A stretch of DNA of 56,835 bases from positions 1 to 56,835 of the IMG/VR virus record IMGVR_UViG_3300029309_000046. The stretch is one strand, 5' to 3'. This document shows, one piece after another, positions 1 through 56,835 of this stretch. The translations under genes and the position numbers were made by a program. Every line of letters starts with the position of its first letter. Positions within the stretch are counted from its first letter, which is position 1. The notes beneath the pieces were generated by a model. The model saw nothing but the letters and a program-made list of their open reading frames with translations, was not told where the DNA came from and ran no database searches. This DNA is from a virus (lineage: Duplodnaviria > Caudoviricetes).

Positions 1-426
1 GCAATTAGATTAGACATAAATAACAATCCTAATTCAGGTCAGATAGAAAAATTAAAAGCACTTTGTGAAAATATTTTACAGCCGGTACGTGATCACTTCG
101 GCAGAGTAAAAGTGACTAGCGGTTTCCGTAGCGAACAGCTGTGTTTAAAAATAGGTAGCTCAGTCAACAGTCAACATGCCAAAGCCGAGGCAGCAGACTT
201 CGAATGTATGGGCACAGACAATGCAGAATTAGCTGATTGGATCAACCAAAACCTAGACTATGATCAATTAATATTGGAGTTCTACACTCCTGGTGAACCA
301 AACAGTGGCTGGATACATTGCAGCTACACTCCTGATCAACCAAGAAAACAATTCTTGCATGCTTACAAATCTGAAGGTAAAACTAAATATAAACCAATTA
401 TAGGAAAGGCTAAGGATTTAATATAA
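1..426 (+). CDS. Peptidase M15A-like (D-Ala-D-Ala carboxypeptidase/endolysin-type), 5'-truncated
   Basis: Frame is open from base 1 (AIRLDINNNP...LCENILQPVRDHFG-VKVTSGFRS); SQH..AEAAD and WIH Zn-ligand motifs typical of M15. Confidence 0.85.
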   Translation, partial: AIRLDINNNPNSGQIEKLKALCENILQPVRDHFGRVKVTSGFRSEQLCLKIGSSVNSQHAKAEAADFECMGTDNAELADWINQNLDYDQLILEFYTPGEPNSGWIHCSYTPDQPRKQFLHAYKSEGKTKYKPIIGKAKDLI

Positions 427-557
427 TGCCAATAGGAAGATCACAAATAAGAAAACAAGTAGAAGGTAAATTAAGAGGCGCGAGAGATGAGAAAAAGAAG
501 AAAAAACGTGTCATCGCCAAATTATATAGCAAAAAGTCTAAGGTCTTCAAAGTTTAG
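426..557 (+). CDS. Small basic protein (43 aa, MPIGRSQIRKQVEGKLRG...)
   Basis: Manually read; ATG overlaps the upstream TAA (TAATG coupling); below the ORF-track cutoff. Confidence 0.6.
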   Translation: MPIGRSQIRKQVEGKLRGARDEKKKKKRVIAKLYSKKSKVFKV

Positions 558-630
558 TCAAAAAGTGATACAATCTAAGAAATTGTACAACCGTAAAAAG
601 GATTTAAATGGCGACTTCAGGAACTACTAG
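487..630 (+). CDS. Small basic protein (47 aa), ArfA-like pattern
   Basis: Manually read: MRKRRKNVSSPNYIAKSLRSSKFSQKVIQSKKLYNRKKDLNGDFRNY. Confidence 0.55.
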   Translation: MRKRRKNVSSPNYIAKSLRSSKFSQKVIQSKKLYNRKKDLNGDFRNY

Positions 631-1303
631 TTTTGACCTTTCTATTGAAGAAATAATACAAGAGGCTTACGAAAGATGTGGTATGACGACAACTAGTGGT
701 CATAGTTTAAAATCTGCAAGAACGAGTTTAAATTTATTGTTTGCAGAGTGGGCTAATAGAGGTATTCACCTTTGGAAAGTTGCTCTTCATGAAAATGCTC
801 TCGTTTCTGGTCAAGCAGAATATAGTGTTAGTGCGGGTGTAAGTGATGTTTTAGAAGCTTTTGTTTCCTCTACTGCTGCAGGATCCAATAACGCAAACAC
901 ACAAGATGTATCTCTAACAAAAATTGATAGATCTGCATATGCAGCTTTACCAAACAAATTAGCTACAGGACAACCTTCACAGTATTATGTTGAAAGAGAA
1001 ACAACACCAAAAATTTATCTTTATCAAGCACCAGATTTAAATACTTACACTACTTTAAAATATTATGTTATAAAAAGAATAGAGGACGCTGGAGCGTACA
1101 CAAATGAAGCTGATGTAGTTTTTAGATTTTTACCATGTATGGTTGCAGGTTTAGCATATTATCTTGCTATGAAAAATGCACCACAATTAGTACAACAAAA
1201 TAAATTAATTTATGAGGATCAATTAAAAAGAGCATTGGATGAAGATGGTCAAAGAGCTTCAACGTATATTACACCACAATCTTTTTATCCTAGTGGAGTT
1301 TAA
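608..1303 (+). CDS. Virion structural protein, probable head-tail adaptor
   Basis: EEIIQEAYERCG..SLNLLFAEWANRG, GQPSQYY, FLPCMVAGLAYYLA pattern; position in the late module. Confidence 0.6.
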   Translation: MATSGTTSFDLSIEEIIQEAYERCGMTTTSGHSLKSARTSLNLLFAEWANRGIHLWKVALHENALVSGQAEYSVSAGVSDVLEAFVSSTAAGSNNANTQDVSLTKIDRSAYAALPNKLATGQPSQYYVERETTPKIYLYQAPDLNTYTTLKYYVIKRIEDAGAYTNEADVVFRFLPCMVAGLAYYLAMKNAPQLVQQNKLIYEDQLKRALDEDGQRASTYITPQSFYPSGV

Positions 1304-1305
1304 AT

Positions 1306-1746
1306 ATGGCAAAATACGCAACAGGAAAAAGATCACAAGCAATATCAGATAGATCAGGTATGGCCTTTCCTTACACTGAAATGGTAAAAGAGTGGAATGG
1401 CTCTCTTGTGCATATATCAGAATTTGAACCTAAGCATCCTCAAATAAGAAGAAAACACAACACAGCTGATGCAATAGCTTTACAAAACACAAGAAATATG
1501 AAGTTTCAACAACCATCAGTAAAATTTTCAAATGATGTTACCATATCAGATTCAGGCGGTGCATCTGTTGGTGTAGCAAATTTATCTTTACCTGGAGACT
1601 TTGCATTTAAAACACAGGATTTTAAAATAACAAGAAATGGTGTTACATCTATTATTCACAGCATGATTCCTGAAGATCCGTCTTTACAAAATAGAAGGAG
1701 AAAACTTTTATTTAATATAGGTCAGGTGGAGGTAAGTATTTCATAA
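1306..1746 (+). CDS. Conserved phage hypothetical (structural module)
   Basis: AISDRSG..FPY..MVKEWNG..V...EFEPKHPQ N-terminus; tightly coupled to neighbours. Confidence 0.6.
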   Translation: MAKYATGKRSQAISDRSGMAFPYTEMVKEWNGSLVHISEFEPKHPQIRRKHNTADAIALQNTRNMKFQQPSVKFSNDVTISDSGGASVGVANLSLPGDFAFKTQDFKITRNGVTSIIHSMIPEDPSLQNRRRKLLFNIGQVEVSIS

Positions 1747-2408
1747 TGGCTATTACACACTCAAATTTTTTAACACAAATAAGAAACTACACAGAGGTTT
1801 CAAGTAATGTTTTATCAGATTCTCAAATACAAGAATTTATAAGAAATGTTGAACTAGATGTAGCAGGGAAAGTTGACTATGATGATTTACGTAAATATGC
1901 GACTTCTAATTTTACGGCAGGAAATAGAGCAGTGAGTATGCCGTCAGATGTTTTAGTTTTAAGATCTGTGGAACACCTTGATTCAAGTGGTAATAGAAGT
2001 TTTTTAGAAAAAAGAGATACAAGTTTTATATCAGAATTTAATGGGACTGGAGCACAAGGACAACCAAAGTATTATGCTAATTGGGACGAATTTAATATTA
2101 TAGTAGCACCTGTTCCAGCTGCCGCAGATACAGTTCAAATAAATTACATAAAAGACCCACCTGAATTTACTTCTACTAATCAAACATACTTAGCTAAATA
2201 TCAAGAATCTATGTTGTTACATGGTGTGCTTACAGAGTGTTTTAGATTTTTAAAAGGCCCCATGGATATGTACAATCTATATGAAAAGAAGTACAATGAA
2301 GAAGTACAGAATTTTGCCCTACAACAAATGGGTAGAAGAAGACGAGCTGAGTATGACGATGGGGTTCCAAGAATACAAATTCCTAGTCCTACTCCAAACA
2401 CAAATTAA
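1746..2408 (+). CDS. Adaptor / tail tubular protein A-like
   Basis: GQPKYYA..IIVAPVP..VQINY..P pattern, LLHG.L helix; coupled start. Confidence 0.6.
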   Translation: MAITHSNFLTQIRNYTEVSSNVLSDSQIQEFIRNVELDVAGKVDYDDLRKYATSNFTAGNRAVSMPSDVLVLRSVEHLDSSGNRSFLEKRDTSFISEFNGTGAQGQPKYYANWDEFNIIVAPVPAAADTVQINYIKDPPEFTSTNQTYLAKYQESMLLHGVLTECFRFLKGPMDMYNLYEKKYNEEVQNFALQQMGRRRRAEYDDGVPRIQIPSPTPNTN

Positions 2409-2422
2409 TAAGGAGGCCAATT

Positions 2423-2866
2423 ATGGCAATAACAACAAATGCAATCTGTGATTCTTTTAAAAAAGAATTACTACAAGGAAAGCATGACTTTGATACATCA
2501 TCTGACACTTATAAGTTAGCAATGTACACAAGTTCTGCAACTTTAGGTAAATCAACTACAAACTATACAACTTCTAACGAAGTATCATCATCAAACTACA
2601 CAGCTGGTGGTGGAACTCTTGTTAACCAAGGTGTGAAGGTTTCTTCATCTGTAGCGATTACAGACTTTGCTGATTTATCTTTTCAAAACGTTACTCTTAC
2701 TGCAAGAGGAGCATTAATCTATAATACAACTACAGACGGTGGATCTAACACTACTGACGCTGTTGCTGTACTAGATTTCGGTGGAGACAAGACTGCAACT
2801 GCAGGAACATTTACAATTCAGTTTCCTGCATTTACGACATCTGCTGCGATCTTAAGATTAGCATAA
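2423..2866 (+). CDS. Virion structural (tail-associated) protein
   Basis: Strong RBS AAGGAGG; Thr/Ser/Ala-rich beta protein with NYTAGG and LDFGGDK..TAGTFTIQFP. Confidence 0.65.
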   Translation: MAITTNAICDSFKKELLQGKHDFDTSSDTYKLAMYTSSATLGKSTTNYTTSNEVSSSNYTAGGGTLVNQGVKVSSSVAITDFADLSFQNVTLTARGALIYNTTTDGGSNTTDAVAVLDFGGDKTATAGTFTIQFPAFTTSAAILRLA

Positions 2867-2879
2867 GGATTAAAATGAT

Positions 2880-3848
2880 ATGGCCACTGGATGGGGACGA
2901 AAAACATGGGGTGCATCAGAATGGGGAGACCTTTCTGACGAGATAGTTTCCGTTAGTGGCATATCATTAACATCATCAATTGGTTCTGAAACAGTAACAG
3001 CAAACGCTGATGTAAGTGTTTCAGGAATTTCATTATCATCTACCATTGGGACTTCAGTTGGTGGAACTTCAGCATTAGTAGATCCTGGCGTAGTTACCAT
3101 GTCTATTGGTGTTGGTAGCACTATTGTAGGAATAGGAGTTCCTGTTACAGGAGTTTCAATGACATCTAGCGTAGGAGCTGCTACTGTAGATGAAACTACC
3201 CTTACAGGAGAAGGTTGGGGTAGAGGTGAATGGGGTGAGTTTGCTTGGGGTGATAATTTCTCAGTTCAAGTAACAGGGCAATCTCTAACTTCTTCTATTG
3301 GAAATGAAACTGCATTTACAGATGTTACTGTCTCAGTAAGTGGATCTCAAGCGAGCTTTACTCAAGGAAGTTTCTCACTTCAAATTGATGGAGATGTAAT
3401 TGTTTTAGCTGCAGAGGATCAATTAGATTTTACAATAGGTTCTAGTTCTTTATCTGCAGACGCTAACGTAACAGTATCTGGAATTTCTTTAACTTCTTCA
3501 CAAGGAAATACTGTAGGTGGTTTGAAAACTCCAGTTCCTGTAACAGGAAGTCAAGCATCTTTAACACAAGGAAATATTACATTAATTCAAAGCACTAATG
3601 AATCAGTAACTGGTATTTCTGCAACAATGACACTTGGTCAACATGCAGAAATACCAGGACAAATTATAGGTGTATCTGGACTCTCTATTACCTCATCTTT
3701 GGGAGAAGAAGGTATTACAGGAGATGGATTAGTAATACCAACGGGACAATCATTGACTTCTTCTGTGGGTAGCGTTAATATTACTGCGTGGTCTGAGATA
3801 GATTTAGGAGTATCAAATACTTGGACAGTGGTTGATTTAGCCGCCTAG
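2880..3848 (+). CDS. Repetitive tail/fibre protein
   Basis: WG-repeat blocks (GWGRKTWGASEWG, GWGRGEWGEFAWG) and ~19-aa V-x-V-x-G-x-S-x-T-S-S-x-G repeats. Confidence 0.6.
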   Translation: MATGWGRKTWGASEWGDLSDEIVSVSGISLTSSIGSETVTANADVSVSGISLSSTIGTSVGGTSALVDPGVVTMSIGVGSTIVGIGVPVTGVSMTSSVGAATVDETTLTGEGWGRGEWGEFAWGDNFSVQVTGQSLTSSIGNETAFTDVTVSVSGSQASFTQGSFSLQIDGDVIVLAAEDQLDFTIGSSSLSADANVTVSGISLTSSQGNTVGGLKTPVPVTGSQASLTQGNITLIQSTNESVTGISATMTLGQHAEIPGQIIGVSGLSITSSLGEEGITGDGLVIPTGQSLTSSVGSVNITAWSEIDLGVSNTWTVVDLAA

Positions 3849-3884
3849 TTCATGTAATATAAAAATTATTAAGGAGAATTTTTT

Positions 3885-5147
3885 ATGGCATCAAGTTATT
3901 CAAGTGACCTAAAATTAGAACTAATGGTAACCGGTGAAAACGCTGGTACATGGGGTGATAAAACAAACACAAACTTAAACTTAATTCAACAAGCTGTAGC
4001 TGGTTTTGAACAAATCACACTAACATCTGGAGGCACTGTTGCATTAACAATGTCTGACGGTGCAATATCAAACGCAAGAAATTTAGTAATTAAATTTGCT
4101 ACAGCAACTATTGCTGCGAGTACAGTTTGTACTATACCAGATTCAATAGAAAAATTTTATATCTTTGATTGTTCAGGATTAACAAATGCCAATAATTTAA
4201 CAATTAAAACTGCATCAGGAACTGGTTTTAGTCCAACTGTTGCAGGGGCTGCTAGTTCAAAAATTTTTGCAGCATATTCAGATGGAACAAATTTAAACGA
4301 AATTTCTTTAAACACTTTAGGTGGTACAATTGCTACTGCTAATTTAGAAGCATCTGCAGTTACTACTTCAATTATTGCAGATGACGCTGTAACTTCAGCT
4401 AAAATAGCTGACGATGCCGTTGTCGCCGCTGCAATAGCTGATAATGCTGTCGTCACTGCTGCGATTGCTGACGATGCTGTGACTCAAGCCAAAATTGCTG
4501 ACGATGCAGTTGGAGCAGATCAACTTGCAAACACTACAGTAACAGCAGGGTCTTACACTGCATCAGATATTACAGTTGATGCTCAAGGAAGAATTACAGC
4601 CGCATCAGATGGATCATCAGGTGGAGGAAGTTTTTTATTTAAAGAAGCACATGGAGGTCCTTCTTCAGGAACTTACACAGCAAATGCAGCCGCAACACTT
4701 GCACAAATGTATGTATCTGGTGGTGGTGGTGGAAATGGTAGTAGCTTGCCTTTTCAAGGTTCAGGTGGGCCTGGCGGAAGAGGAGGCTTTGGGATTGTCT
4801 CTGTTGATGTAACGGCACCTTTTTCTCAACCATTTTCGGTAGGTACTGGAGGTAATCCTGCCGGCCCAGCTAATAATGCAGTACCTGGTAATGCAGGTAA
4901 TGCTACTAATATGGCATCGACATTCACAGCTAACGGTGGCGGTGGCGGTGGCGGGGCCAACTACAGAAACCCTGGTTCAGTAGGAGCTGCTGGTAACCTT
5001 AGTGTAACCTCACCATCTACTCAGTTAACACATGGATCTTACCCTAGTGTATATGCAACAGCAGGTGCAACAAGTAATAATATAATATCTTTTGGTGCCC
5101 AAGGACAACAAGGTTTAATACTTATTTTAGAAAATACAGGAACTTAA
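3885..5147 (+). CDS. Tail fibre protein
   Basis: RBS AAGGAG; N-terminal GENAGTWGDKTNTNL anchor, IADDAV repeats, ITVDAQGRIT motif, Gly-rich C-terminal domain. Confidence 0.75.
   Translation: MASSYSSDLKLELMVTGENAGTWGDKTNTNLNLIQQAVAGFEQITLTSGGTVALTMSDGAISNARNLVIKFATATIAASTVCTIPDSIEKFYIFDCSGLTNANNLTIKTASGTGFSPTVAGAASSKIFAAYSDGTNLNEISLNTLGGTIATANLEASAVTTSIIADDAVTSAKIADDAVVAAAIADNAVVTAAIADDAVTQAKIADDAVGADQLANTTVTAGSYTASDITVDAQGRITAASDGSSGGGSFLFKEAHGGPSSGTYTANAAATLAQMYVSGGGGGNGSSLPFQGSGGPGGRGGFGIVSVDVTAPFSQPFSVGTGGNPAGPANNAVPGNAGNATNMASTFTANGGGGGGGANYRNPGSVGAAGNLSVTSPSTQLTHGSYPSVYATAGATSNNIISFGAQGQQGLILILENTGT
4372..4540 (+). repeat. Coding tandem repeat, ~30-nt/10-aa units (IADDAVTxAK)
   Basis: At least five IAD(D/N)AV units in the translation. 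Confidence 0.8.
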
Positions 5148-5148
5148 A

Positions 5149-5601
5149 ATGGCAAAAATACTCTTTACAAAAAATTCTGTAAATCAAATTGGAGCTGTAG
5201 GTCACATTGCTCAAGATCAAAATTTTTTAGATTCAAATAAAAATTTTGATGAAGCTAACTTTGATATTCTAGATATTACAACAGAAGAATTTAATGACGT
5301 TAAAAATGGTGTAAAATTTGTATTAAGCCATAACGGGGAAACCGTTAGTTTTAACACAAGAGATACATCAGAAGATTTTTTTGATACAGAAAATGATTTA
5401 AAAACATACATCAATGATTTACTTGAACGTTTTGAAACATATTTACAATTTAATTCTTCTAAACCTTTAGCAAACACTGTTACTGTTTATTCAGATTGGT
5501 TAAAAAATTTAGATACTTCGTCAGTTTCTTTAAATTCAAGTTTAGAAAAATATGCAAGTGATCAAGGTGTAAATCCTGTACATCCACTTGAATTACTTTA
5601 A
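5149..5601 (+). CDS. Hypothetical; possible tail-fibre chaperone
   Basis: Directly downstream of the fibre gene; acidic 150-aa ORF. Confidence 0.5.
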   Translation: MAKILFTKNSVNQIGAVGHIAQDQNFLDSNKNFDEANFDILDITTEEFNDVKNGVKFVLSHNGETVSFNTRDTSEDFFDTENDLKTYINDLLERFETYLQFNSSKPLANTVTVYSDWLKNLDTSSVSLNSSLEKYASDQGVNPVHPLELL

Positions 5602-5645
5602 TTTTTGTTTACATTTTTTTTAAGAAAATATATATATTTATTTTT

Positions 5646-6386
5646 ATGTTTGAAAATAAAATAGAATTTATTGCACACGAAGATTATGTAGACCTAAAAC
5701 AAGACCACCCAACTCCTATTAAATTAAATATTCCTAAATGGTATAAAAAATTAGAACATCAAATTTTTAAAAAAACTGTTAAGGGATGTATGCCTTTTTT
5801 AGATACATTAACATCTGGTTACCTTTTAAAGGTAGCTCAAGATTATGCTTTTAAATCATCTAAAAATGAAAAAGGAGAGGGTATACTAGAATGGCATCCA
5901 GCTAACTTAGATGGTTTACAATTCCAAGAAAAATCAATAAATTTAAATTCTTCACAGCCTAGTCTTCATTCTACAGATCAAATTTTAGGATCTCAATTGG
6001 TAGAGAAAAATAATAATGGGCCATTCATAAAAATATTAAACCCTTGGATTATTAAAACACCCCCCGGATATTCTTGTTTATTTTTACCTCCAATGAATAA
6101 CAGTGATGATAGATTTTCAATAATACCTGGAATAGTAGATACAGATTCATTTAAACAAGAAATTAATTTTCCAATAGTTTTAAATGGAGATAAATATCCT
6201 ATTATTGATACTATAATTAAAAGAGGTACTCCTTATGTTCAAATAATACCTTTCAAAAGAGAAAGTTGGTCAATGAAAATAAAATCTGTTACAACAAATC
6301 AATTAAAAAAACAAAAAATGTTTTATGAATTAAATATTATACATAATTATAAAAATAATTTTTGGAATAAGAAAAAATGGAATTAA
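5646..6386 (+). CDS. Conserved phage hypothetical (DUF6065-like, dUTPase-like fold suspected)
   Basis: TVKGCMPFLD, PWIIKTPPGYSCLF, PGIVDTD, GTPYVQIIPFKRE motifs. Confidence 0.55.
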   Translation: MFENKIEFIAHEDYVDLKQDHPTPIKLNIPKWYKKLEHQIFKKTVKGCMPFLDTLTSGYLLKVAQDYAFKSSKNEKGEGILEWHPANLDGLQFQEKSINLNSSQPSLHSTDQILGSQLVEKNNNGPFIKILNPWIIKTPPGYSCLFLPPMNNSDDRFSIIPGIVDTDSFKQEINFPIVLNGDKYPIIDTIIKRGTPYVQIIPFKRESWSMKIKSVTTNQLKKQKMFYELNIIHNYKNNFWNKKKWN

Positions 6387-6937
6387 TAAATTTTATTTCT
6401 GTTTATGATGATATTTTACCCAAAAAACCTTTTGGAAAATTATTTAAAGTTTGTAAAGATTTAGACTGGCAAGATGCTTTTATTGGCAATGGATTATTAA
6501 ATAAAAACATAAGAAAAGTAAAAGTGCGTGAATTGTTGGATATTAGTAATTCAATGACTGAAGTTCATTGGTGTAACGTTATGGAAAATATTTTTAAAGT
6601 TAATATAGAAAAGTATGTGAATAGAAATAAAATTAAAAATATGTACAGCAAAGAATTAGAAGTAATACAAGTGTTAAAATATAGTGAATCAGATCACTAC
6701 GTTTGGCATTACGATGGTGGAACAAACTATCCAAGAACAATAAGTTGTGTATATTTTTTAAATGAAGATTATGAAGGAGGTGAACTTTGTTTTCAAAACC
6801 CAGATGGAACAGGTGAATTTGCAATACCTGTAAAAGAAAACAGAATGGTAATATGGCCTTCTACTTTTTTGTATCCTCATAGGGTTAAACCAGTTAAAAA
6901 AGGGGAAAGGTATAGCATCGTATCATGGTCAGTATAA
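6377..6937 (+). CDS. 2OG-Fe(II) oxygenase, prolyl-4-hydroxylase-like
   Basis: HYD...YFLNEDYEGGELCF...PHRVKPVKKGERYSIVSW. Confidence 0.9.
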   Translation: MELINFISVYDDILPKKPFGKLFKVCKDLDWQDAFIGNGLLNKNIRKVKVRELLDISNSMTEVHWCNVMENIFKVNIEKYVNRNKIKNMYSKELEVIQVLKYSESDHYVWHYDGGTNYPRTISCVYFLNEDYEGGELCFQNPDGTGEFAIPVKENRMVIWPSTFLYPHRVKPVKKGERYSIVSWSV

Positions 6938-7500
6938 GAGAATTTAAATATAAAAAAATAAAAGATTTTTTAACTTTATCGGAAAAAAATCTTTTAAAAG
7001 ATTATTGTAGAATAGCACATAGATTAAATAAAAAAAATTATGATTTGGATCCAGAAAATAGTGGAACAACAAATTTTGATACATCTATTTATGCAGATCC
7101 TATCATGGAATCTTTGTTAGTAAATAAAAATTCACAGATGGAAAAAATTACTGGACTTTCTTTAAAACCAACTTATGCTTTTTGGAGAATGTATACCAAA
7201 TATGCTGAGTTAAAACCACACAAAGATCGGCCTGCTTGTGAAATTAGTGTCACTATAAATATAGGTGGTGATGGAACTGATTGGCCAATTATTATAGATG
7301 AAAATCCAATTAATTTAAAACCAGGAGAGGCTTCTGTATATTTAGGTTGTGAACTTATTCATTCTAGAAAAGAATTTTTAGGAGATTGGCAAGCTCAAGT
7401 TTTTCTTCACTACGTAGACGCAAATGGACCTTTTGCAGATCATTGGAAAGACAAAAGGGTTAAGTGGGGTACACAATTCATTAATAAAGAAGCCAGATAA
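6925..7500 (+). CDS. 2OG-Fe(II) oxygenase
   Basis: LKPHKDRPACEISVT, LIHSR, QVFLHYV motifs. Confidence 0.8.
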   Translation: MVSIREFKYKKIKDFLTLSEKNLLKDYCRIAHRLNKKNYDLDPENSGTTNFDTSIYADPIMESLLVNKNSQMEKITGLSLKPTYAFWRMYTKYAELKPHKDRPACEISVTINIGGDGTDWPIIIDENPINLKPGEASVYLGCELIHSRKEFLGDWQAQVFLHYVDANGPFADHWKDKRVKWGTQFINKEAR

Positions 7501-7502
7501 TA

Positions 7503-7721
7503 ATGAAATTTATACAATTTAAAGATGGTTCTTGTGATATCCTTTTTGAAGAACATGAAATAAAAATTATAAATAAAAATAAAAAACTACATTTACCTGC
7601 TGTAACTCTTAGACATTTTGGCAATGTATTGTCAAAAATGGTAATGGAGTGGAATGTTAATTTTAATGATGATGTAAAGAAATTGTTCACAGATAATTCT
7701 ACAGAGATAAAGGGAAAATAA
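7503..7721 (+). CDS. Hypothetical protein
   Basis: 72-aa ORF tightly packed in the operon. Confidence 0.6.
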   Translation: MKFIQFKDGSCDILFEEHEIKIINKNKKLHLPAVTLRHFGNVLSKMVMEWNVNFNDDVKKLFTDNSTEIKGK

Positions 7722-7724
7722 AAA

Positions 7725-8228
7725 TTGAATTATAAAATAATTGATAATTTTTTAGAAGAAGAAAAATTTAATAATTTGAGTAATTTTATAAAAGGCACAG
7801 ATATACCTTGGTTTGTTAACGAAGATGATGTTGAAAATAATACAAAAAATAAAAATGGTTTTTTTAGACATGTGTTTTACCACCGTTATGAATCTAAAAG
7901 TAATTGGATTACAAAAATTAATCCTATTATGGAAAAATTAAATCCTATTAGTCTCATCTCTATAAGAGCAAATTTAAATGTAAGAGATATAGATTCTGTT
8001 GAATCTTCTTATCATATAGACAACAAAAGTTTTTTAGCTCACACTGCTATTTTTTTTCTCAACGATTGTAATTCTAAAACATTTTTGAAATTACCTAATA
8101 AAGAGATAATTGTTGGAAGCAAAGAAAATAGAATGCTTATATTTAAATCATCAATATATCATAAAGTGATATATGCTACCGATATACATAAAAGATATGT
8201 AATTAATTTTAATTACATTCAAGATTAA
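7725..8228 (+). CDS. 2OG-Fe(II) oxygenase-like
   Basis: HID...TAIFFLN...ENRMLIF...H...RYVINFNY. Confidence 0.75.
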   Translation: MNYKIIDNFLEEEKFNNLSNFIKGTDIPWFVNEDDVENNTKNKNGFFRHVFYHRYESKSNWITKINPIMEKLNPISLISIRANLNVRDIDSVESSYHIDNKSFLAHTAIFFLNDCNSKTFLKLPNKEIIVGSKENRMLIFKSSIYHKVIYATDIHKRYVINFNYIQD

Positions 8229-8230
8229 AA

Positions 8231-8704
8231 ATGAATTTTAAAATAATTGACAATTTTTTAGAAAAAGATTGTTTTGATAATATAAAAAAATTATCATGGG
8301 ATGCAAAAATTCCTTGGTATAAAGGAGAAGTAAATGATGTAGATGATAGTATATATTTTACTCATATTTTATTTGATGGGGAAAAATTACAAGTTTCTTA
8401 TTTATTAGAAAAATACAAACCATTAATTTCTTTACTTGAAATTAAATCATTAATAAGAATTAAAATTAATTATTATCCATCTAACAATGTAGTTAAAAAA
8501 CATGAATATCATTTTGATAAACCTTTTACTCACAAAGGCGCAATTTTTTCATTAAATACTTGTGATGGAGGAACATACATTCAAGATGAATTTGTACCCT
8601 CTATAGAAAATAGGTTATTATTATTTAATCCTGCAGAAAAACATTGTAGCACTGATACTACTGATAAAAAAGGTAGAATGAACATTAATTTCAATTATTT
8701 TTAA
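8231..8704 (+). CDS. 2OG-Fe(II) oxygenase-like (paralog of previous)
   Basis: HFD...AIFSLNTCDGGT...ENRLLLF...H...RMNINFNYF. Confidence 0.75.
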   Translation: MNFKIIDNFLEKDCFDNIKKLSWDAKIPWYKGEVNDVDDSIYFTHILFDGEKLQVSYLLEKYKPLISLLEIKSLIRIKINYYPSNNVVKKHEYHFDKPFTHKGAIFSLNTCDGGTYIQDEFVPSIENRLLLFNPAEKHCSTDTTDKKGRMNINFNYF

Positions 8705-8706
8705 AA

Positions 8707-9444
8707 ATGAATTTTAATTTTTTGTGTTCTCTTCCAAGATCAGGTAATACTTTACTTGGTTCGATTATAAATCAAAACGAAAATTTAAATATAACAGCTA
8801 ATACGATACTTACTGATGTTATTTATCAGCTGCATCTTTTAAAAAATAATGAAATTTTTTTAAATTTTCCTGACGAGAAATCACTTAATAATATTATTAA
8901 AAATTTATTTAATAATTATTATAAAGATTGGAAAGCAAAATTTATTATTGATAGAGGTTCATGGGGAACACCAGATAATTTAAAATTGTTAAAAACTATA
9001 ATTAAAAAACCTAAATTTATTATTTTAAAAAGACCTTTATTAGAATGTCTTGCTTCGTACATAAAAATAGAACAACCTAAAAATGTTGAAAAAAGATGTG
9101 ATGAATTGATTAGCCCTGAAGGAATGATAGGAAAAAATTTATGGAGTATTAAAAATATAATAGATCAGAAAGAAAATTTTATTATTATTAATTATAATGA
9201 CTTAGTAAATAATCCATTAAATGAAATAAACAAAATATATGATTTCTTAGATATAGAAAAATTTAATCATGATTTTAATAATATAAATCAATTTACAGCA
9301 AACAATATTAAATACAATGATGTTATCCTAAATGCTCCTTTTCATACAATAAGAACAAATAAAATAGAACTAAATAAAATTGAAGTTACAAAATATTTAC
9401 CTTATATTATTATTAATAAATATTCTGACTTAGATATTGTATAA
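8707..9444 (+). CDS. Sulfotransferase family protein
   Basis: 5'-PSB motif SLPRSGNTLL, 3'-PB-like ILKRPLLECLAS, Y.DLV.NP...I..IY.FL. Confidence 0.85.
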   Translation: MNFNFLCSLPRSGNTLLGSIINQNENLNITANTILTDVIYQLHLLKNNEIFLNFPDEKSLNNIIKNLFNNYYKDWKAKFIIDRGSWGTPDNLKLLKTIIKKPKFIILKRPLLECLASYIKIEQPKNVEKRCDELISPEGMIGKNLWSIKNIIDQKENFIIINYNDLVNNPLNEINKIYDFLDIEKFNHDFNNINQFTANNIKYNDVILNAPFHTIRTNKIELNKIEVTKYLPYIIINKYSDLDIV

Positions 9445-9974
9445 TGAAAATAAATTTATTTGAATCACACATTTACATAGATAATATAGATTGTTCTAAA
9501 ATTAATTTAGAAAATGAAAATTTTAAAAAAACTTGGGACTCTGAAACCTATAGCTCAAATTTATTTCAAAATAAACTAGATGAAGATTCACAATCTTATT
9601 TAATTAATAAAATTGGTAGTTTATTACAAAGTCAAATTTTAAAAGATTTTAAAATATCAATAACAGGTATTTGGCAAAATAATTATATCAAGGATGATTT
9701 TCAAGAAAAACATATGCACCCAGATTCACATTTTTCTTTTGTTATTTATAAAAAAATAGAAGAATCTAAAACTATTTTTTACCATCCAGTTCAAGATTTA
9801 ATTGCCTGTATGTATCCAACTGAATTTTTGCAAAAAACAAATTTTTTTCAACAAAAATTTGAAACGAAATGTCGTGAAAATCAAATAGTCTTGTTTCCTA
9901 GTTATTTAAAACACATGGTAAAAAAAAATAGTAATTCTATTACAATCTCAGGTAATATATTAATAACAGTGTAA
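9444..9974 (+). CDS. Putative 2OG-Fe(II) oxygenase (TIGR02466-like)
   Basis: W.N.Y...DFQEKHMHP.SHFSFVIY, LFPSYLKHMV, ITISGNI. Confidence 0.8.
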   Translation: MKINLFESHIYIDNIDCSKINLENENFKKTWDSETYSSNLFQNKLDEDSQSYLINKIGSLLQSQILKDFKISITGIWQNNYIKDDFQEKHMHPDSHFSFVIYKKIEESKTIFYHPVQDLIACMYPTEFLQKTNFFQQKFETKCRENQIVLFPSYLKHMVKKNSNSITISGNILITV

Positions 9975-10038
9975 TATTTTAACATTACAACGTGTAGATA
10001 CTTTTGTTCTCTGCAAAACTAATATATAATACAAAATT

Positions 10039-12198
10039 ATGCCATTAACAAAAGTAGATATAGCCCCAGGATTTAATAAACAAGTTACTCAAACAGGAGC
10101 ACAAGGAAAGTGGACTGATGGTGACTTTGTAAGATTTAGATATGGACTACCTGAAAAAATAGGGGGCTGGGAACAAATTTTAGAAAGCACATTAATTGGC
10201 GCAGCAAGAGAACAATTTATTTGGGCAGATTTAGACGGAAGAAAGTATGCTGCAATAGGTACAAATAAAGTATTAGTAATCTATTATGAAGGTGCCTTTT
10301 TTGATATTACACCTTTAGGCACAGCACTTACAGGATCCACATTTGATACTGTTAACACATCAGCTACCGTTACTGTAAACAAAGCAGCACATGGTCTTGA
10401 ACCTGGAGATATATTTTTATTTTCATCTGTTACACCTCCAACAGGTGCAGGATATGTTGCATCTGATTTTGAAACAAATCCATTTCAAGTAGTTACTGTA
10501 CCTGACAGTGATTCATTTACTGTAACTATGGCAAGCGCAGCAGGGACAACGGTCAACGGATCTGGGTCTGCAACAGTTACTCCATATATTAAACCAGGAG
10601 CTTTAAGTTCAACATTTGGATTTGGATGGGGGACAGGACTGTGGGGTGGTGGACAACAAGTGTTTAGCACATTAAACGGAGCTTTATTAGATGACACTGC
10701 TGGCACAGGAGGTTCAGGAACTTCAATTACACTTGCATCCACAACAGGATTTCCATCAACAGGAACAATAAAAGTTGGAGCAGAGTTTATTTCATACACA
10801 GGAATTTCATCTAATGATTTGACTGGTATTACAAGAGCTGCAGCGGGTACGAGATCTGCTCATTCAAGCGGAGCAGGGGTTGAAGTATTTACTGGGTGGG
10901 GTATCGAATCATTATCTCAAACTTTAACTGTTGATCCTGCATCTTGGTCTTTAGATAATTTTGGTGAACAACTTATTGCTACTATAAAAAATGGTCAATC
11001 TTTTTCTTGGAATCCTATTAACTCTAATTCTAATGCTTTAAATACAAGAGCTGTAATTATTTCTAATGCACCAACTGCATCTGTAATGTCTTTAGTTTCA
11101 GATAGAGATAGACATTTAGTTATGCTGGGAACTGAAACAACTATTGGAACTCCAGGAACACAAGACAAAATGTTTATAAGATTTTCAGATCAAGAAAATA
11201 TTTCTGATTACACACCAACATCTGTTAATACTGCGGGTACATTTAGACTTGACTCAGGAACAAAAATTGTTGGAGCAGTTAAAGGTAAAGATTATACTTT
11301 TATTTTAACTGATAATGCAGCTTATGTAATGCAATTTGTGGGCCCACCTTTTACTTTTTCAATTAGACAAGTGGGATCTAATTGCGGATGTATTGGGCAA
11401 CATGCTATGAAATATGTTAATGGTATAGTTTATTGGATGGGAGAATCTGGTGGTTTCTTTGCATTTGATGGTACTGTTAAATCTTTACCTTGCGCTGTTG
11501 AAGATTTTGTATTCACTACAAAAAATGGAAGTAATTTAGGAATTAATTATTCTGCTGGAGAATCTGTTTATGTTGGTCTAAATCATTTATACGAAGAAAT
11601 TTGTTGGTACTATCCACAAGCAACATCTGATTTTAATGATAGATATGTTTGTTATAATTACCAAGACGGCACTTGGGTAACTGGATCACTATCGAGAACT
11701 ACTTGGGTTGATGCTAATCTTTTTGAAAATCCATATGCAACAGAATTTACTTCAACTGGTGTTGGTACTTTTCCTACAGTTCAAGGAGTTACAAATATAA
11801 ATGGATCAACTAAATATTTTGAACATGAAAAAGGTGTTAACGAGGTAGACACAGCAGGTAACAAAACTGCAATTCCAGCTTTTATAGAATCTGGAGATTT
11901 TAGTTTAAATCCTCAGGGCACCAATGGTGAGTTTTTTATGAGTATGAGAAGATTTGTCCCTGACTTTAAAACTATACAAGGCAATGCTCAAGTAACAATT
12001 TTGCTTAGGGATTTTCCAAGTGATACAGAAGCATCGTCTCCACTAGGACCATTCACGGTCACCGGATCAACACAAAAGGTAGATACAAGAGCAAGAGCTA
12101 GATTTGCTAGTTTAAAAATAGCCAACACATCAACTGATGAAAATTGGCGTTTTGGAACTTTTAGAGCTGATGTACAATTAGATGGAATGAGGGGATAA
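10039..12198 (+). CDS. Tail nozzle / packaged-DNA stabilisation protein (tail tubular B/gp10-like)
   Basis: 719 aa; VRFRYGLPEKIGGW N-terminus, IRFSDQE, VYWMG, IESGDF, WRFGT..DG.R C-terminus. Confidence 0.7.
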   Translation: MPLTKVDIAPGFNKQVTQTGAQGKWTDGDFVRFRYGLPEKIGGWEQILESTLIGAAREQFIWADLDGRKYAAIGTNKVLVIYYEGAFFDITPLGTALTGSTFDTVNTSATVTVNKAAHGLEPGDIFLFSSVTPPTGAGYVASDFETNPFQVVTVPDSDSFTVTMASAAGTTVNGSGSATVTPYIKPGALSSTFGFGWGTGLWGGGQQVFSTLNGALLDDTAGTGGSGTSITLASTTGFPSTGTIKVGAEFISYTGISSNDLTGITRAAAGTRSAHSSGAGVEVFTGWGIESLSQTLTVDPASWSLDNFGEQLIATIKNGQSFSWNPINSNSNALNTRAVIISNAPTASVMSLVSDRDRHLVMLGTETTIGTPGTQDKMFIRFSDQENISDYTPTSVNTAGTFRLDSGTKIVGAVKGKDYTFILTDNAAYVMQFVGPPFTFSIRQVGSNCGCIGQHAMKYVNGIVYWMGESGGFFAFDGTVKSLPCAVEDFVFTTKNGSNLGINYSAGESVYVGLNHLYEEICWYYPQATSDFNDRYVCYNYQDGTWVTGSLSRTTWVDANLFENPYATEFTSTGVGTFPTVQGVTNINGSTKYFEHEKGVNEVDTAGNKTAIPAFIESGDFSLNPQGTNGEFFMSMRRFVPDFKTIQGNAQVTILLRDFPSDTEASSPLGPFTVTGSTQKVDTRARARFASLKIANTSTDENWRFGTFRADVQLDGMRG

Positions 12199-12911
12199 TG
12201 TTAACTGTAAATGATTTAATAGGGTTAAATTATTCTAATTTAAGAAATCCAATCACACCTAGACAAGACATGAATCGTAATCAACCTTTTTTAAATAGTA
12301 GTTATCCACAACCTGAATTTTTTCCAAATGATCAACAGGGTTCATTAAATGTTGACATGGGTGCTACAGGAACTATTCCAACAGCTGCAAAATTAAATCC
12401 ACAGCCTTTAATAAATGAAACATCTGGAATTGCTCCATTACTTATTTCTGATACTAATATGCCCTTAGATTATGAAGAAATGATACAAAGAGATGATTCT
12501 ATCATAACACCAAAAAGAAAAACTTCAGGTTTAGAAAATCTTTTACAATTAGCTATTTCTGCAGCAATACCGGGAGCAGGTCTTTTGATGAGAGGACCAA
12601 AAGGATTAGCGGGATTAAATAGAAGAATACAACAATCTGATTTTGGTCAAGCAACATCTTTAGCAGATTATTTAGATATGCAAAGATATGGAGGTTTACA
12701 AGGTAGATTAGATGCTGCTGCTAGAAATATGGCTCAGGCTAGAGGTATTCAAAAGAAAATAGATTCTGGAATGTATGATGATAAAGGTTCAGGAGGAATA
12801 GGTGACAGAGGAAGAGGTCAAACACCAACAAAAACAACTTCTTCAAAAAAATCAACCAGTAGACAATCAAGACAAACTTCGGGATCTGGAGGGTTACATA
12901 GTAATTATTAA
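12198..12911 (+). CDS. Hypothetical, low-complexity (possible internal virion protein)
   Basis: 237-aa ORF coupled to the nozzle gene. Confidence 0.55.
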   Translation: MLTVNDLIGLNYSNLRNPITPRQDMNRNQPFLNSSYPQPEFFPNDQQGSLNVDMGATGTIPTAAKLNPQPLINETSGIAPLLISDTNMPLDYEEMIQRDDSIITPKRKTSGLENLLQLAISAAIPGAGLLMRGPKGLAGLNRRIQQSDFGQATSLADYLDMQRYGGLQGRLDAAARNMAQARGIQKKIDSGMYDDKGSGGIGDRGRGQTPTKTTSSKKSTSRQSRQTSGSGGLHSNY

Positions 12912-12913
12912 TA

Positions 12914-13078
12914 ATGGCTAGAGTTGATATAGTAATTCCAGAACCTACACCAATTTATACTGAAGAAAATCAAAGACAAGTAAGTCAGTCTTTACGAACG
13001 ATGCAAGATAAGTTAAACACTTCTTATCAGCAAGAATTAAAAAATGAACAAGATGCTTTTAATTATTTTTTATCATGA
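12914..13078 (+). CDS. Small hypothetical (54 aa)
   Basis: Manually read MARVDIVIPEPTPIYTEENQRQ...FNYFLS; ATGA overlap with the next gene. Confidence 0.7.
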   Translation: MARVDIVIPEPTPIYTEENQRQVSQSLRTMQDKLNTSYQQELKNEQDAFNYFLS

Positions 13079-13425
13079 CCATACAATATAAAAACCAAGG
13101 TTTCAAACAAGCTGGCACAGGCAAGACTACAGTATTTACTTGCCCTAGTGATGCAACATGTATAGTCAAAAGTGTTTATTGTGCAAATAACGATGGATCA
13201 TCAGCCGTGTTAGTAAATATGAATTTAGTTGATTCATCCGATTCAAGTGCAGAGTATGAATTTTTTAGAGCTGATCTTGCTGCAAAAACACAGGTCAATG
13301 CTACACCTCAAGGTTTGAATCTTGAAGCTGGTGATGCAATAACTGTGCAAGCAGCTACCGGAAGTAACACAATACAAGGTGCAATAAGTTATGCACAAAT
13401 AGATAGATCACAGGAGAATGGCTAG
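13075..13425 (+). CDS. Structural beta-sandwich protein
   Basis: VFTCPS..TCIVKS..CAN, LNLEAGDAITV pattern. Confidence 0.6.
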   Translation: MTIQYKNQGFKQAGTGKTTVFTCPSDATCIVKSVYCANNDGSSAVLVNMNLVDSSDSSAEYEFFRADLAAKTQVNATPQGLNLEAGDAITVQAATGSNTIQGAISYAQIDRSQENG

Positions 13426-13555
13426 ACAAAAATTTACACACTTTGTACCCAGACCAAAACCTCGTAAAAGACCGAGAAGGCATACAAAAAATGTTAATAA
13501 AAAAAAGAAGTTGCAACACAATAAGAAATATAATAGACAAGGACGTAAACAATGA
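13418..13555 (+). CDS. Very basic peptide (45 aa)
   Basis: Manually read MARQKFTHFVPRPKPRKRPRRH...KKYNRQGRKQ; RBS AGGAG; ATGA overlap with the next gene. Confidence 0.65.
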   Translation: MARQKFTHFVPRPKPRKRPRRHTKNVNKKKKLQHNKKYNRQGRKQ

Positions 13556-13752
13556 GTGATTTACCAAAAATAAAAGCAGAGGCTATAGAAACCATCAAAC
13601 ATAAGAGAACAGGTAAAGTGTATGATAGCAAAGCTGATTTTGATGCTGATGTTGCTGATCCCAACACTGATACTACTCAAGATGATTTTAGACAAGACCT
13701 TGAAATAAAAGTTACAAGAGCTGGTTCTTTGGGTGCAAAAACTAAAAAGTAA
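13552..13752 (+). CDS. Hypothetical protein
   Basis: 66-aa ORF coupled on both sides. Confidence 0.6.
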   Translation: MSDLPKIKAEAIETIKHKRTGKVYDSKADFDADVADPNTDTTQDDFRQDLEIKVTRAGSLGAKTKK

Positions 13753-14681
13753 TGAAACCCAGAGGCGCAACTGAACTCCAACATGAGTTGCTTGAAAAAT
13801 TTGTAGATAAAAATTTATTAAGTAAATTTCAAATATGCACATCTATTCCTGGAAAAGTGCCACTGGACCCTAGTAAAATAAATATTCTTTGGCAAAAAAA
13901 TTCTTGGGATCAACCAAACCTACAAAGTTTTTTTAGAAACAAAGACAGACACCACGAATACGATTGGTATGTTTTTAATTCACATTGGTGTTATGAAAAA
14001 TTTAGATATTTTTTTCAAATACCTGAAGATAGATCTATTGTAATTAAAAATGGTGCACACCATTTCCCTAAAAGAAAAATATACAAAAAAGGTGATCCAA
14101 TTAGAATAATGCACCACTGTACACCTTGGAGGGGTTTGAACGTATTATTATTGGCTATGCAATATGTGCAAAATAAAAATATTACACTTGATGTATATAG
14201 TTCTAATGAAGTTTATGGAAAAGAGTTTGCCGATAGAGCAAACAAAGATACAGAAGGATTATTTGAACAAGCTAAAAAATTACCTAATGTAAATTACATT
14301 GGTTATAAACCTAATGAATATATATTGAAGCATATAACAGATTATGATTTATTTGTGTACCCATCTATATTTGAAGAAACATTTTGTGCTTCAGCTTTAG
14401 AAGCTTTAGCTGCAGGATTACATGTCATTACGACTAATTTTGGTGCTTTGCCTGAAACTTGCGCTGAATGGCCTGTCTATGTTAATTACACAAAAAATTT
14501 AGAATTGTTAGCAGGAAGCATAGCAGGAGCGATAGATGTAAGTGCACAATACTTACACACAGATACAATACAAAAACATTTAGATGAACAACAAAAATAT
14601 TATAAAAATTTTTATAGCTGGGATAAAAAAGCTATGGAATGGACAAACTTTTTGAAAGGAGCCCTAAGTGTCAAGCAGTAA
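13752..14681 (+). CDS. Glycosyltransferase (GT-B, GT4-like)
   Basis: PWRGL, FVYPSIFEETFCASALEALAAG, GALPET. Confidence 0.85.
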   Translation: MKPRGATELQHELLEKFVDKNLLSKFQICTSIPGKVPLDPSKINILWQKNSWDQPNLQSFFRNKDRHHEYDWYVFNSHWCYEKFRYFFQIPEDRSIVIKNGAHHFPKRKIYKKGDPIRIMHHCTPWRGLNVLLLAMQYVQNKNITLDVYSSNEVYGKEFADRANKDTEGLFEQAKKLPNVNYIGYKPNEYILKHITDYDLFVYPSIFEETFCASALEALAAGLHVITTNFGALPETCAEWPVYVNYTKNLELLAGSIAGAIDVSAQYLHTDTIQKHLDEQQKYYKNFYSWDKKAMEWTNFLKGALSVKQ

Positions 14682-15543
14682 ATATATCAATGAGGATACA
14701 TATCAAACATTACAAGAAGTAAATATAGAAACACAATCTGATTATGAAAAAGCTACAGAACCTTTATGGAAAGAAGATCCAAATCAATATAAAGATATAG
14801 AATTATTTGTAGCGACACCTGTACATAGTGAAGTTTCTATACACTACACTCAAGCTTTAATAGAGTTTCAACAAGAGTGTTTTAAGAAAAAACTTAAAGT
14901 ATCTTTTCATTTAATAAAATCATCTTTAGTAACTCAAGGAAGAAACTTATCTGTAGCTGGTTTATTAGAGTCGAAAGCAACACATTTATTATTTATTGAT
15001 TCTGACATATATTTTCAAGGTAAATCTATATTTGCTATGTTAAATGCAGACAAGCATATTATATCTGTACCATATCCTTTAAAAACTTTAATGTGGGAAA
15101 AAGCTTTTAATAAAATGCAACAAGGTTTAATTAAATCACCCGATGATATAAGAAAAGCTTTGCACACTTATCCTATGAAAGTGCCCGATCCTAATAATAT
15201 AAAGGTTGATAAAGGTGTTATGGAAGTAACAGATTCACCAACAGGATGTATGCTTATTAAGAGAGAAGTTATAGAAAAAATGATTGAGAAATATCCTGAA
15301 AAAGAAATAGTACAAAAGACAGTCATCAACGGTAAATATGTTAACAAACCTAATATGTGGAATTTTTTTGATACTCTTCATGACCCAAAAGAAAAGACTT
15401 ACAACGGAGAAGATTTTGCATTTTGTAAACTTTGGAGAGATTTAGGGGGTAAATGCTATGCCTATATTAATGACGCGATAGTGCATGTAGGAGAGCATCA
15501 ATACCAAGGCAAGTTTCATGATGAGTTGATATCAGCCAAGTAA
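14668..15543 (+). CDS. Glycosyltransferase-like (GT-A)
   Basis: FVATP, SLVTQGRN, THLLFIDSDI (DxD), TGCMLIKREV, GEDFAFC, HVG. Confidence 0.8.
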   Translation: MSSSKYINEDTYQTLQEVNIETQSDYEKATEPLWKEDPNQYKDIELFVATPVHSEVSIHYTQALIEFQQECFKKKLKVSFHLIKSSLVTQGRNLSVAGLLESKATHLLFIDSDIYFQGKSIFAMLNADKHIISVPYPLKTLMWEKAFNKMQQGLIKSPDDIRKALHTYPMKVPDPNNIKVDKGVMEVTDSPTGCMLIKREVIEKMIEKYPEKEIVQKTVINGKYVNKPNMWNFFDTLHDPKEKTYNGEDFAFCKLWRDLGGKCYAYINDAIVHVGEHQYQGKFHDELISAK

Positions 15544-15588
15544 AATGGTAATATTAGAGACTTTAGATCTAAAAGGAGAATTTATACA

Positions 15589-16542
15589 ATGCTAAATGTT
15601 TTACCTTATGTACTCGCAGCTTATGGTGGATACAAAGGATATCAAGCAAATAAACAAGCAGGAGCATCGGGAATAAATCGTTTGTTAGGAGCGGTGACTG
15701 GAGCGGGTTTGGGATATTATGGAGGACAAGCAGTTCCAGGGGTAACAGCGGCAGGTTTTAAACCTATACCTGGTTTGCCAGTCCTTCCAAGTGTCTCTAA
15801 AGTTCTTAATACAAATGTAGTTCAAGATAATGAAAAAAAAGCTACGACATTAAGGGATCTTGCAAAAATTTTTACAAGACAAAGAGTTGAAAACGGTACA
15901 ATTATTGAAGGAGAAAGAGAAATCGATCCTATGAAAGCGGGTATCGGGGCAGGAGCATTAGCTTATTTATCAGGAGCATTTAAACAAAAACCTGTAGATT
16001 TATTTCAACCAACTTACAATGTTGCTTATGGTGACTTTGCACAAAAAAGACCAGACTTTAAATACATAGACCCAACCACAGGTCAAGAAAAAACATATGA
16101 AAAAATTTACATACCAGAACAAGATCGACCAGCAGATGCTGAAAGATTAGGTCCATACGAAATTTCAAGAAATAGATTTAACACTGGTGGTTTAGCTGAG
16201 ATAAAAAAATTTAATGAAGGCGGTGTTAATTATCTTCCTTCAAAAATGTCTCACGATGAAAACGATGCTAACAATTACGTTAGAGCATCGGGATATGTAG
16301 AAGATGGTTCAGGTGTTGGAGATAAAGATGAAGATACAATGTTAGCTCAATTAGCTGACGGAGAATTTGTAACGAGAGCAGATGGTGTATTGGGAGCAGG
16401 TATTATAGCGGGTGCTAATCCTAATAGTGTTAAAGATATGAGAGAAAAAGGTGCTCAGTATTTTTATGAACAACAAAAGAGATATAAAAGAGTATTTGAC
16501 ATAATCCAGGATGCTAATGAGACAAACAAGAAAAAAAATTAA
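15589..16542 (+). CDS. Probable internal/ejection virion protein
   Basis: RBS AAGGAG; Gly/Ala-rich N-terminus; G.G...D...A.LADGEFV motif. Confidence 0.6.
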   Translation: MLNVLPYVLAAYGGYKGYQANKQAGASGINRLLGAVTGAGLGYYGGQAVPGVTAAGFKPIPGLPVLPSVSKVLNTNVVQDNEKKATTLRDLAKIFTRQRVENGTIIEGEREIDPMKAGIGAGALAYLSGAFKQKPVDLFQPTYNVAYGDFAQKRPDFKYIDPTTGQEKTYEKIYIPEQDRPADAERLGPYEISRNRFNTGGLAEIKKFNEGGVNYLPSKMSHDENDANNYVRASGYVEDGSGVGDKDEDTMLAQLADGEFVTRADGVLGAGIIAGANPNSVKDMREKGAQYFYEQQKRYKRVFDIIQDANETNKKKN

Positions 16543-16981
16543 ACCTTTAGTACAGGTTATTTCTGTTGAGCCTAAAGACATAGAAAGGTTCTGGCCTTTA
16601 GCTGAGTTTATGGTTAGTGAGGCTTTAAAATATTCTGGTAAATATGCTGATGCTAAACACATATATGATTATCTTAAAAAAGATATGATGCAGTGTTTTC
16701 TTATGTTTGGCTCTGATGAATTAGAAGAAAACAAAGTTTTTGGTGTTGGGATAACTAGAATATCTGAAATGCCAAACTATCAACAATTAGAGATTGTTAT
16801 CTGTACAGGAAAAAGAAGGGACTTATGGGAGGATCAATTTGTTGATACAATAACTAAGTTTGCAAAAAATAATGGATGCAAACGTTTAAGTCTTTGGGCT
16901 AGACCTGGTTGGGAGAAAGTCTCAAAAAAATGGGGATGGCAAAAGAAACATGTGCAACTAGAAAAGTGGATAAGTAAATGA
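16511..16981 (+). CDS. GNAT-fold acetyltransferase-like protein
   Basis: ICTG....W......FAKNNGCKRLSLWARPGWEK pattern; lies among ejection genes as in T7/P22-like phages. Confidence 0.55.
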   Translation: MLMRQTRKKIKPLVQVISVEPKDIERFWPLAEFMVSEALKYSGKYADAKHIYDYLKKDMMQCFLMFGSDELEENKVFGVGITRISEMPNYQQLEIVICTGKRRDLWEDQFVDTITKFAKNNGCKRLSLWARPGWEKVSKKWGWQKKHVQLEKWISK

Positions 16982-17823
16982 GTTTTATAAGTAATATATT
17001 TGGTGGTGGCGGAGGTGCACCTCAATCAACTCCAGCATCTCAAACACAATATGTAAGAGAAGCTCCTGGTATTGAAGAAAGAAAATTAGAATTAATGGAT
17101 ATTGCGCGTCAGGTAGCGCAACAACCAGTTAGTATTCCAGATGTTAAAACAGCACCGTTATCAGTTTTAGAACAAAGAGGTATTAAAACTGCAGGGACAA
17201 CGGGCATCGGATCACCGACAACGGCTGCGGGTATTGGACAAATATTATCAGCGGCTCAAGCACCAAACATTTCTCAGTTTTTTAATCCTTTCCAACAATA
17301 TGTAACTGATGAAATTAACAGACAAGCACAAATGGGACAAAATCAATTATCTGCGCAAGCTGTTAGATCAGGTGCTTTTGGTGGTGGAAGAGAAGGTGTA
17401 CAAAGAGCAGAACAAGATTTAAGAAGATTAGAGGCAATAGGTAGATCACAAGCACAAGGTTTTCAAACTGCATTAGGAGCGGCACAGAATCAACAAAGAG
17501 TTGGTTTAGCAGCTGGACAACAATTAGGTGCTCTTGGACAACAGCAACAAGATATGGCAAGACAAGATATTAATCAATTATTAGCAGCTGGTGGTTTAGA
17601 AAGACAGTTAGCACAACAAGCTTTAGATGCTCAAAGAGCAACACAATTACAACAAGCTTACGAGCCATTCCAAAGAGCAGAGTTCTTAAAAAACATTTAC
17701 GCTGCAGGGCCAACTAGTCAGTCACAAATAACAATGTCTACTGCACCGACAGCAGCACCTTTAGCACAATCTATAGGAACAGGATTAGGAGCTTTCCAAG
17801 CGTTCTCAGGAATAGGAGGGTAA
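16978..17823 (+). CDS. DNA ejection/pilot protein
   Basis: Gln/Ala/Gly-rich; FFNPFQQYV, GAFGGGREGV motifs. Confidence 0.65.
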   Translation: MSFISNIFGGGGGAPQSTPASQTQYVREAPGIEERKLELMDIARQVAQQPVSIPDVKTAPLSVLEQRGIKTAGTTGIGSPTTAAGIGQILSAAQAPNISQFFNPFQQYVTDEINRQAQMGQNQLSAQAVRSGAFGGGREGVQRAEQDLRRLEAIGRSQAQGFQTALGAAQNQQRVGLAAGQQLGALGQQQQDMARQDINQLLAAGGLERQLAQQALDAQRATQLQQAYEPFQRAEFLKNIYAAGPTSQSQITMSTAPTAAPLAQSIGTGLGAFQAFSGIGG

Positions 17824-19056
17824 ATGAATAAGGTTTTATTAAGACCCCTTTTTAGAGATGCTTATCTTAAAAAAGAAAAAAAATTAGATGTTAAGAAATT
17901 TAAAGTTGGTGGTTTATCTGAAGTAGAACGAAGAAACTTATTACTTACACCTATAACTTCAGCTTTATTACAAGCAAGAAAAGCACCTGGAGAATCTGAA
18001 TTAGGAGCATTGGCTAGAACTCTTGGTCAAGGTATGGCGGCAGTTCCTACAGTGGCTTCTCAGATAGCGAGTTTAGAGGAGGATGATGATGATAAAGTTG
18101 ATCAATTTGAATTAGTAGCAGACGAAGATTTACCACCTGAATTACAAGGTAAGGGAGCTTATCAAAGAAACCTTACAACAATGAAACTTGAAAAAATAGG
18201 AAGAGAAAAAGAAGAAAAAGATAAAGATAAGTTTAAAATACTAACTCCTGAAGAAGCTAGTGCAGAATTTGGCCAAGCATATAATCCTGATTTGCTATAT
18301 CAAAGAAATTTAGTTACAGATAAAATTGACATACTTGGTAAGTCTGGAACTACTGTAAATGTAGGTGGAGAAATAGATCCTTATACAAAAAAAATTGGTG
18401 AGGAGTTAGGAAAAGCTGATGCAGAAGAATTTGGAAGTGTTAGAAAAACTTTTAATAGTGCTGTTCAATTAGATAATATATTAGAGCAATTAGATATACT
18501 TGCAAAGTTACCTGACGATGAATTGAAAACAGGTGCTTTAGGAGAATTTAGATTATCTGCTACTAAATTTTTAAATGAGTTTGGTATTGAAGCTAACTTT
18601 CAAAATGTTCCTTTGGCGGAAGTTTTAAGAACTGTAGGAGGTAAATTAACAATAGATAACCTTCAAGGTTTTAAAGGAGCAATATCAAATAAAGAATTAA
18701 GTTTTGTTGCTAATGTAACTCCAGGACTAAGTATGTCTAAAGATGGTATTTTACTTAACACAGCGTTAACAAGAAGAGCAAACGAAATAAATAAAAAATT
18801 CTTTTTAGAAGTTGTAGAGCCTTTCATGGCTGCTAACAAAGGATTACAAGGTAGATATGAAGGTAAAACTTATGGACAAATGAAAGCAGAATTTCATAAA
18901 AATAATCCATTAATCACAGAAGATATACAAAAACAAATAAATTTAAATATGAACAAAGTTGATCCAGAATTTGCAGAAAATATAATTACAGATAGTGAAG
19001 GAAATCAATATATATATGTAGGTGGTCAGTACATACCTTATAACCCGGAGAATTAA
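17824..19056 (+). CDS. Probable ejection (internal virion) protein
   Basis: MNKVLLRPLFR N-terminus; FKGAISNKEL.F...PGL motif; position. Confidence 0.6.
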   Translation: MNKVLLRPLFRDAYLKKEKKLDVKKFKVGGLSEVERRNLLLTPITSALLQARKAPGESELGALARTLGQGMAAVPTVASQIASLEEDDDDKVDQFELVADEDLPPELQGKGAYQRNLTTMKLEKIGREKEEKDKDKFKILTPEEASAEFGQAYNPDLLYQRNLVTDKIDILGKSGTTVNVGGEIDPYTKKIGEELGKADAEEFGSVRKTFNSAVQLDNILEQLDILAKLPDDELKTGALGEFRLSATKFLNEFGIEANFQNVPLAEVLRTVGGKLTIDNLQGFKGAISNKELSFVANVTPGLSMSKDGILLNTALTRRANEINKKFFLEVVEPFMAANKGLQGRYEGKTYGQMKAEFHKNNPLITEDIQKQINLNMNKVDPEFAENIITDSEGNQYIYVGGQYIPYNPEN

Positions 19057-19057
19057 A

Positions 19058-21688
19058 ATGGTTACTAAAGTTATAGATCCTAAAAAAATAAAAGAACTCG
19101 ATGAAATACGAAAAAAAAAGTTAGGCATTAATGATAACGCTATTACTGATGAAAATAAAATTAAAGAACTAGATAAAATAAGATTAGATAAAAAAGAAAA
19201 AAGTTTTTTGTCAGGAGTAGGTGAGGCAGTTTATGAATTTTTTTCAGGAACAAAATCTACTGAATTTTCTGATATGCCTGAAATTGGTGAATATGTAGGT
19301 GAAGGTGCTGGTAAAGTTGCCTTAGGTATGAGTATTACACCAAACATAAGAACACAGGCACAAATTATAATGGAGCAAGTACCAGGAAGTAATATAATGG
19401 AAGACAAGTTTGGTAATCCTATTGCTGTAATGCCAGACGGTCAATCTTTTTATTTAAATAGACCTGGTGCTTCTTTTCAAGATTTTATTCAAACTACTTC
19501 ACAAATTTTACAATACATTCCAGGATACTCTACAATTGCAAAAAAATTTGCAGGAAATATTTTAAAAAGATCACTCGCACAAACTGGACAAGCAGGAGCA
19601 GTTACTACCGCTCAAGAATTAGGAGCAGTAGCACTTGGAGGTGATTTTGATGTTGGAAGAGTAGGTATAACTGGTGCTATAACATTAGGATTTGAAGGTG
19701 TGCTTGGCCCTGTCGGTAGAGGAGTTCTAAAAATGTTTAGAAGTAACCCTAATTATTATAAGTTGATTACAGAAACTGTTGATGGCGAAAAGGTAAGAAG
19801 AATAGAAATTACACCTGCAGGTGAAAAAGCATTGAAAGCAGCAGGTGTAGATACGAAAAAAATGACACCAGAGTTTGCTGAAAATTTCTTTAATCAAGTC
19901 GCTAAAGGTTTTGATGATGAAGTTGCTGCTGTACAAGCAGGTGCAGGAGAATTCGGATTTGAACTTTCACAATCACAAGCGAAAAGAAATGAAGAAGGTA
20001 TTGCTGCGTTATATGAAGCTGCAAAAGGTGCCTTTGGTCCTGAAGTGCAAAAAAAAGCATTAGAGTTTTTAAGAAAACAAGAAATTGATATTGGTCTTGG
20101 ATTAAAAGCTATGATAAAAAAATTCAATCAAGGTAATGTTATTGAAGAAGGTGTAGAAGACATTGGTCAAGGATTAATCAATACTATTGAAGAAGCTTTT
20201 GACGTAGCATCTAAAAAAGTTGATGATGCTTACAACCTAGTAGATAAAGATGCTATATTTAATGGTGAAGCATCTAACATTCAATTGTTAACTAATTCAG
20301 TAAAAAAAACAATTAAGGATGAAACAAAACAACCATACAATTTTTTAAAAGCTATCGATGAAGCCACTGGTATTTTAGATACAAAACTTACACCAGCTTC
20401 TACTCAAGCTTTTAAAGAAATAAAATCATTTGTTAATAGTTTTAAGAAGAAAAAAAGTCAGAAAAAAGTACCTCCAAAAACTTTAAATGATTTTGAAATT
20501 ATGAGAAAAAAATTAGCCAATTTTATTGGTGCTGCTAAGAATGATACTGATAAAAAAACTGCTATCGCTATTAAACAAGAATTCGATAAATTATATAACG
20601 ATACAATGGATAATTTATTGTTTGCTGGAAAAGAAGGCGATGAAGTAATAAAAAATAATTTAATAAAAGCCAGAGAGGCTTTTCGTTATAAAGAACAAAC
20701 ATTTAAAAATAACCCAATTAAAAAAGGTAATGTTACTGTTCAAGATACAGCAGGGAATGCAATTCAAAAAATATTATTAGATCCAGATGTGACAGGAATG
20801 AAAGCTATAAATTATATTTATGGTTTAGGAACTGTGGGAAGAAAAAAAGATGGTGCACAAATAATAAACAGATTAAAAACGGTTTTTGGTGTAGATGATT
20901 TAACTCCTAAAGCAGCGGCTTTAAAAAATAATGATTTTGCTAAATTAAGAGGCGGGATGATTGAAAAAATGTTTAATGACTCAATAAGAAACGGAAAATT
21001 TAATCCTGCTGCAATGGTAAGAAATTTTGATTACATATTTGAAAAAAATCCTGATTTTGCAAGATCGTTATTTGATGCAACAGAAATTACTACTTTAAAA
21101 AATTTTGTAAATGAGGTTAGAAAAACTTTAAAACCTGCTGACTTAGTAAATCCATCTAATACAGCGGCTGGTATAAGTAGAATATTTCAAAGAGGTGCAA
21201 GACAATTAGTTGGTATAATTGGTTTTAAATTAGCAAACATTCAGGGTTTATTATTAGGAAGAAGTGCTTTCGATAATGCAAAAGATGTATTTGAACAAAG
21301 AGCAGCAAAAAAATTAATTAATAAAGAATTTGGTGGTGATACACCAGGATGGCTTCAAACTATGAACCGAGCTACAGGAACAGGGAAAAAACTTGCATCA
21401 ACAGTTGCTATTGTTAACCAAGCTTACGGACAAGAGATTCCTAAAGGTGGTATTGATGCAGCTCAGTTTTCAGCTGTTGAAGAAGCTTTACCTGAACCAA
21501 AAAGTAAAGAGGGTGTCATAAAAGATATCGGACCATTACCTAATCCTTTTAAACCAAAACAAGATGATCGAGTTTCTTTACCATCACCTGCAAGACAAGG
21601 TATTGAACAACTAACTGCACAAAATTATGACAATCTATTTCCTGATGATGCTTTAGGGGCTGCGATAGCTCAAAGGAGAACTGTATAA
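19058..21688 (+). CDS. Large ejection (DNA transfer) protein
   Basis: ATG 19058 after GGAG preferred over GTG 19022; DKFGNP..VMP....YLNRPGAS and NPSNTA motifs; helical. Confidence 0.6.
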   Translation: MVTKVIDPKKIKELDEIRKKKLGINDNAITDENKIKELDKIRLDKKEKSFLSGVGEAVYEFFSGTKSTEFSDMPEIGEYVGEGAGKVALGMSITPNIRTQAQIIMEQVPGSNIMEDKFGNPIAVMPDGQSFYLNRPGASFQDFIQTTSQILQYIPGYSTIAKKFAGNILKRSLAQTGQAGAVTTAQELGAVALGGDFDVGRVGITGAITLGFEGVLGPVGRGVLKMFRSNPNYYKLITETVDGEKVRRIEITPAGEKALKAAGVDTKKMTPEFAENFFNQVAKGFDDEVAAVQAGAGEFGFELSQSQAKRNEEGIAALYEAAKGAFGPEVQKKALEFLRKQEIDIGLGLKAMIKKFNQGNVIEEGVEDIGQGLINTIEEAFDVASKKVDDAYNLVDKDAIFNGEASNIQLLTNSVKKTIKDETKQPYNFLKAIDEATGILDTKLTPASTQAFKEIKSFVNSFKKKKSQKKVPPKTLNDFEIMRKKLANFIGAAKNDTDKKTAIAIKQEFDKLYNDTMDNLLFAGKEGDEVIKNNLIKAREAFRYKEQTFKNNPIKKGNVTVQDTAGNAIQKILLDPDVTGMKAINYIYGLGTVGRKKDGAQIINRLKTVFGVDDLTPKAAALKNNDFAKLRGGMIEKMFNDSIRNGKFNPAAMVRNFDYIFEKNPDFARSLFDATEITTLKNFVNEVRKTLKPADLVNPSNTAAGISRIFQRGARQLVGIIGFKLANIQGLLLGRSAFDNAKDVFEQRAAKKLINKEFGGDTPGWLQTMNRATGTGKKLASTVAIVNQAYGQEIPKGGIDAAQFSAVEEALPEPKSKEGVIKDIGPLPNPFKPKQDDRVSLPSPARQGIEQLTAQNYDNLFPDDALGAAIAQRRTV

Positions 21689-21879
21689 TGTCTAAGTCAG
21701 CACTTGAAAGAATAGAATCACACGAAAAACTTTGTCGTATCATGCAAAAACAAACGCATGATAGAATACATAGAATTGAGTCCTCAATTACAAGGATAGA
21801 AAGAATTTTAATTGGATGTGCTGGTGGATTATTAGCAGGTATGGGATATATAATTTTAGAACTAGTGACAAGGATATGA
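21688..21879 (+). CDS. Small coiled-coil + C-terminal TM protein (XhlA/holin-like)
   Basis: HEKLC..., ITRIERILIGCAGGLLAGMGYIIL hydrophobic tail. Confidence 0.55.
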   Translation: MSKSALERIESHEKLCRIMQKQTHDRIHRIESSITRIERILIGCAGGLLAGMGYIILELVTRI

Positions 21880-21880
21880 T

Positions 21881-24355
21881 ATGGTCGCTCCTGTCCTTGG
21901 TTTACCCGCATTATTAAAAGCAATAGCCACTATTGGTGTTGGTGGAGCGGTAGGATATAAAGCACAAAAAGATTTACAACCACTTATAAAAGAGCTAAAA
22001 GCATCTCCGAAAGATATGGATAGCTCAGAATTAAAAATGTTAAGAGCATTATTTATGCCAGCTCAAGCTGTTGCCGCAGAATTAAAGGATATGACGACTT
22101 CAAAATCTGTAGGCACCACAGGGGAAGGCGCAGCAATAGGCCCAAGAGCTGAAGATATTGAAAGAGTGCAAGAGGAGATTAGAGAAGTATCTAAGCCTCC
22201 TGTAACACAAACACCCGTTAAACCAATCACAACAGAAACATTTCCGATCGAACCACAAATAAAACAAGATCCACCTATTCAACCAGATATAGATTTAGAA
22301 ACAACAGAAACATTTCCTGATGATTCAGAAATAAAACCTACTATTTTCTATAATAAAACTAAAGAATATGAGGGACCTATTGTTGAAACAAATAATCTAG
22401 ATAATAATTTACAGGAACAAATAGCAAAATACGCAGGCACAAGAGAACAAATAAGTGAAAGCACTAAAATGCCTCAATCGCATAAAAAGAAAATATTTTT
22501 TGCACTTGAAAAAGCTATTCAAGAAAAATATCCTACAGAACTATCTTCAGAAGAGTCAAATGTAGAAGGTGATGCACTCTTTTATATAACACAATCAGTA
22601 TACGATTCTTACACAAGTAAAGACGGTAAGGTTCCTAATAATGTTGTTATGGCTCAAGATGATGCAGGAATACCTTTAGCAGCTGCAAACATAGAGGTTT
22701 TTCCGGAGGGTAAAGTATCTTTTTATCCGAAACGTAAAGTAAAAAGAGTTAAAACTGAACCTGCAATTTACATAGAAACGATAGGTAGTTTAAATCGTGA
22801 AGCTACTGAAAATGTTTTAAATCAAATAGAAAAATTAGCTGATGCTCAAGGTATTAGGTATGTTGTAGCAGAAGATTTGACTTCTGAAGCTGCTGAAAAA
22901 GCTTTTAAGAATAGAGGTTTTGTACCTGCCAAAAAAGGTTTTTTTGAGGGAGAACAAATAAAAACTGCAGATTGGAGAGGTGGTAAAACAATAATTCAAA
23001 AAAATATGGTTTTAGATTTAGGTAAAAAAAATGAAACTACAGAAACCGAAATTGCGAAAGAAGCTGTAAAAGAACAACTACAAACTCCTGCAGTGGCAGG
23101 AACTAAAACAAATGAACAAACAAGATTTTATCCTAAAGCTCAAGAGGGAGGAAAAGAAATAACAGCAGGAATTTCAGCGCAACGGGAAGATATTCCAGAG
23201 CTGTTAGAACAAGGAAAATTAGCAGTTCCAATTAAAAATTTTTTCGAAAACACTCCTGATGTAGTTAACTACAAAATAGCAGATACAGTTGGCTCTTACG
23301 CAGAAACAGTGGAAAGAAGTTTGGATATAGAGGCTAATGTTAAATCAAATTTTAATTTGGATAAATTTGGTGATGTTATTAAGGAAAGAGCAAAAGAATT
23401 TAATCAAGATGCTGCCTTTGTAGCAGAAACAGTTCCAAGTAATTTTGAAGGTGCAAATATTGGTTTTGAAATGGATTTTGGTTCTAACTTAAAAATGCAA
23501 GATGCTCTCAATTTTGCAAATTTAATAAATGAAACAGCGACGGTAGATGGTTTTACTTTTAAAGTAAAAAATTTAGATTCATCCGGTTCATCAATTTATC
23601 TACCTCAGACACAAAAAGATTTAGAATTAATACAACAATCAATTAAAAAATTTGGAACTACTGAAAATATAAGAGAGGCAGGATTTATTATGCCTGATGG
23701 TAAAATGTTAAATTTTAGTTTAAGAGGTAGAAATTTTAGAGACACAGAACACAGAAGAGTCGCATTCTTAACTACAGAAGGGTACAACGGTGTTGATTTT
23801 GGACCTATGTATGATTGGATGCTAAAAACAGGTGGGGTTAGAGTTACAGGAAATCAGAATAGATTGTATGCTGAATTTGCAGGAAAACCTACAACTACTC
23901 AAATAAAAAAATTAACAGATGAATATAATCAAAATAGAGATAAATATGATTCAATGATCATAAGTATTACGATGCCGGGAGATGAAGATTTTTTTAGAGG
24001 TGGTTTTGGGTCAGAACAATATAGGGGTGGAGAAAAATCAGGAATAGACTTAAGAAAACAAAAATTAAGATTACCAAATGAAGCTTTTTATGAAGTAAAT
24101 GGTGAAGAGGCCAATGCTAATGATATCTATAGAAAATTTAAAGCGACAGATATTGTTGGAAAAACGTTTACTGGTTTAAGACAAATAAATTTACCAGAAT
24201 TTTCAAATCTATCTAACGAAGATGCTAGAAAAAGAATAAATGCTATTTATGAAAATATTGAAGGATTGTCAGAAAACAGTGGATTAAAAAAACTAGACAA
24301 ACCAAAAATTAAGTTTTATAACACAAAACTATATACGAAAGGGAAAGATTATTAA
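21881..24355 (+). CDS. Large multidomain (polyvalent-like) protein with GNAT-like domain
   Basis: 824 aa; IYIETIGS..VLNQIEKLADAQGIRYV...AAEKAFKNRGF (GNAT pattern); FGTT...AGFIMPDGKMLNFS...EHR module. Confidence 0.55.
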   Translation: MVAPVLGLPALLKAIATIGVGGAVGYKAQKDLQPLIKELKASPKDMDSSELKMLRALFMPAQAVAAELKDMTTSKSVGTTGEGAAIGPRAEDIERVQEEIREVSKPPVTQTPVKPITTETFPIEPQIKQDPPIQPDIDLETTETFPDDSEIKPTIFYNKTKEYEGPIVETNNLDNNLQEQIAKYAGTREQISESTKMPQSHKKKIFFALEKAIQEKYPTELSSEESNVEGDALFYITQSVYDSYTSKDGKVPNNVVMAQDDAGIPLAAANIEVFPEGKVSFYPKRKVKRVKTEPAIYIETIGSLNREATENVLNQIEKLADAQGIRYVVAEDLTSEAAEKAFKNRGFVPAKKGFFEGEQIKTADWRGGKTIIQKNMVLDLGKKNETTETEIAKEAVKEQLQTPAVAGTKTNEQTRFYPKAQEGGKEITAGISAQREDIPELLEQGKLAVPIKNFFENTPDVVNYKIADTVGSYAETVERSLDIEANVKSNFNLDKFGDVIKERAKEFNQDAAFVAETVPSNFEGANIGFEMDFGSNLKMQDALNFANLINETATVDGFTFKVKNLDSSGSSIYLPQTQKDLELIQQSIKKFGTTENIREAGFIMPDGKMLNFSLRGRNFRDTEHRRVAFLTTEGYNGVDFGPMYDWMLKTGGVRVTGNQNRLYAEFAGKPTTTQIKKLTDEYNQNRDKYDSMIISITMPGDEDFFRGGFGSEQYRGGEKSGIDLRKQKLRLPNEAFYEVNGEEANANDIYRKFKATDIVGKTFTGLRQINLPEFSNLSNEDARKRINAIYENIEGLSENSGLKKLDKPKIKFYNTKLYTKGKDY

Positions 24356-24528
24356 TGGCAACTGTAAAAGGTGTATACGATTTAATAAAAGCTGATCAAA
24401 AAGCAGGTAAACCTTTATCTGAAATTGATCTTGCAATACTTAAAGCTGTAGAGGGTGAGAATAAAGATAAAAAAACAAAAGAAGTAGATGTTTCTTTTGT
24501 TAAGAATAAAGATGAAACGGATTCGTAA
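24355..24528 (+). CDS. Small hypothetical (57 aa)
   Basis: Manually read MATVKGVYDLIKADQKAGKPLSEIDLAILK...; TAATG coupling. Confidence 0.6.
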   Translation: MATVKGVYDLIKADQKAGKPLSEIDLAILKAVEGENKDKKTKEVDVSFVKNKDETDS

Positions 24529-25168
24529 ATATCCATATAAACATTATAATAGATTTTCAGATACTACAGGACGAAAATATCTTGTAGGAGAGGCTAAAGT
24601 TCCAAGCGTTACCACAATTTTATCAGCTACGAAGGACAAAAGATTTTTAGATAATTGGCGTAGAAAAGTTGGGAATGAAGAAGCGGATCGAATTATGCAA
24701 CAAGCATCTACGATTGGTACAGAAATGCACCAAGTATTAGAATACGCTTACAATGGAGAGGGCTATTTTAATGCAAGTGAATCGGGTAAACAACCACGGA
24801 TGATGGCCAAAATTATTTTAGATAATTTAGATATAGAAGAGGTTTGGGGTAACGAGGTGTCATTAGAATATGAAAACCAATACGCAGGCACAACAGATTT
24901 AGTTGCAATGGCCTACGGTAAACCATCTATTATAGATTTTAAACAAGCTAACAAACCCAAAAGAGAAGAATGGGTTGATGATTATAAACTTCAACTAGGT
25001 GCATACTATCTTGCACATAAGAAAAATTACGGACCAATAGAACAAGGTGTAATTAGTATTTGTACAAGAGGATTACAATATCAAGAATTTAAATTAAATG
25101 AAGCTGATCTATCTGAATATGGTGATAAGTTTTTAGAAAGAGTTGAACAGTTTAAAAAATTACAATAA
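24512..25168 (+). CDS. PD-(D/E)XK exonuclease (Cas4/RecB-like)
   Basis: PSVTTIL, GTEMH, NEVSL, YAGTTDLV, IIDFKQ, QLGAY; start could be 24488. Confidence 0.85.
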   Translation: MKRIRKYPYKHYNRFSDTTGRKYLVGEAKVPSVTTILSATKDKRFLDNWRRKVGNEEADRIMQQASTIGTEMHQVLEYAYNGEGYFNASESGKQPRMMAKIILDNLDIEEVWGNEVSLEYENQYAGTTDLVAMAYGKPSIIDFKQANKPKREEWVDDYKLQLGAYYLAHKKNYGPIEQGVISICTRGLQYQEFKLNEADLSEYGDKFLERVEQFKKLQ

Positions 25169-26590
25169 CCAATCCTTAAGTTCTTCTTCACCTAAAGTTT
25201 TCGCTGCGATCTGGCCTTTTTTAGTTAAGGCCTTCATTATCTTTTCATCAATGGTATTTTCTGTAATTATATCTATAATCACTACCGTGCCGGTCTGTCC
25301 TGATCGATGCGCTCTATCTTCAGATTGTTTTCTGACTTCTAAATTATAATTATTAGAAAAATAAACCACTGTGTTCGCGGCAGTAAGAGTTAAACCGTAA
25401 CCACCCGTTGTAGGATTACTAACAAAAAATCTAACTTTAGGATCGTTTTGAAAAGACTCTATGGCCTTTTGTCTATCCTTAACTTTAGTAGCCCCATAAA
25501 TTTCAACAAAAGAATCTTTACCATACTTAGTTGTAAGAAAATTTTTAATTTGTTCTATGTTATAAATGTAATTAGCCCAAATAATTATTTTATCATCAGT
25601 CTCTTCAATAATTTCTTCTAAAGCATTTATCTTTTGTTTTCCAAATTCAAGAATATTACCATCGTCATCTTTACAAAAACCATTTGTAAGTTGATGTAAT
25701 TTAATCATTTCAGTTAATTTATTACTAAATGATATAGTTGAATCGTTTACAATAGCTAATGCTCGCCTTCTAAGTTTTTCATAAAGAACACCTTGCTCTG
25801 TTGACATATGTACAACTCTTTTCTGTCTTACTTTTGGCTCAAGATCTAAACATTCATCTTTACGAACTCTAAAAGAAAAAACATCTAGTTTGTGTTCTAG
25901 CTCTTCTATATTTTTATAAAACTTTGGAATAGATATATATCTATTTGCACCCATCTGAATCTGTTGCATCTCTGCATATCTGTTTCTAAAAGCGTAATAA
26001 CTTTCATATCCTAACAATTTAGGGTCTAAAAAATAACACTGTGAATATAAATCAAGGGGAGATTTAGTTACAGGGGATCCTGTTAATATTCTTCTATATT
26101 TAATATGTTTTGTTAAAGATAGTATATATTTAGTTCTTTTGGCCTTAGGGTTCTTAATTGTGGTAGATTCATCAATAACAACAAAGTTCTGCGGAAATTT
26201 TTTCAAAAAAGACTCAGCTTCTTTGAATCCCGTTTTACCACTTAAAGCTTCAACATTCATAAGAAATATCTTTAGTTTCTCACTTTTTAAAAACTTATCC
26301 CACATTTTAGGTTTATCAACCTTCCATTGAAATATATCTCTTTGCACTATATCTGGTAGGTGTGCTTGTATTTCTTTACTCCATATAGTGTATACAGATT
26401 TAGGTGCCACTATTAGGACAGTATCTATTTCTTTTTTTAAATATAAATAACCAATATTATCAATCGCAGTTTTTGTTTTACCCGTACCCATCTCCATAAA
26501 ATAAGCATAAGCTAAAGAGTGAGCTGATTTATTTAAGGCAGTTCTTTGGTGATCAAACGGTTTTGTCTTGTAAGGGTATTTCCATTCCAT
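25160..26590 (-). CDS. SNF2-family (DExH-like) helicase
   Basis: FMEMGTGKT, VVIDES, RILTGSP, GYGLTLTAA, QSEDRAHRSGQ; start at 26590 (MEWKYP) preferred. Confidence 0.9.
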   Translation of the reverse strand: MEWKYPYKTKPFDHQRTALNKSAHSLAYAYFMEMGTGKTKTAIDNIGYLYLKKEIDTVLIVAPKSVYTIWSKEIQAHLPDIVQRDIFQWKVDKPKMWDKFLKSEKLKIFLMNVEALSGKTGFKEAESFLKKFPQNFVVIDESTTIKNPKAKRTKYILSLTKHIKYRRILTGSPVTKSPLDLYSQCYFLDPKLLGYESYYAFRNRYAEMQQIQMGANRYISIPKFYKNIEELEHKLDVFSFRVRKDECLDLEPKVRQKRVVHMSTEQGVLYEKLRRRALAIVNDSTISFSNKLTEMIKLHQLTNGFCKDDDGNILEFGKQKINALEEIIEETDDKIIIWANYIYNIEQIKNFLTTKYGKDSFVEIYGATKVKDRQKAIESFQNDPKVRFFVSNPTTGGYGLTLTAANTVVYFSNNYNLEVRKQSEDRAHRSGQTGTVVIIDIITENTIDEKIMKALTKKGQIAAKTLGEEELKDWLL

Positions 26591-26657
26591 AAAATATTTA
26601 TATTTTTTTTCTTGCATTAATCAAGAAAATAATTATAGACAGATTAGGAGGAAATAT
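26591..26657. promoter_or_regulatory. Divergent sigma70-like promoter pair with overlapping -35 boxes
   Basis: CTTGCATTAATCAAG gives TTGCAT (+) and TTGATT (-); RBS AGGAGG before 26658. Confidence 0.55.
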
Positions 26658-27206
26658 ATGGAAAATCTAGACATCGAAAAGTTCTCGAACATTGAATTAA
26701 GTAAAGATGACGTAAAGTCTATTTCTGATAAATGTAATGAACTTAAAAATCTTCATAAAGAAATTGAAGATAAAGATAAAGAGATTTCTGAGTTAAAGAA
26801 AAAAGCTAAAGAGTATGAGGAACGAACAATTCCTGATATGATGCAGGAAGCTGGTGTGTCTAAACTAGAACTAGCTGACGGCACTAAGGTTGAAGTAAAA
26901 CCTTTTTATGCCGCAAAAATTCCTGAGTCAAGAAACGATGAAGCTTTTGGTTGGCTTAGAGATAACGGTCATGGCGACATGATCAAAAATGTCTTGACGG
27001 CAAATATAGATAAAGGGCAAGATAATCAAGTTTCAGAACTCGTAAGAATTTGTGAACAACTTGGTTTTGCTTATACTCAAAAACAAAAAGTAGAACCTAT
27101 GACCTTAAAAGCATTTGTTAAAGAGCAAGTGGAAAAAGGGGAGCAGGTTCCATTTGATATGTTTGGAGTATATATTGCTAACAAGACAAAAATAACGAAC
27201 AAATAA
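26658..27206 (+). CDS. Conserved replication-module protein
   Basis: IPDMMQEAGV..L.L.DG, AFGWLRDNGHGDMIK, VEPMTLKAFVKEQ. Confidence 0.65.
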   Translation: MENLDIEKFSNIELSKDDVKSISDKCNELKNLHKEIEDKDKEISELKKKAKEYEERTIPDMMQEAGVSKLELADGTKVEVKPFYAAKIPESRNDEAFGWLRDNGHGDMIKNVLTANIDKGQDNQVSELVRICEQLGFAYTQKQKVEPMTLKAFVKEQVEKGEQVPFDMFGVYIANKTKITNK

Positions 27207-27219
27207 TAACGGAGTAACT

Positions 27220-28011
27220 ATGAAGTTAAACGATAAAAAAGAAGTCGCTACTAGAGAAGCTGGTGGTGCTGTTGCAAATATTAATTTGGAACAATTTGCA
27301 GATCAAGGTTTTGAAAACGTAGACTCAAAGAGTCTGGCATTACCTTTTTTAAAAATACTTGGTCAACTATCTCCACAAGTAACGCAAGGAGATTCTCAAT
27401 TCATACCTGAGGCAAGACCTGGTATGATTTTCAACACAGTCACAAATCAATTATATGATGGCCAAAAAGGAATTTCAGTAGTTCCTTGTTTTTATAAGCT
27501 TGAGTATATTGAATGGAGAGATAGAGGTCAGGAAGGTAGTTCTGCGCCAGTAAATATCTATCCATCAGACAGTGATATCATGTCAAAGACAACTAGAGAC
27601 GACAAGAATAAAGACAGACTTGAGAACGGAAACTATGTCGAAGAGACTGCTTCTCATTATGTTTTAATTGTTGAAGATAAAGATGTGTCTAGCACTGCGA
27701 TGATGACAATGAAATCTACTCAAAGAAAAAAGTCTAAGAAGTGGAATTCTATGATGATGTCAGTTCGAGAGAAGAAAAAAGATGGGTCTGGTTACTTTAA
27801 GCCAGCACCATTTACTCAAATGTACACACTCAAAACGGTACTAGAAAAGAACAATCTTGGTTCTTGGTACGGTTGGGAGATTGAACATCAAGGTACAATT
27901 CAATCGAAAGATGTCTTAGAAGCGGCTTATACTTTTTACAACAGCTGTAAACAAGGGGCTGTAAAAGTTAATCACGATAAAGAAGAGTCCGTAGAGAAAA
28001 CACCATTCTAG
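27220..28011 (+). CDS. Single-stranded DNA-binding protein-like
   Basis: LPFLKILGQLSPQ, MKSTQ.KKSKKWNS, acidic C-terminus ending PF; position upstream of primase. Confidence 0.6.
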   Translation: MKLNDKKEVATREAGGAVANINLEQFADQGFENVDSKSLALPFLKILGQLSPQVTQGDSQFIPEARPGMIFNTVTNQLYDGQKGISVVPCFYKLEYIEWRDRGQEGSSAPVNIYPSDSDIMSKTTRDDKNKDRLENGNYVEETASHYVLIVEDKDVSSTAMMTMKSTQRKKSKKWNSMMMSVREKKKDGSGYFKPAPFTQMYTLKTVLEKNNLGSWYGWEIEHQGTIQSKDVLEAAYTFYNSCKQGAVKVNHDKEESVEKTPF

Positions 28012-28012
28012 T

Positions 28013-29587
28013 ATGGACATACTTGACAAAACCCTGGGGGAGTTTGTAGAACTCTTCCAGGGTTCAAATACATATTTTGGAGCTTCCAAACCTCTAGGAC
28101 AAACACGTAGTCGAGACGGTAAGCAAGAGTTCAGACATTGGGTTGAGCCTAATCCAATGACCAAAGAACATTGGTTACAACATTTAAAAGGAGAAGCTTA
28201 CTATGGATCTGTCCCTATCAGAGATGATAATACATGCAGTTGGGGGGTCATCGATGTTGATCGTTATAATATACAGCATAAGGAAATTATATCGATTATA
28301 CGGAAAAGGAAATACCCATTAATTCCATTCAGATCTAAATCTAATGGATTACATTTAATATTATTTATAGATGGTGTTGTTGAAGCATCATCAATGCGAA
28401 AAAAATTAATTGAACTTGCTTCTGATTTAGGAATCAATGATTCAACAACAGATATTTATCCTGCACAAGATCAAGTTGATTTAACCCCGGAAAAGTGGGA
28501 CGACAAACACAAAGGTAGTTTTGTTAACCTACCATATCAAAAAGCACACATGACAACTAGGTTAGCAATGGATGATAATGCTAACGGAATAAAATTAGAA
28601 AATTTATACGAATTTGTATCTCAACACAGATTGACACCTGAACAATTTAAAAAATTAAAAATATTTCAAGACGATGAAACAAAAGATTATCCTCCTTGCG
28701 TAATCAACTTTATGAAAAACAAAGTTAAAAAAGGAGAAGGCCGTAACGATGCAATGTTCAATGTTGCAGTATTAAGCAAGAAAATAAACCCTGATCCCGT
28801 CATGTATCAAGATTGGACAAGAAAAATGATGAACAAGGTATGCAGTGAAGAATTACATCCAAAAGAATTAGAAAATATTTTTAGAGGCGTTGAAAACAAA
28901 GACTATGCTTATAAATGTAAAACATCTATTGCAAGAGTACATTGTGTATCTAGCACATGTGTAAGAAGAAAATACGGAATAGGTTTGAATGAAGCAATTC
29001 CTGAGGTAGGTAAATTAATTAAAGTTAACTCATACCCTGAACCATATTGGATTTTACCAATACAAGGTAAATCAGTTCGTTTATCTACAAAACAATTATA
29101 TCAACAACAACTGCTTGGAGAACAATTATTAAATTACGATATAGTTTGGAGACCTCTTAAACCATCTAAACGTGATCCTGATCCTTACAGAGATTGGTTG
29201 GAAGAGTTAGTCTCTAACAAACAAGACATGGAAGGTTTTGATGCACATGAAGAACAAAGTGATGTGTTTAATTCTAGGCTATCACAATTTCTTGAGGACG
29301 TGGAGGACACAACAGAGTTTGATCAAATCGATTCTGGTAACATTTGGATTGATAAAATAGAAATGAGATTTAAGCTAGAAACCTTTAGAAAGTTTATGAA
29401 AAAGATGGGGTATAATTGGTCAGAAAAAGATTGTACTAAATTTTTAGAAGCGGGAGGAGCAATACCTAAAAAGAAATTTCAAAACATTGACACACGTCAT
29501 TGGGTTGTAAATTTACCAAAACAAACAGAGCATAAAAATAAAGATGTCAAATTCGTTAAACAAAAAGCTGCGTGGGAAGACAATTAA
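28013..29587 (+). CDS. AEP-type primase (prim-pol) with PriCT/Cys cluster
   Basis: WGVIDVD, RSKSNGLH, GSFVNLPY, PPC, GEGRND, YKC..HC...C. Confidence 0.75.
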   Translation: MDILDKTLGEFVELFQGSNTYFGASKPLGQTRSRDGKQEFRHWVEPNPMTKEHWLQHLKGEAYYGSVPIRDDNTCSWGVIDVDRYNIQHKEIISIIRKRKYPLIPFRSKSNGLHLILFIDGVVEASSMRKKLIELASDLGINDSTTDIYPAQDQVDLTPEKWDDKHKGSFVNLPYQKAHMTTRLAMDDNANGIKLENLYEFVSQHRLTPEQFKKLKIFQDDETKDYPPCVINFMKNKVKKGEGRNDAMFNVAVLSKKINPDPVMYQDWTRKMMNKVCSEELHPKELENIFRGVENKDYAYKCKTSIARVHCVSSTCVRRKYGIGLNEAIPEVGKLIKVNSYPEPYWILPIQGKSVRLSTKQLYQQQLLGEQLLNYDIVWRPLKPSKRDPDPYRDWLEELVSNKQDMEGFDAHEEQSDVFNSRLSQFLEDVEDTTEFDQIDSGNIWIDKIEMRFKLETFRKFMKKMGYNWSEKDCTKFLEAGGAIPKKKFQNIDTRHWVVNLPKQTEHKNKDVKFVKQKAAWEDN

Positions 29588-31154
29588 AATTTTTGGACCT
29601 CCTGGAACGGGTAAGACTGAAAACTTACTCAAAAGAGTTCAAAGGTATCTCAAACAAGGGATATCACCGTCCGAAATATGTTACATATCTTTTACAAATA
29701 AAGCCGTTGATGAATGCGTTAGTAGAGTCAGAAAAAAATTTAAAGAATATGATGAGGATGATTTTATATACTTTCGAACATTACATTCTTTGGCCCGACA
29801 ACAGTTTGCTGAAATTCCCGTATTAGATCCTAGAGCAGATTTATTAATGTTCCATACTCAATACGGCACTGTAAAAATAAATTTTAAAAACGAATATGAT
29901 GAGGCTAAAGTTTATAACAATTGGTCCTTACAGATATACGACCGTGCAAGGAACATGAAAATAGATCCGATAGTTTTGTATAAACAACAACCCAGAAAAG
30001 CGGTGCGTCTACAACAATTCAAATCTATTATCGCAGGCTACGAGGAGTTTAAAACAATGGAGATGGAGAACGGCCAACGGACACCGGATCGTTTAGATTT
30101 CACTGACATGGTAAAAAAGTTTATTGATGATGCAGGCAATCTACCCATAAAAGTATTAATGGTAGATGAAGCTCAGGACCTGACACCGTTGCAGTGGGAT
30201 ATGGTTGTTAAAATTGCAAAGAATGTTTGGAGAGTTTACATCGCAGGAGATGACGATCAAGCTATTTATGAATGGAACGGGGCAGAGGTGGAATATTTTC
30301 AAAGTTTTCCAGGTAGAAATATTATTTTAAAAAAATCAGTAAGATTAAATAAGAATGTGCATTTCTTTTCTAAATGTTTATTGCAAGGGATGAAGAATAA
30401 CAGAGTAGAAAAAGAGTTTTATTCTAATGATAAAGAGGGGAGTATTCATTATTGGAATAGTTTAAAAAAGGTGCCTTGGAAAACAAAAGGAACTTGGTTA
30501 GTTCTCGCAAGAATTAACGATGTAAAGAAAGAATTACAAGAAGAGGCTAAAAATTTATCTTTGTATTATCAAGATGTAAAAGGTAATAAATCTTTTGATA
30601 TTAATCAGTTTCAAGCAATTCAATATTGGGAGAAAGTTTGTGAGGGTGGAAGCATTACAAGAGAGGAAGCTTGTATTATGTATGAGTATTTATTGAACAT
30701 AGATCACGGATTTAGATCTCAAGAAAGTAAAAAATGGTCTTTTGCCCATCCTAATCAAGTGTTTAATTTTGATGAATTACATCTCAGATGTGGTATGAGA
30801 GATGAAAAAGGATCATGGTTAAAAGTGTTTAAAAGAAAATTTAAGGAAAAAGATAAACAATATTTTTTAAAGATGATAAAAGAGGGGGTGGATTTATCTC
30901 AACCTCCTAAAATTATTATAGATACTATACATCAAGTAAAAGGTGGAGAGGCAGATAACGTTGTTTTATCAAGTAAATGTAACTTTCCATCACATTACGA
31001 AAAAAAAAATTTATCTGAAAAGATTAAAGAGCTTCGGGTTTGGTATACGGGTGCTACCAGATCTAAAGGAACATTACATTTGTTAGGCACTCATCATCAA
31101 TATAATTTTCCGTTAGGAAAATATTATAAATTATACGAGGCTAATTATGTTTAG
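29544..31154 (+). CDS. UvrD/Rep-like SF1 helicase
   Basis: GPPGTGKT, ISFTNKA, TLHSL, VDEAQD, AGDDDQAIY, TIHQVKGGEAD, YTGATR. Confidence 0.92.
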   Translation: MSNSLNKKLRGKTIKIFGPPGTGKTENLLKRVQRYLKQGISPSEICYISFTNKAVDECVSRVRKKFKEYDEDDFIYFRTLHSLARQQFAEIPVLDPRADLLMFHTQYGTVKINFKNEYDEAKVYNNWSLQIYDRARNMKIDPIVLYKQQPRKAVRLQQFKSIIAGYEEFKTMEMENGQRTPDRLDFTDMVKKFIDDAGNLPIKVLMVDEAQDLTPLQWDMVVKIAKNVWRVYIAGDDDQAIYEWNGAEVEYFQSFPGRNIILKKSVRLNKNVHFFSKCLLQGMKNNRVEKEFYSNDKEGSIHYWNSLKKVPWKTKGTWLVLARINDVKKELQEEAKNLSLYYQDVKGNKSFDINQFQAIQYWEKVCEGGSITREEACIMYEYLLNIDHGFRSQESKKWSFAHPNQVFNFDELHLRCGMRDEKGSWLKVFKRKFKEKDKQYFLKMIKEGVDLSQPPKIIIDTIHQVKGGEADNVVLSSKCNFPSHYEKKNLSEKIKELRVWYTGATRSKGTLHLLGTHHQYNFPLGKYYKLYEANYV

Positions 31155-31350
31155 AAGAGTAATAATTCAAGCTTTGGAGGATAGGTACAATGCACAAATT
31201 TCTGAAGCTGAAGCAACAATAAAAATTTATTTAGAGCAACCGGTTGGAATAGGAGAACATCCTCAACATGTAGATGAGGTAGATAAATTAATTGAAAAGA
31301 TTGCAAATGCTGAAGAGAAAATAAAAGTTTTGCAGGAGTATAAGCTATGA
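31147..31350 (+). CDS. Conserved phage hypothetical
   Basis: YLEQPVGIGEHPQ..E.DKL motif. Confidence 0.7.
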   Translation: MFRRVIIQALEDRYNAQISEAEATIKIYLEQPVGIGEHPQHVDEVDKLIEKIANAEEKIKVLQEYKL

Positions 31351-31592
31351 GTGATAAAGATATGTTTGATGAAGCTTTTCCACAAGATAAGCAGATTGGG
31401 GGGAGTCATTATAAATTTTTTGAGATTCAACCGTATGAATTCATTGCAAAAAATGATTTATCGTTTTTTCAAGGCAATGTTGTTAAATATGTATGCAGAT
31501 ATAAACATAAAAATGGAATTGAAGATTTAGAAAAAATAAAACATTACTGTGATTTAGAAATTAAAAAATTAAAAGACGCTAAAAAGAAATGA
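31347..31592 (+). CDS. DUF3310 protein (T7 gp1.7-like nucleotide kinase family)
   Basis: QIGGSHY...IQP..F..GNVVKY.CR...KNGIEDLEK..HY. Confidence 0.85.
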   Translation: MSDKDMFDEAFPQDKQIGGSHYKFFEIQPYEFIAKNDLSFFQGNVVKYVCRYKHKNGIEDLEKIKHYCDLEIKKLKDAKKK

Positions 31593-31732
31593 TTGAAGAT
31601 AAAAGATTATCAAAAACACTTTTAAAAAATCATTATGAATGGTGTAAAAAAAATGGCAGAGAAACAAAATGGTATAAAGAAGCAAAAAAACAATTGTTTA
31701 AAGTGCCAAAAAAAACCCGTAATAATCCATAA
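31589..31732 (+). CDS. Small hypothetical (47 aa)
   Basis: Manually read MIEDKRLSKTLLKNHYEWCKKNGRETKWY...; ATGA overlap. Confidence 0.5.
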   Translation: MIEDKRLSKTLLKNHYEWCKKNGRETKWYKEAKKQLFKVPKKTRNNP

Positions 31733-31796
31733 TAAAGTTTATTATTGTGCAGATTGTTATATAACTTACGTAATAAAAAATGACACATCAACTTAA
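31653..31796 (+). CDS. Small zinc-finger protein
   Basis: Manually read ...NCLKCQKKPVIIHNKVYYCADCY... (CxxC-CxxC). Confidence 0.55.
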   Translation: MAEKQNGIKKQKNNCLKCQKKPVIIHNKVYYCADCYITYVIKNDTST

Positions 31797-33648
31797 TTTT
31801 ATATACAACGACAGTGATTGGATCTGTCCTTCAGAATATCCAGATTTATCTCAAGCAAAAGAAATAGCAATCGATCTTGAAACAAAAGATCCAAATATCA
31901 AAACAAAAGGATCAGGGTGGGCCACATTTGATGGAGGAATTGTTGGCTTTGCTGTGGCGGCCTTCGATCAACAATGGTATTTTCCAATTCAACACGATGC
32001 AGGCGGTAACATGGATTTAACAATTACGTGTGCATGGTTTCAAGATATTTTAAAAACTCCTGCAACTAAAATTTTTCATAACGCAAGCTATGATGTGGGT
32101 TGGTTGTTAGTAAATGGTTTCGAAATAAATGGTAAGATAGTTGATACAATGGTTGCGGCTGCTATCGTAAATGAAAATAGATTTAGTTTTAGTTTAAATG
32201 CTTGTGCAAAAGACTATTTAGGTGAAATCAAAAATGAAACGTTTCTAAACGAAAAAGCTAAAGAATGGGGAATTGACCCTAAAGCTGATCTCTGGAGACT
32301 GCCTGCGGGCTACGTAGGCTTCTATGCTGAGCAAGATGCAGGGTTAACCCTACGGCTTTGGCAAAGACTAAAACAAGAGATTATAAAACAAGATCTTCAT
32401 GATGTTTGGGAAATGGAAATGGAGTTGCTTCCTATCTTAATCAAGATGAGACAACGGGGAATAAGAGTGGATGAAGCAAAAGCTCACTCTTTAAAAAAAG
32501 AGTTTAAAGAAAAAGAATCTATCGTTCTTAAAAAAATAAAAGATGAAACTACTATTAATGTAGATATTTGGGCGGCCAGATCTGTCGCGCAAGTGTTTGA
32601 TCGTATTGGTGTTGAGTACCCACGGACAACGAAAACCGAAGAACCTAGCTTCACGCAAAATTGGCTAATGAACTGTAGTAACCCGATAGCGCAACTAATA
32701 AGAGAAGCAAGAGAAATAAATAAATTCCATTCAACATTCATAGACTCCATTTTAAGATACACCCACAAAGGTAGAATTCATTCTGAAATAAATCAATTAA
32801 GATCTGATCAGGGCGGAACTGTTTCAGGGCGTTTATCATATTCAAATCCGAACTTACAACAAATCCCTGCAAGAAACAAAGAGTTTGGAGATAAAATTCG
32901 TGGATTATTTTTAGCTGAAGAAGGAAGACAATGGGGTAGCTTTGATTATTCACAACAAGAGCCTAGACTTGTGGCTCATTACGCGGCCTCAGTTGCAAAA
33001 CAATTTCCGGGGGCTGACGAATTTATTCAAGCTTATGAAAATGAAGAAGCTGACTTTCATCAAATAGTGGCTGACATGGCAGGCATATCAAGAACTCAAG
33101 CTAAAACAATTAACCTTGGACTATTCTATGGTATGGGTAAGGCCAAATTAGCTAAAGAGTTAGGTATAGATAAAGACTCTGCTGAAAGGCTTTTGATAAC
33201 TTATAATGACAGAGTGCCATTTGTTAAAAAATTAGCTGTAGAGGTGACTAACAGTGCCTCAAAATATGGCTTTATTCGAACGTTAAAGGGCCGTAAATGC
33301 CGATTTGACATGTGGGAGCCATCTACCTTCGGAATGAATAAAGCTATGCACTACGAGGAGGCTAAGGCCATTTATGGAAATAACATCAGAAGGGCTTTTA
33401 CCTACAAAGCTTTAAACAGATTGATACAAGGGTCAGCGGCCGATCAAACTAAACAAGCTATGATTGATTGTTATAAAGCGGGGTTTATGCCTTTACTACA
33501 AATTCATGATGAATTATGTTTTTCAATTGGAAATGAAAATGAAATTAAAACAATAAAAGAAAAGATGGAAAATGCAGTCGACAGTCTCAAAGTACCTTCC
33601 AAAGTTGATATTGCCCTCGGACGATCCTGGGGAGAAGCTAAGGAATAA
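31780..33648 (+). CDS. polA: Family A DNA polymerase with 3'-5' exonuclease
   Basis: AIDLET, FHNASYD, YAEQDA exo motifs; SGRLSYSNPNLQQIP, DYSQQEPR, RTQAKTINLGLFYG, IQGSAAD, QIHDEL. Confidence 0.97.
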   Translation: MTHQLNFIYNDSDWICPSEYPDLSQAKEIAIDLETKDPNIKTKGSGWATFDGGIVGFAVAAFDQQWYFPIQHDAGGNMDLTITCAWFQDILKTPATKIFHNASYDVGWLLVNGFEINGKIVDTMVAAAIVNENRFSFSLNACAKDYLGEIKNETFLNEKAKEWGIDPKADLWRLPAGYVGFYAEQDAGLTLRLWQRLKQEIIKQDLHDVWEMEMELLPILIKMRQRGIRVDEAKAHSLKKEFKEKESIVLKKIKDETTINVDIWAARSVAQVFDRIGVEYPRTTKTEEPSFTQNWLMNCSNPIAQLIREAREINKFHSTFIDSILRYTHKGRIHSEINQLRSDQGGTVSGRLSYSNPNLQQIPARNKEFGDKIRGLFLAEEGRQWGSFDYSQQEPRLVAHYAASVAKQFPGADEFIQAYENEEADFHQIVADMAGISRTQAKTINLGLFYGMGKAKLAKELGIDKDSAERLLITYNDRVPFVKKLAVEVTNSASKYGFIRTLKGRKCRFDMWEPSTFGMNKAMHYEEAKAIYGNNIRRAFTYKALNRLIQGSAADQTKQAMIDCYKAGFMPLLQIHDELCFSIGNENEIKTIKEKMENAVDSLKVPSKVDIALGRSWGEAKE

Positions 33649-33677
33649 TAATTGCAATCACTGTAATAACACAAGAG

Positions 33678-33815
33678 TTAATCTTGTGATTGAGGATCTT
33701 GAGATTCTTCATTCATCTCCTTGTCCTCATTGTTCTCCGACTCCTTCTTACTTTCGCTCTCTTGGATTTTTTTAAGTTCTTTATAATAGTTTGGGTGTTT
33801 CCATTCAAATGACAT
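33678..33815 (-). CDS. Small hypothetical (45 aa, MSFEWKHPNYYKELKK...)
   Basis: Manually read; purine-rich RBS AAGGA upstream; acidic tail. Confidence 0.6.
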   Translation of the reverse strand: MSFEWKHPNYYKELKKIQESESKKESENNEDKEMNEESQDPQSQD

Positions 33816-33838
33816 ATCTTTTTCCTTTTAGTTTATTT

Positions 33839-34536
33839 GTGAATATGGTCAAGATTGTTGTTATTTATTTAAACGTTTTAACTTTGCTTTATACTTTTTC
33901 AAGTAAGTCAAAGTTGTTTTATTTTTTGTTTCCCACTTTTTTACCAAAGCTTCAAAGTGTTTTATCTTTTTAAGCTTTTTGTCTTCAGGCGAGAGAACAA
34001 TTTTCTTTTTTTTCAAAGTACCATTTAACCAACCTTTGAATTGTACATACTTAATCATGTCCAATTCTAGTTCAGCTTGTTGGTAGCAATGATGGTTCAT
34101 GTTTGGCCTCAACCATTTATGAACCATGTGCGATACATCATGGATTAATCTTCTCCATCCATTATGTAAAGTTGACGGATCACCGGATAAGCAGATCCAA
34201 CATTTTCTAGTCCATGTCTCATAAGATTTTTTTCCTAAAGGTCTTATAAGCCTAATGGGCATTTTTCTATTAACCCATTTATATTCACCCCAGCCGTTAT
34301 AATTTCTAGCTGTTTTTTTTCTTCCAAACTTTCTAACTAAAAGTCGATATGCTCGTTGAGCTTCTTCTTTAGTTATGTATGGAAGAACATCGGGCAATGT
34401 TGAATTGCAATCTCGATATTTTTTCATGGTATTAAATTTGACATCTAACGATGCCATCATTGAGTCTAACTTGGTTAGAGTTTGACTGACTGATTTTTCA
34501 CTCATGTTGCTCTCCTTGTTACTTGACCATATTCAC
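33839..34536. repeat. Perfect 15-bp inverted repeat enclosing gene 33861-34505
   Basis: GTGAATATGGTCAAG at 33839-33853; CTTGACCATATTCAC at 34522-34536. Confidence 0.9.
33861..34505 (-). CDS. Hypothetical with zincin-like HDxxH motif
   Basis: RBS AAGGAG; GWRRLIHDVSHMVH...HH; basic coiled-coil C-terminus. Confidence 0.7.
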   Translation of the reverse strand: MSEKSVSQTLTKLDSMMASLDVKFNTMKKYRDCNSTLPDVLPYITKEEAQRAYRLLVRKFGRKKTARNYNGWGEYKWVNRKMPIRLIRPLGKKSYETWTRKCWICLSGDPSTLHNGWRRLIHDVSHMVHKWLRPNMNHHCYQQAELELDMIKYVQFKGWLNGTLKKKKIVLSPEDKKLKKIKHFEALVKKWETKNKTTLTYLKKYKAKLKRLNK

Positions 34537-34598
34537 GATGTTTAATAACTAAGTGACTTTTCTTATCACTAATAAAAATTTCTCATAAAAATTTTTAT

Positions 34599-34635
34599 AT
34601 TGACATTATACCAAATTGGGTTTTGTACTTTTTGG
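34599..34635 (-). promoter_or_regulatory. Extended -10 promoter (TGgTATAAT)
   Basis: Minus strand TGGTATAAT, hexamer at 34610-34605, ~100 nt upstream of the 34505 start. Confidence 0.6.
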
Positions 34636-34797
34636 TAAAAATATTTTTTTGTTAAATTCTAGAGCGATGAAGTTTTAGGGTGTTTAATTATAGATGCGAC
34701 AATTCGCAACTTTCTGGGATTTTGTGGGATTTCAGTTTTTTGAGGACAAACCTCCTCTAACAATGTTTTGAAAACAAAATTTGCAAATTAATTTTTT

Positions 34798-34986
34798 TTA
34801 ACTTGCTATGTCTAAAAGACCTTTTTTTGCGTCTTCGACACTTTGATCATTGATCTTAGTTCTAAGATCTTTAATCTTAATATCTATCCATTTCATATCA
34901 GGTGTCACTCTTCCTTGGCTCAAAGCTTGGTTTGCCCACTTTGATTCCAATTGGAGTTTCTCCGATATTAACTTTTGTAGTTGCAT
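34798..34986 (-). CDS. Hypothetical protein
   Basis: MQLQKLISEKLQLESKW...MKWIDIKIKDL; start may be 34995. Confidence 0.6.
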   Translation of the reverse strand: MQLQKLISEKLQLESKWANQALSQGRVTPDMKWIDIKIKDLRTKINDQSVEDAKKGLLDIAS

Positions 34987-35176
34987 CTCGGTCAACCTCC
35001 TCGAAGGTTAAGAACAAATGGTCAGGATTATGATATCCAGGCCCTTCTCTTTCTGTTACAACACCTGAGGCAACCTTCTTTACAAAATCCTCAAGTACGG
35101 CCTTATCGTTCTCAGCCTCAAGCATCTCATCAATATATATATTTTTATAGTTTGCTTGGACGCGATAAAGCTTCAT
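34898..35176 (-). CDS. Hypothetical protein, probably leaderless
   Basis: 92-aa ORF; ATG 5 nt after TATAAT. Confidence 0.6.
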   Translation of the reverse strand: MKLYRVQANYKNIYIDEMLEAENDKAVLEDFVKKVASGVVTEREGPGYHNPDHLFLTFEEVDRDATTKVNIGETPIGIKVGKPSFEPRKSDT

Positions 35177-35181
35177 GCAAG

Positions 35182-35211
35182 ATTATATATCAAAATGTGA
35201 TATAAATGCAA
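35182..35211 (-). promoter_or_regulatory. sigma70-like promoter TTGCAT-18-TATAAT
   Basis: Minus strand TTGCAT (35211-35206) and TATAAT (35187-35182). Confidence 0.7.
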
Positions 35212-35490
35212 CTATGTTGTAATTTTAGGTTTTTTTGGCGGTATAATTAGCTTTTCTTGAGGGGTTTTAATTTCTTCACATTGAAATTTTACAACGATTT
35301 TACTGTTTTCTATATAACCACTATCAAATTCTTCGGTGTTTTCTAGATTTTTAAATGTTCCGTAAGCTATACGATATCCAAATTCAACACACTCTGTATG
35401 AGTTGGAAAAGAATGGCCCGTATAATGATACGAAGGGCATTGGCCACTTAACACACTACACATGTACAAAACCACGTAAAATTTGCTCAT
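35212..35490 (-). CDS. Hypothetical Cys-containing protein
   Basis: KFYVVLYMCS....C...F...ECV..GY...VKFQC pattern. Confidence 0.65.
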   Translation of the reverse strand: MSKFYVVLYMCSVLSGQCPSYHYTGHSFPTHTECVEFGYRIAYGTFKNLENTEEFDSGYIENSKIVVKFQCEEIKTPQEKLIIPPKKPKITT

Positions 35491-35521
35491 AAATCTTATA
35501 TTATCCTATAACATTTTTTCC

Positions 35522-35551
35522 TTGCAAATCCCATTAAAATAATTATATAGT
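35522..35551 (+). promoter_or_regulatory. sigma70-like promoter TTGCAA-18-TATAGT
   Basis: Same CTTGCA-N9-AAAATAATTATA layout as at 26611. Confidence 0.6.
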
Positions 35552-35610
35552 AAGAGATGCAAATAATAAGAGTAGCACGATTAAAAACAAAAAACAAACA
35601 CAGAGACAAT

Positions 35611-35781
35611 ATGCCAAAAAATAAAATAAAAGTCCCCGTAATTTTAACGGAGGATGAAATTATAAACATCTTAAATAGATTTTCTATAGGTATGCTATCA
35701 GATAATCTAGATGACGATGATAAAAATTTAGCGCGTAAATTAAGTTACGCGTTAAAACAATGTGAAGGCGAGGGAAAATGA
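35611..35781 (+). CDS. Hypothetical protein
   Basis: ATG 35611 after an A/C-rich leader (ORF track start 35557). Confidence 0.55.
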   Translation: MPKNKIKVPVILTEDEIINILNRFSIGMLSDNLDDDDKNLARKLSYALKQCEGEGK

Positions 35782-36029
35782 TTAAATCAAATTCCGAAGC
35801 TTTCAGAGATTGGGTTAAAGAAATGGACAAGGTACTTTCTGAAACTCAAAACTTAACCATAGATGGTCAACCGATGGAAGCATCCGATGATCATTTTAAA
35901 TCACAAACAAAAAATCTTGCAAAAGTTCCGCTAGTCCTAGATGGTCAGGCAGTTTATCCACTTAATGATTGGACCGCTTCTGATTTAGTCCATAGTGAAA
36001 TTGATGCAAAAAATACGGAGTTAGAATAA
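35778..36029 (+). CDS. Hypothetical protein
   Basis: ATGA overlap, acidic 83 aa. Confidence 0.65.
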   Translation: MIKSNSEAFRDWVKEMDKVLSETQNLTIDGQPMEASDDHFKSQTKNLAKVPLVLDGQAVYPLNDWTASDLVHSEIDAKNTELE

Positions 36030-36811
36030 TGTCTAAAACAAAAAAGAAAAACGAGGATAATGTAATTCATATCACTCGTGATTACAGTATGTTTAAAACT
36101 GTAAAAGGTAATCGTGAAATAGATAAAGGTCACGTGCAAAAACTAATTAGGGAGATGAAGAAAAAAGATCTTGATCTGCCTATCTTTATCAATGAGAATG
36201 ACGAGGTAGTTGATGGTCAACATACTTTGCAAGCTCGAAAAGAGTTAGGAAAACCGGTCAGATACATAAGAGGTAAATTCGAAAATGAATTCGATGTTGC
36301 CATCATGAATGCTAATAGAAAAAATTGGCCCATGACCGCTTATCTAAACTTTCATATTGAAAATGGTAAAAAAGATTATCAAATCATTAAAGCAATGACG
36401 AAGCAATATTCTTTACCATTGGAGTGTGCAATATTTTTACTTGCAGGCGGATACTCAATGTGGAGAGAAACTAGAGCTGATTTTAAACAAGGTAAGTTTA
36501 GAATAAAAACTTTACAGAGATGTAATGAAATTGGTGCTGATCTAATGTTTATGAAAAACAACTTTAATATTAGGTTAACAAGATCTTTCATTACTGCGTA
36601 TGCTGTTGTTTCTGAACATCCTAAATTTAAATGGGATCGTTTCAAAACTGCGTTGAAATCTAAATCTGCGTTGTTATTGCGGGGTACTAACACGGAAGAT
36701 TTTGTTAGAGTGTTCGACAAAATCTATAACGGTAACGTGCATAATAAAATAAATTTTATTCGATATTTTATTGACCGTGAGTATCAAGAGGACGAGGAAA
36801 ATAACAATTAA
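36029..36811 (+). CDS. ParB/Srx N-terminal-domain protein
   Basis: GNREID..HV..L...M, PIFINE...VVDGQH.L.A...LG. Confidence 0.75.
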   Translation: MSKTKKKNEDNVIHITRDYSMFKTVKGNREIDKGHVQKLIREMKKKDLDLPIFINENDEVVDGQHTLQARKELGKPVRYIRGKFENEFDVAIMNANRKNWPMTAYLNFHIENGKKDYQIIKAMTKQYSLPLECAIFLLAGGYSMWRETRADFKQGKFRIKTLQRCNEIGADLMFMKNNFNIRLTRSFITAYAVVSEHPKFKWDRFKTALKSKSALLLRGTNTEDFVRVFDKIYNGNVHNKINFIRYFIDREYQEDEENNN

Positions 36812-36829
36812 TAGAGAGGACAAAGAAAG

Positions 36830-37045
36830 ATGGACATAAGTAAATGGAAATCCTGCGCCGTTGACATTGATACCTATTGCATTTTGCGTGCAATGGGTAG
36901 TCACGGCTTCAGGAAACCCGCTTCAATGATTGCAAAAATTACTGATGATGAGGTCAAGAAAATTGCAAAGAAGCAAAACCAACCTTATGAAAAAACAAAA
37001 GAAAATTTACTATCTCAAGGCCGAAAGCTTTTGAAGGGTAAATAG
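36830..37045 (+). CDS. Small putative DNA-binding (ribbon-helix-helix-like) protein
   Basis: MDISKWKSCAVDIDTY..L......R.P..MI pattern; RBS GAGG. Confidence 0.55.
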   Translation: MDISKWKSCAVDIDTYCILRAMGSHGFRKPASMIAKITDDEVKKIAKKQNQPYEKTKENLLSQGRKLLKGK

Positions 37046-37056
37046 CTGATCAGCGC

Positions 37057-37120
37057 GACAAGGCCTGGGAGACTAGGCCTTGTTAAGAGCGGTTAGTTAA
37101 TCGGGAACCTAACCGCCCTC
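37057..37120 (+). terminator. Two tandem hairpins after 36830-37045 (terminator or 3' stabiliser)
   Basis: GACAAGGCCTGG-GAGA-CTAGGCCTTGTT and GCGGTTAG...CTAACCGC. Confidence 0.5.
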
Positions 37121-37199
37121 ACTTACATATGTGATTTTTTTTCAAAATTGTACCAAAAAAATTTGTTGCATTACATATTATAATCCTATAAGTATTTGA

Positions 37200-37318
37200 T
37201 ATCGTATTCCATTACCTTAATGAAAAAGAGGGGTTAAGCTCTTTATCTTCATGAACCGCGAAAATTAGTTAATTAACTTTAAATTGAGGTTAGGTATGAA
37301 TACGGTATTTTTTGTTTT
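37200..37318 (+). ncRNA. Candidate structured small RNA
   Basis: Outer stem TATCGTATTC/GAATACGGTA, two inner stems, upstream TTGCAT, downstream T-tract. Confidence 0.5.
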
Positions 37319-37398
37319 AGAAATATTTCACGGCATATTTGTGAAAAATTTACGTGCGGAGTATCCATTCCATATCTTTTCCCCTCCGCACGTGAACT

Positions 37399-37590
37399 AT
37401 GAAACACTTAACTGAACTTGCTCAGGAAAACATCGAAATCTGTAAAAATTTAGAGGGCGAAGATCGATCTGATTTTATTCAAACTCACCTGGATGATTAT
37501 TATTTTGCGATGAACGTAGTCACTGCACCGAAAGTATTAAGGTATTATCGTGAATTATTCGTTAAACTTGTTAAAAATTTTGGGCATTAA
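37399..37590 (+). CDS. Hypothetical protein
   Basis: 63-aa ORF overlapping the next gene. Confidence 0.6.
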   Translation: MKHLTELAQENIEICKNLEGEDRSDFIQTHLDDYYFAMNVVTAPKVLRYYRELFVKLVKNFGH

Positions 37591-37987
37591 TATATCACGG
37601 GAACTGATAGACGGACAACGGACACCGGAAGAACGGTTGTTTCAGGCCATAATACTGCAAGCGTTTGAAGATGCACTGAACATGGGCCAACACAAACATG
37701 ACGCTTATGCGAAGCAAGACAGTTATGATTGGTTTACAAATGATACACAAAATTTTACTAATATTTGTTGGTTTGCTAGCTTTGAGCCTGAGATAATTAG
37801 AAGCAAATTCAATGAGTTAATATCAAATAAGACAATAAGCTATACCAAAATTCAATTGAAATGGCTAAGGTATAGATGGTTATATAAGCAATACAGACAA
37901 AGCCACGATAAAGCTGAACGTAGAAAAATATTAAAAGAGATTAAAAGTATTGGGGGACTAAAGAAAACCCCCGAGGAAAAAATATAA
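37550..37987 (+). CDS. Conserved phage hypothetical
   Basis: PEERLFQAIILQAFEDAL...DWF...F..IC motif. Confidence 0.65.
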   Translation: MNYSLNLLKILGINISRELIDGQRTPEERLFQAIILQAFEDALNMGQHKHDAYAKQDSYDWFTNDTQNFTNICWFASFEPEIIRSKFNELISNKTISYTKIQLKWLRYRWLYKQYRQSHDKAERRKILKEIKSIGGLKKTPEEKI

Positions 37988-38080
37988 TTATAACAACTAA
38001 AAACCTCAGGGGTTAAGAGAGCAAATAATGAAAAACACTATTTCATTAATTTTACCAAAAATAATTGATCACGTAAACTA

Positions 38081-38140
38081 ATATCCTCCCCGAAACCCTG
38101 ATATCCTCCCCAAAGCCCCGATATCCTCCTCGAAGCCCGG
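38081..38140. repeat. Three tandem 20-bp repeats
   Basis: ATATCCTCCCCGAAACCCTG / ATATCCTCCCCAAAGCCCCG / ATATCCTCCTCGAAGCCCGG. Confidence 0.9.
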
Positions 38141-38200
38141 AATTTTATCTATATAGATTATCTAGACCTCCACTAATAAAAAAATACCCTCAGGGGTCAA

Positions 38201-38307
38201 TATGGTGTCCCTCGTGTCCCTAAAGACAAAAAAGATAGTAATAACAACCTTTTAAGACGTTTTTATGGTGTCCCTATGGTGTCCCTATGGTGTCCCTCAG
38301 GGACACC
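38201..38307. repeat. TATGGTGTCCC 11-bp repeats plus inverted GGGACACC
   Basis: One full and one partial copy at 38201-38221; three tandem copies from 38264, then GGGACACC. Confidence 0.9.
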
Positions 38308-38392
38308 TAAACAATAATATTGCTAATATAGATACCCTTCGCAACTATTTTGAACTGTTTTAATGTGTTAAAATAATCTATATAGTAGAAAA

Positions 38393-38917
38393 ATGGCGCA
38401 AATTAAAAAAACAGACAGATCTGAAAAAGACTTAACACCTAAGCAAAGATTGTTTGTTGACATTCTCGTTGCAAATTGGGGTGAAATTTCATATGCTGAA
38501 GCTTGCAAACAAGCAAAGTATGAGTGCAAAAATCCTACAGATTATTCCGCCATAGCTTCCAGATTGTTAAATCGAAGATTAAATCCCCACATAGCAAAAT
38601 ATCTCGATAAGAAATACGAGGAAGAAGTAAATAAATTTTCAAAAGACAAATTAAAAAGATTTAGACGTTTAGATAAATTATCTAAAGAAGCTGAAAAAAA
38701 TAAACAATTTAATGTATCCGTTCAAGCTGAATATAGATCAGGACAATTAGCGGGTCTGTATGTTGATAAGAGAGAGGTAAAAGTTTCAGGCCTTGAAGGT
38801 ATGAGTAGAGAAGAATTAGAAAATAAACTAAAAGAATTATCAAATAAAATAGACGGATACAATGCAAAGACTATCGAAGCCGAAGCGGTTGAAACAAAAA
38901 AGATTAAAAACGTCTAG
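38393..38917 (+). CDS. terS: Terminase small subunit
   Basis: LTPKQRLFV..., EACKQAKY, ASRLL...PHI..Y HTH; AE...G..AGLYVDKREV. Confidence 0.75.
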   Translation: MAQIKKTDRSEKDLTPKQRLFVDILVANWGEISYAEACKQAKYECKNPTDYSAIASRLLNRRLNPHIAKYLDKKYEEEVNKFSKDKLKRFRRLDKLSKEAEKNKQFNVSVQAEYRSGQLAGLYVDKREVKVSGLEGMSREELENKLKELSNKIDGYNAKTIEAEAVETKKIKNV

Positions 38918-38988
38918 TTTTAGTGAGTTTATAAAAGTATTTAATGAAATACATAATAAACATTTGGAAACAAAAATTGGTCAAGTAA

Positions 38989-39282
38989 ATGTTAAAACGA
39001 AAAATTACCGTAAATAAAAAATCAAAAAATTGGCAAGACCGTTATCCAATGGTTTCTGTTACATGGAAAGATATTTTGAGTGATAGTTCATGGCAATCTA
39101 TTGATAGCTTAATGAAATTAGATTTAGCAACGTGTGTTACTAAAGGCCACTTACTTTCTCAAACAAAGGGTGTTACAAGAATTTTTGGGGATTACTCTGC
39201 GAATGAAAAAGGGGAAATTGAAGAAATAGGTAATACAACAATTATTCCAAATAGTGTAATTGTAAATATTAAAAAAATTTGA
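38989..39282 (+). CDS. Conserved phage hypothetical
   Basis: V.VTW.DI....SW...C.T.G.L.....IP..VI..I motif. Confidence 0.7.
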   Translation: MLKRKITVNKKSKNWQDRYPMVSVTWKDILSDSSWQSIDSLMKLDLATCVTKGHLLSQTKGVTRIFGDYSANEKGEIEEIGNTTIIPNSVIVNIKKI

Positions 39283-39403
39283 CGAGGTGAAAAGTTTGCT
39301 TACAACTGTTAGAGTACCAATGCGAACTAAATAAATTACTAACAATCGAACTTTTCTAGGTAATCAGGATCATTACCAGACCCCCTCGCCTGAGCCAATT
39401 CGT

Positions 39404-39946
39404 TTAATTCATTTTTTTAGCTTTTCTACCTTGAACCAAAATATTATCCTCCCCAAAATTTTTCTTTAACATTTTTCCAATTTGAGAAACCATTTGGACC
39501 TCAGTATGTTTTAATTGTTTTGGATAAGAATAATCCTCATGTTCTTCTATTGGTATGTATTTAGTGTGGTAGACAATATAATTATCATAACAATCTTTAG
39601 GTTTTCTTTTCATGGTTTTCATTTCTGAAACGTACCATTTATTGTTTTTAAAAAGATAAAGATACTCAATCATGATCTCTCCCCGCATATCATACATCCA
39701 ACAATATTCGTTATTATGTTTTACAAAACTGTCCTCTTTTGTTTCATAAAAATTACATTCATCTAAAGTTTCGGCAATGTAAGAAGCACTCCCCCTATTT
39801 ACTAACATAGAAGCACTATCATAATCGTTATAATGTTTTAAAAGCACATCTCCAACACCATCAGGATATCCATCTGAGTGTACATAAATAACTTTTATTT
39901 CTTTTGTGTTTGGGTCCTCAATGGCTACATTACTCCTAGTCGACAT
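39404..39946 (-). CDS. Conserved phage early hypothetical
   Basis: MSTRS.....IYVHSDGYPDGVG..LLKHY motif; RBS GAGG. Confidence 0.75.
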   Translation of the reverse strand: MSTRSNVAIEDPNTKEIKVIYVHSDGYPDGVGDVLLKHYNDYDSASMLVNRGSASYIAETLDECNFYETKEDSFVKHNNEYCWMYDMRGEIMIEYLYLFKNNKWYVSEMKTMKRKPKDCYDNYIVYHTKYIPIEEHEDYSYPKQLKHTEVQMVSQIGKMLKKNFGEDNILVQGRKAKKMN

Positions 39947-40130
39947 TTTCAACCTCCTCAGTTAATCGCAACGGGGTTTCACAAATGTAAAAAAATACAT
40001 TCCCCTTGTCCTCAATTACTCTGAAGGCCGTTCTTTTTTCTTCTGCTATTTCTTTAGTCTTGTATTGGCCTACAATCCTAAAACTGCTTTCCATATTACT
40101 GAAAGTTTGCTCTCTTATTATTAAAAACAT
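39936..40130 (-). CDS. Hypothetical protein
   Basis: RBS AAGGAGG; overlaps the next gene. Confidence 0.7.
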   Translation of the reverse strand: MFLIIREQTFSNMESSFRIVGQYKTKEIAEEKRTAFRVIEDKGNVFFYICETPLRLTEEVENVD

Positions 40131-40132
40131 AT

Positions 40133-40321
40133 TTATTTCCTCCTTCTTTGTAAGTTAAATATGTATTGGACAAAATTAGGGTCGTCCGTTGCCCTACTTG
40201 CAAACATGACGGGACAATCCTCCAACCATGTTTGAAATTTTTTTCGTGTTTCATTTTCATATCTCTTAGCGTGATTTTCCGATATGACCTCAGGTATTCT
40301 CCATTTTGTTTGATCACTCAT
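40133..40321 (-). CDS. Hypothetical protein
   Basis: ATGA coupling with 40318-40557; WLEDCP motif. Confidence 0.65.
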   Translation of the reverse strand: MSDQTKWRIPEVISENHAKRYENETRKKFQTWLEDCPVMFASRATDDPNFVQYIFNLQRRRK

Positions 40322-40557
40322 GTTCTTATTAACCTATCCTCCCCCGTATGTTCATCAAAATGACTGAAACCAAACCAATCATGAAATTGTTTCAGCTTCC
40401 AATTTTTCATTTCTTCAAAAAATTCTTCATTTTCTTTCTCTGCCATCTCCCAACTTATCGGCCTTCCATTATGTTCTGAAGCCCTAAAAATATCCTCCGT
40501 ATAATCAAAAGCCTCTGCATAGCTGAGAAAATCTTTTTTGGTATATTTTTTCATCAT
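40318..40557 (-). CDS. Hypothetical protein
   Basis: Coupled ORF in the minus-strand block. Confidence 0.65.
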   Translation of the reverse strand: MMKKYTKKDFLSYAEAFDYTEDIFRASEHNGRPISWEMAEKENEEFFEEMKNWKLKQFHDWFGFSHFDEHTGEDRLIRT

Positions 40558-40868
40558 GCTGACCTTTCTATGATTTCAAAAGAAATTGGTTTTAACTCTC
40601 TAGGAACTAAGTTGTTAAAATAATCATTCGCATAATTATCAAAGTCAAAGATAAAATCTGCAACATCGCTTTCGTGCATATGATTAACTTGGAATTTCCT
40701 ATCATCTATTTCTATACACACATCCCCCGTTTCATCACTTATCGTTGTTTTAGTTTCCTCAGTATTAAATTCCCTCCTCAATGCCTGAGAGATTGCACAA
40801 GCCCTACAATCTGAAGGTATTCCATTTTTTATATCTTCTTCATTTACATTGATTTTAAATTTCATCAT
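40554..40868 (-). CDS. Hypothetical CxxC protein, tandem paralog B
   Basis: INVNEEDIKNGIPSDCRACAISQALRREF; near-identical to the neighbour. Confidence 0.75.
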   Translation of the reverse strand: MMKFKINVNEEDIKNGIPSDCRACAISQALRREFNTEETKTTISDETGDVCIEIDDRKFQVNHMHESDVADFIFDFDNYANDYFNNLVPRELKPISFEIIERSA

Positions 40869-41155
40869 GCTGACCTCTCTATAATTTCAAAAGTCATTGG
40901 TTTTACTTTTGACCATCCATCCTCTTGATCAAAGTCATAGATAAAATCTGCAACATCACTTTCGTGCATATGATTAACTTGAAATTTTTTGTCATCTATT
41001 TCTATAGACACATCTCCCGTTGCGTCATCAATCATCGTATAAGTTTCATCAGTATTAAATTCCCTCCTCAATGCTTGAGAGATTGCACAAGCATTACAAT
41101 TAGACGGAATTCCGTTTTTTATATCTTTTTCATTTACATTGATTTTATATTTCAT
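40865..41155 (-). CDS. Hypothetical CxxC protein, tandem paralog A
   Basis: ATG 41155 after GGAGGAGG; INVNEKDIKNGIPSNCNACAISQALRREF. Confidence 0.75.
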   Translation of the reverse strand: MKYKINVNEKDIKNGIPSNCNACAISQALRREFNTDETYTMIDDATGDVSIEIDDKKFQVNHMHESDVADFIYDFDQEDGWSKVKPMTFEIIERSA

Positions 41156-41174
41156 TTTTTCTTTTCCTCCTCCC

Positions 41175-41204
41175 ATAAGATATCATAAGACACTAAAATT
41201 GCAA
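41175..41204 (-). promoter_or_regulatory. Promoter TTGCAA...TATCTT containing (A/G)TCTTAT direct repeats
   Basis: Minus strand TTGCAATTTTAGTGTCTTATGATATCTTAT. Confidence 0.55.
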
Positions 41205-41205
41205 A

Positions 41206-41424
41206 CTATTTTTTTAGCGTTATTCCATCCCCTTCTATGTTATCTAATAGATTTAATGCCTCTGCCACTGCTTGAGCCGTATGTTTATTATTACAAAATG
41301 CAAGGCAAATTGAATTACCATTTTGTTTATCAAACCAAACTCCATTGTCCCTAGCATAGTTCAACCCATCAAAGTTTTCTTTTTCCACCATTTGTTTATC
41401 AACTATATTATCATCAAGTATCAT
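41206..41424 (-). CDS. Hypothetical protein
   Basis: RBS GGAG; ATGA coupling. Confidence 0.65.
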   Translation of the reverse strand: MILDDNIVDKQMVEKENFDGLNYARDNGVWFDKQNGNSICLAFCNNKHTAQAVAEALNLLDNIEGDGITLKK

Positions 41425-41600
41425 TGGTCCTCTCCTTCGTCCTCATACGCATCTGTAATTTCAAAGTGATCTCTGTCTATTATTTCATCTCCAGAAAAAT
41501 TACCACTATTCACGATTTCTTTTGCTTTTTCTAGTGTTTCAGCTTCTATCCTAACTTGTGATTTAGTTTCTTCAACAAATGTTATGTTAAAGGTTTTCAT
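41421..41600 (-). CDS. Small acidic protein (59 aa; DpnD/PcfM-like pattern)
   Basis: Manually read MKTFNITFVEETKSQVRIEAETLEKAKEIV...; coupled on both sides. Confidence 0.65.
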   Translation of the reverse strand: MKTFNITFVEETKSQVRIEAETLEKAKEIVNSGNFSGDEIIDRDHFEITDAYEDEGEDQ

Positions 41601-41779
41601 TTTCCCTCTCTTTCTTTTTGTTTATCAAAAGATTTTTTTAAACGTATTTGATATTCTAAATTTTTCTGCTCGATAACCTCCTCAACTCCCTTGTAGCCTA
41701 AATAGGCTACAAGAAGAATTATAAAAATTATGAATGCTACAAATCCAAAAAACATCTCAATTAACTCTGACATTCTCAA
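41597..41779 (-). CDS. Small membrane protein
   Basis: FFGFVAFIIFIILLVAYLG TM segment. Confidence 0.65.
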   Translation of the reverse strand: MRMSELIEMFFGFVAFIIFIILLVAYLGYKGVEEVIEQKNLEYQIRLKKSFDKQKEREGK

Positions 41780-42182
41780 ATACTCCTATTGTAATTTGAA
41801 ATTGCCCCTCTGATATAATGCCAAAACCTAAATCTGATCTCTGAGTTAGTAATTGAGCCATCACATCTAATAATTGGTCCACCGTTAGCGCGGGTTCATT
41901 GTCTGAACCAAACCCCGAACTATCAACAAATAGACCCCCTTTATCCAAAAATTTAAATGAATATGGTAGATCCCATTCTTCAACCCATTTATTAACATCA
42001 AACCGTCTCCAACCTTTTGGGGTATAGTTTCCGATATTCACTATATCCCTCAAGCATTCGATTTGACCATCTTTAATTTTAGAAATCCCACTTTCTGTAA
42101 AAGTCGTAGGTTTCATTCCGTGTCTTTTTGCTTTATTGCCTGCCTCTTTATTTAATGCAACAATAGTATCTATATCCATCAT
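41757..42182 (-). CDS. Conserved phage hypothetical
   Basis: IGNYTPKGW, FVDSSGFGSDNEPALT, GQFQITIGVF motifs. Confidence 0.7.
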   Translation of the reverse strand: MMDIDTIVALNKEAGNKAKRHGMKPTTFTESGISKIKDGQIECLRDIVNIGNYTPKGWRRFDVNKWVEEWDLPYSFKFLDKGGLFVDSSGFGSDNEPALTVDQLLDVMAQLLTQRSDLGFGIISEGQFQITIGVFENVRVN

Positions 42183-42379
42183 TGTTTTACTCCTCTCTTT
42201 CTTTTTTTACATATGCCTTGTTTAATTAAACTCTCTGCGGTCCTCCCAAACCAACCCTGCAAATTCCAGGCTAGGCCCGTATCTATTAAATGTTGCCAGG
42301 CTTTATTGATTGTTTTTTGGTCTTTACATTCAATAAAACCTTCAGCAATTCCAACTGCATTATAGTTATTTATTTTCAT
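42179..42379 (-). CDS. Conserved phage hypothetical
   Basis: AWQHLIDTGLAWNLQGWFGRTA..LI..G motif. Confidence 0.75.
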   Translation of the reverse strand: MKINNYNAVGIAEGFIECKDQKTINKAWQHLIDTGLAWNLQGWFGRTAESLIKQGICKKRKRGVKQ

Positions 42380-42519
42380 GATTGCCCCTCTCTGTATTCT
42401 TTAAATAGTTTTTTTACAAACTTGATTAGGTCTTTATAACCTTCTGCACTTTGTAAAGGTATTTCAGCCTCAATCTTAATTGCTTTTATTATTTCTTTTT
42501 CTATTTGTTTTATGTTCAT
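42376..42519 (-). CDS. Small hypothetical (47 aa)
   Basis: Manually read MNIKQIEKEIIKAIKIEAEIP...; RBS GAGG; ATGA coupling. Confidence 0.65.
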   Translation of the reverse strand: MNIKQIEKEIIKAIKIEAEIPLQSAEGYKDLIKFVKKLFKEYREGQS

Positions 42520-42564
42520 CTTTTCCTCTCTGTTGTTTGGGGGCTTGCGCCCCCGCCTCCATTG

Positions 42565-42852
42565 TTATTTTGGTTGTTCCCACTCGTATTCATCAAATAT
42601 TGATATTAATGGCGATCCGCTCATATCGAAATCTGCCTTGTGTCCATATTTGAAAAACACTTTGTGGACCATTCGGGCTAAAATTTTTCTTACTCTCATC
42701 ATCTTAGCCTCTGAATACTCATCCCCGATTTGTTCTAACTCAGTTCTAACTTGACTGTTGTTAGTGTCTAAGGCCTCAGCTAAAGCATTCATCATGATTT
42801 CTCTAGCCATCTGCCCGTCTGTATAATCTTGAAACTTTTTTTGTTCCGACAT
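42565..42852 (-). CDS. Hypothetical protein
   Basis: ATG 42852 with RBS AGGAG (ORF track start 42894). Confidence 0.65.
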   Translation of the reverse strand: MSEQKKFQDYTDGQMAREIMMNALAEALDTNNSQVRTELEQIGDEYSEAKMMRVRKILARMVHKVFFKYGHKADFDMSGSPLISIFDEYEWEQPK

Positions 42853-42971
42853 ATTTTTTTCTCCTGTATTTATATTTTTTAATTTATTAAACATAACCCA
42901 CCATATCCCATCTAATTAAGATAATCAAGGACATTATTGTCGCACCTTTATTCAATCTCAGGTTGTAGTAG

Positions 42972-42988
42972 TTTAGAATCATTCTAAT
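42972..42988. promoter_or_regulatory. Irr/ICE-like palindrome
   Basis: TTTAGAA-TCA-TTCTAAT vs ICE consensus TTTAGAA-N3-TTCTAAA. Confidence 0.5.
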
Positions 42989-43168
42989 CTACTTACCCGC
43001 GCGGATGCCCTGATTATCTTTAACCATCTTATCGATCACATCCCAAAGTCTATTCCAATCCCCTTTGCTCGCGATCCATTCTGCAAGCTTAAAATTACCC
43101 TCAGGATGTATTACTGTGATCTTACCTTTTTTTAATCGTATCTTTATCTCTGCTTGTCCTTCTTCCAT
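42989..43168 (-). CDS. Small hypothetical (59 aa)
   Basis: Manually read MEEGQAEIKIRLKKGKITVIHPEG...GDWNRLWDVID. Confidence 0.65.
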   Translation of the reverse strand: MEEGQAEIKIRLKKGKITVIHPEGNFKLAEWIASKGDWNRLWDVIDKMVKDNQGIRAGK

Positions 43169-43170
43169 AG

Positions 43171-43380
43171 CTACCCCCCATATTTTAGTGCTTCAAGTTT
43201 ATCAATCACCCTATCAAACTCTCCACAAGTACAAGTTGTATCCTCATCAGTGTCAGGCTCGCCTTTGGCTTGCCATTCACTGTATTTACAAACATGAAAA
43301 TCAGCGTCCCTGAGATCCCTGATTTCTTGCATGATGTCCTCGATAGTATCATCATGCAATTGATCTGATTTATCTAACAT
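43171..43380 (-). CDS. Hypothetical, acidic, HxC/CxC possible metal site
   Basis: DFHVC...CTCGEFD; RBS GAGG. Confidence 0.65.
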   Translation of the reverse strand: MLDKSDQLHDDTIEDIMQEIRDLRDADFHVCKYSEWQAKGEPDTDEDTTCTCGEFDRVIDKLEALKYGG

Positions 43381-43382
43381 AG

Positions 43383-43631
43383 TTACCCCTCAAATGATCC
43401 TTCAATTTGACTTAGTGATGGTAACGGCTCATAATGATATCCGTAGTTACAACCTACAGTTGTACTACTATAACTCACCTGACCCGCTAAACTTTTTAAA
43501 TGCCAATCTATAAAATTATTATTTGCGAAATCCTCTCGGCAATTTTTAAAATAGACATGTCTATTTCTTCTCGACATTTTAAGCTTCTGACATTGTAGTT
43601 TTAAAAAATGTAGATCTTTATTTATTTTCAT
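43383..43631 (-). CDS. Hypothetical protein
   Basis: TAATG coupling to the upstream gene. Confidence 0.5.
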   Translation of the reverse strand: MKINKDLHFLKLQCQKLKMSRRNRHVYFKNCREDFANNNFIDWHLKSLAGQVSYSSTTVGCNYGYHYEPLPSLSQIEGSFEG

Positions 43632-44113
43632 TATTCCCCCAATCCAAATTGTTCAGCTTTGTTTATTCTTTTTGTCTTTTCCTCAAGGCTTAGACTGTCC
43701 CAATCCTCAGGGAATGTACAGCCCGCGATTTCAAAAAATCTTTTTTTCTGTTCCATCGCTCGCTCATCCCCCGTTGATAGCAATCCAAACAATTTTGAAA
43801 CCATCGCTGTTGTTTTCAAATGATTGTCTTGTCTTGCCTCTGTCATATCTTGACCGTCTTTTGATTGTCTAAATTTTAAACTATCTTTAAAGACTGAGTT
43901 TTTGGTCCTTGATTGTTTTCTCTCTACCCCGCAAAAATCCTCAATCCAATTAAGGTGTTTTGCTGTAGTCACTGACCATACATTTTCTGAAATAACCAAT
44001 GTATTGTCACTGTCTATAAATGCAACGGGTGTACTGTAAGAATAAAAAATTCTTATCCCGTCCTCGTCTCTATAATAGAGATTTCTAGTTGATCTTATGT
44101 ATTGTTTTTTCAT
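43631..44113 (-). CDS. Conserved phage hypothetical (two fused modules)
   Basis: FYSYSTPVAF..WSVTTAKHLNWI and FPEDWDSLSLEEKTKRI motifs. Confidence 0.7.
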   Translation of the reverse strand: MKKQYIRSTRNLYYRDEDGIRIFYSYSTPVAFIDSDNTLVISENVWSVTTAKHLNWIEDFCGVERKQSRTKNSVFKDSLKFRQSKDGQDMTEARQDNHLKTTAMVSKLFGLLSTGDERAMEQKKRFFEIAGCTFPEDWDSLSLEEKTKRINKAEQFGLGE

Positions 44114-44159
44114 CGTCTTTTCCCTTTGTTGTTGTGGGGGCTTGCGCCCCCGTGTTGAT

Positions 44160-44324
44160 TTACCATAATTTTTTTGATCCTTTTAAATCATGGGCTTTTC
44201 TTAGATCCGATCTTTTTTCTTCTTTTAAAAAGATCTTTTCTAATTCTTTTAAAACTTTTGGATCATTAAGCTTTTTAAAATTTATAGCTTTTGTAAATCC
44301 AAATGGGTCGTTTATTTTTTTCAT
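44160..44324 (-). CDS. Small hypothetical (54 aa)
   Basis: ATG 44324 after the hairpin-RBS element; DPFGFTKAINFKKLNDP. Confidence 0.65.
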   Translation of the reverse strand: MKKINDPFGFTKAINFKKLNDPKVLKELEKIFLKEEKRSDLRKAHDLKGSKKLW

Positions 44325-44364
44325 CTTTCCCTTTGTTGTTGTGGGGGCTTTCGCCCCCGTTGGT

Positions 44365-44835
44365 TTATATTTCACAAGCATGATCTAAAATGCCCGTCAT
44401 TGAGTGATAGGGTTCAAACATCATTCCATATTTAGCCATATCTTTTTGAAGGCCCTCAACTGCCTTGCCGTTATTTAATACCCCGTAGCCCGTGCTATCA
44501 CAAAAATAATCTTGTGAAGGTAACCCGTCTATTGAGTAGAAAAATTTATTGTTATCATTTTTATCAATTCCAAATTGTACCCATTTGACATTGAATTCAT
44601 CGTTTTGTTTTAGGTTGTCCCCTTTTTTCCATTCAATCCAACCCGTGTACTCTGGCCCTTCTTCCCATTTTTTATGGTCCTCTTTAGCTATAAAATCTGG
44701 ATATCTAATATCGCAAAGCACATAAAATCTTTTGTCATCTATTTTTTGCACCCTGATATTTTCAGCGTGTTTTTGATTGTCTTTAACTAGTTTGATCATT
44801 ATTTTTTCTAGTTTTTTTAGTGTTAGTTTTTGCAT
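44365..44835 (-). CDS. Hypothetical protein, first gene of the minus-strand block
   Basis: ATG 44835 with GAGG RBS (ORF track start 44871). Confidence 0.65.
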   Translation of the reverse strand: MQKLTLKKLEKIMIKLVKDNQKHAENIRVQKIDDKRFYVLCDIRYPDFIAKEDHKKWEEGPEYTGWIEWKKGDNLKQNDEFNVKWVQFGIDKNDNNKFFYSIDGLPSQDYFCDSTGYGVLNNGKAVEGLQKDMAKYGMMFEPYHSMTGILDHACEI

Positions 44836-44871
44836 TGTTTCCTCTGTGTTGTTTGTTTTATTATTTCTCAT

Positions 44872-44988
44872 AATGATAAGATATTATAAGACATTATTTT
44901 TTTATACTATCAAAAGTGTCGCACCCCTAAATTAATTACGCGTATAAGTTGTGTTGTATTTTTACAACAGATGTTGTAATTAAATCAC
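44872..44988. promoter_or_regulatory. Divergent control region
   Basis: Contains ATAAGA(T/C) direct repeats, TGTCGCA, and the TGTTGTA/TACAACA/TGTTGTA triplet. Confidence 0.55.
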
Positions 44989-45384
44989 ATGTCAGGATCT
45001 GAAGCGCAACTCTGGAAACAAGTTAAAAACGCTCTCAATGATCAGGGATATTTTTTAACTAGAATTGAAACCCTGACTGTCTCAGGTGTTCCAGATGTTT
45101 TTGGAATATATAAAAGCAAATCTTTTTGGTGTGAATTAAAATCAAATCAGGTCAATTATCCGACATTAAATAAATATCAAATTGTATGGATCAATAGAGC
45201 CGTTAAGCATGGCGCAACGGTGTTGATCTTGGTTAAGGGCCAAAAGCACAAGGCCCTTAAAATTTACAGAGTTCGATCTTTTTTCACTGATCCGCGCGCC
45301 CTCGAGCCTGATTTTGTTATTAAAATTCCGATCCGATGGCCGTTGTTTGTGGACCATTTTACGCGCTTACTGTTGACCGATTAA
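44989..45384 (+). CDS. VRR-NUC / Holliday-junction-resolvase-like nuclease
   Basis: EAQLW..V, RIE....GVPD, FWCELK, L...Q..W motifs. Confidence 0.8.
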   Translation: MSGSEAQLWKQVKNALNDQGYFLTRIETLTVSGVPDVFGIYKSKSFWCELKSNQVNYPTLNKYQIVWINRAVKHGATVLILVKGQKHKALKIYRVRSFFTDPRALEPDFVIKIPIRWPLFVDHFTRLLLTD

Positions 45385-45577
45385 CTGACCACGTACAGCG
45401 CACCGTTGACCGCTGTTTTACCGTTGTCCGTTGTGCATTTAGAAGGCTCATTGGCCAACGCAAAACGAAACACGTTGCATTTAAAAAAAAGCACCCCGCA
45501 CGCGACTAGGTACTTTGTTAAGACTAGCTAGAGCTAAGTCGAATACATGCACAGGGGACCCAAATGAAATGGAATAG

Positions 45578-45606
45578 TTGAAAGTGTTTTTGTATTAGTC
45601 TATGTT
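45578..45606 (+). promoter_or_regulatory. Promoter TTGAAA-17-TATGTT for the terL operon
   Basis: Exact 17-bp spacing upstream of ATG 45620. Confidence 0.5.
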
Positions 45607-45619
45607 GAAAAGGGGCACC

Positions 45620-47098
45620 ATGAATTTAGATCAATTAACAGATGAAGAACTAAAGGATTTAGTTTTAAAGAAGCAGTTAGAATATATTAAAATTTGCCAG
45701 GATGATTTCTTAGCTTTTGCTAAAGCAGTTTGGCCTGATTTCATTTATCGTAAAACAAAGGACCCAAAAAGATATGGGCACCATCAAATAATTGCAAAGT
45801 CATTTGAAAACATTGCAAACAATAAAGAAAAAAGATTGATTATCAACATGCCTCCTAGGCATACTAAATCAGAGTTTGCTTCATATTTATTTCCTGCGTG
45901 GATGATTGGCCGTAATCCTAAAATGAAATTGATGCAAGTTTCACATAACGCAGAACTTGCAACAAGGTTCGGTAGCAAAGTTAGAAACTTAATGGAAACC
46001 GAAGAATACAAAATGATTTTTGGAGATGTTAAACTAAGAGAAGATAGTAAAGCAAAAGGTAGGTGGGAAACCAATCACGGTGGTGAATACTTTGCAGCGG
46101 GTGTGGGCGGATCAATAACTGGTCGAGGGGCCGATTTGCTGATTATCGATGATCCACATACTGAACAAGACTCAATGTCAGACTCAGCGATGGATCGTGC
46201 ATACGAGTGGTACAGTTCAGGACCACGACAACGTTTACAACCAGGCGGAAGAATTGTAGTGGTTATGACTCGTTGGGCGACAGACGATCTAACCGGAAGA
46301 TTAGTGAAGGCTCAATCAGAACCAAAAGCAGATAAGTGGAGAGTAATTGAGTTCCCTGCAATCATGCCATCGGGTAAACCTGTTTGGCCTGAATATTGGA
46401 ATATAAAAGATTTAGAAGCGGTCAAAGCATCGGTGTCCACGAAAAATTGGAACGCACAGTATATGCAGGACCCAACGTCAGAGGAAGGTGCGATCATCAA
46501 AAGAGAATGGTGGAACAACTACGATAAAGAATACCTCCCTAAATTGCTACACGTCATACAAAGTTACGATACTGCATTCAGTGCAAAAGAATCTGCAGAT
46601 TACTCTGCAATTACAACATGGGGAATATTTCAACCTGTAGAAGGATATGAGGATCATATAATTTTATTAGATGCAATAAAGGGAAGATATGACTTTCCTG
46701 ATTTGAAGAATCTTGCTTTAGAGCAATATCATTATTGGGAACCTGAAACAGTTATCGTTGAGGCCAAAGCATCAGGGCAACCATTGATACATGAGCTAAG
46801 ACGAGCTGGTATCCCTGTTATAGATTTTGTCCCTGCAAAAGGAAGAGATAAGCATACTAGGATAAATAGCTGTGCACCGGTGTTTGAGTCTGGTATGGTT
46901 TGGGCTCCTACAGATGAAAAGTTTGCACAAGACGTTGTTGAAGAATGTGCTGCTTTTCCTAACGGACAATACGATGACTATGTTGATTCTATGACCCAAG
47001 CTGTGTTAAGATATCGACAAGGTGGATTTGTTACAACGTACTCGGACGATTGGGACGACCCGCCAATAAAATTTGAAAAAGAGTATAAATATTATTAG
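45620..47098 (+). CDS. terL: Terminase large subunit
   Basis: NMPPRHTKS Walker A, LLIIDDP Walker B, MTRW, SYDTA, DYSA, FPNG..DDYVDS nuclease. Confidence 0.95.
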   Translation: MNLDQLTDEELKDLVLKKQLEYIKICQDDFLAFAKAVWPDFIYRKTKDPKRYGHHQIIAKSFENIANNKEKRLIINMPPRHTKSEFASYLFPAWMIGRNPKMKLMQVSHNAELATRFGSKVRNLMETEEYKMIFGDVKLREDSKAKGRWETNHGGEYFAAGVGGSITGRGADLLIIDDPHTEQDSMSDSAMDRAYEWYSSGPRQRLQPGGRIVVVMTRWATDDLTGRLVKAQSEPKADKWRVIEFPAIMPSGKPVWPEYWNIKDLEAVKASVSTKNWNAQYMQDPTSEEGAIIKREWWNNYDKEYLPKLLHVIQSYDTAFSAKESADYSAITTWGIFQPVEGYEDHIILLDAIKGRYDFPDLKNLALEQYHYWEPETVIVEAKASGQPLIHELRRAGIPVIDFVPAKGRDKHTRINSCAPVFESGMVWAPTDEKFAQDVVEECAAFPNGQYDDYVDSMTQAVLRYRQGGFVTTYSDDWDDPPIKFEKEYKYY

Positions 47099-47106
47099 GA
47101 TTCAAT

Positions 47107-48357
47107 ATGGAAGAAGCTAAAGATTATAAAAAATATTTAAAAGGTTTAAAAAAAGCTACCTCTAGAAGACCGGAAAAAGTTAGTCTAAGAAAATTAATTG
47201 GTATTTCAGGTATGATTCCTGGCATGGGAATTCAAGGTACTTTACTTTCAAGAAAATCAAAAAAAAGAACAGGAGGAGCGATGCTCAAAAACCCAGGCAA
47301 AGCAGATTTAGATAAAGACGGAAAACTTTCCGGTTACGAAAAGAAAAGAGGAATGGCCATTGAAAAAGCTATGGGTGCTAAAAGAGGTAAGTTTGCAAAA
47401 AGAAAAAAATTGGGAAGACCTACACTGCCTGATCTAGAATTTGAATCTTATAATAAAATGAGAGACACGATGGATTCTCAAAGAAAACAAGAACAAAGAA
47501 GAAAAGAAATGGAAAAAGATAAACAAAAAATTTCTGAAAAGAAAAAAGGTATTGCAGTTAAATCTGGAGGTATGATGAAATACAATAAAGGTGGTGGTGC
47601 TGACACGGGCAAAGTTGGTGAAATGAGAAGTAAGCTCAGAGTAGCTATTGATAAAATAAAAAGAATTAATAAAAATTTTAAAGGAGCTATGTCATCAAGA
47701 GAAGGTAAACTTTTAAAAAGTATGCTCCCAGGTGGAGCAGCTTCAGTAGTAGGCTCAGAAATTGCAAAAAAAGTCAAAGCTAAAAAAATGGGTGGTGGCA
47801 TGATGAAAAAATACAATAAAGGTGGTGGTGCTGATACAGGCACAAAAGGTGAGCTTAAAAGTAAACTAGCTGTGGGCAGTGATAAAATGAAAAAAATAAA
47901 TGAATTTTTAAAAAGACAAAGAAAAAAACCAAAGCTTCAAGCTCCAGAAAGAGGACCAATGAAACCTTTAAAAGCTAAAGAAGGTAAAGCAGTGAAAAAC
48001 GATCCAAGAACTAGAGACGAAAGAGTTAAAAAAGCTTTTCCTAAGAAAAGCCCAAGAGGAAGAGGTGTCATATCTACTTTAGGTTCACAAAACCCAATGA
48101 AAAGAGATAGACTAATGGAAGGTGCAAAAGCAAGAAGAAGAAAAATGTTTACGGATGCTTTAAGAAAATTAGGAGCTGCTGGAAGATCATTAACTCCCGC
48201 AGGAGCTGCAGGTCCTATTGCTAAAAAAATAGGTGAAAAGATTTCTAAAAAAATGGGCGGTGGAATGATGATGAAACCTATGGGTTATAAATCAGGAACG
48301 TCTGTTATGGCTAGAGGTTGTAAACTTGGCAGAAAAAAAGCAACTAAAATAATGTAG
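47107..48357 (+). CDS. Very basic Lys/Met/Gly-rich repetitive protein
   Basis: Duplicated MMK(K)YNKGGGADTG block; DLDKDGKLSGYE EF-hand-like motif; many x-x-x-GG units. Confidence 0.7.
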   Translation: MEEAKDYKKYLKGLKKATSRRPEKVSLRKLIGISGMIPGMGIQGTLLSRKSKKRTGGAMLKNPGKADLDKDGKLSGYEKKRGMAIEKAMGAKRGKFAKRKKLGRPTLPDLEFESYNKMRDTMDSQRKQEQRRKEMEKDKQKISEKKKGIAVKSGGMMKYNKGGGADTGKVGEMRSKLRVAIDKIKRINKNFKGAMSSREGKLLKSMLPGGAASVVGSEIAKKVKAKKMGGGMMKKYNKGGGADTGTKGELKSKLAVGSDKMKKINEFLKRQRKKPKLQAPERGPMKPLKAKEGKAVKNDPRTRDERVKKAFPKKSPRGRGVISTLGSQNPMKRDRLMEGAKARRRKMFTDALRKLGAAGRSLTPAGAAGPIAKKIGEKISKKMGGGMMMKPMGYKSGTSVMARGCKLGRKKATKIM

Positions 48358-48397
48358 TTGATATTCAGCCATGACAAGGCTAAAAGGATAAAAATAT

Positions 48398-50728
48398 ATG
48401 GCTGTTGAAAAAAACGAAACTACTGTCGAAGAAGAATTAAAAGCTACAGATCCTGAGAACAACGAGGTTGAAGAGGAATTAGAAGTTTCTGTTGAAGGAG
48501 AAGAGCCCGAAGAAGAATTAAGACCTCAAGACGATTTCAATGCTAATCTTGCAGAGGCAATGGACGAGAGAACATTATCTCGTATGGCCAGTGAATTAGT
48601 TCAAGATTACAAAAAAGATAAAGAATCTAGAAAAGAATGGGAAGATGCTTACATAAAAGGTTTAGATCTTTTAGGTGTTAAGTACAGAGAAGTAAGTAGA
48701 CCATTTAAAGGAGCTTCCAATGTCACTCATCCGTTGTTAGCGGAAAGTGTTACACAATTCCAAGCTCAAGCATATAAAGAATTAGTACCTAGCGATGGCC
48801 CGGTTAGAACACAAATAGTAGGATTACAAACCCCGCCAATTGAACAACAAGCAGACAGAGTAAAGGATTACATGAACTACATGCTCATGGAAAAAATGGA
48901 GGAGTACACAACTGATATGGATCAGATGTTATTCTATTTACCATTGTCCGGTAGCACTTTTAAAAAAATCTATTACGATGAACTAATGCAAAGGCCTGTA
49001 TCTAAATTTATTCCAGCAGAAGATTTAGTGGTGCCATATTATGCGTCTGATCTTAAAGATACAGATAGAATTACTCACGTACAACGGCTAACGGAAAACG
49101 AAGTCGTAAAACAAATGGCGGCAGGATTTTATCGTGAGGTAGAATTAACAGGATCAGTAGATGACACAGATGAAGTTCAGAAAAAAATTAATGAACTTGA
49201 AGGTGTGAAAAAAGCAGGTAGTGATGATCTTCACACTATTTTAGAAATGCACGTTGATTTACATTTAGATGATTACGAAAAGTTTGATTCTCGTGCACAA
49301 AGTATAAAAATTCCCTACGTGGTCACCATTGACGAAGGCAGTGGTGAAATATTATCAATCTATAGAAACTATAGACCAGACGATCCAACATACAAACGTA
49401 TAGAATATTTCGTTCATTACAAATTTTTACCTGGTTTAGGTTTTTATGGCTTTGGCCTTACACATATGATTGGTGGTTTATCTCAAGCAGCTACACAATC
49501 ACTAAGACAATTAATTGATGCAGGTACTTTAAAAAATCTACCAGCAGGATTTAAGTCTAGAGGTATTAGAGTAAGAGATGATGACCAACCAATTCAGCCT
49601 GGAGAGTTTAGAGATGTAGATGCACCGGGCGGAAATATAAGAGAACAGTTTTTTAACTTACCATTTACTGAACCATCAACAACTTTATTTAACCTTTTAG
49701 GTTTTTTAGTACAAGCAGGACAAAAATTTGCAGCGATTACTGACAACAATATTGGAAATGATGCTCAAAACAGAGCAGTAGGCACAACTGTAGCCATGAT
49801 GGAGCGTGGTTCAAGGGTAATGAGTGGTGTTCACAAGCGTTGTTATTACGCAATGAAGATGGAATTTAAGATTTTAGCAAGAATTATGTCTGAATCGCTC
49901 CCACCGGAGTACCCATATGACGTTTATGGTGGTCCAAGATTTATAAAAGCGTTAGATTTTGATAATCGTGTTGATATTTTACCTGTTGCAGACCCAAATA
50001 TCATGAGTATGGCACAAAGAGTGATGCTTGCACAGACACAATTGCAAGTAGCAAGTTCAAATCCTGCAATTCATAACATTCATGAAGCATATAGACGTGT
50101 TTATGAGGCATTAGGGACAAAACAAATAGAAGCTCTGCTTAAACCAGCACCAAAACAACCTGAACCTATGGATCCTGCGAAAGAAAATGCACGTGCATTA
50201 CAAATGCAACTACTTACAGCGTTTGAATTTCAAGATCATGATGCACATATCGCTGCTCACATGGCATTTATGCAATCAAGAATGGTTCAAATTAATCCAT
50301 CAGTTTATGCGTTGTTACAATCACATATTTCTGATCACATTTCTTTTAAAGCGAAGATAGAAGTACAAGAACAATTGATGGGTGATCCAAATATGGCTGC
50401 GTTAGCACAACAGGACCCACAACAATTTCAAATTCAGTTTGATAAAGCAGTTGCAACTGCAGTTGCAGAGATAACTGAACAACTAGTTAGAGGCGAGATG
50501 CAAGCACAAGCTGGTAAACAAGATCCTTTAGTTAGATTAAAACAACAAGAAATAGATTTAAGAGCTATGGACTTACAAAGAAAAGCTGCAGAGACAAAAA
50601 TGAGAGCTGAAATGGATATGCAACAAGAAGCGTCTAAACTAGATTTTCAATATGATAAACTTGCGGAGCAGGCTGCACAATCAGACGAGAGATTAGAAGT
50701 AGCTAGAGAAAAACTTGCAAAAAAATAA
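48398..50728 (+). CDS. Portal protein
   Basis: 776 aa after terL; FNANLAE, SR.EW..Y..GL.LLG, HPLLAE...QFQA, GS.FKKIY, PGLGFYG.GL, PGEFRDVD. Confidence 0.9.
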   Translation: MAVEKNETTVEEELKATDPENNEVEEELEVSVEGEEPEEELRPQDDFNANLAEAMDERTLSRMASELVQDYKKDKESRKEWEDAYIKGLDLLGVKYREVSRPFKGASNVTHPLLAESVTQFQAQAYKELVPSDGPVRTQIVGLQTPPIEQQADRVKDYMNYMLMEKMEEYTTDMDQMLFYLPLSGSTFKKIYYDELMQRPVSKFIPAEDLVVPYYASDLKDTDRITHVQRLTENEVVKQMAAGFYREVELTGSVDDTDEVQKKINELEGVKKAGSDDLHTILEMHVDLHLDDYEKFDSRAQSIKIPYVVTIDEGSGEILSIYRNYRPDDPTYKRIEYFVHYKFLPGLGFYGFGLTHMIGGLSQAATQSLRQLIDAGTLKNLPAGFKSRGIRVRDDDQPIQPGEFRDVDAPGGNIREQFFNLPFTEPSTTLFNLLGFLVQAGQKFAAITDNNIGNDAQNRAVGTTVAMMERGSRVMSGVHKRCYYAMKMEFKILARIMSESLPPEYPYDVYGGPRFIKALDFDNRVDILPVADPNIMSMAQRVMLAQTQLQVASSNPAIHNIHEAYRRVYEALGTKQIEALLKPAPKQPEPMDPAKENARALQMQLLTAFEFQDHDAHIAAHMAFMQSRMVQINPSVYALLQSHISDHISFKAKIEVQEQLMGDPNMAALAQQDPQQFQIQFDKAVATAVAEITEQLVRGEMQAQAGKQDPLVRLKQQEIDLRAMDLQRKAAETKMRAEMDMQQEASKLDFQYDKLAEQAAQSDERLEVAREKLAKK

Positions 50729-51002
50729 AGATCCAAAAGTAGGAACAGGAAAAAAACCGAAAGGTTCAGGAAGAAGACTCTATACTGACGAGAATCCAAA
50801 AGACACAGTAAGAATAAAATTTGCAACACCAGCAGATGCAAGTGCAACGGTTGCAAAAGTAAAAAGAATTAACAAACCATTTGCTAGAAAGATACAGATC
50901 TTAACAGTAGGTGAACAACGTGCTAAAGTAATGGGTAAATTAAAAGTGGCATCAATATTTAAGGCAGGAAAAAATGCGATCAGAAAAACAAAAAAAACGT
51001 AA
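50715..51002 (+). CDS. Basic conserved hypothetical
   Basis: GTGKKPKGSGRRLYTDENPKDTV.IKFAT motif. Confidence 0.65.
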   Translation: MQKNKDPKVGTGKKPKGSGRRLYTDENPKDTVRIKFATPADASATVAKVKRINKPFARKIQILTVGEQRAKVMGKLKVASIFKAGKNAIRKTKKT

Positions 51003-51117
51003 GGGACTTAGTGGAGGAGTAAGATATGGACCGCCCCCTAAAAAAGGGCCTAACCCACAAGGAATAAAAGTAAGTGAACGAAAAAAACTCTTACGAAAAC
51101 TTGCCGGAAAAGTATAA
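50974..51117 (+). CDS. Small basic protein (47 aa)
   Basis: Manually read MRSEKQKKRKGLSGGVRYGPPPKKGPNPQGIK...; RBS AGGA. Confidence 0.55.
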   Translation: MRSEKQKKRKGLSGGVRYGPPPKKGPNPQGIKVSERKKLLRKLAGKV

Positions 51118-51415
51118 ATTAATTTTTCTTGCAGGACTGTTTGACGGCGAAGGAAGCTTCGGTATATGGGGCAAAGGGGATGGTAGAAAATCATTTCAAT
51201 GTTCTGTTGAAATGTGTGATCAAGATTCAGTACAAAAATTTGCAGAATTTTTTGGTGGAAGAGTAGTAAAACCTAGACTAAGAAAGAGTCATTGGACACA
51301 AACCTATAAATGGAAGCTATCGGGTGGTAGGGCTTACGAATGTATTGAGATGATGATAGAATATATGTGTTTACGAAGACAGGAGAAATACGCAAATGTG
51401 GTTTCAAGCAATTAA
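51074..51415 (+). CDS. Free-standing single-motif LAGLIDADG endonuclease-like protein
   Basis: IFLAGLFDGEGSF motif, V.M.D......FGG.V, Y.W.L. Confidence 0.8.
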   Translation: MNEKNSYENLPEKYKLIFLAGLFDGEGSFGIWGKGDGRKSFQCSVEMCDQDSVQKFAEFFGGRVVKPRLRKSHWTQTYKWKLSGGRAYECIEMMIEYMCLRRQEKYANVVSSN

Positions 51416-51776
51416 ATTAGCAGTATCTGCAGGAAGTAAGATATACGCTAACAAACAAAAAGCTAAAGTAGCGATGTCTGATGCACAATTGCTACATGCA
51501 GAACGTCAAGCCCGAGGTGAGGAAGCTTACCAGGGTAAATTATTAGAAGCTCGTCAATCAGATTACAAGGACGAGGCCGTTCTCATAATTCTCACGTTGC
51601 CCATATTGGTGCTTGCATATGGAGTTTTTTCAGATGACGTGCAAGCTATGGACAAGATAAAAGTTTTCTTTGAGCATTTCCAGTCGCTCCCGAGCTGGTT
51701 CACAAATTTGTGGATTCTTGTCGTAGCGAGCATTTATGGTATTAAGGGAACTCAAATATTTAAGGGTAAGAAATGA
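51396..51776 (+). CDS. Holin-like membrane protein
   Basis: DYKDE + TM (AVLIILTLPILVLAYGV), LPSWF, second TM LWILVVASIYGIKG. Confidence 0.6.
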   Translation: MWFQAIKLAVSAGSKIYANKQKAKVAMSDAQLLHAERQARGEEAYQGKLLEARQSDYKDEAVLIILTLPILVLAYGVFSDDVQAMDKIKVFFEHFQSLPSWFTNLWILVVASIYGIKGTQIFKGKK

Positions 51777-51928
51777 ATTTAATTAGAGACTTACAGAAAC
51801 AATTTAAAGAAAAAAGAATGAAAGATTCTGCAATAGCTCAACTTCGTAAAAGAAGTAAAGACTCAGTGGCTAGACCTAAAGCAGAAAAAAATATATTATC
51901 AACAGATAAAAGGATGCAACAGATATGA
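51773..51928 (+). CDS. Small basic protein (51 aa)
   Basis: Manually read MNLIRDLQKQFKEKRMKDSAIAQLRKRSK...; ATGA overlaps on both sides. Confidence 0.65.
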   Translation: MNLIRDLQKQFKEKRMKDSAIAQLRKRSKDSVARPKAEKNILSTDKRMQQI

Positions 51929-52629
51929 CAAAATTATGCCCAAGAGGAAAAGCTGCAGCAAAGCGTAAGTTTAAAGTTTACCCGTCTGCATATGCGAACG
52001 CATACGCTAGCAAAATTTGTGCTGGTAAAATAAAAGATCCATCAGGTGTAAAGAGAAAAGATTTTAGGGGACCAAAACCAAAAGGTGCAAGTGAAGGTGA
52101 GTTTATTAAAAAACCACAACCACCTTTGAGAAATAAAAAGAATATCAGAAGAGTTTTAAGTCCAAGAGAAATTGAATATCAAAAAAAGAAAAAAGCTTAT
52201 GATGTTTTAACAGGTAATGAAAATAGAAGACCAAGACCAAAAAGGATGAAAGTTGGTATGGCTGTTTCTGCCGGTTCACAATCAGGTATGGGTAGATTAC
52301 AGAAGTCAGGGTTGATGAAAGCTAAAAAAGGTAAAATGATGATTATGATTGCTGTGGGTAAACCTGAAAAAAAATCTAAAGGTGGTGATGCTAAAATAAA
52401 AAAAGTAATTAAGGGATTACATAAAGCATCAGCTCTTCATAAAGGACAAGCAAAATCTTTACAAACTGTTGTAAAAAAAGCAAATAAAGGTGCAATCATG
52501 AATGTTGCTAACAAATTAGAAAAAGCATCAAAAGCACATGCGGGTCAAGCTAAAATTTTAAAATCACTAAAACTATCAAGAGGTGGTGGTGCTGCAATTA
52601 GAGGAACAAATTTTAAAGGTGTTTTCTAA
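51925..52629 (+). CDS. Very basic modular protein
   Basis: KLCPRGKAAAKRKFKVYPSAYAN N-terminus; two KAS..H.GQAK repeats; C-terminus RGGGAAIRGTNFKGVF. Confidence 0.7.
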   Translation: MTKLCPRGKAAAKRKFKVYPSAYANAYASKICAGKIKDPSGVKRKDFRGPKPKGASEGEFIKKPQPPLRNKKNIRRVLSPREIEYQKKKKAYDVLTGNENRRPRPKRMKVGMAVSAGSQSGMGRLQKSGLMKAKKGKMMIMIAVGKPEKKSKGGDAKIKKVIKGLHKASALHKGQAKSLQTVVKKANKGAIMNVANKLEKASKAHAGQAKILKSLKLSRGGGAAIRGTNFKGVF

Positions 52630-52973
52630 TGTACAAGAGAGGCACTTGTTGGGAAGGTTATGTTCAAGCGGGCATGAAAAAGAAGGGGAGCAAAATGGTT
52701 CCCAACTGTGTTCCAGCAGGTTCCAAAAAAATGAAAGAAGGTGGACTAACTAAGTGGTTCAAAGAAAAATGGGTAGACATTGGAGCAAGAAAAAAAGGTG
52801 GCAAGTTTCAGGAGTGTGGAAGAAAATCTGCCAGTGGTTCAAAAAGGAAATATCCGAAGTGCGTACCACTTGCAAAAGCCACAGCGATGACAAAGTCGCA
52901 AAGGGCTTCTGCTGTTGCCAGAAAAAGAGCGGCTAGTAATACTGGCCCTAAACCAACAAACGTGAGGACATAA
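52629..52973 (+). CDS. Basic conserved hypothetical (DUF5872-like pattern)
   Basis: CWEGY...PNCVP and GLTKWFKEKWVDI...CGR...YPKCVP. Confidence 0.65.
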   Translation: MYKRGTCWEGYVQAGMKKKGSKMVPNCVPAGSKKMKEGGLTKWFKEKWVDIGARKKGGKFQECGRKSASGSKRKYPKCVPLAKATAMTKSQRASAVARKRAASNTGPKPTNVRT

Positions 52974-52974
52974 T

Positions 52975-53115
52975 ATGTGGATATGGAAGTGGATAAAAAA
53001 ATGGTTTACACCAAAAAAAGAAATTGTAATAGGTCAACCTGAGAATCCAAAGGTAGACTTAACAGGTCTTACTAAAGGTGATATAAAGAAATTAAAAGCA
53101 CAAGGAAAATTATAA
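52975..53115 (+). CDS. Small hypothetical (46 aa)
   Basis: Manually read MWIWKWIKKWFTPKK...LTKGDIKKLKAQGKL; RBS GAGG; TAATG coupling. Confidence 0.6.
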   Translation: MWIWKWIKKWFTPKKEIVIGQPENPKVDLTGLTKGDIKKLKAQGKL

Positions 53116-53435
53116 TGAGTGAAATGTTTTACGCAGAATCTGAGGATAGTAAAAAAAAGTTTGCTGATCAAAGAAAAAAAAGAAAAAAATTAAAAGAAGG
53201 TGTTGATAAAATTATTAAAGATATTTACTCAAAGAAAAAACCTAAAAAGAAATACGAGCGTTTACCTCAAACAAGAAATAAACAACAACCATCAAGATCT
53301 ATGACTATTGACACTACTACTAGTGCTTATGGAGACTCTGCTAAAGGAAGACCTGTTCCAAAGTTGAAAGAAGGTGGTATGTGTAGAGGTGCAGGAGCAG
53401 CTATAAAAGGCACTAAATTTCAAGGTGTTTTTTAA
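53115..53435 (+). CDS. Basic protein with C-terminal RGAGAAIKGTKFQGVF
   Basis: C-terminus homologous to that of 51925-52629. Confidence 0.65.
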   Translation: MSEMFYAESEDSKKKFADQRKKRKKLKEGVDKIIKDIYSKKKPKKKYERLPQTRNKQQPSRSMTIDTTTSAYGDSAKGRPVPKLKEGGMCRGAGAAIKGTKFQGVF

Positions 53436-53470
53436 TTGCATCTAAATACTTATTAATATAAAAAACCTCT

Positions 53471-54070
53471 ATGATCCGTGGAGATAGCTCCGAATATGAA
53501 TTATTAAAAAAATGGTGCGAAACATTACCCTTTTTTGAAAAACCAAAATTAGTTACGACTTGTGAAGTTGGTGTGCGTGAGGGTTTAGGTTCACAAATAA
53601 TAATGATGAGTTTAGTCCCTAGACTTGGTAAAGTAGAATATCAACATTATGCAATAGATCCCTATGGAGATTTAGAATACAAACACTTTGATAATCATCC
53701 TCAATGGAAAAGGGATGGCAAATGGAGTTCCGAGGCCCCTAAATATTCTAATGAAATGAGAGATCAAATGATAAAAGATTTTGCAGGCAATCCACATTAC
53801 AAATTCTATAATATGACTGATATTGAATATATGGATATATTCAATTTAAGCAAAACCATATATGATTTAGTATTTCTAGATGGTCCACACACAACAAAAG
53901 ATATTTTAAGAGAGGCTTTATGGTTTGCAGAAAGATCAAGAAAAGGAACAAGAATAATTATTGATGATTATAATTTATGTAATTTTGAAGTTATAAGAGC
54001 AGCTATTTCTTACTGGGATTTTAAAATTAATGAAAAAGGCAAACATAAAGTTTGTTTAGAAAAAATATAA
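53471..54070 (+). CDS. Class I SAM-dependent methyltransferase (Methyltransf_24-like)
   Basis: CEVGVREGLGS, AIDPY, LVFLDGPH, IIIDD. Confidence 0.8.
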   Translation: MIRGDSSEYELLKKWCETLPFFEKPKLVTTCEVGVREGLGSQIIMMSLVPRLGKVEYQHYAIDPYGDLEYKHFDNHPQWKRDGKWSSEAPKYSNEMRDQMIKDFAGNPHYKFYNMTDIEYMDIFNLSKTIYDLVFLDGPHTTKDILREALWFAERSRKGTRIIIDDYNLCNFEVIRAAISYWDFKINEKGKHKVCLEKI

Positions 54071-54285
54071 TGGATATAGATACAATTTCATTTATACAAA
54101 GAAGGTTAAAGAAAAGAATTGATCAATTAAAAGATCAGGCCTTCTACGGAGTTGACACTATGGAAAAACTGCAATATGCTAGAGGCCAAATCAGATCACT
54201 AGAGGATCTGCAACAGGATCTTAAAGACCTGCTGTTAACAACGGAGTATGAAGATGAAGTCCACGGAAGTACCGAAGAGGACTGA
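54070..54285 (+). CDS. Conserved phage hypothetical
   Basis: GVDTMEKLQYARGQIRSLE motif; TAATG coupling. Confidence 0.65.
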   Translation: MDIDTISFIQRRLKKRIDQLKDQAFYGVDTMEKLQYARGQIRSLEDLQQDLKDLLLTTEYEDEVHGSTEED

Positions 54286-54697
54286 GGCACTTTTGAACGC
54301 GTATAAAAACGAGGAAGAAGTGAAAACAGTTCTAGATCCAAAAGCGATCGAACAATCAACATTAGATAAATTACCAAGTCCTACAGGTTATAGACTTTTA
54401 GTCTTGCCTTATGCTGGTCCTAAAAAAACCAAAGGCGGTATTTACTTATCTGATACAACACAAGAAACAATACAGATGACTACAGTTTGTGGTCTTGTGC
54501 TAAAAATGGGAGATCTTTGTTATCACGATAAAGATAAATTTCCAAAAGGACCATGGTGTAAACTAAATGAGTGGATAATATTTAGTAGATACGCTGGTTC
54601 AAGATTCAAAATAGATGGTGGTGAAGTAAGAGTGTTGAATGACGATGAAGTTATTTCAACTATTTCTAATCCAGCAGATATTTTGCACCATTATTAA
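54248..54697 (+). CDS. groES: GroES-like co-chaperonin
   Basis: PTGYRLLVLP, KTKGGIYL, VLKMG, RYAG, RVLNDDEV. Confidence 0.85.
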   Translation: MKMKSTEVPKRTEALLNAYKNEEEVKTVLDPKAIEQSTLDKLPSPTGYRLLVLPYAGPKKTKGGIYLSDTTQETIQMTTVCGLVLKMGDLCYHDKDKFPKGPWCKLNEWIIFSRYAGSRFKIDGGEVRVLNDDEVISTISNPADILHHY

Positions 54698-54707
54698 GGA
54701 GGAATAA

Positions 54708-55709
54708 ATGGCAGAAGAAAATAAAAGTCCAGAAGTAGAAATTGATACTGATGGCGTTAACGAAGAAACAATAAACGTAGATGCACCAGAAGTATCTAAT
54801 GAAGCCTTTGAAAAAAAACAAGATGTTGACTTAGGGTATACAGATGTAACTGGTGGTAAAACTGCAAAACAACTTTTAAAAGAATCTAAAGAAGAACCAA
54901 AAGAAGAAGTCCAGATTGAGGAAAAACAAGAGAAAAAAACTCAATCCGATGAAGAAGGTTTGGAGGATTATTCTGAAAAAGTTAAAAAAAGAATTTCTAA
55001 GTTAACTTTTCAGGTAAGAGAAGCTGAAAGAAGAGAAAAAGCAGCTACTGAGTATGCAAAAGGCTTAAAAGATAAATATGAATCAATTTCTAAAAAGTTT
55101 GATGAAACTGATACAAATTATCTTAAGGAATACGGTTCACGTGTTGATGCAGAAAGAGAAAAAGCAAAAAACGCTCTTAAAACTGCATTAGAAGCAAACG
55201 ATGTGAATGCCATAGCTGATGCTCAAGATGTTTTAGCTAAGCTTTCAGTAGAAAAAGAAAAAGTTGCTTTAGCACAAGCTGAAAAAGAAGTGAAAGCTAA
55301 AGAAGCTGCTGAAAAGAAAACTGACGAAACACCTTCACAACCACAACCTCAAATATCACAAAGAGCTCAAAGTTGGGCTGAAGATAATGAATGGTTTGGC
55401 TCTGATAGAGTAATGACCTCAGCTGCTATGGGTATCCATGAGGATTTGATACAGCAGGGAATTGACGCAGAGAGTGATGAATACTATAATCAAATAAACA
55501 AACGTATGAAGGAGTATTTCCCTCAAAAGTTTGCTCAGAGTTCTACGGAAGAAACACCTATGAAGCAACCCGTCCAAAACGTAGGTTCAGTTAGTAGAAG
55601 ATCTGGAGGACGCAAGTCTGTGAAACTCACCAAATCACAGGTAGTTATCGCTAAGAAATTAGGGGTGCCACTAGAGGAATACGCAAAATACGTGAAGGAA
55701 GGAGCCTAA
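54708..55709 (+). CDS. Capsid scaffolding protein-like
   Basis: Acidic coiled coil, YSEKVKKRISKLT, WAEDNEWFG, C-terminal VKLTKSQV.IAKKLGVPLEEYAK. Confidence 0.65.
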   Translation: MAEENKSPEVEIDTDGVNEETINVDAPEVSNEAFEKKQDVDLGYTDVTGGKTAKQLLKESKEEPKEEVQIEEKQEKKTQSDEEGLEDYSEKVKKRISKLTFQVREAERREKAATEYAKGLKDKYESISKKFDETDTNYLKEYGSRVDAEREKAKNALKTALEANDVNAIADAQDVLAKLSVEKEKVALAQAEKEVKAKEAAEKKTDETPSQPQPQISQRAQSWAEDNEWFGSDRVMTSAAMGIHEDLIQQGIDAESDEYYNQINKRMKEYFPQKFAQSSTEETPMKQPVQNVGSVSRRSGGRKSVKLTKSQVVIAKKLGVPLEEYAKYVKEGA

Positions 55710-55710
55710 T

Positions 55711-56178
55711 ATGAATAAAGTAAAAACTTCACGCGAGTCTGAATCTAGAACAAAACTTTCTAGAAAGAAAGATTGGACTCCACCATCCAGTTTGGATGCG
55801 CCAGCTGCACCGCAGGGTTATGCACATAGATGGATAAGAACCTCTGCGAATGGCTTCGAAGATCCAGGTAATGTATCTAAGAAGTTACGAGAAGGTTGGG
55901 AATTCGTTAAAGCCGAAACCATTTTAAATGAAATCGGTGAAAATGATTACCCAGTTATTCACGAAGGAAAACATGCTGGCCTGATCGGAATTGGTGGCCT
56001 TGTGTTGGCAAGGATACCGGAGGAGATATTGAAAAGTCGTGCTGAGTATTTTAGAAAAATAACTCAAGACAGAACAGACGCGATTGATCGGGATCTTATG
56101 AAGGAACAACACCCGGACATGCCTATCAATATTGATAGACAGTCTAGAGTTACCTTTGGTGGTAGTCGTAAAAAATAA
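55711..56178 (+). CDS. Conserved head-module hypothetical
   Basis: WTPPSSLDAP, HRWIR, REGWEFV, GGLVLARIP. Confidence 0.65.
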   Translation: MNKVKTSRESESRTKLSRKKDWTPPSSLDAPAAPQGYAHRWIRTSANGFEDPGNVSKKLREGWEFVKAETILNEIGENDYPVIHEGKHAGLIGIGGLVLARIPEEILKSRAEYFRKITQDRTDAIDRDLMKEQHPDMPINIDRQSRVTFGGSRKK

Positions 56179-56236
56179 TTTTTTTGCATTACCTACCCGA
56201 TGTAGCTTGGATTAATAACTTAAAGGAGAAACAACT

Positions 56237-56815
56237 ATGGCTAATGTCGAAGAAAAGTTTGGTCTAAGACCTTACAGAAAACTAGACGGTACACCTTTAG
56301 CTGGAGCTCAAAACAGATATACGATTGCATCAGGATACGCAGACGCGATTTTCCAAGGAGAAATGGTTGAACCATTAGGAACTGGAAATATTCAAAGACA
56401 CGGTCCTAATACTTCGGATGCTGTTATTGGGGTTTTTAACGGATGTTTCTATACAGATCCAACTACTCAAAAGCCAACTTATAGCAATTACTACCCAGGT
56501 GGTATTGCTGCTTCTGACATCACTGCATTTGTCATTGATGATCCAGATGCAGTATTCTTAATTGATGCTGATGCGGCTTTCACTAGAGCAGATTTGTACA
56601 AGAACTACTCTGTTACAAACACTACTGGTGTTACACAAACAGGAATATCTAAACAGCAACTAGATGTAAGTGTATCTGGTACAGCAACTACTTTTGCTAT
56701 TCAAGCAATTGATATTTGCCAAGACCCAGATAACTCTGACACGTCTTCTGCTAATGCAAATATTCTTGTTAGAATCAACAATCACTTCTTTAGAAGTGGT
56801 ACAGGTATAGCGTAA
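56237..56815 (+). CDS. Capsid-associated (decoration/minor capsid-like) protein
   Basis: MAN....FGLRP, GVFNGCFYTDP, V.DDP motifs; strong RBS; just upstream of the presumed capsid gene. Confidence 0.6.
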   Translation: MANVEEKFGLRPYRKLDGTPLAGAQNRYTIASGYADAIFQGEMVEPLGTGNIQRHGPNTSDAVIGVFNGCFYTDPTTQKPTYSNYYPGGIAASDITAFVIDDPDAVFLIDADAAFTRADLYKNYSVTNTTGVTQTGISKQQLDVSVSGTATTFAIQAIDICQDPDNSDTSSANANILVRINNHFFRSGTGIA

Positions 56816-56830
56816 TAAAGGAGAATAACT

Positions 56831-56835
56831 ATGGC
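56831..56835 (+). CDS. Start of next gene (probably major capsid protein), truncated
   Basis: TAAAGGAGAATAACTATGGC at the window end; identity inferred only from gene order. Confidence 0.35.

Follow-up and report, generated by a model that had tools for sequence, protein, structure and literature searches.

An mRNA leader–trailer helix and a putative boxA-type leader frame exchangeable genes of marine podophages

Why would a phage enclose a single protein-coding gene in a perfect inverted repeat? The question arises from a viral record that comprises 56,835 bases, is an estimated 94% complete, and is referred to here, over its whole length, as the window. The DNA polymerase region of the record has 65-71% identity to those of Pelagibacter phages HTVC023P and HTVC027P. 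The locus in question is located where the replication module ends. This module includes a helicase, a primase, a second helicase, a kinase-like ORF, and DNA polymerase A (31780-33648, plus strand), and the locus is encoded on the strand opposite to the polymerase. The enclosed gene, called cargo below (33861-34505, minus strand), encodes a 214-residue protein of a virus-only family with the motif CW[IV]CLSG..GWRRLIHD[VM][SA]H..H..Q.E. It is followed by an ORF of 45 codons (33678-33815, minus strand), which has its own Shine-Dalgarno sequence, lies outside the repeat, and is present only in some lineages.

The arms of the repeat are GTGAATATGGTCAAG (33839-33853) and, at 34522-34536, a sequence that is exactly its reverse complement. 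In the mRNA, which is read from the minus strand, the arm 34522-34536 provides a 5' strand, GUGAAUAUGGUCAAG, and the arm 33839-33853 a 3' strand, CUUGACCAUAUUCAC. Seven nucleotides separate the stop codon from the 3' arm, and 16 nucleotides separate the end of the 5' arm from the ATG. The Shine-Dalgarno sequence AAGGAG (34512-34517, minus strand), read from the sequence, is located between the 5' arm and the start codon. The helix formed by the arms is present in both the minimum free energy (MFE) and centroid folds of the predicted mRNA, and so are two hairpins further upstream. The first-pass annotation of this DNA had described the perfect 15-bp repeat with its positions relative to the stop codon and the ribosome-binding site, the two hairpins with an extended -10 promoter, the 45-aa downstream gene, and the looping-out of the whole coding sequence by pairing of the arms; all of these agree with our reading of the sequence and folds. 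It offered four explanations, namely an RNase III-type stem, a gene inserted into the loop of a structured RNA, a long-range translational switch, and DNA inversion sites.

Taken alone, the 15-nt inverted repeat of the window is not significant and lies within chance. Perfect inverted repeats of 15 nt with arms no more than 1.5 kb apart number two in the window. Second-order Markov shuffles yield 0.54 on average, and at least one such repeat occurred in 31 of 100 shuffled windows. Because shuffled sequences yield such repeats often, the reality of the repeat rests on relatives, and conservation and covariation carry the case.

The cargo protein has 79 relatives in metagenomes, and related loci on viral contigs numbered 20 in a first search and 77 in a second. 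No relatives of the protein were found in bacterial and archaeal genomes, and a search of deposited phage records with the protein gave no match; two leader queries against the same records also gave no match, in a search whose low-complexity filter may mask A/T-rich leaders. We surveyed the complementarity between 5' and 3' flanks in 61 distinct transcription units, composed of gene family members and cassettes found by their leader motif. A flank helix of 15-35 bp with a score of at least 33 is present in 45 of the 61 units. Controls with a reversed 3' flank scored 14-33, apart from one exception (L099, at 43). The helices of relatives reach approximately 24-35 aligned positions including bulges, with 15-35 bp paired, as compared with 15 bp in the window. 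The frame is missing from the other 16 units, which belong to the gene family of the window and end in ordinary terminator-like hairpins. Since units of the same gene family are without the frame, the protein does not need it.

The pairing is maintained by compensatory changes, which the first-pass annotation had proposed looking for in related phages. In a close set of 22 sequences and 14 pairs, 98.3% of the cells pair, and both sides have changed in six of the 14 pairs. None of 500 shuffles was as high, and slid registers reached 21-42%. RNAalifold recovers the same helix de novo. When partner strands were swapped between lineages, strands scored 36.5 on average with their own partner versus 23.3 (s.d. 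6.7) with those of other lineages, and the own partner was the top one in 24 of 41 cases. The arms of individual lineages differ and stay complementary, as in GGTCAAG/CTTGACC of the window, GATCCGGC/GCCGGATC, GACCCGC/GTGGGTC, and TGATTA/TAATCA. The inner sequence of the arms varies freely with the pairing kept, and bulges occur.

The helix is a feature of RNA on the mRNA strand, as its wobble pairs suit that strand only. Isolated internal mismatches comprise 19 G.U and two A.C, under scoring that was equal for both. Among 35 distinct helices, which are not phylogenetically independent of each other, 27 are more stable as the sense than as the antisense duplex, five are equally stable as either, and three are less stable as the sense duplex. 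A first strand count over the whole alignments was weak (41 G.U versus 26 A.C, p = 0.09) because zero-cost end extensions added A.C pairs, and it was replaced by the later test, which used internal positions and duplex energies.

The position of the helix relative to the gene is nearly constant. The helix ends 14-21 nucleotides upstream of the ATG in 44 of 45 units, leaving the Shine-Dalgarno sequence outside, and its 3' strand begins 2-12 nucleotides from the first base of the stop codon, also in 44 of 45. A translational switch acting over a long range by occlusion of the ribosome-binding site is unlikely, since the Shine-Dalgarno sequence stays outside the helix. In all 45 helix-positive units, the direction of the coding sequence is away from the leader. 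This orientation was a condition of selection for the units that the leader motif had identified, and not for those identified by protein search.

The frame is not tied to the gene inside it. Scans with the conserved leader motif recovered the same leader and arms around unrelated ORFs, which is the exchange of cargo between common arms that had been suggested as a check. An all-against-all BLASTP comparison of 34 cargos produced four clusters of 22, 6, 5, and 1 members, and the cargo genes inside the frame belong to at least four families unrelated to each other. In two of the units, L028 and L038, the cargo is an ORF of 152 aa. Both have the arms of L016, where a homologue of the window protein is enclosed, and occupy the genome site at which L093 has another such homologue. 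Other cargos are present in L127, in L194, and in ten cassettes from a scan with a canonical boxA, one of which is doubtful. Pfam and PHROG searches gave no assignment to the swapped-in cargos. The enclosed products span 89-224 codons. The cassettes are located beside the DNA polymerase gene, flanked by large ORFs without a named function, or next to other genes, and the downstream neighbor is on the other strand in all nine loci examined. The frame is thus independent of its cargo and portable between genes, and homologous recombination at the conserved frame may be a route of its spread.

The part of the leader upstream of the helix is composed of a predicted promoter, two hairpins, and a boxA-like element. 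The predicted extended -10 promoter TGGTATAAT (34605-34613, minus strand) contains a TATAAT-like -10 sequence, which follows TG in most cases and occupies the same place in the leaders of relatives; a consensus promoter scan that requires a -35 element did not list it. Transcription would start near 34598. The predicted 5' end of the transcript forms an A/T-rich 12-bp hairpin (34572-34598, minus strand) in the MFE and centroid folds, and an A/T palindrome is found at its place in all close relatives. The leader motif has one copy in the 56.8-kb record, and the possibility that the leader is a repeated phage promoter was rejected on account of this single occurrence.

The second hairpin (34552-34570, minus strand) is boxB-like. 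Its stem, formed by AGTGA and TCACT in the fold, is kept among relatives, and its loop varies. It is missing in six of 22 aligned relatives and is therefore dispensable. The hairpin abuts the boxA-like element TTAGTTATTAAACATC (34537-34552, minus strand), which is unpaired in the fold and whose alignment columns are invariant or nearly so. The element TTAGYTATTWAACATY, upstream of the 5' arm, is nearly invariant, yet unpaired in the lineage of the window. The conserved leader has a hairpin followed by TTAGCTATTWAACATYGTGAAT, and lineages such as L074 and L109 carry the canonical boxA type GCTCTTTAACA.

At the level of sequence, the cassette leader resembles the leaders of host rRNA (rrn) operons. 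We took 120 Pelagibacter 16S loci, of which 88 had a usable leader. Upstream of the 16S leader-trailer strand, 86 of these leaders have a hairpin and, immediately after it, TTAG[CT]T..., mostly in the form TTAGCTATTTAAAAAGTAAA. The host motif is followed by AAGAAGAGAAGTGTGGACGG, the complement of which is located after the 16S gene in a locus with a recovered trailer. The 12-mer TTAGCTATTTAA is present as a single copy in one complete Pelagibacter genome, 141 nucleotides before the 16S gene, and is one position off the boxA consensus GYTCTTTAANA derived by Baniulyte et al. (PMC5725501).

The same motif recurs in the phage cassettes. Among 41 distinct cassette leaders, five have an exact copy of the SAR11 motif TTAGCTATTTAA and 11 an exact copy of GYTCTTTAANA; at the same position, 19 leaders match with one mismatch and six, including that of the window, with two. 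The matches of all 41 leaders are at a fixed distance from the ATG, and the cassette boxA lies 42-56 nucleotides upstream of it. In 15 leaders without the helix, the matches have 2-4 mismatches and are scattered. Exact matches to TTAGCTATTTAA occur 12 times in 1.57 Mb of viral DNA, all of them in cassette leaders, and one phage leader is identical to a host rrn leader at 21 of 22 positions. The copy in the window, TTAGTTATTAAA (34552-34541), differs in two positions from the SAR11 motif and in two from GYTCTTTAANA. Matches with two mismatches number 20 in the window against 20.7 expected. Because its own copy is at chance level, the boxA reading of the window rests on positional homology with relatives and on near-invariance; the likeness to the boxA consensus holds, as judged from their sequences, for the relatives.

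We propose, with moderate confidence, that phage gene expression is organized here in a self-contained cassette with the build of a small rrn unit, in which a promoter, a boxB-like hairpin, a boxA, and a leader-trailer helix are arranged around the cargo. The cassette probably gives Nus-dependent, termination-resistant transcription combined with RNase III-type processing or stabilization. Its order would be a host-type promoter, the 5' hairpin, the boxB-like hairpin, a boxA-like element copied from the host rrn leader, and the 5' strand of the helix. The boxA of the nascent RNA would recruit host NusB/NusE and other Nus factors, so that the polymerase resists Rho and pausing. While held at the polymerase, boxA would prevent the 5' strand from leaving the RNA exit before the 3' strand has appeared, and the helix would then close, as has been proposed for rRNA. 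The closed helix could serve as an RNase III-type processing site, as a shield of the transcript ends, or as both. The outcome would be a defined, stable, and still translatable mRNA. The frame, independent of cargo, would have spread among marine podophages with different accessory genes. We infer that the cassette may provide Nus factor binding, antitermination, aid in helix closing, cleavage, stabilization, or end protection.

The host appears to supply candidates for these activities. RNase III and Rho are encoded above curated cut-offs in three of three Pelagibacter genomes, and a NusB-like ORF is present in all three with E-values from 2e-17 to 5.5e-15, below the curated cut-off. A search of the phage for RNase III found none, and positions 33500-34900 gave no match to Rfam families.

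The proposed cassette has a close counterpart in rRNA operons, in which boxB, boxA, and boxC follow the promoter in this order, and boxC is part of the 5' strand of a covarying leader-trailer helix of 25-40 bp (PMC10250234). The RNase III site overlaps boxC, and boxA held by NusB at the polymerase is proposed to act as a tether, by which boxC stays close to the RNA exit up to the appearance of the trailer (PMC10250234). Both systems share a promoter-proximal hairpin, a boxA-like element, the 5' strand of a helix, and a 3' strand directly after the product. In both, the sequence of the 5' strand is partly conserved and the pairing shows covariation, and the motif of the cassette is that of the host's own rrn leader. 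They differ in that the cassette is on a phage and encloses a protein-coding gene with its own Shine-Dalgarno sequence, whereas the rrn unit encloses rRNA. The first-pass annotation had stated that standard feature types do not explain the locus, which is half right: the frame matches the known design of an rRNA operon leader, with boxB and boxA, and a leader-trailer helix. Of the explanations that it offered, the two that suit the data best are the RNase III-type stem and the insertion of a gene into a structured RNA's loop.

Some features count against the reading as an rrn-like cassette. The helix of the window, at 15 bp, is below the 25-40 bp of rRNA helices, and those of the cassettes in general measure 15-35 bp. 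The cassette boxA abuts the helix or lies inside it, whereas in Enterobacteriaceae it precedes boxC by 18-19 nucleotides (PMC10250234). The boxA copy of the window is at chance level, the NusB match is below its cut-off, and the 16 units without a frame also weigh against the cassette. In many relatives, the trailer pairs with boxA itself, and this pairing would compete with NusB/NusE; it is also conceivable, as a speculation, that trailer-boxA pairing frees the Nus factors when the unit ends. When located in a 5' UTR, a boxA can also act by repression instead of antitermination, as it does at suhB (PMC5725501).

A plain clamp that joins the 5' UTR to the 3' UTR, with no role of Nus factors, has a modest chance of being the correct explanation. 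The helix and hairpins would then protect the mRNA ends from ribonucleases or tune translation, as in hbs and icaR, and the likeness to rrn leaders would be incidental or otherwise used. The observed helix, its strand and geometry, and the hairpin at the predicted 5' end are all in keeping with such a clamp, and so is the chance-level boxA-like motif of the window. Precedents exist in the 14-bp interaction between the UTRs of Bacillus subtilis hbs, which modulates cleavage by RNase Y (PMC5737220), and in the 3' UTR pairing of Staphylococcus aureus icaR, which makes a substrate for RNase III (PMC3868564). In these genes, as in the cassette, the UTRs pair within one molecule across the coding sequence, and the pairing is linked to RNase III in icaR and to protection from an endonuclease in hbs (PMC3868564, PMC5737220). 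However, the Shine-Dalgarno sequence is masked in icaR (PMC3868564) and free in the cassette, and both precedents are single chromosomal genes, whereas the boxA-leader frame is portable and common to unrelated genes. A clamp also leaves unexplained the near-invariance of the unpaired 16-nt leader element in the lineage of the window, and the presence, in 35 of 41 leaders, of the boxA or rrn motif at one fixed place with no more than one mismatch.

A negative or sensing boxA has only a slim chance. At suhB, a boxA near the start codon or in the 5' UTR can act negatively (PMC5725501). By analogy, NusB/NusE bound near the Shine-Dalgarno sequence of the cassette would block translation, Rho would terminate transcription, and the gene would be expressed only when free Nus factors are scarce; in a variant, an abundant leader RNA would be a decoy that drains Nus factors from host rRNA synthesis. 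The distance between the cassette boxA and the ATG and the presence of Rho in the host are compatible with this explanation. Ribosome-deprived cells are reported from pelagiphage infections (PMC11066056), with no link to the cassette shown. On the other side, a boxA combined with a long-range helix around the product is the architecture of rrn and not of suhB, and in the cassette the helix sits between boxA and the Shine-Dalgarno sequence. Like the cassette, suhB and the nut sites of phage lambda are cellular or phage mRNA leaders with a boxA for NusB/NusE (PMC10250234, PMC5725501). The order of hairpin and boxA in the cassette is nevertheless that of rrn and not of nut. To our knowledge, no N-like protein is known for the cassette. 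Its boxA is furthermore coupled to a helix that encloses a gene, and the excerpts of PMC10250234 and PMC5725501 at hand describe no such arrangement.

It is very unlikely that the frame is an element acting at the level of DNA, with the arms serving a mobile or invertible cassette as terminal inverted repeats or as sites of recombination, or being conserved boundaries that serve only the exchange of modules. Unrelated cargos in the same frame at different genome positions would fit such an element, and so would the common arms with different cargos of L016 and L038 and the common site with different cargos of L093 and L038. The PeSLs of T4-type phages, conserved cassettes of a promoter and stem-loop that flank ORFans and mediate their shuffling, similarly accompany the replacement of cargo (PMC2839356, PMC4122927). 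However, wobble pairing fits one strand only, the sense duplex is the more stable one in most helices, and the inner arms vary with the pairing kept, bulges included. The cargo and the neighbors searched yielded no family of recombinases or transposases, in line with the first-pass annotation, no direct repeats flank the arms, and the motif is single in each genome. DNA inversion is disfavored by the strand asymmetry and by the constant orientation of the coding sequence relative to the leader. PeSLs are described as local promoter or terminator stem-loops with many copies per genome (PMC2839356, PMC4122927), whereas the frame is present once in the window, spans a gene, and has an rrn-like leader. 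Finally, a functionless repeat arisen by chance, to which the shuffled windows with similar repeats lent some weight, is of negligible probability and is refuted by conservation, covariation, and the lineage-specific matching of partners.

RNase III sites between the early genes of phage T7 are local hairpins. The rrn-like cassette would share with T7 the cutting of phage mRNA at double-stranded sites, and would differ in that its helix is formed by the two flanks of a gene. The role usually ascribed to boxA leaders and leader-trailer helices is in the production of ribosomes or, for lambda, in N-dependent antitermination. The components combined here, an rrn leader, a leader-trailer helix, and pairing between 5' and 3' UTRs, are of known kinds; what is new is their combination as a frame for phage genes. 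A literature search that had most subscription journals outside its scope returned no description of protein-coding genes framed by a boxA leader and a leader-trailer helix.

Ordinary protein genes of abundant ocean phages appear to be framed by a boxA leader and a helix, and to be exchangeable within this frame. If the proposed mechanism holds, the cassette would represent a new way in which phages use the host transcription machinery and contribute no factor themselves. The tether model of long-range helix formation could be examined on it in a natural setting, as the insert is short and non-essential, and the cassette would be a compact design for insulated, termination-proof expression units. 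As a phage sequence mark that mirrors the host rrn leader, it may help to assign hosts to uncultured phages.

A more far-reaching version of the rrn-like reading, to which we give a small chance, considers the units to be 'pseudo-rRNA operon' cassettes of marine podophages. The mimic of the rrn boxA would capture the antitermination and RNA-chaperone machinery of rRNA synthesis, the cargo mRNA would be excised like pre-rRNA, leader variants would track the host rrn leader, and the abundant leader RNA might drain Nus factors from host rRNA synthesis. If the leader tracks that of host rrn operons, its variants could be read as a marker of host range. If the leader RNA drains Nus factors, it would contribute to the ribosome deprivation that has been reported in infected SAR11 cells (PMC11066056).

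The coding sequence of the cargo folds strongly (z = -7.3). We considered whether this fold is special to the cassette and rejected the possibility, as family members without a frame fold likewise and z-values below -3 occur in 40 of 283 windows elsewhere in the genome. Contigs from four metatranscriptome runs matched 33600-34800 with 150-nt pieces within the coding sequence and neighboring regions; the pieces hold no information on strand, ends, or joints, and have no bearing on transcription or processing.

The cargo protein of the window has no match in Pfam and only weak matches in PHROG. Its AlphaFold2 model has a mean pLDDT of 85, and a Foldseek search of the model against the PDB returned nothing at E <= 0.001. 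VIA-align matched the C-terminal helix only, with Z-scores up to 5.8. The Atlas matches of the protein are hypothetical viral clusters, together with a weak lead towards SprT-like proteins (score 0.86, 18% of members).

Certain coding regions of the window fold far more strongly than their dinucleotide shuffles. These regions comprise 33861–34505 on the minus strand, which is the cargo gene enclosed by the arms of the cassette, as well as 24400–28400, 34000–37400 and 54400–54800. The coding sequence of the cassette has a z-score of −7.3 relative to the shuffles, compared with −1.6 to +0.8 for eight other genes. Among 19 cargos of the related or alternative kind, 18 have values of −4.7 or lower, including family members that lack the frame of leader and arms. 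In a folding scan of the genome, performed on the plus strand only in 400-nt windows (n = 283), the median z was −0.71. Forty of the scanned windows have z < −3, and nine have z < −5; the low-z windows cluster in the replication region. The promoter of the cassette is preceded upstream by an A/T-rich intergenic stretch (34640–34800), which has minus-strand genes, divergently placed, on either side. The 400-nt window starting at 34601 has a z of −5.4.

The leaders of the cassettes at loci L074–L077, L101, L107, L109–L116, L194 and L348–L421 are of two types. One contains the SAR11-type motif GCTATTTAA, known from Pelagibacter rrn leaders, and in the other the canonical boxA is present as GCTCTTTAACA or GTTCTTTAACA. 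Different hosts may underlie this division. In many relatives (L081, L093, L103, L038, L016, L059, L074 and L109), the 3′ arm of the inverted repeat reaches further and pairs with the boxA element itself. The resulting helices span approximately 24–35 aligned positions and contain a recurrent bulged A. The lineage of the window has lost this outer pairing between boxA and the 3′ arm and has retained the boxA-like sequence.

The 3′ arm is followed by a 45-aa open reading frame (MSFEWKHPNYY..., 33678–33815, minus strand) with its own SD. Searches of Pfam and PHROG provided no family match for its product. The reading frame occupies this position in HTVC023P-type lineages, and other lineages lack it after the cassette.

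The small alternative cargos of L194, L374, L402 and L409 are mosaics that have N-terminal or internal segments in common, and it is these partial matches that link them in clustering. Such mosaic sequences suggest recombination within cargos. Elsewhere in the window, a second perfect 15-nt inverted repeat (8200–8214 and 8458–8472) lies within two adjacent plus-strand open reading frames, and probably arose by chance.
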